This document shows positions 1 to 64,000 of a DNA stretch of 64,000 bases, piece after piece. The position numbers were made by a program, and so were the translations under genes. The notes below the pieces were generated by a model. The model was given only the letters and a program-made list of their open reading frames with translations, searched no databases and was not told where the DNA came from. Each line of letters begins with the position of its first letter. Within the stretch, counting starts at the first letter, position 1. Origin of the DNA: Patellaria atrata CBS 101060 (Eukaryota); NCBI GenBank assembly GCA_010093705.1, contig MU006117.1, positions 77,707 to 141,706 of the forward strand, read 5' to 3'.

Positions 1-315
1 GCCAGATTTCGTACAGTTGCAGGCGTAGGAGGGAAAGCACGATCAGTTAATCGATTGATATATTTAATAAGTGTTTTAGACTGCGCCTCGGTCATTAATT
101 TAGAGTTTTCGATTGCTACCTGGCGGGAAACAGTGACATTACGAAAACGCCGCGACAACGTCGTGCGGTCACAATTATACTCTCTTGCAGTTTGCGTTAT
201 ATTAGGGATATCTTGAAGCTTTAGACTCTCAAGCGCGGTCTCAATAGGAGTCATATTGGTGGTGGTGGAGTGGGAGGTAGTCCTTATTATTCTCCGGATA
301 CGTGTATTTTGAGAA

Positions 316-646
316 CTAAATTTTGGTGGGCGACCGTGCACTCTTTGAAACCGTGCACAGCCTGAACAAGACCCTTATAGGCACATGCTTTGTGTCTCTC
401 CAATGCTGATGTAGGTTTTCCTTTCTCCGGTAAACGGTCTCGCTTTTCAAGCAAACGTTATGCTTTGTCGATTTCCTCCAGTGTTTGTCAAGAGCGGCGT
501 CGCTCGAATAGTGCACATTGCAGCGCAAGTAGTAGCTATGCTTAGAGGATTTAACGTAGTGCGCCCGAAGAGCGTCCCAGTCTTTGACCGATTTGCCGCA
601 GGGCGAACAGTAATCTTCTTCGTTAAAATCATCATCCCAACTATCA
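316..646 (-). pseudogene. Degenerate multi-C2H2 zinc-finger gene fragment (paralog 1 of tandem array)
   Basis: After an acceptor (actgac...ctccag, ~647) the minus strand reads SDSWDDDFNEEDYCSPCGKSVKDWDALRAHYVKSSKH-SYYLRCNVHYSSDAALDKHWRKSTKH-NVCLKSETVYRRKENLHQHWRDTKH. Fingers 2 and 3 have each lost a Cys (Y and S in place of C). No recognisable C-terminal exon. Confidence 0.7.
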
Positions 647-1544
647 CTGGAGAAAGCGGTCAGTTTTTGTGAAAGCCAAATCCTATTCTACCTTCCTATA
701 ATCGGACATGACACCTGACAGAATATTGAAGTGTAAATTGTTATTTTCAGTGACAATCAAAGCAGAGATGTAGATGATTCTTCAGTATTCTTATTTCGAA
801 GATTGGGACCCGGATAGGGCAAGACTTTATAAAGAGATTTCTCGCAATCTCTATTTTATTCCTGAGTATCGAACTAATCCTGTAGTGCTATTCGGGTGGA
901 AAACCCGCGTCCGCGTCTCGGGGACAGATGACTGACACGGGTTACGGCACGAATCATCGCAGAAACATATAGATCTAGGAAGTGGGGTTGAGCGTGTTGC
1001 TCTGCAGTGTTTTGGGGAAGCTTCTCTCAACTGAATGGTATTTAAAGATCGAAGCTTACCATCATGTGAGCATCGCTATGATATAAAGTGTTACATACTT
1101 ATAGCTTTTTTCTACTCATAACGACATACATACAGCATCCTACTAAGTTGAACTGGTAGTCGAAAAAGTACTTCACTAGAAGATCAGATACAAGTGTTTG
1201 TGATCTGACTAGATTGAATCGTTGATGTGCCTATGGTAAATCTGTTGGAAAACTCGTAAAGCTAGACTTTGCTCCCTTATAAGATACCGCAAGTAAAACC
1301 TCGAGTGTGCCTCCCGTAAAACACTAAAGATGTCCCGCCATATTACTAGCGGTAAGTACGAACTATAGGATTAAGATCATAACGGAGGCCGAATAGAACA
1401 GAGAAGTGAAATGTGTTTTTCTGCAGGAAACGTCCTGGTCCCTGTCTTCTATCAGGCTTCAAACCCTAATCTGTTCCTATAAACCACTTCAAGCCAAACT
1501 CTTTTCAACCTTCCATCTTTAGCATGGTCTATCGCAAAGTTTCA

Positions 1545-2190
1545 GGGTGTATTTTCTACATGTTGCAATAATCCACTGAAGAAACCAAATTCCTGTCCGC
1601 AATATTGACAGAAAATGGAGCTAGGTTTGAGTGATCACTGAACTGATCAAAGCTATCCAGAAGGGGTTTTGGATCAATCACGAGGTACGCGCATCCTCCC
1701 AACGTACAACAGCCTCGTTGAGGTCCGAAAGGGTAGCACCTGTAGAGCAGGTTTGGCACTCGAGATGAATGATCATTGCAGACAAGGTCCGGAACCGGCG
1801 CTCACAACCCCAGCATTCGTAAGCCAAAGGGCGATGTGTGACTCTATGCTATAGGAGACTATATATTAGTTGATTGAAACTCACTAGGCTCGTGTGTTGA
1901 CAACTAACCTGCTCAAGGCTATTGAAGGAATCATGGTGCCGATGACAAGTGCCACAACCGTAGACTGCTTCCAAATAGTCCCTCAGGTCACCAGTTATTC
2001 CTTTAGCACATCCTTCACAAACAGTGTAACATTGGATTCCCTCCAATATTGTACTAAACTTGCCCTCGTAAGGCCGTCGAACCCACAGTTGCGGCACAGA
2101 TGATGCCTTTCTGAGGCGTCCTAGTGGTGCTCAAGCGCTAGTTGAGTTGTAAGAGTCCGCTTACATCGATCACAGCAGTGACCAACCGTA
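1545..2190 (-). pseudogene. Multi-C2H2 zinc-finger pseudogene (paralog 2)
   Basis: Reads CDRCKRTLTTQLALEHH*DASERHHLCRNC...QCYTVCEGC...CGTCHRHH, then an intron, then YECWGCERRFRTLSAMIIHLECQTC...FCQYCGQEFGFFSGLLQHVE. In-frame TAG at 2121-2123 and at least three frameshifts are needed. Confidence 0.8.
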
Positions 2191-2480
2191 GCGACAAAGC
2201 ACACTTTAGTAGTTGGTATTGAGTTTATCACACCAGGATTGTTGAATATTCAAATCTGGGGCGTAGGAGGCACGATGTAAGTGAGGAACGAAACTCAAAA
2301 TCGGGTTGAGGTTTGGGCATGAGTAGACAAACTCCTCAAGTATTTCGATGAAATGATGCAATTCACTCGATTGATCTAAGTAGGAGCTCCTCAACGAGAG
2401 AAGTTTAAGGTAGTGAAGGATAGAAAGCGCTACCTAGGTAAGTTATGAATAAGATTACCGTAGCGGGAAGGCCCAACGCA

Positions 2481-2504
2481 TTCAAGCTTAAGCTTAAGCT
2501 TGAA
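2481..2504. repeat. Perfect 24-bp palindrome TTCAAGCTTAAGCTTAAGCTTGAA
   Basis: The sequence equals its own reverse complement and contains three AAGCTT units. Confidence 0.9.
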
Positions 2505-2936
2505 AACAGGTCAGACATAAAAATAATTTGACGTCTAGACCTAGTGTGTGACGTTCATTGATATAGACAAGCAACGGAATCAGTGAGGCCCTTCTCATAA
2601 GCGTGTTCGTGCTCGTTGTTCTTAATGTTAATCAGACGAAGTAATAGTATTTTCAAGCTACGTAGAAGATCTCTAGGAAGATTGTTAGAACAAAGTTGAG
2701 AATATTCACAGAAATTCATAGGTAGATTACCCCGATCAATCAACAACGTAGATAGCGGTTTGCGGAATTTTGGGTTTATCATCGATTATGAACCGATAGC
2801 TCGGTGACCTAGGAGAGCGGAGTGACAATATCTGCAGGACCTCAAATTTGTGAGGATGAGATACGTCCAAGGTAGCTACAGGAGTTTATCTGTCTTCTCG
2901 TGCCCATGATCAGAGCGTTGAATGATGTGTTCAGCA

Positions 2937-3725
2937 CTAACATCTGGACTTAATCAAAATCATTCTCTCAAAAGCCCTCTGAAGACTCCTCCCCTTCTGA
3001 GCATGCGTGAGACTTCTCGAGCATGACGTTTGCTCCGCATGCTGCATCAGTCCACTATATGACCTGAACTCTCGATCACATTTTGGACACTCAAACGGTA
3101 GGTGAGGGTCCGGATGAATAGAGATCAGGTCCTTCATAACATACCTTCCGCCGGACAAGTCAGCGATAACTTCGTTGAGATCGGAAATGGTACAGCCTGA
3201 CTCGCAATAACCTGCCTCAAGATGAAGGATCATTGTAGAGAAACAGCGAAAGGTACAATTACAGCCCCAGCATTTGTAGTCGGCGGCATAGTGCGGGATT
3301 TGATGCTAAAGTAGTTCATTTCAGCGGAATTCAAAAATGTATTTGGATGATAGTTTGACCATACCATCTCCAGAGAGGAGGGTTTTGAAATGCTGGTGGC
3401 AAATCATACAGCCATTATTCCCTTGCAAGTGTGTCGCAAGATCTCCGTCTATGCCACTTGAACATCCTTCACATACAGTGTAGCACTGCGCATCTCTCCA
3501 ATGCTGCAAGAGATCGGCGTACGAACTTTCCTCTACATCACAACCAGCTTTCGAACACCGATGATAGGCCGATGAATCACACCAGTGCTATTCTCGAAAT
3601 TTCTGTCGCAAAATCTCGGTTGCACCTCACGCAGTAAAAGTGGCGTGAAGAATGAGTGTAGTGAGCTCGTATAGCATCAAAGCTTCCAAAGTAGCGCCTA
3701 CAACGGTGGCAAGAATATTCCTGCG
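2937..3725 (-). pseudogene. Multi-C2H2 zinc-finger probable pseudogene (paralog 3)
   Basis: Reads YSCHRCRRYFGSFDAIRAHYTHSSRH-FYCVRCNRDF, frameshift/TAG at ~3588-3590, HWCDSSAYHRC...QCYTVCEGC...CMICHQH, frameshift before a GTATGG donor, intron, then YKCWGCNCTFRCFSTMILHLEAGYC...FECPKCDREFRSYSGLMQHAE. Same exon layout as paralog 2. Confidence 0.8.
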
Positions 3726-5419
3726 ACTACCTTTTGTACCTAATTAGTCCACATCCTCCAGAATCACGAAGTATCAATCCGCACGCGGTGCCCGTACTTG
3801 CTGAGAATGGCCAGGAAAAATTATAAGTACAATTCTTCAAGGGAAGGTTTGAAGTCAGAAATGCCCTTTGGTTGTTTATGCAAGACGCGAAGTTTGACGA
3901 GGATATGATTGATCGAGAAAAGTTGCTTGGAGCTAGGAGATCCTTATACATTGCTGTTACTTGTCGTAGTAGTATACCTAGTGAGTTTTAAACAAGAATG
4001 GAGGCAATGTGAAAATGCGATAGAAAGGTCTCTGACGAGCAAGTCGCTTGAAATTTCACAAGCGAATATTGAATGAAGCGAACTAAAGAGAATTGGTTTC
4101 TCCTGGGGCTGGGCGATAAGATAACATATGAGATGAGAAATGATGGTTTGGATTTCGTGATTGAGGATGAGTGTCACGATAGGATTATTTCGGAATAATG
4201 GAAGGAAAACCGTTCGCCAGACCACACTACACCTCAGTTAAAGCCCATGAGTTTAAGCCGTCCTCGAATATCTTTAACGGCGTTGCTAAGACTGAAGTCC
4301 CCACGAGAGAACCCGCTCGATGCAAGTTCCTTATTGCTTCCTTACTTCCATCATTCACCCATGCCGCTCATCAAGGTCAACCCTATAGCGTTTTTCCATT
4401 TTATATTGAAATATTCTATCGCCTTTAAAGGATGATTGTTCGTATACTCTACGAATAGGCGAAGGAGGTTTGCCAGATCGGTGAGAATGTTGACTTCAAA
4501 TTCAACTACAGCCGTCGACTCCTTGAGCGAGCGAGCTTCACGATGGAAAAGTCCTCAGAGGTAGTCATCTTACCGAGGCGTTCGAGCCGTAGTTCACAAT
4601 GGTAAACTTCCTCCATAAGTCGCATACCTGTTCTACAAGGTATACATGGCCTCTGGAAGCTCTGGAAAGCTCGCAAGGTCGGGACAATCGCTACAGCCAC
4701 TCCAGATATCTGGTATTACTTGCCATCATACTCTACATGGTATTTATTCCAACCGTGCTCCACTTGTGCACTTTGACCGCTCTAGGGGGCGTAAACGGTC
4801 TTGTTACCTGGAACCTGCAATTGTCAGTTCTGCAACGAAAGAAAACACGCTCTTTCAACCAGAAGGGTTTCTATGGGTAAAATCAACGTACATATTACCA
4901 AGGTCCCCTTACACCTTGGCTGTATAAATTCAGAAGTCAACCATGCCGTACAGGCGCGTGTTGGGTTTCTCAAAGTGAAGTGAGGAGTAAGGTCAAGTCG
5001 AAAAGCGCAGCGGGGATGTGTGACCTAGCAACGAGCGCCAAGCCTGTGGCTGGCGCTGCACGATGCAGGGAAACAACAACCAAAACGACACCTCCTGCCA
5101 CCAACCTCCGCCGACAACAATCAACAACCCCCAGGACCACGAACCCCTAATACCGGACGGACCCAGAACCTAGGACTCAGGAATAATTGGCGACATTGGA
5201 AAAGAAGGATCACGGAATATTAGGGGAATACAGCGGAAAACCCTAGGACCAGCGGAACTGAAACATTCACCGCAACACTACGCATATCGCTTTAGAACAG
5301 CAAATTAATATCCAAAGTAGCGCATACACAGTAATCTATAGGTAACAAGTTCAGAAACCACTGAGTAACCAGGGATTCGCACATAATCCAGGAAGAATAT
5401 ACAACACCAAGGACCGGAA

Positions 5420-7221
5420 ATGCCCACTATTGAAGAGCCAGCATCATCGCCAGGGGACGGCGTCTCGTCGCTTGAAGAAGATCTAGCTTACTATAAGTCG
5501 CAGTATGAGCAGTTGGAGTTAGAGCTACAAGAGTTTCAGGCTTCGAGTAGGGAGCTCGAAGCAGAACTAGAAAAAGACATCGAGGCGTCTGAGAAAAGAG
5601 AAAGGCAACTTCAAGAGAAAGTCGAAAATATAGGATTCGAAGTAGGAGAATGGAAGGTGAGTACCATATTTTATGCCGAATCTCCATTCTCAAGCACGTG
5701 GTAACTCTCGCGCCATAGACCAAATACAAGCAATCGAAGGCGGAAGCGAATGCGGCGCAAAACACACTACAAAAAGAAATAACAACGCTTCGCGATGCAA
5801 ACCGAACCCTCCAACTTAAATTAAGAGACATCGAAGTCGTCAACGATGATTTTGAGAGACAAGCACGGAATACCAGTTCTTCTCTGGAGGATCTGGAGTC
5901 GAAATACAACGTCTCGATCGAGCGAGGCGTAATTCTAGAAGAGGAAATCAAAGTCGGCGAGCAAGAGAGAGAAGGATTAAGAATCGAGACTCAACGTTTA
6001 CGGGATGAGCTATCAGATTTGAAAATTGAGTCGGAAATAATACAAGAGAAACTTCGGATCGCCGAAGCGACGATAGAAAGGCACCACGAACAGCGTACAC
6101 ATGCCCTAACAACAGAAGTTCGCCCAAGCTCACCCCTATCTGAAGCATCCACATCTGCAACAAATCTATCTTCACCTATAACATCAACTCCGCCATTATC
6201 CAAGTCAGGAAGTTCGACTATCACAGAAACACCTCCATCTCCTCCCCTCTCGGAAACTTCCGCTAATCCCAGAAAAGCCCCAGCAACGCCCATCCCAATG
6301 CGGAGAAAGCATTCCATCGCTCTCGACGCAAATATGACGCCGCGCGCCGGCCACACAGGCACAATACGAGGCCCACGGCACTCACGAGGACCATCCATAC
6401 CAGTCAGTGCAACTGGCAGAACAACGCCCTCCCTACCCCGTCCTAGAGCACCCGCATCAAGACCCAGTATCAACAAGGCCCAAGAAGGCGGTCTTCTGCG
6501 TTCAGGCTCACTCTATCAAATTCGTGGTCTAATAGGTAAGATGCAGAAGCTCGAAGAAAGAGTTCACTCCGCACGATCCAAGCTCCCAGCACCCACCAGT
6601 ACGCCCCCACGAGCCTCGCCAAGAAACGGAAGCGCACTAGGCCACCACATCCCTAATACAGTCACGGTACGCAGTAGTAGGAAGCGCGCAAGCGGCAGTA
6701 CCACCACATCTTCTATTCACGGCGGCGATAGTAGCGTCAGTCGTCTTTCCTTTGGCGTACCGGCTCCCGCACCCCTGGATAAGGGAGTTGGTTCCAGCAG
6801 ACCGAGCAGCAGAGCTAGCATGGCGAGTCAGAATACCTTTGCTCGGCCGAGCAGCAGGAGTAGCATGTCTGGCGCCCGCACACCGTTGGGTCATTATTCG
6901 TCGGCTTCTGTTTCGGAGCGAAGGCCAAGGTCGTCAATGAATGGGGCCTTGGCAGCTTCTCACGGCCATACAAACTCCATGAGCATTAGTGCTGCAAGCG
7001 GGACCAGCAGTAATGAAGATGGGGATGGTTTCAGGACACCTTACGCTAGGCGACCGAGCATGGTCAAGGATGGAACTGGCATCCCGACTCCAAGTGGGAT
7101 ACCTAGACGGCAGAGCGGTGGTGTGATAGGAAGAAGGACTAGCGCAGGAGTTATTCAGGAGAGCGATATGGGACCGCCGCAACGGGGGAGAAAGTTAAGT
7201 GAGGTGGGGGAGACGTACTAA
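5420..7221 (+). CDS. nudE: Nuclear distribution protein NudE/RO11 (dynein regulator); exons 5420-5656 and 5719-7221, ~579 aa
   Basis: Coiled-coil motif [38 protein letters not shown]...CATAG intron joins to [26 protein letters not shown]...[17 protein letters not shown]-terminal motif [29 protein letters not shown]. Confidence 0.95.
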
Positions 7222-7675
7222 TGTAGATGCTCTGCGTTCGGCAGCGGAGCGAGAAGCGTATATAATTCTCTCGGGTGGGGTGAGCTTTACTTTGTTATAT
7301 CGCACAGGGGGCGGTTCTTGGGTTCATGATAATGATGAGCATCCGCACTGGGAGTTGGTGGTTACGCTGTGAGGATACCATTAGGAGGTTTTACGGTGTG
7401 GTATCTTTGGGACTTACCTTGACTATCATTAGCTATGGAGCATACCATTCCCTTTGTCAAACAGTTTCAGAACCTTGAAGAATTCTTCCTACGTGAGCTT
7501 ACTAAATTTTAATATGCTTAAGTACTATTGTCCAATCCCAAATAGGCTACTGTGAGAGTGAAAATTTCCGTGTGTTGTACAGTCAGTCTAAATGTACAGC
7601 TCAGTCATCCGGACCCCTTCTGTCTCGTTTCACGTGGAAGCATAAAACCTAATTGAGAAAGTTAGTAATCTTTTT

Positions 7676-8300
7676 CCTAAAGTAGAACACACCTGGGTTT
7701 ATATATACAAACCCAAGCAGTAGAGTTTCCAATCGTCTTATCCAGATCGACTTAGAGTTATATTCCCTAGGTATAGTACGTTAGTTCTTGCGCTTTTTTA
7801 TTTTCATATCGCCTAAGGCCTAGTTTAATTCCCATATTCGTCTTTTTTTATCTTCTTCTTTATCTCCTTCTTCTTTTATTTTACTCTTCTTGTATAAAAT
7901 AGAGTTTGTTTACAGTATATAGCTTATATTTTCCACGCATCTTAGTACTATTTTACATAGAAACATATATCCTAATATCACGAACACGAGCACGGAGAAG
8001 GATATGGTAGTACCAGTGCCGATTACTAGTGATACTAATGCTGATACATTAACACATAGGGTATGCCCAGAAGTTCTTAACCATTTCTCAAAGCGGAACA
8101 CATTCAGAGACCCATCCAGGTATATATATACAAACCTAGCAGTAGAATTTTCCAATCGCCTTATCCAGATCAACTTAGAGTCGTACCCCCAGGTTTGGCG
8201 GGTTAGTTCTGGCGCTTTTTCATTTTTCATATTACCTAAGCTATATTTCGATTTTCACCTTCCTCGTCTTCCTTTCTCCTTTTTCTTTTACTCCCCTATT
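7676..8300. repeat. Degenerate ~200-bp direct repeat, two copies (~7676-7860 and ~8084-8290), RIP-like divergence
   Basis: Shared core TATATATACAAACC..AGCAGTAGA..TTTCCAATCG.CTTATCCAGATC.ACTTAGAGT...GTTAGTTCT.GCGCTTTTT. Many differences are C/T or G/A. Confidence 0.8.
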
Positions 8301-8842
8301 ATTCTTTTCCCTCTGCTTTTTCTTTGACTCTCCTATCCTTTTCTGAAGTCTGCTAGTGGGCGCCGTTGCAAAGATCTTTTTCTTTGAAGGCGGTATTTAG
8401 GATTGCTTTGAGGCTGTTGAGATGGCGTGGGAAGCCCAGGGAGGGTGTCGTTGGTACTGTACAGTAAAATCCTACCCATTGTGCAAAGTGCTATGCGGGA
8501 TACGAAGTCACAGTAAGCATCGATAACCCAGTCAGGATCCCAGGTGTAGAAGAAGCTCGACGTGTACAGAACCATGTCATCATCTAGAACTGTTCTCGCT
8601 AATCTCATTCCGTACCTAAAACGTAACCAGACTTTCGTCACCAACATGATCGGTCATTCGAGACTCAGCCATCATCGTACAATCGTAATGTAAAAGGACT
8701 TCAGAATACACGCCGCATTCCTTGGTCATACGATATATACATATAATTTAGTAGTCATGAGCATCCCCTCCTACGGTATGCAAGTCAGATAGCGACCCAA
8801 AACCCTCATATACAATATACGCTCAAGACGAATTAAGTCCTC

Positions 8843-10277
8843 TCATTTCTCCTCCCAACCTACCATTCCCTTAATGCTGGCCACTCCGTCTTCCATAACG
8901 CTCCTCGCTTTCCCACCTGCTCCTTCCACCGCTTCACTCACGTCCTCCCTCCCAACACCGACTCTATCAACGATTGCTTTACCTACCTCCCCCGCCTTCT
9001 CCCTCCCCGAATCCACACCCTTTGTAAGCGCATCGCCCATCTCTCCCGCCCTCTCCCTTCCCAGCCTCGCAATCTCTTCCGGACCCGGGAACCTCTTAAT
9101 GGCCCTCAAGACCAAATAATAGAACTGCACGACCATGACATGACTCCTCTCCTTGACGGCCATCGTGACACCATGACCTAAGAAGCCCTTCACAACTTCC
9201 GCGCCCAAGCCCCGATATACCGCGCCCACGCCCTCACGCTGAGCGACATCGAGCACCGAGGTGATAGGGTTCGACGACGCGCTTGACTTCTCAAAAATAG
9301 ACGTTACGGAGCTAGACCTGGAAGCTTGGGCTCTTGTCTTCGCAGCTGAAAAGGGGTACGTGATCGTTGAGGCGAGTGCTTTGCTAAGCGCGGCAACTAA
9401 GAAGGTGAGAGCGCCGGAGGGATTGCGGCCGGTGCGTTTGAAGATCTGCTGTAGGAAAGAGTGGAAAAGGAATGTGAGGGAGGGATTTAGGGTCAGTATT
9501 AGGGAGGCGGGATAGCCAGACCAGAAGCCCGGGAGGCCTTTCTCCGCGTGGATTCCTCTAATGATATCGCTAGTAGAAGGAGACTGTCTCCGTGAGGTTT
9601 TTTTGGGAGATTCAGAGGAGGGGAATAAGGTCGTATGGGTAGGGGTGGAGAAGTTGTTGTTTAGGGCTGCTGTTTGTGTCCGAGTAACGACGTTTTGGAT
9701 TGGGGTGGTGAGGAACTTGCAGAACGCGCCGGCGAGGACGCCAATTACAAGTTCATCTGTGACGTTTAGGCGTGGTTCATGGGTCCCTGCTGTTTTTGTC
9801 TTCTGTAGTTGTGCTTTTCTACTATTTCCTAGGAAGTCGTACGCAAGGAAGAAGAGGAAGCTGTCCACGACACTCTTTGCAGTATCTTGCCATACACCTT
9901 GGTAAAGTGCTCTCACTCCACCCTCTTCAAGATGAATTCTTCTAAACGCATCTACGATATCTCTGTATTCTTCTGGTTCTAGCTTCTTCTCGCTTGAATC
10001 CTTGGGTCTACTAGACCGTTGTTGCACCTGCAATCGCGTGATGACTAAATCTAGGGGGTACAGGAGAAGATGCGACACTGCCGTACCAACAGATCCTGAC
10101 ACTGCATGGCCGAGAGCTGGGAGCGCAGGACCGATGGGAGAGCGGGACGGCCGATTATCCTCTTGGACGCGATGATACAGCGTAAAGGCATCCTGAAAGA
10201 ATGTCTCGTCAATACGGAGTTTTAAGGAAGACGGTTGGAAATTAGCGTACTAACTGACTATTATAGGGGTTCGACAT
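8843..10277 (-). CDS. Mitochondrial carrier family protein, peroxisomal adenine nucleotide transporter (Ant1-like); exons 10277-10251 and 10192-8843, ~458 aa
   Basis: Carrier signatures YPLDLVITRLQ, TPIQNVVTRTQ and YPFSAAKTRAQ; GFWSGYPASLILTLNPSLTF; N-terminus MSNPYNSQL|DAFTLYH...GPALPALGHAVSG joined by a GTACGC...TTCAG intron. Confidence 0.88.
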
Positions 10278-10594
10278 TATCATTCTTTGTATTAGTGATG
10301 CTGAACGCTTGGTGTACGAGTAGGAAGTGGATGATGTGCATTACATTATTGTACGTTAGAACTATGCCTCGGATGCGGAGTTAGAGACGTCATTTTGAAG
10401 ATGTGGATAGATGTGGCTTATGGCTCCCTCCACATTATACTCAGCCTCATCCACAGCCAATTATTATTGGAGGAGATATCCGTCTATCTTGCAGCAGTAA
10501 GATATTACCAGATGATATTTTTGTTTCACGCTATGAAAAGTAGCTCCGGTTTGTACTGAATATTTGGAGATATTTTTTGATTCTGATACTACAA

Positions 10595-13500
10595 TTACTG
10601 TACTACTTGTCCATCCGGACTTGTAACTTCCATCATTCGTAACCTGGACGGCGATTCCTCAACAACAGGAGCCTTGCTCCTGGAGGTTCTGCCTGTGATA
10701 TTTAACGCCGCTAAATTAGGTATCCCAGTTGGTAGAGACGGTACTTCAATAGCCCGTCGACGACCATGGTCATCATCATCATCATCATCCCTTTTCCCTT
10801 TATCCTCTTCTTTCTTTGCTTTTCCCTTCTCCTCCTGTTCATCGTCTTCTTGCACGAGGTCTGCGCCCGGCAATTCTATATTAGTGACACCCAGTGTTCT
10901 CTTGATATCGTCTAATAAGACCTCCATCGGACAAATGTACGCAAAACACGTCTTATCACACCATGCGAGCACATGCCCGCATACACGTCCTCGCTCATTA
11001 TCTACAACCCAGGCGCCAGAGTCACCGGGGACACCAAGACCCCCTGTGACGACAAAGCTCCTGGCAAAGGTACGACGACGATATATGCGCACCGCACTCA
11101 TCGCGGGGCCAACCACACCCGCTTTCAATCCCGATGTCCGACCAAAGCAATGAACGTCGAGATTTGCTAAGTCCTTCTGCGGAGCAAACTGCACTGGATA
11201 CTCATCCTGATCTGCTGGGTAATGGTGTCTGCAGACCGGGCTTTGGAGTTCTGGGGTAACTCGAGGACGGTGACTTCGGCGCAATAATCTGCCGCCTGCG
11301 ATAAGATTATATGGTTGTAGACGCTTCGGATCTAGTTTCAGTAATGCCCAGTCTATTTCGTGTTTCACTCCATCTCGCGTCCAGCGACGGATACCAGAAG
11401 ATGCGTGAAGATGGCCGAGTGTATTGGAAGTAAGGTGATCCTCATCCCTGTCATCCTGATCTGGAAAGAAATCGTCCTCTACATCATCCAAAGCTGGTTG
11501 CGTAACGATAATGTGGTCGCACTCCCCTGGGGTGTAGCCTGGGATGTCACCTTCCGTGGGAGCTTCCGAGGGGTCGTCACTGTCAGAGTCGTAATCGTCG
11601 GAAAGGTCGACTAGTGAAGATTGGTCGTCATCATCGAATACATGTTCTTCCCCGTCCCACTCGTCCTCTTCATCTGAGATAAAATATGCTTCATCCTCAA
11701 GCTGTAAGCTTGAGCGTGATCCCATTGCCGCGAAATATGGATCAGCATGCTGACGTGCACTCGACCTGGTTATTTCTTCATCGTATTCTTCTTCATCCTC
11801 ACTAGGTGGATCCAACAAATGGTGTACTGTCATTCCATATGGTTCACCGTCAACAAGTATCACACCGCCATAAGACACTGGTGGAAGATGCTTTTCGTCT
11901 ATGTATGCGCCAATAGATGCTCCACACAATGGTCTTTCCTGATAGTATGGATTCAGAGGTCTCAGATCACCCCCTTGTGTGTTGAAGTTTTCCATAGACC
12001 GATGTGGTGGGGGTACCCTTCTCCTACGTTGAGGAAGCTTTGATCTACAAACCTTCCCTTTTCGAACCTTGAGATCAAAGGTTTTCGTGTCATAATTGAG
12101 TTTTTTGTTCAATGCTGCTCTGACCTTCTGTGTAGAAGTGCAAGTAACGAAGATAGTCGGTCGTGCTATAGCTGGTGTTTCGCCCACAGACAGCAGATCT
12201 ATGCTGACAGTTTCAGGAGATGTCTTTAAGGTACGCTCTAAAATCCGCTCAATGTTCGGTAGTAAAGTCTGATGCCACACATCTAAGATAGTCCGAGATA
12301 GTTTGACCGGCTGAATCCGTAGTTTTGATCGTGGACGGATGGTTTCGGATTTGATCTCAATGTGTGACACTTCAGAGACTATTCTACTTTCAATTTGCAG
12401 TGGTTCATCCATAAAATTTTGCTGTGAAGTAAGTTCCGGTGTTTGGGCTTCCGAGCTTCTGCGTAGAAGTCTAGCTCGATAATGTCTCTGGATCAGTACG
12501 ATTTTACGCTTGTATTCAGTAAAGGAAACCCTGCTACTCCTCGAACGCCATGCCTTCTGGATCCTTTCGGCAGCATCTGCTACTTTCTCTTTGTAAAGAG
12601 ACGATAGATCAACTTCCTCTTCGATTGTCTTTACACTGGGGCTTTCATGACCAGAGTGATGCCGTAGGCTGGGGAAGCGATGGTGACGACTTTGTTCATG
12701 GCTCGGGTCTCCGCTCCCATCACGCTTGATTTTAGGCTCTGATTGTGGTTTACCTATTGAATGTAAGGATTTACTCAGTTGGAGTGACGATCTCGTCTTT
12801 AAATATTTACTTACTTGATTGCAATGGAGACGGTCCTGGCTGCTGGCCAGAACGGCGAACTGGGCTTGCCTTCCATGAAGCTGTTGATTCAATTTTCCGC
12901 GCCGACAACGGAGTAGTTGCCCAAGGGTCAGTGAAGGGTATTACTCCGACGCTTTCCGTACTCTCATCTAACATGCAGCATTTCTGTAATCTGAGTATTG
13001 CTTGGTTGTACAGTTGATTGGATGGGTGATCTGCCTTACGGTCTGCAGCCGCAAGACAGTCCTGAACCACTTTCATGTATACAGTACCACATTTTGACGC
13101 CAGTTTCTTTACCCAGGTGTTTTCCACTCTAGCGCGGAAGTTCGCAAGGGTGTACTTAGGTTTGAAAATCTCAATGAGCGGGACCCACAGACCGATTTCG
13201 AGGAGGATAAGTCCCAAAGAATACATGTCGAATCGTGAATTGTAGGAACCACTTCGTGTCCCTTTTGCTCGAGGATCTTCGGGATGCCGATAGATGTTTT
13301 GGGTTTCCGGTGCGGCCGAAGCAGTGTTGAATTCAGAGAAGAGGTCTGGAGAAGAAATGAAAGGTGACCTGACCTCGAAATCTGGATCACGAGGCGCACC
13401 TGGAGACCTTGGAGTCGATCGCTTCTTCTTAAAGAGAATTATATTGCTGCTGTTGACGTCCTGATGGGAGAATTCTTGGCTATGCAACTTGCTGAAAGAT

Positions 13501-14675
13501 ACTGTCAGATTCAGTGCTAAGCGGAACTTTTCTTCCAGAGCCGGAATAGGAGGCGCTATCGTGGAATTTGTAGCATTGAATGATTTCGAGGATGCTTGTA
13601 GGACGCTCAACAATGTGACCGGGCGCAACTCATCCGACCGTTTAGAAGCATCTGCAGGTCCATTATACACAAACTTTGGTAATTCATATACTAATCCGTA
13701 ACGAGGTTGCTTGGGATCTTCGAAGTAACCCGCGCAGTTCAAAGTTCCATATGTGTTATTTTCTGCACCCACTTTTGCACGGCTCAGGTAAATTAAAAGA
13801 GCATTGAGTCGTTTTTGATCGGGCTGAATAAGCGTCTCTCTGTAGACAGGATCGAAGTCGGCATACTCGACAAGGACAGGAGTAGTGATCTGTTTACTCC
13901 CGTCCGACTTCCAGGGGTTAGTGGAGGTATGTGACTGGCGCAAGCGTCCGAGGACTCGAGCAGATGATGGTGCTCCGACAGTCTCATAAGGAGGTGGCTC
14001 CTCTTCGGGCAAGTCAAGACTGAAAAGGTCGATTTTCGGAATTGGTTGGATATCCAAAGTCGAGTGACCAGTAGAGCTAGTGCTGGGATTAACAAGCGTT
14101 ATGTCGGATTCGCTGTACTCCCGATGGAAGAATATTGGCTTAGTAGGATTGACGGTAAGAGAAGGTTTCCGGCCAGGAGCAGGCTCCGATTTGGGTGAAT
14201 AGGGATTCTGGTTAAAACCACCCCTTTCTTTAGACAGACTGTAGAGTGTGTCGTTAGATGTAATCAATTGCTTTAACAAGTCCTCGTATCTTGAACGGTC
14301 CGCCGCTGACCAAGGTCGATCGTTGTCTGAAAAGGACGCAGCCTTTTCTGAAGCTGCTTTCCTTGATATCGATGGATCATCGGCGGATTGTATTCTTTCG
14401 GCTTCTTCGACAACTTCTTTGATCGTCTGCAAGACGCTGGTAACCGTCTTAGTCAGATGTGCCCGTTCAACAGACTCATCGATGTGGTTACTGCTATCAG
14501 TCCATGCCAATCCCCAGGCTACCAATCTATCTTTCTCGATGCGATACTTGCGATGCAATGCGCTCAGTTCCGGTACATCTTGAACTTTTGATTCCTTGGC
14601 GATGATGTCGCAAGATTGCTTCGCATCAGTATAGAGATTCGTAAGCCCACCAGGTCGTACACTATACGATTCCAT
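10595..14675 (-). CDS. HeLo (HET-s/LopB-type) domain + pseudokinase + IQ motifs + trypsin-like serine protease; exons 14675-12815 and 12753-10595, ~1339 aa
   Basis: The 622-aa and 765-aa ORFs are joined in frame by a 61-nt GTAAGT...AATAG intron. Motifs: RIEKDRLVAWG (HeLo); HQDVNSSNIILF, YRHPE and DMYSLGLILLEIGLW (kinase fold); IQKAWRSR and IQRHYRAR (IQ); GMTVHH, IDWALLKL, GRTSG and GDSGAWV (protease). Confidence 0.85.
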
Positions 14676-17600
14676 TGATCAATGACGACCCCAACAACGA
14701 CGAAAGGTGGTTTTACGATGGCGACAACAAAATTATATATTATTGTATGTTAGAATAAAAAAGGAGTATGTCTAGTTAGTAACAGAATCCGGGGAGGAAC
14801 TAGCAGGGACGGCAGGATAGATAATAGGGAAAGTTTGGGGGCTAAAATGAACGAACTCTTGGGGGCCAATTCCTGTTGCCTGGTGATGCGCGTCTGTAAG
14901 TACCGTAACCGAATGCCCACATGTCGCATGCGATGTGTGCGAGCAAGGGGGGGTGTGCGACAACTCTCTCGGTTCACACCTTTTTTAGGCGGTTGGAAGC
15001 CCCGTACTCCGTATAATCCCCTTCACTTGATCCAACTTCCCAGGGGCGGAGCAAACTCGTGTGCTGTCGGGGTCCAGCCAACCCGGTCAGCTTAAAACCA
15101 AAGCCTCAGGTTTCAGGCCGCTTACCCTTGTTCCCTTTGTGTTTCCTACCTCCCAAACTCTCCCTTTCATATAAATGAGGCTGTGCTGCCTGCAGCAAGC
15201 GACAACAAAACGTGTCTTTCCCCATTTTCCAGCTTCGGTGGTCGCGATATATGACGGTGTGTGACCTTGACGTCGCCTTCCAGAGATCTTTACCTATGAA
15301 ACCTCCGAGCGAATCGTGCATAAAGTACTTGTAAGGTACGGAATGTAACACATCGCGAGCACTTGGAGGTTTCTGTCCAGTGAAGAGTTTAATTTCTTGA
15401 GGTTATATCCAACATCAATACTTATGCCTGTGTCATTATCAGGCACGGTCAGATTTCATTCGTGGCTGAAGTTTCTATAGTAATAGTCCTCGTTGAATAC
15501 ATCCCATAATATCTTCATCCCAGCTAGTCAGCCTATCAACGTCATCTTCAATCTAATACCGGTGGATGGCCAAGTTTGTCCTTACATCTTGATATGTCTA
15601 GGCTCCAGAAAAATAACATTGGTTATCGTCATGTATGTTTTGGTCTGCTGATGTACGGGTACCCCTTTAACGTTAAAAGATCGTTACGCCTCACTGCTTC
15701 CAGGAAGATACGGATTGGTACGGCGGTGACACTTTATCAGCTAGGCCGACTTACAATACAGCTAGATGAGTCAATCTCTCCTTTGCAGTCACCTAAAGGA
15801 GTCCTATCAAGTTTATCAGGCGCAAGCAAAATATCGAGGATTTTGTTTTTAGCAATTCCAGTCTGCCATCAAAAATTCTATTCATGTCATTCTTGTAAAG
15901 GAGTATAAATCTCGGAAATGACTCATTTCAGTGTAATGATGCCTTCTACATCATGTTATTGTTGTCAATGTTCAAATGTCATCGTTGTTTCCCAGGATGC
16001 TATTTCTCCGATCTTCGCAAGTCTTCTAGTAGCCCATTGTTCTTATGGTCCTCTGCTTGCGGCTATATTGCATAGTTTCTGTATGAACCTTGGAAACCAA
16101 TACATCATGGAAACAAGAAAAGTTACCTAACAGACGATCTGAGGGTGTTGCAAGGCCAGAAAGTATGGACGATCTCCGCAGACCAACACAAGAGGGAGGC
16201 CAGTATAGCCCTGATTCTCTTTCCTCCAGACCACTTATCAGAACTGAAACGACAGAGCTGTATGTTAGTAGTACCCTCCCGGGGTCCATGAAGGCGATGG
16301 TACGGATCGGTATTGCTCGAGATTCACATAGAAATTCAACTGTTGAGTCGATTACAAAATACCGCTCGTTACGTCTTTTGGATTACAGAAACAATATCCA
16401 ACACGAACCAGTATAATCCGCCCAGAACTTGTTTAAGCAAGATAGATCATGTTCATGAAGTCGTATGCTACCCAATGGCTGCGACATGGCTCGCGTTTGC
16501 CTGGCTTGGTATGATTACGTATGTGCAATAGTACGACGGTCTTCTATTAGGCAAAGTCTCCTTCAGAGAACTATTGTGCGATGTGCAGAGCACGGTAATC
16601 ACACAGTTAAGCTTCTTGATTCCTCTCAATGTGCTTAGGAACAATAACTAAGCCCTTGACAATCGGAAAATTCAAATAATAATAGGTTGTTGACGGGGCG
16701 CATCCCTTGACAATGTTTGCTTGAGCAGTTCCATGGCGGATAGCATCCATCCGTACCATCAGTTAGTATTCTCCAAATCAAAATTCCATTACAAATCTAT
16801 AGGATAGGATAGAAGAAGCCGATAGTATCATAACAATGATAAGAATAGCAGTATTTGTGAGCGAGACGCCAGCGTGAATTATCGTTTTAGGTTGGCGCCG
16901 CGAAAACGATGGTGCGCAACGGCTTCCAGGGGGTTCCTTGAGCTCCGGCGATGACATACCCATGTGGCGGTGCTAGGTCGCGTTTATTCCGCCCTCATCT
17001 GCTCTGCGAACCATCTATCTAACAACAGCTCGCTCCTTCTACTAAGCATGAGGGCCTTGTAAAGCTTTAATATCCCGTAAGGCCGATTAATTCCTTGTTA
17101 CTATTTGTTGATATTCATCATTTAGGCAGCTCTGTGGGATGAAATCTATAATCATTCCTTCACCTCCTTCATCGCTTACCCTGTCACGGGCTCACAGCTT
17201 CTCCTACTATAAAAACGCCTCAGTTGGACAGCCTCCCAATTGACCGGATTATCTTGGCTCGAAGTCTTCAATCGAGACAAATATAAGGCTTTGCGAACTC
17301 CTACCATTGCGGCCCAGGGCAAATATATCTCAAAGCCCTTGCACCGCTCTGAACTAACATCGTAGTATCAGTTCCTCCAGCCCGTAAGATAAAACAAGGC
17401 ATTAAGTTCGTGAGGTAGCCTTTTCTTTGCTTTTACAAGGCTTATATCCTGTTAGGTTCGAATTACTGATGCATATACACCGCGTGTACGGTCCGGTCAC
17501 TGTACCATTATTAGGGCGGTTTTAACATTCAGTTGCTGTACAGTACATTGTGTTAAAATCCTTGCTTAAAGGAGAAATCTGGTGAGCTATGACAAGAATG

Positions 17601-19143
17601 GAGAGATGTGTGAGTGGATCTTCATCATTTCTTCATTAATCTAATACCTCAACTGTTCGTAAAACGTTTTCTCTCGTTCGTCGCGAAGGATGTCTCCGTT
17701 TCCAATAACGTTTCACGCGTCGTAAATGATCAGTATTTGCACCTGATAATGGCCGACTAAACTTCCCATAAATTTCGACGAGATTTTCTCCCTTCCATAG
17801 CTTGCCCTTACTTCTCCTGTCATTCTCTCTCTCTAGAAACTTCTGAACTAGACAATCACCAGCAGGTTTGCCCTCAAAAAGAGATGTAAACAGCGTTCTC
17901 TTCCTTATGGTCCGTTTTTTGTTCGATTTCTCAGAGCTATCATTTGTAAAGATTCTTGCAGCTTTACTCGGGCTTTTTCAAGATGTTGGCCGGTCTATTT
18001 TCCCTCCACGCAGGATATGTACATCGCTATGAAGAATAGAGTAATTGTATACCGGAGACTGAACTTGCCCCGGTTTAGTTATTAACTGGTGAGTATAGCA
18101 ATGCGCATGTTTCGGAACGTACCTGAAATAGACTCGTCCATTCTCTACCACCGTCGGACCTAGTAATCTCAATTTCGTGGGCTTACTCGATCCCGGAGCG
18201 TGGGAAGTTGAGTTGAAGGTTGTAACTATAGTGCATTACCGGATAATCAGAGGTTGTCGAAGCTTGTATAGTATTTCGTCGTGTTGATCGCTTTTCTCGA
18301 AGTCGGTTCTGAGGAATGATTGAATATGTTGGAGGGTGAGAGAAAATGAGTAGATATTACTGTCGCAGTTTATTTTGCAATCAGTAAGTATCACGATACT
18401 TTGAAGATAATTTCCGGTTTGAAATAGTTCGGTTCTGTCGCTGAAAAGATGGTAACGAAATCCAGCAACCATGGGTCTATTAGCCAGATTTCTGAACATA
18501 GAATGCTCCCGTTCTATCAAAGTTGATGAATAGAGGCTGCATTACGCTACCATCAACGAGTAACGTTCAAGAAGGAGGGCTTCCATCGAGGACCCCATCA
18601 CTCTCTCTTCTAAGAGACTTCTGGGCATATTGTACAGTCGCGCCTGAGACGTCTGCGACTTCGGTCTTCTCGGCAACCGGACCCTAAATGGCCTCGTTGC
18701 GCACATAGCAACTCCAATGTATCGACTGCTGGGGTTGAATAAAGAGTCAAAATCGACAATACGCCGTCGTACATATGAAGAGCTACAGCAAGCGACGAGT
18801 ACCAACAGCCAGAGGATGCAAGAAACAAACGACGCACCAAGATCAAAGTACAGACCTTTCAATTTAAAACTAATCGCAGCATAAGAACACACATTATCCA
18901 AACGCCCATATCCGATCCTTGTGGAGAACGACCAAATTGACCACGGAGAGTCCGCATCTACATCGCGTATTACACCGTAGACAGTGAATATATCAACCCT
19001 GATCACATATTTCGCCTTGGTTCTATTGCGTCACTTCGATTACCAGAACTATCACAGTACCACAACACCAATACCCATCTGCAATGTTTATTCATGTCTA
19101 AGATCCCATCTTCATCTGTCCGCCACCCCTCATGGCACCTTTA

Positions 19144-19362
19144 TCACATTAGCATCTTTTTGACCCATTCGGACTGACGTAAATGCGACTCACTTCTGAA
19201 CATCTTCTGCTCCTCCGTCATTTCAAAACTCTTTTTCTGTTTTTGTCCCTTTTCGATTAGGGAGAGGTCACTGGACGTGCTGGCGACAGAGTAGATTGAG
19301 GTTGTAGGTGTCTTCTTAGGGGAGGAGCTGGCAACAGAAGTTCCGGTAGAGTTAGAAGGCAT
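19144..19362 (-). CDS. Small Ser/Thr-rich hypothetical protein, 72 aa
   Basis: Good start context (ctacaacaATG), upstream TATATAA on the minus strand near 19681-19687, and a composition typical of small fungal proteins. Confidence 0.6.
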   Translation of the reverse strand: MPSNSTGTSVASSSPKKTPTTSIYSVASTSSDLSLIEKGQKQKKSFEMTEEQKMFRSESHLRQSEWVKKMLM

Positions 19363-19546
19363 TGTTGTAGGTTGGAAGAGTGAGAGTTATGTGGTTGTCA
19401 GGTGTTCAATATCTTTGGGTTTCAATGAATTCGTAGCCTTTGTGCTGGCGAGGAAACTGGGTAAAAGCGTTCAGGAGGTGATTTGAATGGAATCGGCGGA
19501 TTCGACAGATGATAGAGTTCAGGAGTTTAATTGAGTCAAGTTAAGT

Positions 19547-19588
19547 GGTATAAAAAAGGTGGTATAAAAAAGGCGGTATAAAAAAGGT
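19547..19588. repeat. Three tandem copies of 14-mer GGTATAAAAAAGGY
   Basis: Copies at 19547-19560, 19561-19574 and 19575-19588. Confidence 0.9.
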
Positions 19589-22500
19589 ATCGTAGAGCTA
19601 GTATAATTATTCTGTAGTAAATTGTGCTTCGATCTCTTATCTCATATGTGAATTTCTAGTGTCTGCCTGATTCACATCCCTTATATACCTTCCCCCCAAT
19701 GCAACCGCAGCTCTAAAATCCCCCAAATCCGTACTCCGCATCCTGACTAATACACAATCCTATAATCACCGCAAACCGAACCAACCCGTAGCAAACGCAA
19801 GGCGATAATCAATACGTACCTTCGCACGTATGCCTTTCGCAGCCTTACGACCCTACTTACGGAATCAACGCACGTCGGAGCTCGGCCAAGGTCACGGAAT
19901 GGATGCCGGAGCTCGCTTGTAGAACCAATGCTCTGCGATACCTACAGCTCTAGCTCTCTCTCGACACCTCACCCTTGCACTCGCTTGCATAACAAACTCC
20001 AGGTCACCGACTTCGACGATCGTCAACTACGCAGTTTGCGTGCGGTGACTCATCTAAACGGCGTGTTGACGCGGTGTGCACGCGTTGGACTACGCATGTA
20101 CTCCGTAGAACTAGTTCGAAGTGTGGGGTGGAGATCAGATACGGATGGGATTATTTTTGGGATGCGGTATTCGCCCTTTGAGGGATTGTGTGGTGGAGGA
20201 TCTGGGATTCTGCGGCGTCCATTATTACTGTACTCCATCTGCGAAGCCCTGAGGGATTGACTTGTTGGAAGCATGCGAAATTCCACTTGTGTGGGGTATA
20301 GGTCTATCTGATGAAAATGCTCGCGGCGTGGAGAGCGATTTTAATATGATGAAATGGCGCGTAGTGCGGTTGTATTATTCTAGGGATGGTAGGTCTGGAA
20401 GAGGAGACTCTCCGACACTTCTGATGGGAAGAGTTGTTGGTATGGTAGGAAGAGTCGGTGAGGTGAGTTCTGTTTACTGCAGTTCTATGTTATGATGCCT
20501 ACTTTATTTATTAGCTTTCTCTTGCAGATGAACATGGGTCTTTTAGTTCAAGACCTAGATTTTTTCTATCCTTTTGCTCTGTTTTGTCTCTGCGATTCCA
20601 AATTATCAATTTATTCTTTACTAGGTTGGAGCGTCCAATACCACCTTTTTAGTTTCCTACTCTAAGTCATATATCTGGTTTCAGTTTTGATTCAAACAGG
20701 TTCCTAAACGTCTCGTTACGGGATAGGGATTTTAAATCAGCACGCCTACTTGTAAACGCCTGTTGTTGTTTCTGGCTAGGCTGTTCTTTCGAATGTCTCA
20801 GTTTCCTCTCGAATTAGCACGTATTTACAGGGTGTTCTTCGACCCTGCTCTTTCTCTCAACCCCCAATGTAGTAGTACTGAGCGCGAGCTACACTTCTAG
20901 TTCACTCTCTTGTACGTCAGATTCATGACCCCTCAATCCGCGAACGTTTCTACCATGAGATGTAGAAATATCCTCTGCTTTCTCGTAGTCTTTTGTGCTA
21001 TCTAATTAGTTTTGATCGCCCCCAGGGCTAAAGGAAAACAGACCTCTCTTGAAAAAACCTCATCCTAGCGAAAGATACGTTGCTCTGAGGGCGGTCAGAC
21101 CAGATACCAGGAAATCCAAATTGAGCATATAGGCCGAAAGCCTTGACCCTTATCTTGAAACTGTTCATGCAGATCGTAAGAATGTGCAATTTAGTTGGAC
21201 AATCGCATCTACAACAACGCGAGGATTTCGTAACAGCCTTGGATTAACGTACAACCCCACATACATGGTAATTATGTTTGCACATTCTCACCGCTAGCGA
21301 GTGGAATAGAGCTTGATGCAATGTGGGACGTTGATTGCGCCGATCCAGTATGGAGCATATCTAGTCATACCGTAGGCGGCTCGCGCCATTGTTTCGAGGC
21401 GTCCCCATTCTAATCAGGAAGGATTGACCAACAGAAGCCAAGTATACGAAGACGGATATTAAAAGATGGAACCCATATGAGAGAATCACATGCATTACGA
21501 AAAGATTGAGGACGCCATTGAAGTGATAGTTCATCCAACCGAAGTACACGGGGATGATCCCCCACCGCAGACTATGTTACGGGAACTATACGTTATCAAA
21601 AGCTCCTGTCCGTATCCGCAATTGTGGCGGATAAAACAGCAGTCGATTTGAGCCACAGCATACGGGGAGCATCAAGTCCTGTGGTATAGAGATCTCGTCT
21701 CTATGACATTTCCCGGCGTGGTTAATCCCAATGAACACATAGCTCTCCGCGCTCATCCATAAGTTTAGGCAGCTAGCCTCTCATACAGCTACTCTACAGC
21801 ATCCGACTTCCCCGCAGAGATCCGAGCAATCGTATAATATGACCGAATCCGCAGTATGGCTGACCTGTACGGGCCACGAGAATACCAGAATAGGGTATGT
21901 TCAACGGTACACCGATGTCTGTTCACCGAATGTACAGCAATGTATTCCGGATGTGCATAGATTTAGGGAAAATATATATACCCTCCGTACGCTGCTAGGC
22001 TGCTAGGAAATACAGTCACAGTAACGGATGACCCATTACCTTAGCTTCGGGCGTCGAACAGGTACCTTACCTTGTAACACCCAACCACATACCACCCGAT
22101 AATTAGCACCTGACCCAAACTCCCGTCAACCCTCCCACTATCTTACCTTTAGTTCATCCCCGTCCTGTCCGAAGTCCCAAAGTCCTCCCTACCGTTCCCA
22201 CCCGACCAGAACCCGCGTAACCTACCCGCAGCATGCCTGCCTTAAACCCCCCCCCCTCCTTCCGAACCGGGAAGTCGACCCAGGACCCCGAGGAAGGAGG
22301 GCGGCTGTAGCAAAACTTCCATTGGACGGATAGAGAACCCTAAGGGGTTAGTAAGATAGAGATGGGACCGGTAAGGTACCGTGAGGGGGATTGGGTAAGG
22401 GAAGATAAGAGCGTCCAATCTATCTCATGTACCTTCGATCACGTTTGTCTGTTTGGGAAGAAAGTAAGGTGGGAGGTTAACTCGATTACCTCCCTTACCT

Positions 22501-22868
22501 CCACTTGTTCGATGTTCGGTGCGGATTGGGTTCGAGCTAAGGTCACCGTGACTCGATTCCGTGCCGTTGAGGTGTGCTTTGCTTTGCTCCCATTGTTTAC
22601 AGGATAGGTATTGAGGTTGGTTACCCAATTACATGGGTAGGATGAGTGTATTGATGGAATAGAGAAGTTGGAGTATGGTCTATGACTCAGTAAGTCAGTG
22701 TATGAGAAATTACCAATTGAGAAAGGGTATTATTCAACAGAAGAGTAGACGAGATATTGCAATATTAATATTTACATCTATCAATGTATCAAGATATCCA
22801 TCTATAAACTCCATCGCTAATCCTAGCAAGCATTCTAGAGACCTCATTCCCGCATCACCACTCGTCCT

Positions 22869-23739
22869 CTATTTCCCATGAACAAACATCCTCTCCTCCA
22901 CCGGCTGGAATGTCTTCTCGCCCGGTCGCCCAGCGCGACCTCCAAAGACCAATTGAGCCTTCAACTGCCACTGCTGCGGAACGTTCCATTCCAACTGCAC
23001 CTTTTGGTCAACGACAGGGTTGTAATGTTGCAGATTTGCGCCTAGGCCCTCAGCTTCCAATCCCACCCATAGAGCGAACTGGTGCATCGCGGACGTATGC
23101 TCGGACCACTGGGGGAATTTGTCGGAGTAGAGGGGGAATGATTCCATAAGTTTGTTGACAGGCTCGGGGGCTTCGTAGAAGAGAATCTGGGAAAAGTGTT
23201 AAACATACCCTTCTACGAAGCATTGTTGGTATTGAGAGTCACGTGGGAAGACTCACGGTGCCATATCCCGCCTTAAAACCATTCAGTTTCTGCTCTGTCT
23301 TGCCAAAGGCCTCAGGAGGGACCATCGGTTTCAAGACCTCCTTGGCGAAGTCCCAAAACTTGTCATGCTCGTCTTTCAGCAGTACGACGAGGCGCGCGGA
23401 CTGCGAGTTGAAGGAGCTTGGAACGTGGAGTACGGTGTCCTTGACAAGCTCTGCGATGCGGTCGTCGGAGATGGGGATGTCTTTGTTGAGTTGGTAGTAG
23501 GTGCGGCGCGTTTTGACGGCGTCGAAGAAGGCGTTTGAGGAGCCCATTACAGGAGTCGTCGTGTATGTTCTTCGAGGAGTTGATGCTGAGGTATGTTGAT
23601 GTGGTTGTACAGAGAAGTGGGGGAGTTGCCTTGAAGTACTTGTAGAAGGAACGAACAAGCCCGGAAAGACCTTTATACCGGCGCCGCGGAATTGGTGCTT
23701 CAAGCTTGGTAATGATCGTGTGACAAGCGGGCCGAACAT
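22869..23739 (-). CDS. Nitroreductase family protein, Frm2/Hbn1-like; intron 23256-23187; start at 23739 (with presequence) or 23547
   Basis: Motifs RRTYYQL, LHVPSSFNSQSAR, GFKAGYGT|ILFYE, WSEHTSAMHQFALW, GLGANLQHYNP and WQLKAQLVFG. Confidence 0.92.
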
Positions 23740-24889
23740 GGCGAACAAGTTAGTGTAACTGGTTGTACAAGTAAATGTGATGAGCAAAGCAAACAGGATA
23801 ACGGCAATTGAGATTGAGAAACTAGAGCGGAACGATCAACACAACATGGCCCGCATATGTGGATAGAAGCTTTTAAAAAGAAATTTCCCGGTTGATGGTT
23901 AGAATATCTTAGACATGTATCGGAAATTGCAATTGGACAAAAATCCGGTGCGTTTACCGGATCGATACTATGATGATTATCCCATGACGGAGTAGTTAGT
24001 ACAAGCTTTTTTTCCTGAATAATATCGTACTATCAATCTCTTGGCTCATTATACAGACGTTCATCAAGGTATTCTATCCTAAAATAAGCAGGTTACTGTG
24101 GAACTACGGTCGGGTAAGGTGATGAAGAATTACTAGTGAGAGGTGACGTGATAAGAACTATGCCGTTAATCCGTAGTTCTAGCGGAGTTATCTCCCGTTT
24201 GTATCAGGAGTTCTACGCCTTAACATTATGAATTCGTAATAAAGCACCTAGCAAAGTATTTCTTTATACTGTACGAGCTTAAGGATATAAATGATCGGTG
24301 AGAAATCTCTATAATTTCCATATTACGGTCAAACCACAGTACCACTTCAGATCTTGCTTTCTGTTGTTTTCAGGGGAATTTGTATGCAGCGTTTCTGTGT
24401 ACAGACGGAACCCTTGTACGATACCATCGTGCCATGAGGCGAATCCGACTGCGAAAACGTCATAAGATCGTGCAGTCCGGCACCTCGGAGCCAAACCTTA
24501 ACTGGCTAACAAAACTGAGCAAAGTCTTGGCAGGTAAAACTGATAAAGGTACGCGGAGTCCTTCCGTCTCTTGCTGAAAGTTTTCATCTAAGGGATATTT
24601 CCTTTTCAATTGATTGGAGCGCACTCTCATCAGGTCATACTGTAGTCCATATTGACAATTCATCAATATTACCTAAACTGAAAGAGGCATTATGCGAACA
24701 GCAGAGCAGACATGCAACGAAAAGCAACTTGATAATACGAGAAAAAATATTCTTCCTTAAAAGAGATCGGTATCCAACTACCCTCCACCCCAAACAAAAG
24801 ACATGAAAAGGACAAGATACTTTGCCAGAGGATGCCACCAATCGTAACTCTTTTCTGATAGAGCAATATATTCAACTCCTTTTTAACAA

Positions 24890-27800
24890 TCATAGAAAAG
24901 CAGGCGATGCACTTCCAGGACTTGAATCCTCCTCTTGACGCCTCGAGCTTAGGTAGAGGTCTGCCATTCTCTGTCCACTAGTGGGCGTCATGTTACTCAG
25001 ACGGCTTGTCGGCCTTTCTAGTGTCCCATTCGCTACGTTAGCTAGGCTGGTCTGCTTCCTTAATGAAGACGGAGTTCGAGGAGTGCCCGGCGTGCGTGGC
25101 TGCCCGTATGGACCTTCGAGAATCATTCTTAGTGTATCCCCATCAAGTGCGGGGCCGGTGACAGGCTTACGAGCAACCCAGGTTTGTGTATAACTGGATT
25201 GATACTGACCGTGCATGTTGAGTTCCGAACGTGGTCGAAAGCTGCTACGGTGGTTAACACGGCGGGGTGTTGGTGAAGCTGGTGCCGCTTCAGCATCTTG
25301 TCCAATGCAGTTTATTGATCGTGCGTATGAACTGATCTGTTGTAGGGATTGAGGCCTATGCAATGTACGAGGGATGATCCGCGCTGTGATCGTACCGCAT
25401 GGTGTAATGCTTCTCCTTCCCCCCTCACCGTCCCCTGGGGACTTTTCTTGGCCCTTAGGCTTCTTATTTTCGTTTGGAGGTGTGACATTTTCATCTTGTC
25501 CAGCTGTAACAGTATTTCTACGAGTCATTTGACTGCTTCCCTTTGATTTCGGCCTTCCAGTCTCTATCATCGGGAACCGGTCATTCATTCGGCTCGATGA
25601 GCGCTCCTTCAACTCAGGCCTCTTGACTTTGCGGGGTTTTCGAGAACGACTGCTATTGTTAGTATCTGGCGATTCCGTATCATTTGTCTCAGGACTTCCG
25701 TCCACACGATTCCGCGACTGCTTATTCCGTTCGCTCAGTCGACTACTGGATCTTGGTGGAAGTGGAAGTAGTGAACATAGAAATCCCTGACCTGAACCAA
25801 TAGAGTTGTCGTCGTTGTCGATAATTTGTGCCAGTTCTCGATGGTGCCCACTTTCTCCAAGAACACGTTGATCAGCGAGCTCATAGCGCTTTGGGTCGTC
25901 GATATCCAACTCTGCAACTTCCTTCGAGAGCCATGCTTTCCAGTCACGGCTAGAACGTATTGAATGAAGGTTCGCTGGCCTCAGAGGTGAACCCAGCTTA
26001 TAGGAATATTTGCTAGACTCACCACTAGCAATAACAACTGCGGTACCCACGTCTGAGGAGGATAATCCGTCCGGTGCTGCACTTCCAGCAGCTTTTGGAG
26101 TTGGAGACCGACCGTCTGTGTGCCGCGAATAGATGCTTGGCGACACGGGTTCAGGCGTACATAAAGGTGGGTGGAGCAGTCCGTGGGTATTGGGGGGCGT
26201 TGTTTTAATGTCTGCAACTTGAGGTTTGATATTCTCCCCAAAAATCTCTTCAGCAGGCGTGAGTTCATACGGATTCACTTCACCTGGGCGGGACTTTGGT
26301 GAACGAGGGTAGAACAAGGAGCGGCCTTCATCCATGTTTGTCTTCCATCGATCCTTTTCCTTCTCCGCTCGCTGTCCCAACTGCCCTTGGGTTGGTCTAG
26401 TTGCCTTCCCAGCCCTTTGGAGTCCTTTTGCAGTCATACCAACGGAATTGTTCATCATTTTACTTACAGATGGTAGAGATGCAATATGTCGCAACTTGGT
26501 AACCTGATCTTGTGATCCGTTTGACTCACTGATCACTCTAGTTCCGGAGATTTGGCGTGGACCAACTAGTTCCGGATCAACAGTTCGAATCGTGGGTTCA
26601 TTCAGAGTGAGGCCAGTCAGTTCGTCTCTGACGATAACTGACGAGGCGCCTTCTGACTGCGGACTGTTGACCACCTTAGCTGTCGTGTCTGAGCTCTGTT
26701 CTTGGTCTAGAAGCGGTGCATCGTCGAACCGCTTAACAAGAGCAGAATACAACCGCTGGCTATCAACTCTTTCAAGTTCTTTGCCACCAGACTTCTTCCG
26801 CATTGGCATTCGGAATGGCCCGCGAGCGGCTAAGAAATTACGCTTAGATGAGGAGGAAGACGAGACTCTTCTATGGCCATCTTCATTGATAACTGAAAGA
26901 CGTTTGCTCGTCTGGCTGGAAACAGTCCCCGTTAGTGTCGAGTCCGCCCAGCTAGTAACGCGAGACTTCCCATCGGTGAAAACGGTATCACTATGAGCAC
27001 CACTACTTCCTCGGGATTTTGGATTAACGCTTGAAGGAGTTGGGCCGAGTGAAGGGGTTTGCGATAACACTCTTCCTGACGAGACGACACCTGGTGTGTG
27101 AAGTTCACTGCTGTCTGGCTCAATCATAATAGGATCGGAGAAGTGCGCCCTACTAGCGTTCACTTGTTGAATAGGTAGACCTGTAAGCGGCTTAGAACTT
27201 TTGCGAAATACCCGCTTGATTTGCTTCTTCACGGCGTGGGATATCGATCGAGACTTATCAGCTTTGTCCATTGGTAGCTCAAAACCTTCTGTAAGACGAT
27301 TAGATGACATTGAGATGTTGTTGTAAGTCACGGGCGTAGATTCGGCAACGAGTGCTCTCTCTTGACGTTTTTTGAAGGTCGACATGATGAACGAGGGTTT
27401 ATTGCGTAACCTCTGTTTTTGAACATCTTGGAGGTATTTGTCTCTTGCTCTCGCAATTACCTCGTCCCTTTCCTGAATACTCATTTGGGTGGGAATGATA
27501 TTGGTATCGTGGTTGGAACGAGGACGTGCGGAATTTCTCGCGTCCTTTTTGACGTCGTGCTTTTCAGCGGCATGGGAACTAACTTCATATTCTTGGATGC
27601 AATGCAGATCTTCAGCAGTCCGGCCAGGTCGTTTGTTTTCGACGAACATTGATCGAGCCCGTCTGATGGATGGTTTTGCTGCAGGAGTGGGGGTTGTATA
27701 AGCGTCCGGATTGAGTCGGTAGTGTGATCCAGGTAATGAACTTGCTTCTGATCTGGAGAGATGCTTAGAGGAAGCCGGTGTCTGCTCTTTTTCTTGTCCT

Positions 27801-28156
27801 TCCCGTCTTGAATCGACATACGGAGCTTGCTTCTTCTCACTGTTGCTACGCTTCGGTTTGTTGTCTGCGGAGTATCGAACACTAGAATGTCTGCTCGCAA
27901 AATGGCTTCCTTCAGCATTCCGGCTCACATTACTCTTCTTCCTCGCTAAGCCAACTTTTTGGTGGTGGGCTACGTCAGCTTGTTGAAACGCATGAGCCTT
28001 CTCATACGCAACTGCAGCGGCTGCTACAGCTTGATGTCTCGCAACAAATGGATCAATTGATTCTGTTCTGGAGACCTGGGGACGATGCTGAACTGATGAG
28101 GATGATTTTGCTCTTCGAAGGCGGGCCCCTGCGTCACTAGAGGCCCGGGAGAGCAT
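24890..28156 (-). CDS. Large Ser/Arg-rich, largely disordered hypothetical protein, 1088 aa
   Basis: Uninterrupted 3.3-kb ORF starting MLSRASSDAGARLRRAKS, with ordered-looking islands (SRVTSWADST, VDSQRLYSALVKR, SSRDWKAWLSKEV, SGQRMADLYLSSRR). Confidence 0.85.
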   Translation of the reverse strand: MLSRASSDAGARLRRAKSSSSVQHRPQVSRTESIDPFVARHQAVAAAAVAYEKAHAFQQADVAHHQKVGLARKKSNVSRNAEGSHFASRHSSVRYSADNKPKRSNSEKKQAPYVDSRREGQEKEQTPASSKHLSRSEASSLPGSHYRLNPDAYTTPTPAAKPSIRRARSMFVENKRPGRTAEDLHCIQEYEVSSHAAEKHDVKKDARNSARPRSNHDTNIIPTQMSIQERDEVIARARDKYLQDVQKQRLRNKPSFIMSTFKKRQERALVAESTPVTYNNISMSSNRLTEGFELPMDKADKSRSISHAVKKQIKRVFRKSSKPLTGLPIQQVNASRAHFSDPIMIEPDSSELHTPGVVSSGRVLSQTPSLGPTPSSVNPKSRGSSGAHSDTVFTDGKSRVTSWADSTLTGTVSSQTSKRLSVINEDGHRRVSSSSSSKRNFLAARGPFRMPMRKKSGGKELERVDSQRLYSALVKRFDDAPLLDQEQSSDTTAKVVNSPQSEGASSVIVRDELTGLTLNEPTIRTVDPELVGPRQISGTRVISESNGSQDQVTKLRHIASLPSVSKMMNNSVGMTAKGLQRAGKATRPTQGQLGQRAEKEKDRWKTNMDEGRSLFYPRSPKSRPGEVNPYELTPAEEIFGENIKPQVADIKTTPPNTHGLLHPPLCTPEPVSPSIYSRHTDGRSPTPKAAGSAAPDGLSSSDVGTAVVIASGESSKYSYKLGSPLRPANLHSIRSSRDWKAWLSKEVAELDIDDPKRYELADQRVLGESGHHRELAQIIDNDDNSIGSGQGFLCSLLPLPPRSSSRLSERNKQSRNRVDGSPETNDTESPDTNNSSRSRKPRKVKRPELKERSSSRMNDRFPMIETGRPKSKGSSQMTRRNTVTAGQDENVTPPNENKKPKGQEKSPGDGEGGRRSITPCGTITARIIPRTLHRPQSLQQISSYARSINCIGQDAEAAPASPTPRRVNHRSSFRPRSELNMHGQYQSSYTQTWVARKPVTGPALDGDTLRMILEGPYGQPRTPGTPRTPSSLRKQTSLANVANGTLERPTSRLSNMTPTSGQRMADLYLSSRRQEEDSSPGSASPAFL

Positions 28157-28840
28157 CTTACTTGCGTAGTGATATCAGAGTGGTGGCATGCGAACGGTGA
28201 ATTGATGAGACTGGCTGAGACTTGCATAGAAGGAATTTGAAATGAGCAACACTGAAAATAAAGACCAAGACAGCAGAATAGGAAAGAAATCCTGGTTGAC
28301 AAAAACACGCTCATCTTAATGAGATGGCAAGATGGACTCTACCAAACACCTAAGTTTGTTATGCCCTTCTAAGAGGAAAGATTCCCCCGTCATCTACCCT
28401 GAAGAGAGAAACTGCGATCATTTGTGAAGATTCCGAACGCAGGAAAAATGCATACACGAAGATGGCTCACTCATGGTCAAGCTACAGTATGGGTGGACAG
28501 AATATACAACCCCCAATGCAAGCGAATAGATTGCGCGTTGTAATGACGACCAACGTAGCACCATCTTTCTGTACCTAAGACACAGCATTAACAGATCGGA
28601 GGTACGGCTTTTCGTTGAAACATCAACCTCGTAGAACTAAGATGAACTAGCTTTACTCCCGGTAAGGAAGGTTAGAAGTAGGTAAGGGTAGTCGGTACGT
28701 TGATACATTCCACCTCAATGGAAAGTAGTTCTAGGTGTATCATCTTTCTTTCGCAAAATAAGGAGACGGAAAGGTCTTGGCCCTTCTGTATCAGGCAATT
28801 CAGAACAAATTCGTCGAACGTCTCACATGTTCGATACGCG

Positions 28841-28951
28841 ATGGACTTTCACGACCCGCGACGAACTTTTTCGACCCGCGATGAACTTTTTCGACCCGCG
28901 ATGAACTTTTTCGACCCGCGATGAACTTTTTCGACCCGCGATGAACTTTTT
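28841..28951. repeat. Minisatellite, ~5.5 copies of 20-bp ATGAACTTTTTCGACCCGCG
   Basis: Exact copies at 28881, 28901 and 28921; diverged copies at 28841 and 28861; partial copy at 28941. Confidence 0.95.
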
Positions 28952-29331
28952 TCCTGTCTGTGCGAGCTCTTACCCATGTTTCCTTTTCTACAGTATCATA
29001 GTACTACACTGTATCATCTCTTCGAGCTAATTTTCATCTATGCTTTTTCCTACCGAGTATCGGGTGCGAGTACTTGTACTTATTATACTTATACTACTTT
29101 GTAAGTAACTGTGTTTGAATAAGCTCATTCGATCACGAATTTTTAGGGCATCTCTCTAAATGTACTTTGTATCTGTATGGGGTGGTATTTCTCTCCCTAA
29201 ACTTGGTGCGGGGCGAACCGAGGCTCCCTCACAGCGTGCACGGTAGGGTAACTTGAGGTAATTGAAGTATAATTCTTAGTTCGCCGTCTCTCCCAATTCT
29301 TGTATCACATACCATTCATATTTTGAACAGC

Positions 29332-30613
29332 ATGCTTACAGAAAATGGCCGAAAGTTAGCAGTCATAAACATCTCCCGTGCTCAAGGTTTGTGTTGTATA
29401 ACTTATCCTGTAGTAAACGAACCCTTTTCTGCTATCCCACGTTTCCCCGGCAATGTGCCAACAGCACCTCTTCTTCGCATATCCTTGATCAAACTCATCC
29501 AGCATAATACAGAAGAGGAGGATAGACTCTGGAGTGCTTGTTGTGACCTTGGATTCTTTTACCTAGATCTGCGGAGTGGACTAGATAGTCCTATCACTAA
29601 CATACATGGAAATGGGTTGCTTAAAGACGCTGAATCACTCTTTAAGGTTGGCGAGGAACTATTTCATCTTCCTCTAGAGGAAAAGGTTAAGTATAATCTG
29701 AAAGATAAGGGAAGTTATTTTGGGTAAGAAACCTCGATTTGAATTCGAGCAATTCTTTCTGATACCGTCAAGGTATAAAGGATATGGATCTGAAGTGATA
29801 AATAAAGAGGGAACCAAAGACAGGAATGAGTTCTATAACGTCTCTAAAGATGATATCCTGGGTATTTCTGAGCAGTTACCTGTTCCGTATCTCCTACGTC
29901 CACGTCGAACGCTTCTCGAGTCCAACATTCAGCATTCACATGTTCTGATTACCGTGCTGTTGGATCTTCTCAACACCCGCTTGGACTTACCCCCTAGTAA
30001 GTTAGGATCTCTGCATCGTCTAAAAGCGGTGTCTGGGGACCAGGTCCGCTTCGTCAAAGCTCCTCCCCAGCCTCCAGATGATCAGAGAACAGCTTTAGGC
30101 GCGCACTCCGATTTTGGAAGTATAACCGTGCTGTTCAACCGTCTGAGTGGTTTGCAAGTTCAACTTCTACCGACCGTCAAATCGGAGCGTCCTGTTGGGA
30201 ATCCTAACCGAGCCGTCAGAAAAGAGACTGACGATGGGTGGGCATACGTCCGCCCGTTGCCTAGACATGCGATTGTCAATTTTAGAGATACAATAGTCAA
30301 GTTCACGGCTAGGATACTCCGTTTCAATATACATAGAGTAGTATCGCCTCCTAGGAATCAAGCATCTTTGACAAGATATTCTCTAGTCTATTTTGCGAGA
30401 CCTGAAGATAACGTTCCTTTGAAGCCGCTGAAGGCTTCAACTGCTGTCAAGAAACAACTAGACAGAGGACCAAGGAGTGAGGAAGATGAAGAGGGAGTAT
30501 TGACTAGTAAGGAATGGATTCTGAGAAGAGCATTAGGAAGAAGAGAAGGGGGTAATTGGGAAACAGCCAGTGGGACAGAGAGTTTCAGCATGAGAAATCC
30601 AAGTGTAGCATAA
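29332..30613 (+). CDS. 2-oxoglutarate/Fe(II)-dependent dioxygenase (IPNS-like, DIOX_N + 2OG-FeII_Oxy), heavily RIP-mutated, possibly inactive; intron 29724-29772
   Basis: Motifs LWSACCDLGFFYL, AHSDFGSITVLF (HxD), NIHRVV (distal His) and TRYSLVYF (RxS); GTAAGA...TCAAG intron. The start codon is uncertain. Confidence 0.85.
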
Positions 30614-31019
30614 TCTTCAATCCCACAAGTTCTAATAAAACGTATAGTGTACTTAGAAGTTACAATTGCCTTAAAACCTCAACAGACCGTGGCTGCGCCC
30701 AGAGGGTGGGAGATGGACCTATTCCCTGCGTATTTCGAACTATAACGTCTTGAACTCCGTATTGATGATGGTTAGATGGAAGGGGAGAAAGTGGTTACCG
30801 CGAGTCTGCTCGGGATGCCAAGCATGGACATTCGTCCGGTCTTGAGCTACATTACCAACTTGCTCCACCAATCAATTCTCAGATAATCAGACAGAGTCAG
30901 ACGGGACGACGACTGCCGACTCTCGAAACTTCAAATATCGATGAATGAAGTCTGAACTTGACTTCGCAGTGATGATGTGCCTCATAAGGCCGCGTCGATA
31001 GTTTGATACAATTCGCGTC

Positions 31020-33614
31020 ATGTCCTTAGAGGTCCAGAAGCATTCGTCACACCGAAGAAATGGAAAACTTCAATCCTGCGAACCTTGTCGAAAGGGAAAG
31101 ATTCGCTGTGAAGACTCCCTCCACATAGTTACTCAGCACAGAGTTAGATCTAACGAGAGATTAACCAGGTGATCATGTTCTCCCAACTTGCGGAAGATGT
31201 GCACGTCGACGCAAATTCCAACAATGCGTATACCATCCAGCGCCTATGACGCGTCAACGTCTACTTGTCAACGATGCCTTGACACCTGCGAGCCCGCCAT
31301 CTACTGCACGATCAATGACTACTCAGAGCATAACTTCTACTCTCGCGAGTCCCGATAATGTTAGAGACGTTAGCAACGATGCTCGTTCAGATGGCGTCAG
31401 TAATACTTGGGTGTCGCGGCCTAGACGTAGTTCTGCACCACCGGAGTATGGCCTCGAAGCTGCACTTCGAATGGATAACGCTCAGTGTTCCCGTACAGGG
31501 AACAAAGCATATATATCAAATAGCAAAGTACTCGGAAGTGTTTGGTCTGGTTTAGATTCCCATCATCCATCTTCAAATTTCACAATGCATACGCGACTAG
31601 GTTTTCTTGGTTCCACTTCTTATTCTGCCATCATCCAAGAACAGCAGACAACATTGGGTCTGCGTGAGCCGGAAATGGAATGTGAACCAGGAAAACCTCG
31701 TCATGTGGACCGTGAGCAGATACAGAGAGGAGCTAAGTTGCTTGCAATGCTTAAAGACTTGCCTATGTTTACTCGCTTCCACAAGAGGTGGTTTGCAATG
31801 AGTCATGGTTTGATTGTTAAAGAACCTATGGTACAGATATGGGCAGACGGTATATGGGATAAGTATCGGACAATTCTCGAGAATCAGGATCAAAAAGCTC
31901 TTATTTCCTTGTCGGAACACCTATGGAAGAATTCTCGAACACCAATCATTGTCGATTCCTCAATCCCACCTCGTGAATGGCTCTTAATGTGTACCGGTGA
32001 GGGTTTAAGATGGGAAGTCGTGGGTATTATCTTCTGTTTAGTTGGTGATTGTCTTATGAACCTTCCTGGTGAGTATAGTAGGTCTTTGTGCAGGCTTACA
32101 CTGACGTTGAAACTTATAAGATTGGGATCCTATGCTTATTGATAACGACGTACGAAAAATTGACCGTAAGCGGCTTGCAAACACTATGAGCGAAGCTTCA
32201 GATGATATTGTGACATTCTGCCAATGGGATTGCGTTCTAGATGATCTTGTGATATGGCTAATGAATGAGAATGCTCTGCTCATTTCTACTGTGAAAGGCG
32301 ATGCAAGTTAGTCAATCTCGATATTTTGAATGTGATGCTTGAATAGATCTGACATTCTTCAGGCTATTACTTATGGAAGCGCTTGACCGAATTCAAGGGC
32401 GCTATGATTGTACTAGGTTACCATCAGGAGATTAAGGTTGACAAGAACACTCCTTTTTACCTTGTGGAGCTTCGGAAGAAGACGTTTTGTCAAGCGTATG
32501 GTGGAGACAAGTTTCGAGCCACATTCCTAGGACGTCCCCCTATGCTATCGAAGAGATACTGTCTGATCCAGCCTCCTCTAGACTTAACTGACAAGCAACT
32601 GTTTGCCGAGGGAGCGGAGCTTGAGGAAGCTCTTGCGAGTCTGGACAGTGAAGGCTGGAATCGGACTGGCAAACTTCAGAGACTCACTTGGACCCGCGTC
32701 ATGCTCCGCAATGCGGTTTGTCCCTCTCCCTATGCGATTAGACCTATAACTAACAAGCGGTAGCTTATTAGAGAAGATATTCTGGAGATATCCTTAGGGG
32801 TAAATGTATCCAAGGACGAAATTATTTCAAGGGCTCAGTAAGTCACACGTCCCTTACGACTGGACAAGTAATTAACGAAGCAAGGCAAATCAAGAAGAAT
32901 GCGCGCAATGACTGGAGTAGGCTACCGGAGTTCCTTCGACAACATACCTTTGATGCAGACTGGGATGACCGAGTAGCTCCCTTAACTAACATGTGGCATC
33001 TAATCATCCGTTTGGAGTATAAATACAACAGTTTCCTCCTCGAACGAGCTCTAGTAAAGAAAGCTGGCTTCATCCCTGGTGAACTCACTGCTGTAGCTCA
33101 TAGTATATTCAAGGATGTACTCCTAGTGTCTACGAGGCGAGATATCCTTCAAGAGTTCCAACTCGACGTGACGGGAATTGTAAGTCCCATAAGCACATTC
33201 GATATCTGATGTTAATTGACAAATGTATAGCTCTGGCAATACGGACTTCCTTGCGCAGCCGTCTTAGCCTTCGAGCTTCTCAGGCAAGAACACACGAGAG
33301 GATCCTTAACTTCTCCATTACCAAGATCTGAATTGATTCAAGATCTCAGCGTCTTCATCGCATTTCTCGGTACCATTGCGCCAACCGATAGCAACAAGGT
33401 CATCTACGAGCATGGTAGAGCGGCCCTCAAACGAATACTAGACAAGATCCTTGCACCTACACCTAACCCTCCGTCCCTCGTGTTGCAAGCTCCTGAGCAA
33501 ATGAACGCAGACCCGTATATGCCGTATGCCTTGGGCAACGATGCGGACTTCCTCCAGTGGCTGGATAACATGGAGTGGGAAAAGGGGTCATTCTCAGGTT
33601 TCACTTCCTCCTGA
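31020..33614 (+). CDS. Zn(II)2Cys6 fungal transcription factor with fungal-specific TF domain; 7 exons
   Basis: RRNGKLQSCEPCRKGKIRC|DHVLPTCGRCARRRKFQQCVYHPAPM after splicing 31108-31168. Further introns at 32069-32120, 32307-32362, 32716-32763, ~32838-32884 and 33180-33230 keep frame through DKFRATFLGRPP and YGLPCAAVLAFELL. Confidence 0.92.
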
Positions 33615-34190
33615 TACCCCATATACGATTCGCTGATGTAATGACGTTTTCATTTATGGACCTAACACGATCTTACCTAGCAAAAACAAAATGAATAAGT
33701 AATAGATTTAAAATCTGGTTTCTTTTCCTTAAATAAAAAGAGAAAAAGAGTGAAATGATCTGTTATAAGTTGAACGATACCCCACGGTCTCTTATTTGTC
33801 TGATAGGAACATGAAGGAGGCAGAATTAGAGATGATAAGAGAAACCAAGCAATCCAGATTGTTCTCTGTCATCCAGCTCACATAACCCTCCACTTTTTGT
33901 CCTAATATTTGCAAGCAAATAATAGCTTCTGATACGTCGATATGCTATGAATGATGTGGACTATATAGGGGAGGTTCTAATATAGTGAAGGAAGATGCGT
34001 AGTACATCTTGAATGAGGATATTATTATTTATTCCATGCAATCCGCTCTACAAACGAGGCAATGGTTCGACGGATGCTAAAACAAGATATTACGGACGCT
34101 CACTGCCGTTATATAACCGCAGAAATCAACCCTTTTATTGTGTAAACCATCCGCCTATGTCGGCCTACCAATAGTAAATCCACGGGATGT

Positions 34191-35256
34191 TTAGAAACAG
34201 AAGACTTGATCCCCAAGCTTGCTGACGGGTTTCGGCTTCTCGTATCCCAACTCCGTCACAGCCTTCTTCATCGCTGAAACCATAGGCGGGGGTCCGCAGA
34301 CCAGGATCTTGATATCCTTAGCAGGTGGTGGGAGTTTCTCCTTTTTAAGGAATTAGCAAATATTATATCAGCACACTCACAACTCTCTTACAACAACTCA
34401 CCTTAATCATCTCCGGCGTCACAAACCCGATTCCGCCAGACCACTTCTCCGGCGGGTTGTTCAAGACGTAATAGACCTTGAAGTCCTCATCTTCCTTAAC
34501 CAGCGCATCCAAATCCTCCTTCAACAAAATGTCCTCAGGATTGACGTTCGCGAAGATCAAATCCAACCCAGTCCTATCATTTCCCCCGTTTCTTGACCTG
34601 CCTCTAATAACCGCCTTGACGATCTGCAACATAGGCGTGATTCCGGTTCCACCTGCAATCATGCCGATGCGCCTACACATGTTCGGAGTATACACCATCG
34701 CGCCCTTTGGTCCCTTGACTTTCATCGTGTCCCCGATTAGCAGAGAGGCCATATGCTTCGATATGTTGCCGGTCGGATAGGATTTTATGAGCAGGTCGAA
34801 GTGACCCGGGTTATCGTCAGAGGATATGGGCGTGTAAGAGCGCACGATCTCTTTGTCGGCTCCGGCGACTTTGGCGGCGAGGGAAATGTGCTGGCCGATC
34901 GGGAGGCCGAGGATGGAAGTTGGGCTTGGGAGAGCGAAGCGGTAGATGGCGGTATTATGCGACAGGATGGTCTTCTCTGTGAGCTCGAAAGTTTGGTACT
35001 CATTCGGCTTGAGGACTTTGCGGACGCCTGTGCAATTGCGATTGTTAGCAGTCTGGATGCGCTGGTTGAGGATATCGTGGGAGGGATTACGAGTACTCCA
35101 CATCTTCCACCCGCCGAGAAATACGGACAGGACGACGGCGTATGGAAGCCATTCTTTCTTTACGATCGCACAGCCTACTACGATCAGGACTCCGGGAATG
35201 TATATGCCGTTGATGTATTGGTGTGCCGTCCACGGAAGCTGTTGGGAGAACGACAT
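34191..35256 (-). CDS. CBR1: NADH-cytochrome b5 reductase; introns 35090-35028 and 34401-34341
   Basis: N-terminal TM segment; [30 protein letters not shown]-terminal exon [13 protein letters not shown]...DQVFCF*. Confidence 0.93.
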
Positions 35257-35984
35257 CGGAGCTATTCCGCGCTTTTTTTTCGCAGACTTCTAAGGTGCGA
35301 GTACCTTGGGTATGCGAGAGAGACAATCCGGAGAGTGGAGCTAGAGATAATAATTAATGATATATCAATCAGATCTAGCGAGCGATTGCAGAGGTAGTGA
35401 AACTGATATACCCCGGAAAAGTGCGGTGGTGGTCCTTTAGATGCTCAAAAGCCGAGAATGATTTTTTGAAGGTTGAGACAAGCATGCGGACGCGGGTGTG
35501 GGGTCGGGAAAAAGATTGCGGTTATGGGAAAGATATCCGCATCCACCATCCCTTATCATCTTCAAGCTTCAACAGCCCATGCTAATTATATGCATCGTTG
35601 CCTATCATTCAGCGATAAAATGTGGACATCAACGCATATGAACTGACGCTAATTGAAGACAAGACCTAGGGCCAGGAAACCGATAACTTCGACACGCAGG
35701 AATTTGATACGTTGATTCAAAATAATAGAATCACTAAAGTATCTTATTCGAAGTCAATACGGTACAGCTGTTGTTCTACATAACATCGATAGAGCCAGTG
35801 AACCGAACCACCTCTTTACGATCAACAACCGAACCACAAAGATTTATATCAGGCTCTAATGGATGTCCATACAGTAGATAATAATCTAGCAATATCGAAA
35901 AGAACGCATCTTTCTATTTTCGGCCTTTCTATTCCATGAATTATGTTTCCACTCATTACTATTCTCCTATGTTGTATCCTACTT

Positions 35985-37335
35985 GTCTCAATTACGCAAT
36001 ATTGGTACATTTTTGTCGAACGTCGGAGAAAGCAAATTCAGTTATAAAGTAGTTTAAAGCTCAGATACAAGAGAAAGAACACGGGAAGGGAAGGGAAAGG
36101 ATGGAAAGAAAAGAATGGAAGGGGAGGGAAAATGAGGGACTATTATATACATGTAACAGAGGATGGAAGACCCATATAGTATGCAAGGTGCTTAAATAGG
36201 AAAAAGTCATTTCTATTGTCGAACGTCTGTCCAAACCCGTAAACCCAACCCATATATCTTGGACCTTACTATATAAACATGAACTTTAGCTCATACTCTC
36301 GATCGACACCGTTCGACCGCCCGTATCATTAACTAGGAAGTACATAAAAGTTACTATAGAAATAATCCGTACAGGTAAATCGATTTGACCGTCTGAAGAT
36401 TAAACATCATAAACTGCTTTTTACCAGTGGGTAACGCTCCTTTTCTTCACTGGGCTAAATCACATATTTTCTGTCGAACGTCTTAAGAATTGAATCGGTT
36501 TCAAGATACCCACAGTCAAGTGGATAACATATACCTATGCCATGCTCTTCCATTAGGGGACTTCGTTCGGGCGGCCGGCCCAATTAGGAAATAGCGACAT
36601 ATTTCATCGAACGTCTATCAACTTTCTGGATGTTTCTGCCTTAAAATATATCCCGAAAACAGCGGAATTCGGTGTTTTTCGGCATTATTTTGGCCGTCTT
36701 ATATATTCTAAGTAAGAGAAGATACCGTAAAGAACGTACTCCTAATTAAGAAAGAGTAATATAGTTCGTAGAACGCCTAGCTTTTTTTTCTAGTAGATCC
36801 GGTCCCGAAACGGGTCTAGAAAACAGGGGAATCAGGCTTTTTTCGATTGTTTCGGCCATTAAGCTTCTGAATCGGGAAATATAGCTCATTTTTTGTCGAA
36901 CGTTGTGAAGCGTAACCGGTTTTATGATAGGTATAGTCGCCTAAGGTGGGTATGCTATTAAGGGATAAGATGCCGTATATTATGATAGGGCACCTCGTGG
37001 GAGTGAGAGGTACACCTCCTGATCAGGCAATAGTAACACTTTATCATAGTATGTCTGGCATATTTCTGAACTGAGGTGAAACCGGTTTCAAGATACCTAT
37101 AGTCGATTGGAAAGGATTGACCTGTGCCACTGTCCGAGGGCTCATCGAGGATACTATACCTCCTAATTAGGAAATGGCAACATCTTTCGTAGAACGTCTA
37201 TTCCTTTTTTTCCGGTAGATCCGGCTCTCATAATAAGTCCACAAAGTCGGAGAATTCGATACTTTTCGGTTCTGTTTAGGGTCTTATAGATTCCTGTATA
37301 GGAGATATGGGTTCATTTTGTGTCGAGCGTCTTAC
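35985..37335. repeat. Degenerate non-coding array of ~40-bp repeats spaced ~130-160 bp, with two spacer types
   Basis: Core RT(C/A)GAACGTC at 36015, 36218, 36473, 36606, 36768, 36895, (37046), 37189 and 37322, usually preceded by CCTAATTAGGAAAT-like sequence. No ORF of 60 aa or more on either strand. Confidence 0.8.
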
Positions 37336-37386
37336 TCGTTCAGCTGCCGGGTCAATACGATAGCATTTCAGGAGCCATCATCTTAG

Positions 37387-40062
37387 CTATAGACAAGATA
37401 AAGGATTTTTAGCTCGATTACCGTCAGTCGCTTGGGCCGTTCCCTCTGTGCTAGGTCGTGGAGGGTTTGTTGAATCTGAAGGGCTCGGATCCGTATATTG
37501 TTTGTCTAATTGAGCCACCATATCCTTCGGTGACATACCAATGTATTTTTTTCGGATAACCCCCGGGATGGATGCCAAAAGAATGTCAATGGCTTTTCGT
37601 ACCTCAGGATCGCGTCGTCCAATGGATGGCGTGGCCAATGTCTTCATTTGAGACGGCATCAGCCCCTCTTTTTCTATATATCGCATGATCTGTATTTTCC
37701 ACGACTTGTAAATCTCACGCTCACTGTAAGGTACGACCTCCCCGTTCGTAAACGTGCATCTTAGGCTTCCGTTCTCTTCTACTCTGGTCCAACCACACTG
37801 TACTGCACTTAGTGACGGTTCCGTAACCTGGGTTGGGGGATGGCAAGCCGCGGATATTAGAGCGCTGCAGCTTCCAAGTATCGGTATGTCGTTGTTTCCC
37901 ACTTTTATCCAGCCTATGATCGCTAAGAGAAGGATTAGGGATATACCTGCACATATAATAACGAACATAGGGAGTAGAGAAAAGGCGCATGTGATGTAGA
38001 AGGGCTCGTCATCTTGGTCCACCGCAACTAAGAAATGCTCTGAGAAACCAACCAGTGAAGAAGTATAGAAATGATCATCAACGGAATACCGTAGCGATAA
38101 GGAACCTGGAGAAAATAGGTTCCCCGTTGTTCTTTCTTGGGAACTGTAGAGACCCGTAGCCCCTTCCTGTGCTTTACGAAATCGTGAAGTTCAAGAGTCG
38201 CCAGCATTGCAGTGAAGAGACCGTTGACGGTAAAGTAGATAAACGAAAGCGTTGGCTGAGCGAGATTTGCAATGATGGCGTTGATGAGGAGCCCTGAGAT
38301 CCCAATGTTAGGGACCTTCCATCCGGTAATGAGACCGATTGCTTTTACCTCACCGAATCCCATGTCTGTAAAATTCATCAAAATGAAAATTATACAGAGA
38401 AATACAAGAGGGTTAAGACTTACCTGGAACCAGATCGGTAGTAATACCAGTAGTACTGACCCCATATACTAACCACGTGGTCACGAGAATGATAGCGGTG
38501 AATAGCATGAAAACACAGAATAACCATCTTTTCCGGCTCGCGGCATCACCCAACCGTTGAGCTTTCGCAGATATCGACAATTGAGGTGGTGATCGCCACG
38601 CCCCTTTATCTTCCAATAATGCGTCCCTCGATAGGAAAAGCGTGCACGGTGTGGTGTTTTCATCCCCATATTCTAGAAAAGAACTGATCGCATCTCCTAC
38701 TGTCACAAGAGGAGACCCCTTCACCTTCAAAATTACCATCAACATGAGTACAACCTTGAAGAGGTTCATTACAAGTACAACTACCATGAGATGAAGACTG
38801 AATTGGACCTTGCAATGCTCTGGCTCTCGCGCTGCTAGACAATGGTCGACCTGGCTACCACCTGGTCCCGGCGCCCATTTGGTTGCGTTCTTCTTTATTT
38901 CTGGTAGTTTCGGGCTGCACATTTTACTACATTCACCGTAAGACACTCCGAAGTCCCGTTCTCCCTCTTGACAGATCCAGAACCATGGTTCTTTCCGACA
39001 TCTTACATAGGGTAGACCAGTGGCGAGAGTTATACCGATTTGAACGATATCGCCGGTTTCAAGCAAGGAATCCATCTCATCCTTTAGAACGAGAATAAGG
39101 GCACTCGAGCGGGACTCAAAATCGTGAGCGTAAGCTTGAATACAATCCGTGTTCTCTAGACGGATCAGAGAGCCGTTAACAGCTCTATCATGTAAGTTTT
39201 CTAAGATATCGTGGCCCTTAGAGGAGTAGTCTTCAGAGCTGTTAGTCTTTGCTTCCATGACTGATATTTATTATAAAAATGATGAAATGGGAACACACGA
39301 AAGCGAGAATTAAGAATATCATGTTGCGTTTGGTTCAGTCTATCCAGACTATCCACGTCCAGGAACCCTTTGGTGACGTAGATCAAATCATAGTCGCGAA
39401 CAGCAATTGTTGAGAATACTGCCGAGTTGTAACTTCAATGCATATATTAGTACATGATATGGGTTATGTTGAACTATGGCTTACAAGAGGTGCAATGGTA
39501 GGGAACTTATGGCTAAGCTGAACCACAGTAAAACTCGTGCCCAACCGATGGCAGAAATATTTCTCACACTGGGTACGCCTATATCGAGCCACCGTCCCTT
39601 CACATGTGCTTTATCGACGTCCAGTCTAGTTGGAGCTGACAAGCATTGCATACTGTAGTTGCTGGCTCCAAGTAGAAGGGAACTAAGGACATTTATGACA
39701 AGATGGATTCCGCTGTTAATATGGCTTGCTTTCGAACACTCGCCGTTGAAGAGGATGGCTCGGCCTTCGTAGCTGATTTGATGTCGAGCAAGGACCCAGA
39801 TCATTGCAGAGAAATTGATAGCAAAGCACAATGTTGTCGTAATTGCTCCAGATATGACACCAACCCTCCAACCGGCCAAGTTATGTCGTATTAGCCATTT
39901 GTCTAACTTGCAAGCTGGAAGAATTAAAATTCGCTTTAACCTATCGTATGTGCGAGTGAAAGCACTGGGCGAAGGTTTGTCATGATGCTGGTCTTTGGTG
40001 TCCTTCGGTTGACCTTGCGTTTTGCTCGCAGCGGTCGCTGTTGGTTCGAGGTGGGCAATCAT
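37387..40062 (-). pseudogene. DUF6536-type multi-pass membrane protein gene with at least one frameshift (pseudogene or assembly error)
   Basis: HLVINVLSSLLLGASNYSMQCLSAPTRLDVDKAHVKGRWLDIGVPSVRN...SSLPLHL|YNSAVF; PLVTVGDAISSFL; HRKGLRVS...QRGTYFLQVPYRYGIP. HWLVSQSI(FLV) needs one extra T at ~38033. Confidence 0.8.
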
Positions 40063-41753
40063 TGTATTATCAATGCGGCTGATATAATTTTTGACGTGTC
40101 TTGTGGAAGCAATTCGTAAGATCTCAACCCTTGATATAAGGTATCATAGAAACAGTATGTGTTTATATCACTCCTCTAGAACTACCTTGCAGTATGTTCA
40201 TAGCGGAGGTTATGTATGCGGAGTCACGTTGGCGGCAACGCTGGAAAAGAGACAGAATGGAACAAATGTGAACTTTGCGCGAACAATCAAGAATAGGAAC
40301 CATCGATAGTAATACCATAATGAAGAGTCTGGACTTAACTACTTAGATCAGATCGGTTTTTCTGTCTCAATGATATCATCGCCAGAATTTCATGGGTATA
40401 TATATATCATCGTACAAAGTTCAAGTCGGTTATCTCCAGTCGTGTAACCGTTGGATTCCGCCCTATTGTGAGGTGATGAAGTATGCCTCATGTTTAATTG
40501 GATGAAAGGTAATATAATCAGTTGGCCCAAATACTTGTTATAGAGACCCATGAACCTCAACATATTGCATAGTGTGTTATGCTGCAAGTATTGTAGCAAT
40601 CCCCATGCAAACTAGAAGATTTGGACTAAGTCCATTGATTGAAGCAAATTAAATGAAACTGTTGGAAATATGCGTAAGGACATCGAAGCTTGCGTTTGAA
40701 GATGAATATTTCTTGACTATAAACCGTAACACAAATTATACGTTATATGACTTTACCTTGGAAACGAATTCTCTTTATAAGCTCACGTGGACGCGTAAAT
40801 GTACAGCCAAAGACACTATGAAGAATGAAGAGAAACGACGTACCTATCCAATTCCTCAATCTGATAACTTTTACCAATACTTTTAGAACCACATTTCATG
40901 TATATTCAGTACATCAAGAAGTTATTCAGTCCTAACGCCAACATCTCTTCAATGCCCAACCGAAGTTGGATCTACGGACTTCTGAGGTAGAAAATCTAAA
41001 GCGAAACGTCTCCCTTGAAGAAAATCGTGAGATAAAATAAGAAGCAAAACTACAAGCCGCTTGATGACTTCTAGAACCCCCAGATCAGTGGCATTTTATT
41101 GCTGCTTTTTGGTTGCTACTTTGACCTGATGTTGATGAAAGGGCACCGGGAGTTACTCAATTCGGATACCTGTCTAGGTTAGTACCGGAGGATTTCGCGG
41201 GATTTTTTTTGAAGCGCAAGTGTCTTCGCTATGGGCTTGTTCTGTTTGATTCTAACATGGACTCTTTTGAGATATGATATCCACTCCGCTTGCAAAGATT
41301 TCCTATAGCGCCCACACGCCCAAGATTGACAGGGAGGCAACGTAATGCACCGAACCATACTATCTAGCAGTTTTTCAATTGACTTAATAGTACTTTTTGC
41401 GAGCTGATGACTGCAAACCTAAGCGAGAACCTTACCCAAAAGATATGGTACCTATCTTGGACTGGGGGGTTACCAGAGAATAAGTTCGAGGATTCCTGGT
41501 CAGGGTATTAAATTTTGGATATACATATTGTGTTTTGGGAGATATCGAGCTCCAAAATAATAGCCGTGGAATTAGACCTCAGGCCAAATTCTACCAAATC
41601 CGACTGGCTGTATTATTGTCAACGTATGTAAATATGGACCATGGATGGAGAAGATTGTATGCCCAAACTCACAATTGTCCACTTCATATTTTAACTGCCA
41701 GGACGATCTTCCCTCTCCAGAGTGTTCCCTTTCTCGAAGGAGTGATTCTCACA

Positions 41754-42720
41754 TCATCCCCTATCCCCCATCCTCCAATAAATCTTCAACCTATCCAAAG
41801 ACCCCGGACTGCCCAACTGTGGCAAGTCCACTTTCTTATACCCGTCCACTACCATCCCAACAACCTCTCTCGCCTCATCTCTCTCCTCCTTCCTTTCGAA
41901 CCACCGCTCAAACTTGTCATGTCCGCCTCCTATCTCTTCCAAATCATTGACTACATATGCGGCTGCTTCTTTCCCCTTTAGGACTTCAGGGACAAGCACG
42001 TTGACTTCGAGGAAGGGGACGAAGACGAGGGTGGTGGGAGATATGATGTCGGTAGCGTTGGGGGGTTCTAGAACAGAGATACCGAGGGAGGTAAGGTATG
42101 TGCGGTCGACGGGGGAGTAGCGAGGCTCCTGGGCTATTGTTCTGATCTTCTTTAAAGGTGGTTGTGCTAGACTCTCGGGCGAGAGGTTGGGGGGAAGAGA
42201 TCTGAATTCGTTCACTATGTGCAACTACCTCATCAGCCTTGTCTATGATAAACCTACTGAGCGCAGAGCTCTCACATATATCCACGAGAATCAAAAACAG
42301 AGCGATTTGATCCATACTATCCCAACGTCCTTGCATATCTCTCGTGAGAGAGCCAGTTGCAAGACAGATTGCAGTATCAACTTCATACCAAAACGGTGTC
42401 TCCTCAGTCTCTACCCCAGCAGCCTTCCTCAATGCTCTAATTAGCTCCTCCCTCCTCCCATCCCCCTCTATCTTGCCTCTCTGCCTCTCAACCTCCTCCG
42501 CCAACTGTGCGACCGTATACCGATCCTCGCTCTTTCCCACAACACTCCCCTCATCTTCACCCCCAGCTCGCTTTTTCTTGCTCCTTGTCCTCTCACCTAC
42601 CTTACTTCCGGTCCCCGAATGCGTCACCAACGTCCAACCATCCTCAACCCCCACATTCACCCTCTTCATATGACCCCCTCTCAGTCCTCCACCCCCCTTC
42701 GCGGATGTGAAGTGGGGCAT
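41754..42720 (-). CDS. SRR1-like (sensitivity to red light reduced / Ber1-like) domain protein; intron 42275-42215
   Basis: AICLATGSL...SMDQIALF, IAQEPRYSPVDRTYLTSLGISVL and TTLVFVPFLE fit the SRR1 pattern (CLGLGS, QDP.F...D...L..LG). The GTGAGA...CATAG intron joins the two ORFs in frame. Confidence 0.75.
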
Positions 42721-43509
42721 CTTGCAACTCAGCCTATGCAGGCCTTTAGGATCCGGGGCCCTAAGAGGGAGCAGAGGTGTTGAGCGGTGGCGTCGGATTG
42801 GAGAGGATGCGGTAGGGTCAAAAACGGCTGTGGAACGGGATACTATGTAGACATTGCTCGCGGTGCTACTTCAGCGAACTCGTGATCACCAGGAGCGTAC
42901 GCCGTCCTACAAATGTCTCGTGAAGCTTTCTTTCCGCGGCGTACGGAATGACTGAGACGCCCTTCTTCTCTAGCCGGTGGTTGTTCGTATAGAGTACGAT
43001 AGACGTCAAGTCAGCAGGACGGCAATATCTAACATATTCTAAAATGGGGTAGCACCGAGATGAGGTGAGAAGGTTGAGTTAAGGTTTGAAGAAACATCAA
43101 TAACCTCCCACGGTACGATATGCAAGTGCCAAGAGCATCACCCGTAGTGGGAAGGTCTGATCCACCTTCCACCTTCCGCCCGCTATTCCGCGAACAAGCA
43201 GCCCTTGAGGAGTGGAGCCCAAAAAGGGCAGGGCAAGGTTCTCGCGACTGACTGATCGATGGCGTATATATAAGTTCTGGGTCTCTAAGCGATAATCTCC
43301 TTGATAATAGCAGATCCTTCATTATCAAGAACATTTATTTTTGGAGATCTGATACCAGTACTGTATGAATTGTATTTGTCATATCCGCAGTATCCAACTG
43401 CTGTCCCCATGCGGAAACCGCTCAAAAAGGGCTTAAAAATTACTAAAGCGTACATAGTAGTACTGTAGGGTACGTAACATCATTTTGGATCACCTTAAAC
43501 CCTCCCCCA

Positions 43510-43513
43510 CCCC

Positions 43514-43544
<31 letters not shown>

Positions 43545-43550
43545 AAAAAA
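43510..43550. repeat. Compound homopolymer C25-A16
   Basis: Seen directly; the minus strand is T16-G25. Confidence 0.9.
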
Positions 43551-43820
43551 GGAGCGGTGAAAAACGCTTCTCTTGAGACATCCACTTACATCCGGCTTGC
43601 CCCCGTGAAGCCACTCGGGAAAAACAGAGAGTGTGAGGAAAGGGTATCCTCCCGTAAGTTGAACGCCGTAATATCTACAATAAAGGTGGTTGAGGCTGGA
43701 AACCTTGCTCTTCTACCGTGGAACTCTGCCGATTACTCCGAATGAGACCCCTAAGACCTAGGCTTGCTGATGCTGTACAAAATTGCGAGAAAAATAAATT
43801 CACACTCGTGCTTTCTGGAT

Positions 43821-44676
43821 TCATATCCAAGCGAATGCGACCATGAGTGCTGATAAGGCCGGTAATACGTGGAGGATGCTGGACGGTAATAGGGATGGAG
43901 CGGCGTTGAGACTGCTCGTTGTGAATACGAGATTGAAGCTGATTTCCTTGCCCGGTTCTGTCGAGTTGCGGCAATTATCCTGGGTAACTTGCTCGACGTC
44001 TTCAGGTTCGGCGAATGTGATATCGACACACTATTTCAGGATTAGCATCTGTCTGGTTTCTGTTATGCATGATATGTGTCCTACGTTGTATAGGGCAGCG
44101 CCGTGCTGCGCAGTCTCGATAATTTGGATCGTCGCATTGTCACCAACCTGCACGCTCGCATTGACAGGAAGCGGAACCTGTGGAAAGCAGAATTCTCCTT
44201 TGTACATTTTATTTGAAGGACCGTTGATTCCGAAAACTGGCAACATAGGATGCGACATGTTCATCGGTTCATTTCCAAAGCCCATATTGATGTAAAATAA
44301 TGCTTGCGAATGTCCAGAGAACCATCCTGGTTGGACTCCTATCGCACCACCTTTAACTGGCCATTTCGTCCTGTTTTGCGAAGTTGGCATTCCACCACCT
44401 GATGTCATTTATTAGTCTGCATTTTGAGCCTCAGGAGTCGAAGTTCAACATACATGGATACATCCATTGCTGCCCGTAGGGAAAGGTAGGTGTCTCAGTA
44501 GTTGCATTCCAGTTAATGCCTAATGAGCCAGGTGGAATTTGTGGTGGATCTGTCCCCTCGACTGTACCGTTGCTGTGTAGATTGTTCCCTCTCCAGCCCG
44601 GATATGTGATGACTGTGTGGGCTGCGACGAAGGTCCAGGTGGTCGTGAGAGCGACGAGGGTGGAAAGCCTCATCAT
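43821..44676 (-). CDS. GPI-anchored copper-binding LPMO-like protein (Bim1/X325 family); introns 44453-44399 and 44084-44031
   Basis: Signal peptide ending VAA followed by His1 (HTVITYPGWRG); YPC|GG, NRTKWP, FCFPQV, GDNATIQIIETAQHGAALYN|CVDITF; hydrophobic C-terminal tail ...LPALSALMVAFAWI*. Confidence 0.85.
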
Positions 44677-46665
44677 GGCGGCTAAGCGGTTCCTGAGACG
44701 GATAACGTTTCTCTTTCCTTCTTTGAGTCCTCACAAGCACGAAACACTTTGGATTGCAAAGTGTAGCAGTGAAATGTGTTTTGAAGCAAGACGACAAGCA
44801 ATAATAGCAGGCTCAGCTGGGTGAAAGGGTTGGCAGCGGGGAGTATTTGATTATACATCTCTCTTGGGCTGGCCCTGAGCCCGTGTGATGGATTCGCATT
44901 TCGCAGCGCAGAGAATCAGCCTTTCCCCTTCTGTGCATCGTCTTCTTGGGCTTCGTTCTGTGAGCCACTCGGTCGGTTGACAAGGAAATCAAAAAAAGGC
45001 GGCCAGTTGCCCATGTATCCCTTGTTTCCCTTTGAGTTGTTGAACATCGAGGGGCCTGTGAGCATGCAAAGCAACCATAGCGGCGAATAAGGTTCTGAGG
45101 TGATATTGCCTTAACAGGGACGAGCATGATGGTGTTCCGAGTATCTGACCATTCAGAGAAGAAACTGCATAGTATGTCAGAACGCTACAGTGGGATGACG
45201 GGAACGCTATTCCCGACAAGAACAAGCGTAAAGGGGGAGAAGATACAATGAATGCCGTAAAAGCTTATGATTCGCAGAGAGCTTGTTGAAAAGAGTGTGA
45301 ATTCTGTGGAAAAAGAGATCAAGGCATTAAGCCCCCAGGGCCGAAATTCAACCTCTTCCACCCTTCGGCTAAAGGTGTGATAGGTTATGCTGTCGTGCTT
45401 GTGTAGCCAACCAACCAAAGCAACACCAAGACCGCCTTCCGGAAGGGCCTCGATACCGTAGAACAGAGTTGCATCTTTTCTGCTGTAAGCGCCCGGATAT
45501 TGCCTATCACTCACCACCATCCTCGTTCATGACGCATCTGTAGAACTGCCCAGAGCGGTACAGCACAGTAAGATGCTTCTTGAACTCTTGTCCGTCCACT
45601 GCGGCCCCATAACTAACCTTCGCCGTAAAACAAAATCGTCCCTATCGGGGACAATCAAGCAAGATAGAGGTAGTCCGGTACCTTGGTGATGGTATAGTTC
45701 TATATGAACGCTTGAAGCCTTTCACGTGTGCCGGGTACTTGCATGTAAACGCGCGACTGAGCGTACTATACACCACTATCACGCATCGTCACACGAAATC
45801 AACGTTGAACGTAGTTCAAGAAAGCCGTTGTGGTCGTAGTTTTGCAGAATAGCTGTGTCTCTTGAGGAGAACGAACGATTTGCACACTCTTGCGACTGGT
45901 CCCTGGATCGGTCCATTTCGAACATGTCATAGATCGTTTATCATCATCACATATCTAGACGCTTTCTGTCTTCTTCAAGTAATTGAACTATTGAATCAAT
46001 ATACTGCTGCTTTCCGTGTCAATCGTGCTAGCTAGAGGAGGATATGATTCTTGCTGGGAGGTGAACCTCCCCCAATGGCATCAGTAATTGCGAACAAGTC
46101 TGCATGCGAGAAGGAGGCGCACCAAGAATGAGTCCAGAACAACAACAATCGAGCTTTGAAAATCCGGAAATCTGTAAGCTCAAATCGGAAGAAAGAGAAA
46201 TGAATCATTTTCTGGCAAATACATGTGAATGCTGGCTTAGGACTGGTTGAAATCATCATTCACTTTCAAGATAATTCAATAAGCGCGCTTCAGCTTGAGC
46301 GTCCAAGAATTCCATAGGACGTTGGTTTTGCCTTATGATAGAGGATGACAAGCAATTTCTCAACTCATTATCATCGACTTGATGTGAAAGTTGAAGGTAG
46401 GACAACGTTTGAAGATGAACCTGAAGTCCTTTGCTCATCCATCGCCGTGACTTCCTAATTAAAGACCCTTCGATTGCCTAAACGACCACACCACCTAAGG
46501 TACAACGTATACCCGACTCCAAAGTGTACAAATTAAGGTAAGGAACTGGGTATTGTGCGATTATGCAACGCAAATCATCGAAACTTGCAGTCTATACACT
46601 CCACTACTCCTCCTGTACGTTGTACCATAAGTACCGTACATACAGTACCTTAATGTACTATACAA

Positions 46666-49346
46666 TCACGAGCTGAGACTTAGTCTGTTCAATCGCCCTA
46701 ATGTTCCTTCTACCATGGCATTCTGCCTATCAAGAAGCTCCATGACGTGAGCTACTCTTGTTCTCCTAAGCTCAGATGGGATCTGGACGTCACCATTTTC
46801 CGAAACTCCTTCTGAAACTTCTTCTGAAACCCTCATCTGCCGCTTGAGCTCTTCCTTCAGTTGTTCAACCTCCCTAAAGCGTTGGCCCAAGACGGTCTTC
46901 TCCTGCTCTTGGGTACCGTTTCGGTTGTCGAGAGATACACCGAATTTTCGGCTCATTTCGTCGAGCTCCTCTCCCCACGCAATCTCTTTCTCACTGAGTT
47001 CCTTGCCACCAACACGTGCCAACTTCTCCTTGAATCGCTCGTACCGACTGGAGAGATTAGCTTGATTTTTGGTAGCCGCTTCGAGTCTGCTTTTGATCTT
47101 TTCATTCCCTACAACTCTCTCCTCAGAATTCGAAAATTCCTCGTTGTCTCCGGTAATCCCGTCAATTCGTGCCGCAAGCTCCCTGGACTTCTGGATTTGA
47201 GCGCGTAGTTCGTCCTGGAGTCTCTCACAGCGTCTGAATAAATCTGAAGCAGCGTGTCCAAGCGCCTCCGATTCGCGCGATACAATACCGTGCACTTCGC
47301 CAAAGTATCCTAGCGTGACCTCAGATAGTTTGACTTCCTCTTTGAGATACCTGCGGTGATTCCGATGAACACGAGATTCCAAAAACAGTGGTAGATCTGA
47401 AGGTTCCCAGAATGTTTGAGGTGGTTGATATATTGGACGAGGTTGTATTGGGGGTGCAAAGTTCAACTCCGGTTCATAATTGTTACCTTCCTCAAGGAGT
47501 AACTCGTCATATGAACCTTCTAGGACTGCAGCGTAGGGTTGACTATTGACTACCGTTAAGACGAAATATCCGATATCTGAGTCTTTAAGGGCGACGCAGG
47601 TAGCTATACCGGAGGAATGCGGATTTGGGCGGAGTTGCTCGCGAGTTAGTTGGATTGGTCTCTCGAATATCGTTTGACATCGCTCATAAACCGATCTAAA
47701 GCGAGATTTGATGTCTCCTTCCTGAGGAGCATCGAGCTCTACCCTTAATGCTTCCGCCCAGGAACCTACTGAGACCCAGAAGACTCCTGCTTCATCAGTT
47801 ATAAAAAATGATGCTGGGGAATGCACATCCGGTGTAAATGTGGGATGAGATTCCTCAAGTGATTCTAGGTCAGAGCGAAATCTCACAGTTTCGAATAATA
47901 TCAAAGATGGACTCAGCCTACTAATAATATATCTCTATATCACTGTTAGCTAAAGCGCTTTTATACCGTTGTCCATATTATACATACCGAGCTTGTTGGT
48001 AACCATTGAGCTTCGACCCCTTCTAGGTTCAAGAAGACTTGTAATTCCCCACTGTTAGTCAATAAAGAGACGATGTTTGCTTGGTTCACGTCTCGGTCAG
48101 CTGGCCCATGCTCTTCTCCGGGGTTATCGCTACCTAGTCCTGTTACGTAGATATCTGTGAATTCGTAATCGTAATCATCCGACAACAGGGGCTTCATGGG
48201 AAAAGGTCCCTGTAGCCTCGGAATGGCATTTACGGATGATGGACGGGAGAAGTACTGGACCTCTTCAAAACCTGGCATCTCCACAAAAACCGGTTCTTGA
48301 TCTTCTATGTCCTCTAACCAGCTTATCTGTTGTTCATATATTAGCTGGTCAGACTCCTGAGTCTCTCTATCATCTGAAGATGCAAATTCTTTGCTGGCAA
48401 TATCAAGTACGAGGGAGTGCAGATGCTGTGATGTCCAATACTGACTGCTCCACTGCCATCTGGAGGGAAGAAGAGGGCATAAAGCGTATACGTCCCCCCC
48501 GGTCATGTTAATCCAGAGGGTCATCGCCGCCCATGGGTTCTCTTCATATCGTTTCCCTGTCCCCCCGAAACAAGCAGAAGCTACTTCCATATCAACATGG
48601 TCGGCTGAGAAGCCATTACTAGTCCCATAAGACGAAGCAGAAACATCGTCTTCAGCGCTTGTAGCATTGGATAGCTTCTTCAAGTCTACCGCTAATGTCG
48701 GGTTGGAGAATGAAAACCGGTCATCCCTGTTCACTTCCCATAAACGTAGTGTAGCGTCTTCAGTAATTGTCACTAGGGCTCTCGAGGCAGTTTCACTCAT
48801 ATTTCCTAAGGGATGCCAAAGGACAGATACTAGGGACGACTCTTCGACGACATGTGTTGTAGGACCAAGATGAAAGGTCTTTAGCTTGAGTGGGCCCGTA
48901 ATGTCGGATGTAAGTAGTGAGGAATGCGGTAGGATCGCTAGATGGATCGTATTGGGCGTGAGAATAGCGAGGTAATCTTCTCCGGGAGAGATCACTAGTT
49001 GCGTAATTTGACCAGATGTGGGAGATTTTAGGATCTGTATCATTCAGCATTGAACTGAAGTTTTGGTTTTTAATGGCCTCAATACCTTATAGAACGCCTC
49101 AGGATCATCTTCGCTCTCTTTCACTTCCTTTAGCAATACTAGATCGGTCCACCTTATCTCATTATCCACTACTACGAATACCTCTGTACCCCGACGCGCA
49201 ATTATCCGGTGAGCTCCGCGATATTGGTTCGAGCTTTGTGGACCTCTGAATTGCTGTGAAGGTATCTTCCCTTTGGATGCAAATGCCTTGAAGCCAGGCG
49301 TTGGTCTACTGAGCCAATCTGGGGTATATGCGAGGACCTTAGGCAT
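46666..49346 (-). CDS. NUP82: Nucleoporin Nup82/Nup88 family; introns 49085-49035 and 47987-47935
   Basis: MPKVLAYTPDWLSRP...IARRGTEVFVVVDNEIRW; beta-propeller motifs (VLWHPLG, LVTITEDATLRLWE, GGDVYALCPLLP); C-terminal coiled coil (AASDLFRRCERLQDEL). Confidence 0.88.
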
Positions 49347-49556
49347 GGCGATATCTTTCCCTGCAGCGGTTTCGTTTACAAATATGATGTCTGCCTTGTG
49401 GAAGGGTTGATGGAGCAGTGTGCAGTTGAACATGCGAAGTGCCTGTGGTCATTCGACGTGAACCTTCAAACACCATGCACGGACCATATTCAAAAGCTGC
49501 GTACTGGACAAATCCAAAGCATGAATCTCAATCACGAAACACTCTCACCACACAGC

Positions 49557-50338
49557 ATGGGTATGATTCGAAGTACAGTGGACCGACTAGATAAGCCCAG
49601 CTCATATACTGCTAATAAGGTACGTTATCTCTTGGTTACTCATACTTAATAGTATCTAACACTGAGTCTCTACAGAAACGTAGGCAGAAGTTCAATCGCG
49701 AGAGAGCCGGTGGTGAAGAGGAGAAATCTCGAGAGGAATCGCCCATTGAAGATAAATTAAAAGACGCTACCACGCTCTATGTCGGGAATCTGTATGCTCA
49801 CCTCCCTAATGCACCCGGAGTTCGCCCTTTCCTAACCATCCACTGACGGTTGTTAGTTCGTTCTACACAACGGAGGAACAGATTCATGAGCTGTTTGCGA
49901 AGTGCGGTGAGATCAAACGGCTAGTCATGGGTCTTGACCGCTTTCAAAAGACACCTTGTGGATTCTGTTTTGTCGAATATTACACCCATCAAGACGCGCT
50001 GGATTGTATGAAGTACATTGGGGGCACGAAGTTGGACGAAAGAGTCATCAGAACTGACTTAGATGAGGGTTTTGTGGAGGGAAGGCAATATGGGTATGTG
50101 AAATCTCTCATTTTCACATTGCAGGAATCATGGGATCTTACCTGTTGGTTGTACTACGAGGCACGATTACCTTGGAAGGGCTACATGTTTGTTACCTTAG
50201 GGTGGAAGTCTGTGCTAATGGATCTATAGACGTGGCAAGTCTGGCGGTCAAGTCCGTGATGAGTACCGCGATGAATTTGACCCCGGACGTGGAGGTTATG
50301 GGAGAGCAGTAGAGGATGATTATAGCGAGCGCAGGTAG
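49557..50338 (+). CDS. CBC2: Nuclear cap-binding complex small subunit (CBP20); 4 exons
   Basis: [49 protein letters not shown]...[40 protein letters not shown]. Confidence 0.96.
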
Positions 50339-51040
50339 GGTGGTAAAGTGACGTTATCCCATTTCTGACTTTAGGACGCTTTCATGCGAAGAGTATCAAG
50401 CACGGCGTTAGGCGGCAATCATGTTACTACTGTCCCTTCTAGGATATCCAATATCTAAATCAGCAATACGCTTAATACGGTAGCAGAGCACCAATTGGTA
50501 CCAGAAGATACCGGAAAGTATATTGTAATGCGATCACGGAAAGAGCAGAAGCGAGGCCGATGTACTAAAAATGCAAAGAGTGACCCGAAATCGTGGACCG
50601 TACTTTGCATTCCGTTCTTCCCGTCTATTTTAAGTAAACATGGCATTTGACAATAGAAGGGACGACAAGGATTCCCTAAGTTATAGGTCCCGTCTGCACG
50701 TAGAAAAACTTCACCCTCCATCTCATACCCTAGAACGTCATCTCTCCTCTTGTCTATATTGCTTGCATAGCCGCTAAGCGCGATCTGCAGCTTTGCCGCA
50801 GAGTTTAAATTTTTCAAGTCATTGTTTGTCAAGCCTTTAAGGAACCTCGTATTTTTCAACGCTATCAACAATTGGCAGTGTTGTCAAGTTGTACAGGGTG
50901 CTACGATTTATCATTATTTGCAAGCTGTAGGCCTATCATTCTACCTCGGTCAAGGTTCTCAATTAGCGGTCAAGCTCCCTTTAATAGAGCCAGTCTTCCT
51001 GCAAAATTCTCAATTGATTCCAATACAATCCATCCTCAAG

Positions 51041-52012
51041 ATGAAGCTACTCGTACTCGCCTCGTTACTCTGTTCCGCTACCGCTCAATACTGGAAAGGG
51101 ATGAACGTCGGGGCCAACAATCCAGACGGCTCTTGTAAATCCCAAGCAGACTGGTATTCCGTCTTCACCACTCTCCAAGGCCTTCCCGGTGGTTACAACA
51201 GCGTCCGACTCTATGCCACATCAGATTGCGATACTCTCGCGAACGCTGTTCCAGCGGCCATTTCGACGGGTATGAAGATCCTCGTTGGTGTTTGGACACA
51301 GGATAGAGCACACTTTGATCGCGAAAAGGGAGCATTGGAATGGGCATTGGGGAGGTATGGAAGCGATTGGATCCTAGCTGTCAGTGTGGGAAGTGAGGAT
51401 CTATACCGAAAGGAAACCTCTGCTGCCAGAATTGCTGAGCAGATCTACGATGTTAGGGGAATGATCAATTACCTAGGACATCCTAAGCAGGTCGGCCATG
51501 TTGATACGTAAGTCTTTCATATATGAATGTTCACCTCTAGCAGTACAAGATGCTGATTCTTTTCTCAGATGGACTGCTTGGGTTGATCCGGCAAACAGAG
51601 ATGTCATCACAGCCTGTGATTTCGTAGGGATGAATGGCTTTCCATACTGGCAAGGTGCTACCATACCACAAAGTTCAGATGTGTTCTGGAAGAGCTATGA
51701 CGATACCAAAAGAGCAGTCGACTCGGTAAAACCGGGCATTTGGATTTGGATGACGGAAACCGGATGGCCGGTGACGGGTGACAGTTTCGGTGCAAGCGTG
51801 CCGAGTAGGTCGAATGCTCAGCAGTTCTACAAGATAGTCGCTTGCGAAGCGTAAGTAATCCGCAGATCTTTAACACTACTACCGGCTCACGGATACTGTG
51901 CAGATTTAAAAGGGGTCATGTATTCTGGTATGCGTATCAAGACTACACTTCGAATCCGTCCTTCGGTGTCGTGGACGCCAACCGAAATCCTATTTACGAC
52001 CTCAGTTGCTGA
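51041..52012 (+). CDS. Secreted glycoside hydrolase family 17 beta-1,3-glucanase/transglucosylase; two introns (~51508-51568, ~51851-51903)
   Basis: Signal peptide MKLLVLASLLCSATA; VRLYATSDC, VSVGSEDLYR (acid/base Glu), HVDT|W, NGFPYWQ, MTETGWP (nucleophile Glu). No GPI tail; ends YDLSC*. Confidence 0.93.
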
Positions 52013-53648
52013 GGCATACGAGCGTCAGCTTCAACTCAAAACGGCACAAACTGCCGACTATCCCCACATCCGTGTACTTGAGAGGCTCTTGAGCCTTATA
52101 GACCTTGGCATAAGACAACTATATTTTAGGGGAAGGCTTGGTGTTCAGCCCTGTGTATAATTAGAATCATGTGCATCCTTTACCAGAGAGCCTCGAATCC
52201 AGTGACCAAAGTATCGCACGTGATGTTGATCTATATCCCTAAATTGTTCTTCACCAAGACGATGAACAAAGTCCAAGAGAGACTTGAGATGAATAGCCGT
52301 TGGGAGGTATAACGGTGTTACTCAAATGGTACTGGTACTCGGGTTTGCTGGATCGGTAAATATGGCCAAGAAATGATTTGAGCACTAATCATCCAGGGAA
52401 TTTTTTACGTTTTGCATCTCGAACGGCCTCTCCGGTTTGTTCACTGATTCATCTGTTCGTCATGAATTACGATCACAGATGATCACGACGATGCAATTGT
52501 TGGCCTGTGTTCGAATCATGCGACAAACCGTTTCCGTCGATATCCTATTTGCACCCGAATACCCGCGCCGGCATGCATTGCTGCGAGAGAGTATGATTTG
52601 AGAGCCTTGGCCTTCCGGTGAAGAATGCACAGAGATGTTACCCCTCGTCGAGATAACAAAAAATCAAATACATATCAACTGAATAGTGGAAAACAGGAAT
52701 GTTTACAAGATGAGGGGTGAAGGGTCTGCATATTTGCACCCATCTGGACCGCTTGAGATCCTCTCCCGCAGCAGATGTGAATGCACGGTATCCTCTTCGA
52801 AAGTGCTGTCAGACTACTAGACAGAGGATAAGAGAGCCTCAATCTAGCGAAGAGAATCAAGAGATGGAAGTACCAAGGAAGTCTATCCGTTTTCCAGTCA
52901 TACTGATTCAGTCAATTCATGGAAGTAGAAGCCATTATTGGTTCTTCTCTCGGAAAGCGGATGAGTTGGCAAAAGTCGCGCTTCTTGGGAAAAGGATCAA
53001 CAGATTGGAGAGAAGTCCAGAGAACTACGCTACCAAGCATTATCTTCCACCCCATCCGCATCCCCCTCATCCTTTGAACCACGAGGGCGGTGAATCCGAG
53101 TTGACCTTCAGCCCTGAGCCCCAGTGTAAACCATCCATCTGGGAATTTGATTGGTTAGGGGAGAAGGGAACTGCATATGGAACTCTAGACACACCGAGTG
53201 CTGCCTGAGGTGCTAAGACTTTCTCACACAGCGGGCCAAGCCGAAGTGGGATGTATCTGAGAACACTGATAGTTCTAATAATGTTTCAACACAACTTATC
53301 TCTTTGGGGGCCGGTGTATAAAGTCTCGTGAGGGCCCCTAGTTAAATTCGAGAGTATTGTATCCATTTCAATCCCGTGAAATTGCAATTATTCAATTGTC
53401 TTGTCATTTACTCATATCTCAAGACCTTATCATCCACCTACGCTTCGACAACTTTTATACCTCTACAATTGGACATCGTGTTACACATAACCCCTCGTTC
53501 AGCTGTAGACACAAAATAAGAGACATTCTTCGGCTCTTGATCACCTAAATCAGAGCAATTGTCCGATCGCAACAAAGTCTCATACAACATATCACTTGGT
53601 CTGTCATTATCCAAGTCAGACCATACACTTCTTCTGCGACAACCCTCG

Positions 53649-54155
53649 ATGGCTTCCAGACCCACAGCATCAGTCGCACCATCGTCCCTCAGTACAAGGA
53701 CTATCTCTTCGGACTCGACTACCTCCCCGCTCATGTCTTCCGGCTCTCCCACATCACCACAATCCCCTACCGAGCGCTCCTTCTTTAGCGCCATCTCCCA
53801 AAAAGTCTCACAAGCACGCACTCGCTCAAGGTCAAGGAACAGAGTAACACGTGACCGCTCCCGATCACCTCTCCCACCTACCAAGATGGATACATCTAGC
53901 TCCGCTACCGCACAGGCGGGCCCCTCCTCACCACGCCTTGAACAATCTAAGCATTACCCTCAGACTTTGCAATCGCCGACGACGAACGATAGTGAAAGGA
54001 AAAATCTCAAGCGGTACAGTTCCGACAGCAGCGAGTTCCACCATTACGGGCGTCATGCGAATCAGTGGCTATTTAATGATTTCAGCATTAGGGAGACGGC
54101 GAAGGGATTCTTTGAGAAAAGGGGGAGGAGTTCGAGGGAGGAAGAGCGTGATTGA
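53649..54155 (+). CDS. Ser-rich hypothetical protein with C-terminal YGRHANQWLF motif, ~168 aa
   Basis: ORF from ATG 53649; upstream TATAAA at ~53317; ordered C-terminal motif YGRHANQWLFNDFSIRE. Confidence 0.65.
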   Translation: MASRPTASVAPSSLSTRTISSDSTTSPLMSSGSPTSPQSPTERSFFSAISQKVSQARTRSRSRNRVTRDRSRSPLPPTKMDTSSSATAQAGPSSPRLEQSKHYPQTLQSPTTNDSERKNLKRYSSDSSEFHHYGRHANQWLFNDFSIRETAKGFFEKRGRSSREEERD

Positions 54156-54793
54156 TAGATAAATCACACCATACGGCAGTTGGCTTTGCTTGATGAGATA
54201 CGAGTAATGGTTATGGCTTTATCGGGATGGGATTGTCTGATTGATTTAGGCTTTCTTTATCGGTTTTTCATCTTCCAACTTAGGCTGGGTACTAAGGAGT
54301 CTTGATCATGGATTAAGAGAGGACAGGGAGATTTAGGTCGCATATAACGGCGCCTATTGTACAGTAGTAAATCTTTAAAGATCTTAATGAATTGTCCATA
54401 TCTCTACCGACTTACCTATACCTCGTTTGCTTCCTACCTGATGGTTTTGTTGTGAGGTGCGATAAGTCCTTCTATTGTTGTATAGTTTATAGCTATATTA
54501 AGATGGAATGTAAACATGTTCCCATCCGAAGAATGTTCTTTCGCCGCCATGTTGATTTTTCAGCAGAAATATAGTACGATGTACTTGGCGCAGGATGACG
54601 TTCGGTCTAAACTTCAAGCCGATAGAAAAAAGTTACTCCGCAACTTGCATATTTGAGGGAACATTTCTAAGCACCTACTGAGTCACAAGTCCAAGGCAAT
54701 TGTGGTGTCTTCCCCCTTTCCATCTTCTCTTTCTCCTTTATATAACTTTTTCCAATATCGAATCTCCCCAATCCAATCACACATCCCGCGATT

Positions 54794-56305
54794 ATGTCTG
54801 CCCAAACACCCCACCAACAGCCCCCGCGCGACTTCCCCGAGCGCGATGATGACGACGAAATGCTCGACCCTGCCGACGCGGAAGAAGAAATCGTCGACGA
54901 TGACGACGCAGCGATGGATTCCGGCGACGAAGACAACGACGAAGCGAACCTCGACCCCTCCGAAACCCTCGAAGAAATCGCCCTCCAAAACGACAGCACC
55001 GCCCACTTCGACGCCCACACCGACAGCATCTTCTGCATCGCACAACACCCCATCCACTCCTCGATAGTCGCGACCGGAGGCGGCGACGACACCGGCTATG
55101 TCTTCGACGGCACGCCTCCCCGGCGACCCCTATTACCCTCAAGCTACGAGAGTAATCCGCAGCCCGTGGAGAGGGAATCGATCAAACCGCTCTTCAAGCT
55201 AGAGGGACACACGGAGAGCCTAAATGCAATAACATACACACTTCCCAAAGGCGCATACTTAGCAACCGGAACACTAGACGGAGCTCTGAGGGTATGGGCA
55301 ACCGACCAGCCAGGCCTCCGCTACAAATTCCTCGCCGAAGCCAAAGAAGTCGACGAGATAAACTGGCTCGCACCCTGTCCGCACCCTTCCCACCCTAATG
55401 TCCTCGCCCTCGGCGCCGCAGATGGCTCCGTGTGGGTCTACAGCCTCAACATCGCCGACAAGGCTTCCCCCCTGACGATCCTCCAAACATACTACAAGCA
55501 CACCGCGCCCTGCACCGCCGGGGCGTGGACACCAGACGGCACCCTTCTGGCCACCGTAGCCGAAGACTCCAGCCTCGAAGTCTGGGACGTCTTCAGCGAC
55601 GCCGCGGCCGCCGGCATCGCGTCCCCGGACTCCCAGAGCGTAGTCAGCCTCAACGGAACAGACGAACGCTTCCGCGTCGACGGCGGCCTCTACAGCGTTG
55701 CCGTCGCACCCACCGGGGCCTTCCTCGCCACAGGCGGCGCAGAGGGCCAGCTCCGCATCGTCGGCCTGCCACGTCTCTCCGCCGGAACAACGACAGGGAC
55801 GGGCCAAACAGGCCAGATCCTCGCTTCCCTCCAGACCCAAAGCGACGGCATCGAAACCCTCTCGTTCTCCTCGCCGCCACTGAATCTCCTCGCTGCTGGA
55901 TCTGTCGATGGGTCTATAGCACTCTTTGACCATGCGCATCGTTTTGCTGTGCGGAGACATATCAGGGACGCGCATGATGGTGAGGCGGTTATTAAAGTCG
56001 AGTTTGTCCGTCCGGGCTCTGCGGCCACGACTTCCTCCTCCTCTTCGGCGCCGCAGGGAGGAGTACAACAGCTGGTACACGGAAATCAGACGTACATCCT
56101 CACCTCGGCGGGCAACGATGGCGTGATCAGGAGGTGGGATGCCAGAGGCGGCACCGCGGCGGCCGGAAACGGGCTCCTGGCCGAGTGGAGGGGGCATAGA
56201 GGCGGTGGGGAGGGCGGTGGGGTGTTGGGGTTTGTGCAAGGGGCAGGAGCGGTGGTGACGGCGGGGGACGATGGCGTTGCTTTGGTTTTTGAGGGGGGCC
56301 GGTAG
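54794..56305 (+). CDS. SQT1: WD40 ribosome assembly factor Sqt1 (uL16/Rpl10 chaperone), 503 aa
   Basis: Acidic N-terminus, LQNDSTAHFDAHTDSIFCI, ATGGGDD, GHTESLNA, multiple WD repeats, C-terminal VVTAGDDGVALVF. Confidence 0.9.
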   Translation: MSAQTPHQQPPRDFPERDDDDEMLDPADAEEEIVDDDDAAMDSGDEDNDEANLDPSETLEEIALQNDSTAHFDAHTDSIFCIAQHPIHSSIVATGGGDDTGYVFDGTPPRRPLLPSSYESNPQPVERESIKPLFKLEGHTESLNAITYTLPKGAYLATGTLDGALRVWATDQPGLRYKFLAEAKEVDEINWLAPCPHPSHPNVLALGAADGSVWVYSLNIADKASPLTILQTYYKHTAPCTAGAWTPDGTLLATVAEDSSLEVWDVFSDAAAAGIASPDSQSVVSLNGTDERFRVDGGLYSVAVAPTGAFLATGGAEGQLRIVGLPRLSAGTTTGTGQTGQILASLQTQSDGIETLSFSSPPLNLLAAGSVDGSIALFDHAHRFAVRRHIRDAHDGEAVIKVEFVRPGSAATTSSSSSAPQGGVQQLVHGNQTYILTSAGNDGVIRRWDARGGTAAAGNGLLAEWRGHRGGGEGGGVLGFVQGAGAVVTAGDDGVALVFEGGR

Positions 56306-56488
56306 CCGTTGAGGGGTTTGGGGGAAGTTTGGGCGGGAATCTGGGGGTTGGACTACGTCGCTAGAGTTCGGTATAGAAATATTATTCTAGGGAGTAGGGG
56401 AGGTGGATCAGCCGTCGATCGTGATCGGGAACCGTCATATCCACGTTATTTGGAAATCGGTACCCCGGGAGAGGGTAACCCGTCTATC

Positions 56489-56511
56489 TATATATATATA
56501 TATATATATAT
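56489..56511. repeat. (TA)n microsatellite
   Basis: About 11 TA units seen directly. Confidence 0.9.
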
Positions 56512-57492
56512 CTCGTTTGCCGTCTAACCCCTTGGGTCAATAGTTACAGAGGGTGGGCAGATCATGAAGATCACACGCACGGTCGGGTCATTACCTTAGG
56601 CGGGAACCATGGAATAGAATGGAATATGAACCCCCTCCATAGCAATCAATGTTAAAGGCTGTACTGTAACTGTAACTTTACTGTATTACACGTGATGACC
56701 GGCGCCGTGAATGACCGTCCAGTACGATCCACAGCAGCCAAGGCAGCCATAAGAGCTCGTACTTTAACGCCGGTACACCGTCTAACAAGTGTAGTGTACA
56801 TACGGCAGAATCCAAGAGTCAGACGTAAGCACAGCATCACAGTGCGTAGTGCGTATCACATCCTCAAAAGATGACGAAGATAAAATATCTGAATCGTATA
56901 AGTCGCCCTATATACATCCCCTCCCTGTCCACTCATTCACCTATCCACCTATCATATGAACAAAGAACCAGCAAAAAACCAATTAATATCAAAGTAATCC
57001 CACGGGCGCCTTGACCTACAGCGCCAAACACCTTACAAATAACCTCAATCAAAGCCCTAAAATATGATAATAAAAAAATAGAGTAAATAGCTTTTTCTCT
57101 AACGCGAGCATCGCATCTATTCTCTATTCCGGTGCCCAAAAAAAATTTGAATTTGATTCGAACTGTGCTGACGATGCCCGTTTCGTGAGGTTAATCAAAG
57201 ACACTTGAATCCGATGCCGCTAGATGCTTAGAACGAGTGCTGGAAATTAAGATAGAGAAAAAGGATTAATATGAAGGATATAGGATATCAATAGACAGAA
57301 GTACTATGTACGTCAAGACTTTTTCATCAACATATCGGAAGAGGGATTTCGTGGCAGTATTGGGATCAATAATGTGAGAAGTTTGAAAGGATAAAGTAGT
57401 TGAGTTGTATGTACAGTGCGATTTGTCGGCTTTAATGGTGGAGGGACTCGGTGATAACGCGTGTTTGAAACGAGATGATTGGTGTAATTGTA

Positions 57493-59560
57493 TCACCAAG
57501 TTTCCTAGGATTTCATCAGCGGCGATCACTGGAAACGGCGTTAAGGATTCACTTACGGCAATATACTGTCCGCCCTCCCTCTTCTGCTCCCAAAATTCCT
57601 CTGCTTCTTTCCTATTAATACCACCCTTCTCCATGACAACATCAATCAGCGCTTCATGTACTCCCTCACCCATACCTTTCGAGCTCCCGCAAACGAAGAT
57701 ACGCCCGTCAAGTGCGGAAATAACGAACCACACTATGTCTGCACGCAGTCTGACTTCATCTTGGACGTACTTTGCCTCTTTAGCATCGTCTGACTTTGTC
57801 GGGTCCTTCTTCTTGCGACTCTGAACGACCTTCTTAATATCTTGCTCGTGATCGCCAAGCTCGCCAGAGTAGATCTCGTCAAGATTGCTATCCCTGACGC
57901 CCTGCACCAACCAGATCTTGTTCGCGCAGTTCGCCTTCTTCACCCTGTTCAAGATGAACCCTCTGAAGGGCGCCATGCCGACACCTGCTCCTATCAGCAT
58001 CATCGGGCCATCTCCGCCGAACTGACTACTGAGAGGATTCGCCATAAGTCCTCTGAACATAGGCACACGGAGATCTAGCACCTCGGAAGCATTAATGCCC
58101 TCCTGCTCCGCTTCGATGAACTTGCGGGCTGTTCGTTCGAGAAACCCGCTCCCTACGCCAGTGCGTACAGATATAGGACCGCGCCAATCGGGTGTTTCAT
58201 GTATCGTAACAGCCATTTCGATCAAACGACGGCCGGGTTGCAGCCCTCCTCGAGAAGAAGAGATATGCGGGTCGTTGGAAAGAGAATAGAAGCGCGGCAT
58301 CAGCTGTGTGAGAACACTTAGAAGAGCAGGAAGAGGAGGCTTAGATGAGGGGAACGCGTGTAATAGTTGGTTGATCGTGATGTGAGGGCCGGTCCTCAAG
58401 TCACAGAAACTGGCTTGACCCTGAGCAGAGGTGAGGTGGAGAAGGATCTTCTTCTCGTTGGCCGCATCGGCATATTCGGCGAGGACACGTAGGAGAGGTT
58501 TGGTAGGCGGATTGCTAGAAATGTCCACTGTCCAGGTGAGGAGCTCGCGGCGGGTAGTCACCAGTTCACGTGGCTTCTCTTCTCCCCAGATTGTGGGCCA
58601 GCGACCGCCTTGAGTTTTGAGAGTAACAGGTTTATCGCGGACGAAAGATGGTATTCCTAGCTGGTCAAAAATGTCATCGACGGCTTCCGTAGGGTTGGGT
58701 GGGCAGATGCCAATGGCACCCCCAACTTTGAAGTCAAGGCCACCTTCCTCGGGATAGTCTGTTACATCGAGATCGAAGTGAAAAGTCCTCTTCTCCGCAC
58801 CAGGTTTGGTCAATTCACGAGCGTGGAAGACCGGTGCGGAGAAGACATCGTATGGAGGATGAGGCTGTACGTATTTGGGAGGATGTTTATGTACGGCAGT
58901 GACGTGCTTGGGTGCTGCACTAGAGATTGGGTCGAAAGACATAGTAGTCTCGGGGAGTGGTGTAATATTAGTAAGTGGTGTATCCAAACTGAGCGGGCCA
59001 AGCTTGAGATCAAGCCTCCGGAAAGCCTCGTTGTCGGGAAGGATGACGGGCAGAATCGGGGAAGACTTCGTGTCCGGTTCTAATGTCTCCACGAAGCAAC
59101 ACCCGCCGCCACAGCAGTACTTCTCAATGAGCTCGGTGCCAGTCTGCCCGTCTCCTAGAAGCCTTCGCATACCCTCTGCATCTTGTGATATGAGCGTAGT
59201 AGAGGCCCGTCGAAGCTTCGGTCTACCAATATCTACTGATGCCGCAGGTAGACCTTTCAGCCTGTCGACCAATTCATCTACTTGTTCGTCCACCTCAGTG
59301 TTCGGGGTAGATGGGGACTCCATGTCACTGGAATCGTAGTATCCCAACGACTCACCCGACGACCGAGGCGACTCTGTGTCTGTAGAATCATTGTTCAAGG
59401 AGATAGGTGCGAGGTGGTATTCAGGGAGGGTCTGTGGAGGCTCTCGAGGAATTGGATCGTCAGGATGGGAAGTTGCACTGGTAGGTATTGTGTGTTGGGA
59501 CCGATGTAGGTTTTGCATCATCGGTACAACCGAGGTGGCGAGATCGCCCGGTCGAGCCAT
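57493..59560 (-). CDS. FAD/NADPH-binding reductase (CPR / methionine synthase reductase-like FNR module) lacking the FMN flavodoxin domain, with N-terminal CCGGGCC; final intron 57556-57505
   Basis: PRFYSLSN (RxYS), GVGSGFL, MLIGAGVGMAPFRGF, KYVQD, IFVCGS. Splicing GTAAGT...CCTAG gives the C-terminus YIA|ETW*, with the terminal aromatic residue typical of diflavin reductases; the ORF track's longer tail is intron read-through. Confidence 0.88.
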
Positions 59561-59702
59561 TGGACGGCGAGCTGTGAAGAGCGAACAAATGTTAGATAGG
59601 TGAAATACATTAAGAGAGAGATGAGAATATTATAATAAGGAGCGATGAGACGAGGTGTCGTGAACCTTTCCCCCACCTTTACGGCGTACCTGTTCTCGTA
59701 GA

Positions 59703-59717
59703 GATTATCTGATAATC
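59703..59717. promoter_or_regulatory. Palindromic double GATA element GATTATC-T-GATAATC matching the SreA/Sre1 consensus ATCWGATAA on both strands
   Basis: ATCTGATAA at 59707-59715 (+) and ATCAGATAA on the minus strand; ~145 bp upstream of the reductase ATG; an extra GATAA at 59731. Confidence 0.6.
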
Positions 59718-61674
59718 GCGATTGTATGACGATAATCGCTTGCGGCGCACGGTAAAGTTAAAACTCCAACAACCCCTTCGAGAAATCCTGTTGAGAATGA
59801 AGGACGACACGTTGATCAAATAGGAGGAGAGTGGAGGGGAAGTGTCAGGACATGTGGTTGACTAAATATCAAATTGGTAAGGGATTTCCAACGTGTTAGG
59901 TTATGAGAGAATAATGAAGGGGTGGAGGTGAGGAAAGATCAGGAATTATCTTTTTTTTGGCTTCGAATTTAGGATTGCCGGGTATTGTGCAAGGGGAGAA
60001 GGGGGAGAAGGGCAGTTAATTCTACGGGCTTTTTGTTACGGTACCACGGTCTTCAGATTGTAAGGTAGAGATTGTGGTGCTTCGGTAGGTTTGCTAACAC
60101 TTTGTGGGTTAATTTTCCACTTTTTCCACCTTGTTGTGCCCCAAATACATCCGAACGTCACTTGATTGTGGTATAGTACCTAAAGTGCTTGATTGTCCGC
60201 CCGCTTTCACTTCGCGATCCCAACCCCTAAGCATCCCTATTATTCTCTAACTAACCCGATGATCAATCAATCTGCTGTTGCAGCTGATTATCACGCGTCT
60301 TTTCACCACTCAATGCTACAGTATTGCTGACATTGATGCTCATCACCGTTGTCATCTCGCTCATCGATTCTTAATCGATTGTAGATTTGTTTCAAATCAT
60401 CCTTGAATCTTCTGGTGTTTCTGACTGTACCTCGCCCTCCCCTTGACGGTAGATGGCACAGATGGGTGCATGCTTACCGTACCGAACACGCCTGCCCGCA
60501 TCGAAACCTGGTGAATTCTCCCTCGCACAAGGCCCTCGGTCTATCATTTTCATCAGACCTCAAATAGTCCAATGCTTTCAACAGCTACCTTACTTTAAGC
60601 TATGCTCATCACTGATCACTGACGATATTCTCTGCACAACTGCACATCTTTCTGCTCCGAGAACCGCTGTAACCCCTTGTTTTCCCGCCCCGTTGTGCCC
60701 GCACCGTCAGATCCCAGACACCCTCCGACAATGCCATCTATCCAATTATTGATGCAATTCCACCGGCCTATGGTTCCTACTGGATGACCTTCCTCAGGGT
60801 TGCCATGAGCCTCAGCCTGAGTCTTTGGGCTGCCGGAGCTGTTCGTACCGGCTTTGCGAAAAGCTCACCACATCCGGAACCCACCTTGATGCCTCCCCGC
60901 GCCAGAGGACTTCCACTTCCATCCAGCTGCTTGCCAGCTCGTGCTTTTCTTTTTTTTTTTCTTTACCTTGATTCGACCATCATTCACGGCGCGGTCTTTC
61001 ATTCCTTTTTGGAACCATGTCGCTACCGTATCGCTTTCGTTTTGATTATCCATTTCGAGGTAAATTCATCACGATATCTTGACTACATGCTGTACACACA
61101 TCTGACGACTGACAACACGGCCTTTGCAGCTCTCGTGCTGGCTGCAGCCACGGTGATTGAACCATGTCACTCTGGCTGTTTTGGCTCTTCAGCCTGCTTC
61201 GTACTCTGCATCTGTTGGCTTGCCCAGCCTCTGCATTCCCGTAGATTCCTTCACCGTACCTTGATATTTGAGAGAGCCTAGAGAGGTTATCTGGACGTCC
61301 CACAAGTCATCTCCGGCGAAACTCGAGATCCTTGCGAGATAAGATAATTTGCTCATCTCAATCAGCGCCAAAGCTTCTTGGTACTAACACCTGATGGGAG
61401 ACTATTGGATTCGATCCGTACTTTCCAGCTTTCGGAGAACGACATCTCATAAGAAAATTTTCATTTTGCAAATAATTATTCACAGTGCACCGGATAGATA
61501 GGAGAAGATTCTTTCACCAATGCCCGAAGGAGCACCCGCGAATCGATCCTCAACGCAAATGAATGGAACCACGTACTATTCGTTGATTTTGATCTCTAGT
61601 ATCCTCAATATCTCCTGCAACACAACATCACTGGTACCCATATATATATCAACAAAGTTATATCTTTCCGGTGC

Positions 61675-62451
61675 TTATTTTTCTGGCATGTACACACTAA
61701 CCTCCAGACCGCCTTTGAAAGGTAAAGTGGAACTGCGGAAATTACCCTTTGGGTCACGAAGCACTGAGAAAAGCTCTTCGTAACGAGATGCTGATTGAAT
61801 CGTGTTGTCTGTAACAACTAGTGCTCCTGGCTTCAGCCTTGGAAGTACTGCTTTCAGCGCAGGCAAAGCAACTGGCGGCCAGACTAGCCGGGTCAGTACA
61901 CGGTCTTTGCTCTGATATTGGAGACATATGTGACTTGGCTTACTATCCAATAACAAGAAATCAACCGTTTCAATATCATTGGCAAGAGTTTCCTCTAAAT
62001 CGCCTTCTCTCAAATTGATTCTTTCAGCTACTGCATTACCACATATCTCCCAGTTCTCTCTTGCCTTCTTCGCTTTTTCGGGTTCCTTTTCAGTGGCAAT
62101 AACCCACCCTTTTTCGCCTGTTAACTTTTCTACTTCTGCAACTGCTAGTGCAAGGTAGATCGTGCTGACGCCATAACTGGTTCCCGCTTCGACGATATAT
62201 CGAGAACGGCTGGAGATGACGAGTTGGTAAACGAACTCCGCTTTATCTCGATCTAACGCGATAAACTTGTCTCTCATAAGATCATCTAGAGCTAAAGAAC
62301 TAGTAACGGGATCCGTCTTGTATAACTCTTTAACGGCTACTAATTTAGCAGGTGGTATACTCTCCTCTTGCTCCAATGACGATTGGTGTAGCCGATCAAG
62401 TAGATCAGCTATATGCTGTGAAGGCCTAACGGGTGATGATGTAGCTGACAT
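61675..62451 (-). CDS. SAM-dependent O-methyltransferase (YrrM/MdmC-like); in-frame intron 61943-61884
   Basis: IVEAGTSYGVSTIYLA, VIATEKEPEKA, LREGDLEETL, DFLLLD|IW, LKPGALVVTDN. Confidence 0.9.
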   Translation of the reverse strand: MSATSSPVRPSQHIADLLDRLHQSSLEQEESIPPAKLVAVKELYKTDPVTSSLALDDLMRDKFIALDRDKAEFVYQLVISSRSRYIVEAGTSYGVSTIYLALAVAEVEKLTGEKGWVIATEKEPEKAKKARENWEICGNAVAERINLREGDLEETLANDIETVDFLLLDSKPSHICLQYQSKDRVLTRLVWPPVALPALKAVLPRLKPGALVVTDNTIQSASRYEELFSVLRDPKGNFRSSTLPFKGGLEVSVYMPEK

Positions 62452-63942
62452 TGCAGCTACGGTGAATATAAGTGCTGACTAGATGGCTAGTGGGCACAAA
62501 ATATTGATCTTTGGTAATAACGGGAAACGTTACATGCAAAAAGACTTCATGATCGACCTGGATCAGAGAAAGTCAGATATTGTACGAGGTAGCCGATATC
62601 GCGATCTTCTGTTCCAGGCCATCACGCCGTGTTCCGCGCGGTTTGGAATGACTGTTGGAATCGTCGCTCTGCAGAAGCGTCTAACTATTTTGTTTCAGCA
62701 GTTGGGATCAAATTAATCATCTATTTCGCAGAGACAAAATGACCGGATTTGTTGCGATCTGACGCAATCTCGGCGCAAATCTTTTGTGTGAGGTGACTAT
62801 CCTTCGATATTCCCAACGTCATGGGCGGGAAAGGGTCCTTGGGTCCAGGCTTGAGGTTCTTTTGGACCGTTCGTGTTTGACGGGTTTGATCCTGTCGATC
62901 TTTCGGTTATGCTTGATGTCCTTAGGAAAGGATGGGCGAGCCGCGCTAAGGCCACGACATCATCTTTGAGCTATAAAACTTCATGGACGAAAAGGTCGGT
63001 CTAAATCGCGGTATACTACAATACTACCTTGTGCTACCTTTGTACTTGGACACAGCTTGCTATAGCCATTCTTGTACTACAAGCTGGTAAAGACTCACGC
63101 ATAGACGTCAACATTGCATCTGAGATGCTACACTCTCATGCCCACGAGTTACATGGTAATCCTCGTCGACGTTCAATAGGATGTTATTGGAGCGAGTTCT
63201 TGAAGAGACATTCGTAACCGCTCTATCTCAATAGTGCTTACTTCCCCTGAATACTCGCAACCTAACCAGTACGTCACAAGCGATTGGGATCTGTGATGAT
63301 TTAGAAGCGATATCTATGGAACTAAGCCAGCTGAATAACGACCGTAGATCAATACAGAAGCGGCGAGAGAGAATCGGTAGGTAACGCGGGCTTAAATCGT
63401 CCTACACAAAAAAAAATTGGACTCATTAACGTAGAAGGTAACAACATCTCTTTTCTCGACAGCAAAGCATTTGTTTCTCACAGTCAAGAATCCCGTAATT
63501 CCGTTCAATATAGTCGTGCTAAGAACCAGAAAACATGAAGTCTTTTTGTCAATATTGCTTTTTCATTTCAGTCATGATTTAATAAGTTGGATTTTAGTCT
63601 GTTGATATTCTGTTAAGAGCCTGGGAGTCCTCATGACGATACTGGATAGGGGACTGACTCCGCACCCCGTAATCATGTGCAACTGTACTCTCGTCAACCG
63701 TCACTATCCAATCCCCATTAAGCAATTATTCAAACTCCTTTATGACTTCGAGTCATAAACAACAGTTCACCTCTCATGACAGCATAGACCACAAGCCTCA
63801 GTTCCTCTCTGATCCTCAACCCTTTTCCAAAAAAACTTCTCTCCCACTCTTCCAAATCTCACAACAAACACCATTTCACATCTCAAAACTCTAGCCTCCA
63901 TACACCAGCCCCCCTTCTCCACCATCCCCATCCCCCCAAATC

Positions 63943-64000
63943 ATGGGCCAAGAAAACAGCCACAACACCTTCCCAAACGAATCCCCCTCTCGCACCTCAA
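63943..64000 (+). CDS. Probable start of a gene truncated by the window edge (MGQENSHNTFPNESPSRTS...)
   Basis: aaatcATGG start context after a pyrimidine-rich leader; MGxxxS fits an N-myristoylation pattern. Only 19 codons are visible. Confidence 0.4.
   Translation, partial: MGQENSHNTFPNESPSRTS

Follow-up and report, generated by a model that had tools for sequence, protein, structure and literature searches.

In Aspergillus nidulans, the protease SltB (AN6132) cuts itself in cis in a serine-dependent manner and also cuts SltA, and its N-terminal half is needed (PMC4985261). The substitution Ser1142Ala blocks both self-cleavage and SltA processing; SltB cleavage is constitutive and both fragments are cytoplasmic (PMC4985261). 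SltB then activates the transcription factor SltA for tolerance of cations and alkali, and SltA-dependent transcription has been shown there too. A HeLo domain followed by a pseudokinase is the layout of MLKL (PMC12881547), and a HeLo bundle preceding a dead kinase is also found in the fungal HeLo/HELL-pseudokinases, for example, PskA (AN7985) and the HeLo-Pkc-like genes of Podospora. Ssy5 of Saccharomyces cerevisiae (S64; PMC6761765) is a cytosolic signalling protease of the alpha-lytic type. Like SltB, it is made as a zymogen that has a long N-terminal portion and cleaves itself, and its proteolysis of a zinc-finger factor turns that factor on. However, the pro-region of Ssy5 is of another kind, the N-terminal half of SltB is required and not merely inhibitory, and SltB has no known inducing signal.

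The gene described here lies in a window of 64,000 nucleotides, the whole stretch that we analysed, from Patellaria atrata CBS 101060 (GCA_010093705.1, contig MU006117.1, contig positions 77,707-141,706, forward strand). In window numbering it occupies 10595..14675 on the minus strand, as do all coding features given below, and comprises two exons encoding 1339 amino acids and a stop. Exon 1 (12815..14675; aa 1-620 and one base) carries a HeLo domain, a PPPY motif and a pseudokinase, while exon 2 (10595..12753; aa 621-1339 and the stop) carries an IQ-like pair, a NAL1-ABD-like domain, a protease and an acidic tail. Removal of the predicted intron (12754..12814; 61 nt, GT-AG, GTAAGT...AG) yields a translation that matches the public gene model P0001 letter for letter. 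One gene with this intron had been anticipated in the original prediction, all of whose named motifs were found where it had placed them, including an in-frame TGA two codons ahead of the ATG. There is practically no chance that the two frames belong to different genes and were linked by a faulty gene model alone. Some short database entries do contain the C-terminal half alone, but judging from their sources these are mostly metagenome or assembly gene calls that end at introns or contig ends. At 51 of 80 related loci the HeLo domain, kinase and both protease halves lie within one stop-free frame, and SltB is a cDNA-confirmed protein of 1272 aa (PMC4557415), so that at the level of the family the two-gene reading is already refuted. 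The neighbouring genes encode a mitochondrial carrier and NudE, and gene order across the 80 related loci is not conserved (NudE adjoins the gene at one, the carrier at none).

Judged by sequence, the gene is the orthologue of A. nidulans SltB, a signalling protease that cleaves itself and serves tolerance of salt and alkali. Compared by eye, the SltB sequence (PMC4557415, Fig. S2) matches in order over the whole protein, sharing the stretches PPPY, VEY, RPLCGAS, MTVHH, HEIDWAL and VPGDSGAW, and of the eight positions altered in published sltB mutants, six have the identical residue here (Y533, E801, H1085, F1183, S1199, G1213), the two that differ being T509 and I1024. Both proteins combine a pseudokinase with a serine protease and retain its catalytic Asp and Ser. 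Like sltB, the gene is single copy, its protease half occurring once in the genome, falls within the Pezizomycotina range, has an SltA-like gene in the same genome and is preceded by AGGCA sites, although not in significant number for this gene alone. In a tree of 76 relatives the sequences cluster according to fungal class, the pattern expected of a single gene passed on vertically. Orthologues had been expected to be widespread but annotated by the HeLo domain alone; indeed, they are widespread, and their annotations name only HeLo or kinase. In contrast, SltB lacks the two IQ-like motifs present here, its intron lies just before GDSG instead of between the kinase and the IQ region, and its catalytic-loop residue is Asn instead of Asp. 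The SltB papers (PMC4557415, PMC4985261) make no mention of a HeLo domain, a NAL1-like fold or ABD, PPxY or an IQ pair, and propose His residues other than His874 as catalytic.

With a probability of roughly 90%, we consider this gene to be the single sltB of this fungus and its product to be the protease that signals in the Slt pathway of Pezizomycotina; the steps known for SltB would run alike here. First, a zymogen would be made in which the HeLo-pseudokinase half is a large pro-region required for a working protease. This would then undergo cis self-cleavage within the linker, at about aa 750 by offset from position ~692 of SltB, separating the HeLo-pseudokinase and IQ pair from the NAL1-like ABD-protease half. 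The protease would in turn cut the C2H2 factor SltA/Ace1 to its active form. Finally, active SltA would drive cation, alkali and vacuolar genes and feed back on sltB through AGGCA sites. Ssy5-like self-processing that frees an N-terminal module had been proposed from the P. atrata sequence; this agrees with the effect of Ser1142Ala in A. nidulans (PMC4985261), and it is right but already known because the orthologue SltB was shown to cut itself. Since both gene and core mechanism had been described before, the central claim is no discovery.

Both the partner and the feedback have candidates in this genome. Selected by published residue spacing, an SltA-like gene at locus L133 (G000:C15) has an 872-aa frame with zinc fingers, and its finger I has a Lys at helix position 6 that is followed by a Trp after 71 residues, the spacing of K431 and W502 in SltA. 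Fingers with Lys at this position numbered six in 44 loci, and one of the six, that of L133, had the Trp spacing. Upstream of the P. atrata sltB gene are four AGGCA sites, the SltA/Ace1 consensus (14877..15445, unstranded; -202, -512, -750 and -766 from the ATG), against 2.05 expected, which is not significant alone (P 0.15). Across 39 orthologue upstream regions, AGGCA was observed 197 times against 106 expected, ranking first of 512 5-mers, and exceeded expectation in 35 of them.

The protease half opens with an alpha/beta domain (12035..12325, aa 764-860) that superposes on NAL1 from residue 90 onwards, which in NAL1 is the domain described as ATP-binding (ABD), followed by a chymotrypsin-fold serine protease of alpha-lytic/NAL1 type (10865..11938, aa 893-1250). 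Its catalytic Ser1199 (11018..11020) corresponds to SltB Ser1142, which is essential (PMC4985261), Asp1088 (11351..11353) to SltB Asp1036, and His932 (11819..11821), the probable catalytic His by its position in the fold, to SltB His874. Each is conserved in 93/93 sequences of alignment A1, and Ser and Asp also in 120/120 of a Sordariomycete-biased set, in line with the complete triad originally proposed. From the predicted fold, SltB His874 would be a better candidate for the catalytic His than those proposed in the SltB papers. The model scores Z 19.2 against rice NAL1 and 18.8 against an alpha-lytic-type protease, and the best structural matches in Foldseek are all rice NAL1 (E 4e-9). By sequence, Pfam Trypsin_2 falls below its cut-off on this protein (E 0.16) and searches against solved structures returned no protease relative. 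PF08192 (peptidase S64), the family of Ssy5, gave no match at E 0.05 in 20/20 scanned orthologues, nor in a profile search of the genome run without a positive control; among Atlas neighbours it is present on 10% of members. The S1 pocket may be shallow, given the aromatic side chain at aa 1218, which would fit the preference of Ssy5 for short P1 residues. The long acidic insert that had been noticed lies between His and Asp (11510..11806, aa 937-1035), is modelled with low confidence and carries, at aa 950-953, a conserved motif of the [RL]S[SMG]A type; in relatives its median length is 103-120 aa, with 30% D/E. The segment ahead of the protease had been called pro-domain-like, but removal of aa 764-860 as a pro-domain was rejected, since the published fragment sizes keep this segment on the protease and by the A. 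nidulans data the cut falls upstream of it. Likewise, conserved RS[MS]A-type motifs (aa 872 and 950) were dropped as main self-cleavage sites: the cut in SltB falls near 692, ahead of the ABD-like domain, and the first motif (aa 872) is missing from SltB.

The likeness to NAL1 raises the tentative idea, compatible with the SltB mechanism, that the freed ABD-protease half forms a caged trimer or hexamer, perhaps binding ATP, whose assembly would set activity and substrate access. As predicted, aa 773-1250 adopt a fold that can be laid over the ABD and protease domain of rice NAL1 (PDB 8PN2, 7Y77; PMC12012508), with 293 residues aligned at rmsd 4.2 (model 14-491 on NAL1 90-446; pLDDT 86). NAL1 forms trimers via ABD-protease contacts, and its triad is correctly arranged only in the hexamer (PMC12012508); the SltB fragment 692-1272 is exactly the ABD and protease. 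However, identity to NAL1 is only 11-15%, NAL1 has neither the HeLo-pseudokinase fusion nor the long acidic insert, and this insert follows the catalytic His, where NAL1 has its stacking-contact loop, and may block stacking. Furthermore, SltB 692-1272 shows no activity by itself, and there is very little cleavage in trans (PMC4985261).

At the N-terminus, a HeLo-type helical domain (14211..14648, aa 10-155) was predicted and, with exon 1 as query, scores above the Pfam threshold (PF14479, 29.2 bits against 23.2, E 9.6e-7); HeLo is also the first Atlas match for this region (0.91), and the predicted model is helical here. The domain is shared with HET-S of Podospora anserina by Pfam assignment. 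The first hydrophobic helix has been described as key to HeLo toxicity, and its absence, which the original prediction had noted, is borne out: the first helix is polar and basic, with a hydropathy of 0.14 against 1.5-2.1 in three HeLo-kinase paralogues of the same genome, and the medians in two sets of orthologues are -0.33 (n=115) and -0.66 (n=103). Pfam scans of this protein and 20 orthologues returned no prion-forming, amyloid-motif or NLR-type match. The protein thus differs from HET-S in its helix, in lacking a Pfam prion-forming domain and in the output of its orthologue, which is activation of a transcription factor. The genome encodes four HeLo-pseudokinase paralogues (L003, L004, L005 and L007). 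From such proteins and from MLKL, the product of this gene differs in its fused protease, its non-hydrophobic first helix and its slow evolution; deletion of pskA gives no slt phenotype. The family is under strong purifying selection, with dN/dS of at most 0.08 within HeLo and 0-0.12 outside the linker (12 pairs), and five P. nodorum variants differ at 1-8 positions over 1411 aa.

These data bear on whether the protein is a self-contained, MLKL-like death module whose protease frees the HeLo-pseudokinase half to oligomerise and permeabilise membranes, which we regard as very unlikely. The layout is that of MLKL (PMC12881547), self-cleavage does release this half of SltB (PMC4985261), and the basic, amphipathic first helix could still contact membranes. 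A locus-tag literature search, which found nothing for six other tags including NCU07513, found the Podospora orthologue Pa_7_4390 among listed HeLo proteins and 2.58-fold up in incompatibility (PMC3689799), a modest induction that makes a link to cell death conceivable. Yet in A. nidulans the fragment is freed under all tested conditions and is cytoplasmic with no membrane signal, and strains that express SltB aa 1-477 alone are viable enough to have been recovered, with the phenotype of nulls (PMC4985261). The low hydropathy of the orthologues' first helix, the single copy and the slow evolution described above also speak against this module, which is already largely refuted for the A. nidulans orthologue. 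Cell death, the output originally envisaged, is unlikely because in A. nidulans constitutive cleavage frees the N-terminal fragment, which remains in the cytoplasm, while the possibility raised alongside it, signalling instead of pore formation, matches SltA activation by SltB. The HeLo domain is probably a scaffold and not a pore former.

The pseudokinase (12960..14054, aa 208-572) lacks the VAIK Lys, the HRD Arg and DFG. DUF7580 (kinase-like) likewise exceeds its Pfam threshold, and the kinase fold foreseen from the motifs is confirmed by the predicted structure, which matches kinases at Z 16.6-19.7 and whose fold-search lists are filled by them; rat MLKL pseudokinase (Z 17.4) is one of many with similar scores, and sequence searches against solved structures gave weak kinase matches only. 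The HQDVNSSN loop is present as described, but its Asp is not a family feature, being Asn in 102/120 Sordariomycete-biased matches and in SltB. At the start of the kinase N-lobe is a PPPY motif (13986..13997, aa 227-230), which we take to be a possible ligand for WW domains of the Rsp5/NEDD4 type. PPxY occurs in 57 of 74 long representatives, against 4.3 in shuffles, and in 0/120 of the Sordariomycete-biased set; SltB has PPPY at residues 283-286 (PMC4557415, Fig. S2). SltB undergoes ubiquitination in A. nidulans, where vps mutants are suppressed by slt mutants.

The linker contains two IQ-like motifs (12527..12574, aa 681-696; 12458..12502, aa 705-719), the second 23 residues after the first. 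Both are where they had been reported and their IQxx[WY]R core is conserved and still works as an IQ lead, but Pfam IQ (PF00612) scores 15.6 bits here against a cut-off of 20.3, with 19.5 in the best orthologue, and the canonical Gly of IQxxxRGxxxR is absent in the 15 examples examined. An IQ or IQCJ match was found in 5 of 20 scanned proteins, always below cut-off, and no match in the rest. Two IQxx[WFY][RK] motifs arose in the 191-aa linker in 0.01% of 20,000 shuffles. IQ-like motifs occur in 105/105 scored Dothideomycete-biased matches, two in 85, and in 0/119 scored Sordariomycete-biased matches; in the tree all 22 IQ-bearing tips fall in one 27-tip Dothideomycete clade (support 1.0). Calmodulin control had been put forward for this protein, but calcium gating is not general because the motifs are confined to this clade. 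The pair would instead be a Dothideomycete add-on that binds calmodulin or a related light chain, and regulation may differ here because it has no counterpart in SltB.

It is possible, though doubtful, that in Dothideomycetes calmodulin on the IQ pair controls cleavage, fragment association or SltA processing, so that a pathway constitutive in Aspergillus would be directly calcium-regulated, in addition to the SltB mechanism and not in its place. IQ motifs frequently bind calmodulin without calcium, which argues against such gating, as do the sub-threshold scores and missing Gly, the absence of the motifs from other classes, which means that the core mechanism does not require them, and the constitutive cleavage of SltB (PMC4985261). 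The pair nevertheless lies 30-65 residues upstream of the self-cleavage zone, is retained within the most variable region of the protein and recurs in all scored Dothideomycete-biased matches, at least as one motif; moreover, calcium rescues slt mutants, which become calcium auxotrophs when combined with halA (PMC4557415). We think it improbable, on present evidence, that a HeLo-pseudokinase of MLKL architecture was turned from death effector into the pro-region of a NAL1-like protease and then acquired, in Dothideomycetes, a calmodulin-binding IQ pair conferring direct calcium control.

The novelty lies in two motifs, possibly binding calmodulin, that one fungal class has gained beside the cut site. 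In addition, the HeLo domain, the PPxY ligase motif, the NAL1-like ABD and His874 each make open questions on SltB testable by point mutants. Binding of calmodulin to the IQ pair, if it occurs, would let calcium act directly on the Slt/Ace1 pathway across a large fungal class, and, were the calcium-control reading true, a pathway without a known inducing signal in Aspergillus would be under direct calcium control.

The gene on the minus strand at window 10595-14675 is real and was accurately described in the original prediction. Its two long minus-strand frames are joined across a 61-nt GT-AG intron (12814-12754) to encode 1339 aa, a translation identical to the public Patellaria atrata model P0001, and every motif named beforehand was found in the spliced protein, as was the in-frame TGA directly ahead of the ATG. 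Exon 1 matches HeLo and DUF7580 above the Pfam cut-offs, and exon 2 gives IQ and Trypsin_2 matches below threshold. Since HeLo, kinase and both protease halves share one stop-free frame in 51 of 80 related metagenome loci, the fusion is independent of gene models. By Pfam, the neighbouring genes are both ordinary, a mitochondrial-carrier-family gene (window 8843-10249, minus strand) and a NudE gene (5719-7221, plus strand); gene order is not conserved. In 2 of the 80 loci (L095 and L096), DNA flanking the sltB orthologue matches several frames in window 46669-50226.

The gene is the already characterised SltB. Aspergillus nidulans SltB (AN6132) is described as a 1272-aa pseudokinase and serine protease confined to Pezizomycotina and always accompanied by the transcription factor SltA (PMC4557415). 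Compared by eye, the two proteins agree motif by motif, and six of the eight residues hit by published sltB mutations are identical in the Patellaria protein. An SltA-like gene is also present: we examined 44 zinc-finger loci (the best 30 of 105 matches and 14 chosen for long frames), in which six fingers have a Lys in position 6 of the helix; for one of these, in L133, a Trp follows 71 residues further on, the spacing of K431 and W502 in SltA. This SltA/Ace1-like C2H2 gene (G000:C15:318500-323000, plus strand, 872-aa frame from locus position 623) likely encodes the substrate of the Patellaria protease. Upstream of the Patellaria gene there are four copies of the SltA site AGGCA, against 2.05 expected (P 0.15, not significant alone). 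Across 39 orthologue upstream regions, namely those of the 80 loci with 1150 nt upstream after removal of near-duplicates, it was observed 197 times against 106 expected, ranking first of 512 5-mers, with a mean of 5.1 per region versus 2.6 in far-upstream controls; as these loci are related, the count does not represent 39 independent tests.

Named relatives occur across several Pezizomycotina classes, which we take to be Dothideomycetes, Sordariomycetes, Leotiomycetes, Eurotiomycetes, Lecanoromycetes and smaller ones, and in a tree built with FastTree from 76 sequences they cluster by fungal class. The protease half is single copy in the genome. Values of dN/dS, taken from 12 pairs (unsaturated, not independent of one another) among 27 loci, were 0-0.12 outside the linker and 0.05-0.26 within it, and 1-8 differences over 1411 residues separate five variants of P. 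nodorum. Two single orthologues each carry a further domain match, which could reflect a lineage-specific addition or a faulty gene model: a PX domain between HeLo and kinase (P0144, Lasallia, aa 226-312) and an FRB domain after the kinase (P0217, aa 592-633).

The proposed self-cleavage is right for A. nidulans and already published: SltB cuts itself in cis near residue 692, Ser1142Ala blocks both this event and SltA cleavage, and the 692-1272 fragment by itself is inactive (PMC4985261). Based on orthology, the Patellaria steps would be the same, with a self-cut near aa 750, as placed by offset at a conserved Trp (SltB 722, 780 here); the IQ pair would thus leave with the HeLo-pseudokinase half, and the NAL1-like domain would stay on the protease. 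Ssy5 (PMC6761765) serves as a working analogue of such a protease rather than a demonstrated member of a common family.

The predicted catalytic residues are conserved. His931, His932, Asp1088 and Ser1199 are unchanged in all 93 rows of our protein alignment, from which models ending before the catalytic serine were left out; in unselected sets, all three triad motifs are present in 106 of the best 120 Dothideomycete-biased matches and in 120/120 Sordariomycete-biased matches. Nine of the 14 incomplete Dothideomycete-biased models break off at the SltB intron position. Many orthologues (e.g. L025, L032, L047, L088) have an intron just before GDSG, absent from the Patellaria gene; in SltB, alternative donors there remove the catalytic Ser (PMC4557415). 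The catalytic His of SltB was proposed to be His925/939 and then, from a model of residues 900-1192, His1008/1033, with H1033A giving partial loss only (PMC4557415, PMC4985261). His932 here equals SltB His874, which falls outside that model. In our predicted fold it occupies a strand-helix position, where the chymotrypsin pattern places the catalytic His, and its equivalent is conserved in 93 of 93 rows, compared with 91 for His1008 and 85 for His1033. SltB His874 appears the better candidate; His873/874 were named 0 times in a text search of PMC4557415 and PMC4985261. Two RS[MSG]A-type motifs in flexible loops (aa 872-874 and 950-953; window 11818-11806 region and 11993-12001) flank the His-bearing strands, in 109 and 113 of 117 Sordariomycete-biased matches versus 11 and 1.9 expected, and are possible kinase or secondary cleavage sites.

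No Pfam protease match at E 0.05 was obtained in any of the 20 orthologues scanned. In an AlphaFold2 model of aa 760-1250 (pLDDT 86, 93-sequence alignment), the best fold match is rice NAL1 (Z 19.2, 293 residues, rmsd 4.2), ahead of alpha-lytic-type proteases, which cover only model residues 134-491. Because model residues 14-491 superpose on NAL1 90-446, aa 764-860 is predicted to correspond to the NAL1 domain described as ATP-binding, which also makes trimer contacts (PMC12012508). Of 74 long representatives, 57 contain a PPxY motif, where chance predicts 4.3; SltB has the motif too, and it is lost in a 12-tip Leotiomycete-Sordariomycete clade. Text searches returned 0 occurrences of NAL1 and PPxY in PMC4557415 and PMC4985261, and of 'HeLo' and 'calmodulin' in these and PMC11011638; among the papers listed by our literature searches of open-access journals (40 of 73 matches in one of them), none joined SltB to HeLo, MLKL, NAL1 or IQ. 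The HeLo match itself is already in public annotations and in PMC3689799.

Calcium gating had been proposed from the IQ pair, which is real and exceeds chance but is not general. At least one IQ motif is present in 105/105 scored Dothideomycete-biased matches, 85 having two (15 of 120 were unscorable), but in 0/119 Sordariomycete-biased ones, and all 22 IQ-bearing tree tips lie within one 27-tip clade (support 1.0). Calmodulin control is plausible since slt mutants show calcium phenotypes (PMC4557415); however, as the motifs are class-restricted, below the Pfam cut-off and without the canonical Gly, it would be at most a class-specific add-on, with calcium gating possible only in Dothideomycetes.

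The HeLo and pseudokinase layout is MLKL-like and could be read as a death effector, and the Podospora orthologue rises 2.58-fold during incompatibility, the smallest increase among the seven HeLo genes induced there (PMC3689799). The model of aa 1-582 (pLDDT 82, 91-sequence alignment), a helical bundle and kinase fold, matches many kinases and pseudokinases (Z 16.6-19.7) without special preference for MLKL. Given that all SltB forms are reported as cytoplasmic and without a membrane signal, that SltB is cleaved constitutively in salt and alkali, that strains expressing SltB 1-477 alone behave like plain nulls (PMC4985261), and that the first HeLo helix, rated in reviews as key for toxicity (PMC10197012, PMC12881547), is polar or basic family-wide (median hydropathy -0.33, n=115; -0.66, n=103), we believe that a cell-death output is unlikely. 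The absence of a hydrophobic N-terminal helix had been foreseen: the hydropathy of the first HeLo helix is 0.14, compared with 1.5-2.1 in three HeLo-kinase paralogues of the same genome. Further HeLo loci there are L006, L010, L011 and L014, and L003, L004, L005 and L007, the latter four being HeLo-pseudokinases without a protease; the first helix proved hydrophobic in all three of them that were checked. These four are better candidates than the SltB gene for MLKL-like death effectors in Patellaria.

What the first reader, a model, noticed from the sequence alone, without database searches (positions are those of the whole stretch)
57493..59735. Flavodoxin-less FAD/NADPH reductase with a CCGGGCC cysteine cluster under a palindromic SreA-type site: candidate iron-regulated Fe-S / ferri-siderophore reductase
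Seen: a complete FNR-type module ending ETW*. Where CPR, MTRR and Tah18 carry an FMN flavodoxin domain, this protein has a low-complexity region with IEKYCCGGGCCF. A perfect palindrome GATTATCTGATAATC, matching ATCWGATAA on both strands, lies ~145 bp upstream. Established: ATCWGATAA is the consensus of the iron-responsive GATA repressor SreA/Sre1, and vicinal cysteines ligate the [2Fe-2S] cluster of the bacterial siderophore reductase FhuF. Inference: the four cysteines may bind a metal or Fe-S cluster that replaces FMN as electron exit, giving an iron-starvation-induced cytosolic reductase that could release iron from siderophores. The function is a hypothesis.
Basis: partly seen in the sequence, partly recalled or inferred. 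Interest (0 to 1): 0.7.

Follow-up and report, generated by a model that had tools for sequence, protein, structure and literature searches.

The report
Iron-regulated flavin reductase with cysteine cluster
A fungal gene encodes an NADPH/FAD reductase that has swapped its usual second flavin domain for a short four-cysteine motif and carries a conserved iron-repressor site in its promoter, making it a candidate for an unidentified iron-starvation electron donor.

Summary
The gene is complement(join(57493..57504, 57557..59560)), 671 aa, identical to a hypothetical protein of Patellaria atrata. It has FAD_binding_1 and NAD_binding_1 but no flavodoxin domain. It carries CCGGGCC at residues 149-155 and two overlapping ATCWGATAA sites 143-157 nt upstream of the ATG.

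The family spans Ascomycota, and its nearest relatives are methionine synthase reductases. Homology starts at residue 176, so residues 1-175 replace the FMN domain. A CC-x3-C(C) cluster is kept in all six Pezizomycotina classes sampled. ATCWGATAA lies within 800 nt upstream in 32 of 43 non-redundant orthologous loci; shuffles give about 0.4.

Two points are already published for Afu4g10100, which I infer to be the A. fumigatus orthologue. It is one of 49 SreA-repressed genes (2008, supplement). It co-purifies with the [2Fe-2S] glutaredoxin GrxD, most strongly without iron (2019).

So iron/SreA control is well supported and not new. Fe-S binding by the cysteines is plausible but unshown, and siderophore reduction is untested. 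One S. pombe paralogue is not iron-induced, and most Lecanoromycete-like promoters lack the site. No paper found characterises the family.

The parts
57557..59560 (-). Exon 1 of the reductase gene (residues 1-668, ATG at 59560)
   Evidence: Open frame and translation; 100% identical to NCBI protein P0002 of Patellaria atrata
57505..57556 (-). 52-nt intron (GT..AG) before the last three codons
   Evidence: Sequence read. Splicing gives the C-terminus ETW, found in P0002 and 16 of the other 17 aligned homologues (P0005 ends differently). No RNA evidence was available.
57493..57504 (-). Exon 2: Glu-Thr-Trp-stop. The terminal Trp aligns with the C-terminal Trp of MTRR and CPR.
   Evidence: alignments to 2qtl, 7sux, 5gxu and 3ojw end ...D(I/V)W against ETW
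59096..59116 (-). CCGGGCC, residues 149-155
   Evidence: Direct reading. Invariant in 18 of 18 Dothideomycete homologues. At least 90% conserved in 28 Pezizomycotina sequences. In 43 non-redundant loci: 34 exact, 6 CCG[DE]GCC, 1 CCGAAANCC, 2 CCGGGC[FQ].
59198..59212 (-). RRAST, residues 117-121. It fits the basophilic-kinase (PKA-type) consensus R-R-x-S/T; that consensus is recalled, not tested.
   Evidence: Invariant; at least 90% conserved
59036..59560 (-). N-terminal region, residues 1-175, which stands where MTRR has its FMN domain. No Pfam family and no solved relative.
   Evidence: hhalign of the family against MTRR-like proteins aligns only residues 176-671. PDB matches start at residue 229-240 or later. 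No Pfam hit. 58% of residues are S/T/P/D/E/G/Q/N.
58256..58849 (-). FAD_binding_1 domain (residues 238-435), including PRFYSLS
   Evidence: Pfam E 2.4e-46. PRFYS aligns with PRPYS / ARYYS of MTRR / CPR.
57656..57997 (-). NAD_binding_1 domain (residues 522-635), including GAGVGMAPFRGF, SR...KYVQD and VCGSSKGM
   Evidence: Pfam E 3.5e-10; aligned to the corresponding MTRR / CPR stretches
59703..59717 (.). Inverted repeat GATTATC-T-GATAATC: two overlapping ATCWGATAA (SreA-type) sites, 143-157 nt upstream of the ATG
   Evidence: The motif is named as the SreA-regulon motif in PMC2610380. It is conserved in 32 of 43 orthologous promoters.
59730..59735 (+). Additional HGATAR-type site (CGATAA), about 170-175 nt upstream of the ATG

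Best explanation
This is the Patellaria atrata member of an Ascomycota-wide family of soluble NADPH-dependent FAD reductases. The family descends from methionine synthase reductase and has lost the FMN (flavodoxin) domain.

In place of that domain it carries a mostly disordered N-terminal region of about 175 residues with two strongly conserved islands. One is an RRAST site; the other is a CC-x3-CC cysteine cluster.

The gene is most likely repressed by the iron-sensing GATA factor SreA through the double ATCWGATAA site at -143 to -157, and so induced by iron starvation. This is inferred from motif conservation and from published data on Afu4g10100, the inferred A. fumigatus orthologue.

The working mechanism is inference. 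NADPH reduces FAD. With no FMN, electrons leave either directly from FAD or through a metal centre, most likely a [2Fe-2S] cluster. That cluster would be held by the cysteine cluster and delivered by, or shared with, the monothiol glutaredoxin GrxD.

The physiological acceptor is unknown. Ferric chelates, including ferri-siderophores, are the leading candidate.
For: Shown here:
- FAD_binding_1 plus NAD_binding_1, no flavodoxin.
- Cofactor motifs (RxYS, GxGxAPF, SR..YVQ, VCG, terminal W) align with MTRR and CPR structures.
- The best solved relative is the human MTRR FAD/NADPH domain, E 5.3e-33.
- The top non-family hits are MTRRs of Olpidium, Phycomyces and lamprey, plus one JGI record so named.
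- Profile-profile alignment covers residues 176-671 only, probability 100, E 1e-85.
- The family is one clade, SH-aLRT 100, next to an MTRR-named sequence.
- The cysteine cluster is conserved.
- ATCWGATAA occurs in 32 of 43 non-redundant orthologous promoters: 1.26 sites per kb, against 0.064 per kb in the rest of the same loci. Shuffles give a mean of 0.4 and a maximum of 3 loci.
- The most enriched 7-mers found without a prior motif are pieces of that motif.
- Upstream neighbours differ between clades and are mostly in tandem orientation, so the site goes with this gene.

Published:
- ATCWGATAA is the SreA-regulon motif (PMC2610380, passages).
- Afu4g10100, 'FAD binding domain protein', fell by log2 -2.75 at 30 min after iron addition in wild type, against -0.79 in the sreA mutant. 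It is in the table of 49 putative SreA targets (supplement).
- Afu4g10100 co-purified with GrxD-Venus at log2 7.62 (-Fe), 4.11 (0.03 mM Fe) and 2.49 (5 mM Fe). It was not detected with GrxD lacking its Trx domain (PMC6762210 Table 1).
- FhuF shows that adjacent cysteines can bind the two irons of one [2Fe-2S] cluster (bioRxiv 10.1101/2023.07.04.547673, abstract and passages).
Against: - I never saw the Afu4g10100 sequence. Orthology rests on the paper's own S. pombe orthologue (SPAC1783.01), which is in this family, and on the shared product name.
- S. pombe SPBC12C2.03c was not induced by iron starvation (1.1-fold) but was mildly induced by copper excess (1.7-fold).
- 11 of 43 promoters lack the exact motif within 800 nt. 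By class these are 7 of 11 Lecanoromycete-like, 3 of 7 Eurotiomycete-like and 1 of 24 Dothideomycete-like. Two of them have clusters further upstream.
- In the window alone the motif count is not above chance.
- No expression data exist for this organism.
- Nothing shows metal binding. Co-purification with GrxD could be indirect or post-lysis, as that paper itself argues for Bol1 and Bol3.
- Some members have only three cysteines (L018, L078, Golovinomyces). SPAC1783.01 has no cluster.
- No structure model could be made, so it is unknown whether the cysteine loop can reach the FAD.
Confidence: 0.6

Rival explanations
1. One reading: a cytosolic ferri-siderophore reductase. NADPH passes electrons to FAD, then to a [2Fe-2S] on the cysteines, then to ferricrocin, coprogen or fusarinine-type complexes, releasing Fe(II) during starvation. 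This is a special case of the best explanation, not a contradiction of it.
For: - SreA-type control alongside siderophore genes.
- Bacterial siderophore reductases are either FNR-fold flavoproteins (SIPs) or [2Fe-2S] proteins with adjacent cysteines (FhuF) (abstract).
- Reviews state that release can occur by reduction or hydrolysis (passages), and one lists intracellular iron release among unexplored aspects (passages).
- In PMC6762210 Table 1 no orthologue was determined in S. cerevisiae or C. neoformans. That these two make no siderophores while S. pombe and Aspergillus do is recalled, not tested.
Against: - No assay exists.
- The gene is not in a siderophore cluster here: its neighbours are a methyltransferase and a WD40 protein.
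- S. pombe SPBC12C2.03c is not iron-induced, although S. pombe induces its ferrichrome genes sib1 and sib2.
- There is no homology to FhuF or SIP families.
Confidence: 0.2
2. The cysteine cluster is not an Fe-S site. It could be a lipidation (S-palmitoylation) site or a Zn/Cu(I) site that tethers or regulates the reductase. FAD would then pass electrons directly to a separate partner, such as a flavodoxin-like protein or a membrane acceptor.
For: - The cluster sits in a disordered, Pro/Ser-rich region.
- It varies between three and four cysteines and in spacing outside Pezizomycotina.
- A metallothionein (CmtA) also co-purified with GrxD, so GrxD pull-downs are not specific for Fe-S proteins.
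- From recalled knowledge: fungal sulfite reductase splits its FAD and FMN modules between two subunits, a precedent for an FMN partner acting in trans.
Against: - The Aspergillus protein was recovered with soluble GrxD from extracts, alongside known Fe-S binders such as HapX, SreA, Dre2 and Nbp35.
- Near-invariance of all seven residues, including the GGG, across six classes suggests a precise geometry rather than a lipid anchor.
Confidence: 0.15
3. The protein works in iron sensing rather than iron supply. An NADPH-driven reductase would act on GrxD-bound or regulator-bound [2Fe-2S] clusters and help switch SreA and HapX to the starvation state.
For: - GrxD association is strongest without iron and depends on the Trx domain, as SreA's association does.
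- The gene clusters with hapX in expression cluster 3.
Against: This is purely inferential. The stronger recovery at -Fe can be explained by higher abundance of an SreA-repressed protein.
Confidence: 0.07
4. The GATA repeat is a chance or nitrogen-regulator (AreA-type) site, and the gene is a housekeeping MTRR remnant unrelated to iron.
For: - The in-window motif count is not significant.
- HGATAR is shared by all GATA factors (passages).
- S. pombe annotates its homologues as methionine synthase reductase.
Against: - 32 of 43 orthologous promoters carry the extended motif, against about 0.4 by chance.
- SreA dependence is published for Afu4g10100.
- The FMN domain that MTRR needs is absent.
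Confidence: 0.03

Closest known systems
Aspergillus fumigatus Afu4g10100 ('FAD binding domain protein'), a member of the published SreA regulon and a GrxD co-purifying protein
   Same: Same family by inference: its stated S. pombe orthologue SPAC1783.01 is in this family, and Aspergillus members carry the same product name and CCGGGCC. Its upstream region holds several ATCWGATAA sites.
   Different: The sequence was not seen here. Its exact ATCWGATAA sites lie further upstream, at about -886, -1422 and -1702 as far as the PDF table layout lets rows be assigned, against -143 to -157 here. Its function is also uncharacterised.
Methionine synthase reductase (MTRR; human FAD/NADPH domain, PDB 2qtl)
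   Same: Closest family by sequence, profile and tree. It shares the linker, the FAD domain, the NADPH domain and the C-terminal Trp.
   Different: The window protein has no FMN domain, and residues 1-175 are unrelated to MTRR. From recalled knowledge, Ascomycota use cobalamin-independent methionine synthase, so the MTRR job is not expected.
Schizosaccharomyces pombe SPBC12C2.03c and SPAC1783.01 ('putative methionine synthase reductase')
   Same: Family members, 44-50% identical over the reductase module, also without an FMN domain.
   Different: The cysteine cluster is CINCRC in SPBC12C2.03c and absent in SPAC1783.01. SPBC12C2.03c was not iron-induced.
Bacterial ferric-siderophore reductases: FhuF ([2Fe-2S], C-C-x10-C-x2-C) and SIP/ViuB/YqjH-type flavoproteins
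   Same: Possible functional analogy: an FNR-fold flavin module, as in SIPs, together with adjacent cysteines that could bind a [2Fe-2S], as in FhuF.
   Different: No sequence relationship and a different cysteine spacing. No FhuF or SIP Pfam domain was found.
Tah18-Dre2 (NDOR1-anamorsin) electron transfer pair of cytosolic Fe-S assembly
   Same: A diflavin-reductase-type module feeding a cysteine-bound Fe-S centre. Dre2 also co-purifies with GrxD.
   Different: Tah18 keeps its FMN domain and Dre2 is a separate protein with different cysteine motifs (recalled).

Membership tests
Diflavin reductases (CPR / MTRR / Tah18 / sulfite reductase flavoprotein) | N-terminal FMN-binding flavodoxin domain | tested here: not met
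   No Pfam flavodoxin hit at E <= 0.1. The profile alignment to MTRR-like proteins starts at residue 176, after their FMN domain.
Diflavin reductases (CPR / MTRR / Tah18 / sulfite reductase flavoprotein) | FAD_binding_1 (with connecting domain) plus NAD_binding_1 and the cofactor motifs | tested here: met
   Pfam E 2.4e-46 and 3.5e-10. RxYS, GxGxAPF, SR..YVQ, VCG and the terminal Trp align with MTRR / CPR chains.
Methionine synthase reductase (functional) | FMN domain that reduces cob(II)alamin of a cobalamin-dependent methionine synthase | tested here: not met
   The FMN domain is absent. Presence of MetH in this organism could not be tested, because no genome is held.
MTRR-derived clade (evolutionary) | Nearest relatives by sequence and tree are MTRRs | tested here: met
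   Of 9 top non-family hits looked up, 4 carry MTRR names; P0176's cluster has one member named NADPH-ferrihemoprotein reductase, and 4 carry no functional name. The best PDB hit is 2qtl. The family clade is sister to MTRR-named P0167, SH-aLRT 95 (unrooted, quick search).
SreA/Sre1/Fep1 iron regulon | ATCWGATAA-type site(s) in the promoter | tested here: met
   Two overlapping sites at 59705-59715. 32 of 43 non-redundant orthologous promoters have at least one within 800 nt.
SreA/Sre1/Fep1 iron regulon | Iron repression that depends on the GATA factor | not testable with these tools
   Published for Afu4g10100. No RNA data exist for this organism. S. pombe SPBC12C2.03c was not iron-responsive.
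FhuF-type ferric-siderophore reductase | FhuF fold with C-C-x10-C-x2-C binding a [2Fe-2S] | tested here: not met
   No FhuF Pfam domain. The motif here is CC-x3-CC.
SIP (ViuB/YqjH) siderophore-interacting flavoproteins | FAD_binding_9 plus SIP domains | tested here: not met
   Pfam reports only FAD_binding_1 and NAD_binding_1.
Fe-S protein | Cysteine ligands that hold a cluster | not testable with these tools
   Four conserved cysteines, and published GrxD co-purification of Afu4g10100, the inferred Aspergillus orthologue.

The most novel reading that the evidence does not exclude
After Ascomycota lost cobalamin-dependent methionine synthesis, the orphaned methionine synthase reductase was rebuilt. 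Its FMN domain was replaced by a minimal CC-GGG-CC loop. In that loop two adjacent cysteine pairs would hold a GrxD-delivered [2Fe-2S] cluster, FhuF-style. The gene was then placed under SreA control. The result would be the missing cytosolic NADPH:ferri-siderophore (ferricrocin) reductase of filamentous fungi, a eukaryotic convergent hybrid of the bacterial SIP and FhuF solutions.
Probability: 0.15. Interest if true: 0.85.

Novelty: new variant of a known kind. Interest (0 to 1): 0.58.

Why it matters
Reviews state that iron can be released from imported or stored fungal siderophores by reduction or by hydrolysis (PMC12153323, passages). One review lists intracellular iron release among unexplored aspects (PMC8781417, passages).

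This family is a concrete, testable candidate for a soluble iron-starvation reductase, for four reasons:
- It is conserved at about 55-75% identity in the Pezizomycotina sequences sampled here.
- Most orthologous promoters carry the iron-repressor site.
- Afu4g10100, the inferred Aspergillus orthologue, is pulled down with the iron-sensing glutaredoxin.
- Its electron exit is unlike any characterised FNR-type enzyme.

It would also be a clear case of an enzyme reused after its original partner pathway was lost. The family includes members in plant and human pathogens, where iron acquisition matters for infection.

The iron regulation itself is not new. It sits in a 2008 supplementary table.

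Tried and rejected
- Whole genome: none is held. I could not look for SreA, HapX, GrxD, MetH or siderophore genes, or count the motif genome-wide.
- RNA evidence: no RNA holder is listed. The two runs found are DNA contigs that cover the stretch without joints (one search gave no answer). The intron and the transcript start therefore rest on the annotation and on conservation only.
- Complex prediction (reductase module + FAD + 2Fe-2S + cysteine segment): not available. Whether the loop can reach the flavin is untested.
- ESM Atlas search with residues 95-235: the best feature score was 0.75, below the level of a lead.
- Earlier findings of this scan: nothing related.
- Synteny: no window neighbour recurs in the 80 loci, apart from one weak WD40 match. 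At most 5 loci share an upstream neighbour. There is no siderophore cluster context.
- Repeat tools: no tandem repeats, and no inverted repeat of 12 nt or more in the promoter. The 7-nt arms fall below that threshold.
- First tree attempt with 90 full-length rows timed out. It was redone with 55 rows and the C-terminal 470 residues.
- Literature: searches for the two S. pombe ids, the A. fumigatus id, 'methionine synthase reductase' with iron terms, 'FAD binding domain protein' with HapX, and GrxD with FAD/NADPH found no study of the family's function.
- One locus tag (AFUB_067240) was a guess from memory. Its hits were ignored.
- The supplement of the HapX paper (PMC2947994) could not be read. 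It may say whether Afu4g10100 is HapX-dependent. The supplements of the GrxD paper were not examined.
- The other ATCWGATAA in the window (40859) lies about 715 nt upstream of a DUF6536 membrane-protein ORF and was not pursued.


Full report
**Observation.** The gene lies on the minus strand.
- The reading frame opens at ATG 59560 and is continuous to 57557.
- A 52-nt GT..AG intron (57505-57556) follows, then GAA ACT TGG TGA, so the protein ends ...GGQYIAETW.
- The 668 residues of exon 1 are 100% identical to a 671-aa NCBI protein, hypothetical protein M501DRAFT_1020681 of Patellaria atrata CBS 101060 (P0002). The window is therefore from this Dothideomycete.
- Pfam finds FAD_binding_1 (238-435, E 2.4e-46) and NAD_binding_1 (522-635, E 3.5e-10), and nothing else at E <= 0.1.
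- IEKYCCGGGCCF is residues 145-156.
- GATTATCTGATAATC is at 59703-59717, 143-157 nt upstream of the ATG. It matches ATCWGATAA on both strands. A further CGATAA sits at 59730-59735.

All elements of the observation are present at the stated coordinates. Two corrections apply. The window holds only 3 ATCWGATAA sites against 1.46 expected, and 17 of 100 shuffles reach 3, so the site is not significant by itself. The N-terminal region also contains sharply conserved islands and is not simply low-complexity.

**What the reductase module is.**
- Against solved structures the best match is the FAD/NADPH domain of human methionine synthase reductase (2qtl, E 5.3e-33, query 238-671). Cytochrome P450 reductases follow.
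- In the printed alignments PRFYS, RTGVGSGFL, GAGVGMAPFRGF, SR...KYVQD, VCGSSKGM and the terminal Trp line up with the corresponding MTRR and CPR stretches. The NADPH-to-FAD half therefore looks intact.
- In the 1.84-billion-protein representative search, family members score 43-64% identity. Scores then drop to 29-38% identity.
- I looked up nine of those next hits. Four carry methionine synthase reductase names (Olpidium, Phycomyces, lamprey and a JGI record). One cluster has a member named NADPH-ferrihemoprotein reductase. The other four carry no functional name.
- A profile-profile comparison of the family (41 sequences) with eight MTRR-like proteins gives probability 100 and E 1e-85. It aligns only residues 176-671 with the part of MTRR that follows its FMN domain.
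- A quick maximum-likelihood tree (55 rows, C-terminal 470 residues, LG+G4) recovers the family as one clade (SH-aLRT 100) on a long stem. It is sister to an MTRR-named sequence (SH-aLRT 95). Its internal order follows Taphrinomycotina, early Saccharomycotina and Pezizomycotina. The tree is unrooted, and about half of the unnamed hits were left out for run time.

My reading is that this is an Ascomycota-specific descendant of MTRR that has lost the FMN domain. The S. pombe annotation 'methionine synthase reductase' reflects that ancestry, not a shown function.

**The N-terminal region.** Residues 1-175 have no Pfam family, no solved relative and no counterpart in MTRR. S, T, P, D, E, G, Q and N make up 58% of these residues.

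Two islands are at least 90% conserved across 28 Pezizomycotina sequences: RRAST (117-121) and CCGGGCC (149-155).

CCGGGCC is found as follows:
- It is invariant in 18 of 18 Dothideomycete homologues, which I picked from the 120 listed.
- Among 34 named or representative proteins examined, 20 have the exact motif. These cover Dothideomycetes, Eurotiomycetes (Aspergillus, Penicillium, Histoplasma), Leotiomycetes, Sordariomycetes, Pezizomycetes and Lecanoromycetes, plus P0134, whose cluster includes a Kockiozyma (Lipomycetales) protein.
- Taphrinomycotina and Tortispora have other clusters instead: CGPGCSC, CCYDCRC, CINCRC and CAACC.
- SPAC1783.01 and one S. japonicus paralogue have none.
- In the 43 non-redundant metagenome loci there are 34 CCGGGCC, 6 CCG[DE]GCC, 1 CCGAAANCC and 2 CCGGGC[FQ].

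**The promoter site in orthologues.**
- A scan of JGI metagenome contigs matched 332 stretches, of which 172 encode a relative. The best 80 loci were kept.
- Of these, 55 had at least 500 nt upstream of an N-terminal match. The other 25 were dropped as truncated.
- Merging upstream regions that were at least 85% identical left 43.
- 32 of the 43 carry at least one exact ATCWGATAA within 800 nt upstream. Most sites lie at -150 to -320, and often occur as two sites 13-39 nt apart.
- That is 43 sites in 34,028 nt (1.26 per kb), against 16 sites in 248,709 nt (0.064 per kb) in the rest of the same loci.
- Two hundred mononucleotide shuffles gave a mean of 0.4 loci and a maximum of 3.
- Three hundred permuted motifs gave a mean of 0.47 loci. 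The one outlier overlaps the real motif.
- A motif-blind 7-mer count puts ATCWGAT, TCTGATA and CTGATAA at the top.

The site belongs to this gene rather than to a neighbour:
- The window's neighbours do not recur in the loci.
- At most 5 loci share an upstream neighbour, and the shared neighbours are mostly in tandem orientation.
- In the window the upstream neighbour is a tandem methyltransferase gene ending 2.1 kb away.

By nearest named relative, the motif is present in 23 of 24 Dothideomycete-like, 4 of 7 Eurotiomycete-like, 4 of 11 Lecanoromycete-like and 1 of 1 Leotiomycete-like loci. Of the 11 loci without it, three have one-mismatch versions. Two have three exact sites each further upstream. 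All 11 keep CCGGGCC.

**What is already published.**
- Schrettl et al. 2008 (PMC2610380; passages and supplement read) derived ATCWGATAA from the SreA regulon of A. fumigatus.
- Their Table S1 lists Afu4g10100, 'FAD binding domain protein', in expression cluster 3 with hapX, freB, mirC and amcA. After iron addition its log2 ratio was -2.75, -2.13 and -1.66 at 30, 60 and 120 min in wild type. In the sreA mutant it was -0.79, -0.50 and -0.42.
- Their Table S2 includes the gene among the 49 putative SreA targets, with several ATCWGATAA-type hits.
- Misslinger et al. 2019 (PMC6762210; passages read) list Afu4g10100, '(Methionine synthase reductase)', S. pombe orthologue SPAC1783.01, among the proteins most enriched with GrxD-Venus. 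The log2 values were 7.62 without iron, 4.11 at 0.03 mM and 2.49 at 5 mM. It was not detected with GrxD lacking its thioredoxin domain.
- SPAC1783.01 is a member of the present family. Its best Pezizomycotina matches are the roughly 644-aa Aspergillus and Penicillium proteins that carry CCGGGCC, several of them named 'FAD binding domain protein'.

I did not see the Afu4g10100 sequence itself, so the orthology is a strong inference and not a demonstration.

**Evidence against, and limits.**
- In S. pombe, SPBC12C2.03c changed 1.1-fold under iron starvation and 1.7-fold under copper excess (Rustici et al. 2007, PMC1929147, supplement).
- Iron control is therefore not universal in the family. The Lecanoromycete-like promoters point the same way.
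- Co-purification with GrxD does not prove direct or cluster-bridged binding. The same table includes a metallothionein and mitochondrial BolA proteins, which the authors suspect bind after lysis.
- No RNA data, genome, structure model or complex model could be obtained.

**Mechanism.**
- Shown: an intact NADPH/FAD module, no FMN domain, a conserved cysteine cluster and a conserved SreA-type site.
- Published for Afu4g10100, the inferred Aspergillus orthologue: SreA-dependent iron repression and GrxD association.
- Inferred: under iron starvation the gene is derepressed. NADPH reduces FAD. One-electron output then passes either directly from the flavin or through a [2Fe-2S] centre held by the two adjacent cysteine pairs.

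FhuF gives a precedent for that geometry, since its neighbouring cysteines bind different irons of one cluster (bioRxiv 10.1101/2023.07.04.547673, abstract and passages). GrxD is a plausible donor of, or co-ligand for, such a cluster.

The acceptor is unknown. Ferric chelates, including ferri-siderophores, are the most attractive candidates. Rival readings are a lipidation or Zn/Cu site with an FMN partner in trans, a role in resetting the GrxD/SreA/HapX sensor, or a chance or AreA site. I rank all of these lower.

**Novelty and verdict.** Iron/SreA regulation and GrxD association are already in print for Afu4g10100, in a supplementary table and a proteomics table.

Four points appear new:
- the family's MTRR ancestry with replacement of the FMN domain;
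- the near-invariance of CC-x3-CC across Pezizomycotina;
- the conservation of the SreA-type site across classes;
- the combined functional hypothesis.

My searches found no paper that studies the protein. I file it as a new variant of a known kind, an FNR/diflavin-reductase-type enzyme, of moderate to high interest because it is directly testable.

Noticed in passing
window 59198-59212 (-), residues 117-121: RRAST is invariant in 18 of 18 Dothideomycete homologues and at least 90% conserved in 28 Pezizomycotina sequences. It looks like a basophilic-kinase (PKA-type) phosphorylation site, about 30 residues before the cysteine cluster. It may regulate the enzyme.
   Followed up: partly
window 40859-40867 (+): The only other ATCWGATAA in the window. 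It lies about 715 nt upstream of a minus-strand ORF (39481-40143) with a DUF6536 domain (E 7.8e-52). No iron link is evident.
   Followed up: partly
window 59561-61675: An unusually long stretch (about 2.1 kb) without a recognisable gene lies between the reductase ATG and the 3' end of the tandem methyltransferase gene (61675-62478, Methyltransf_24). The 202-aa ORF at 60673-61281 has no Pfam hit.
   Followed up: partly
L002 (-1345 to -1640) and L029 (-1826 to -2549), relative to the first HSP: Two loci lack a proximal site but have clusters of three exact ATCWGATAA sites far upstream. This resembles the distal positions tabulated for Afu4g10100. They could be distal SreA elements or belong to another gene.
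   Followed up: no
S. pombe homologue SPBC12C2.03c (P0132): In the Rustici 2007 supplement this paralogue is listed among genes induced by copper excess (1.7-fold), not by iron starvation. The family may answer to metal or oxidative stress differently in fission yeast.
   Followed up: no
window 49810-50229 (+), 50771-51854 (+), 54746-56305 (+): Ordinary neighbours: an RRM protein, a GH17-like glucanase and a WD40 protein. There are no siderophore or iron genes nearby.
   Followed up: partly
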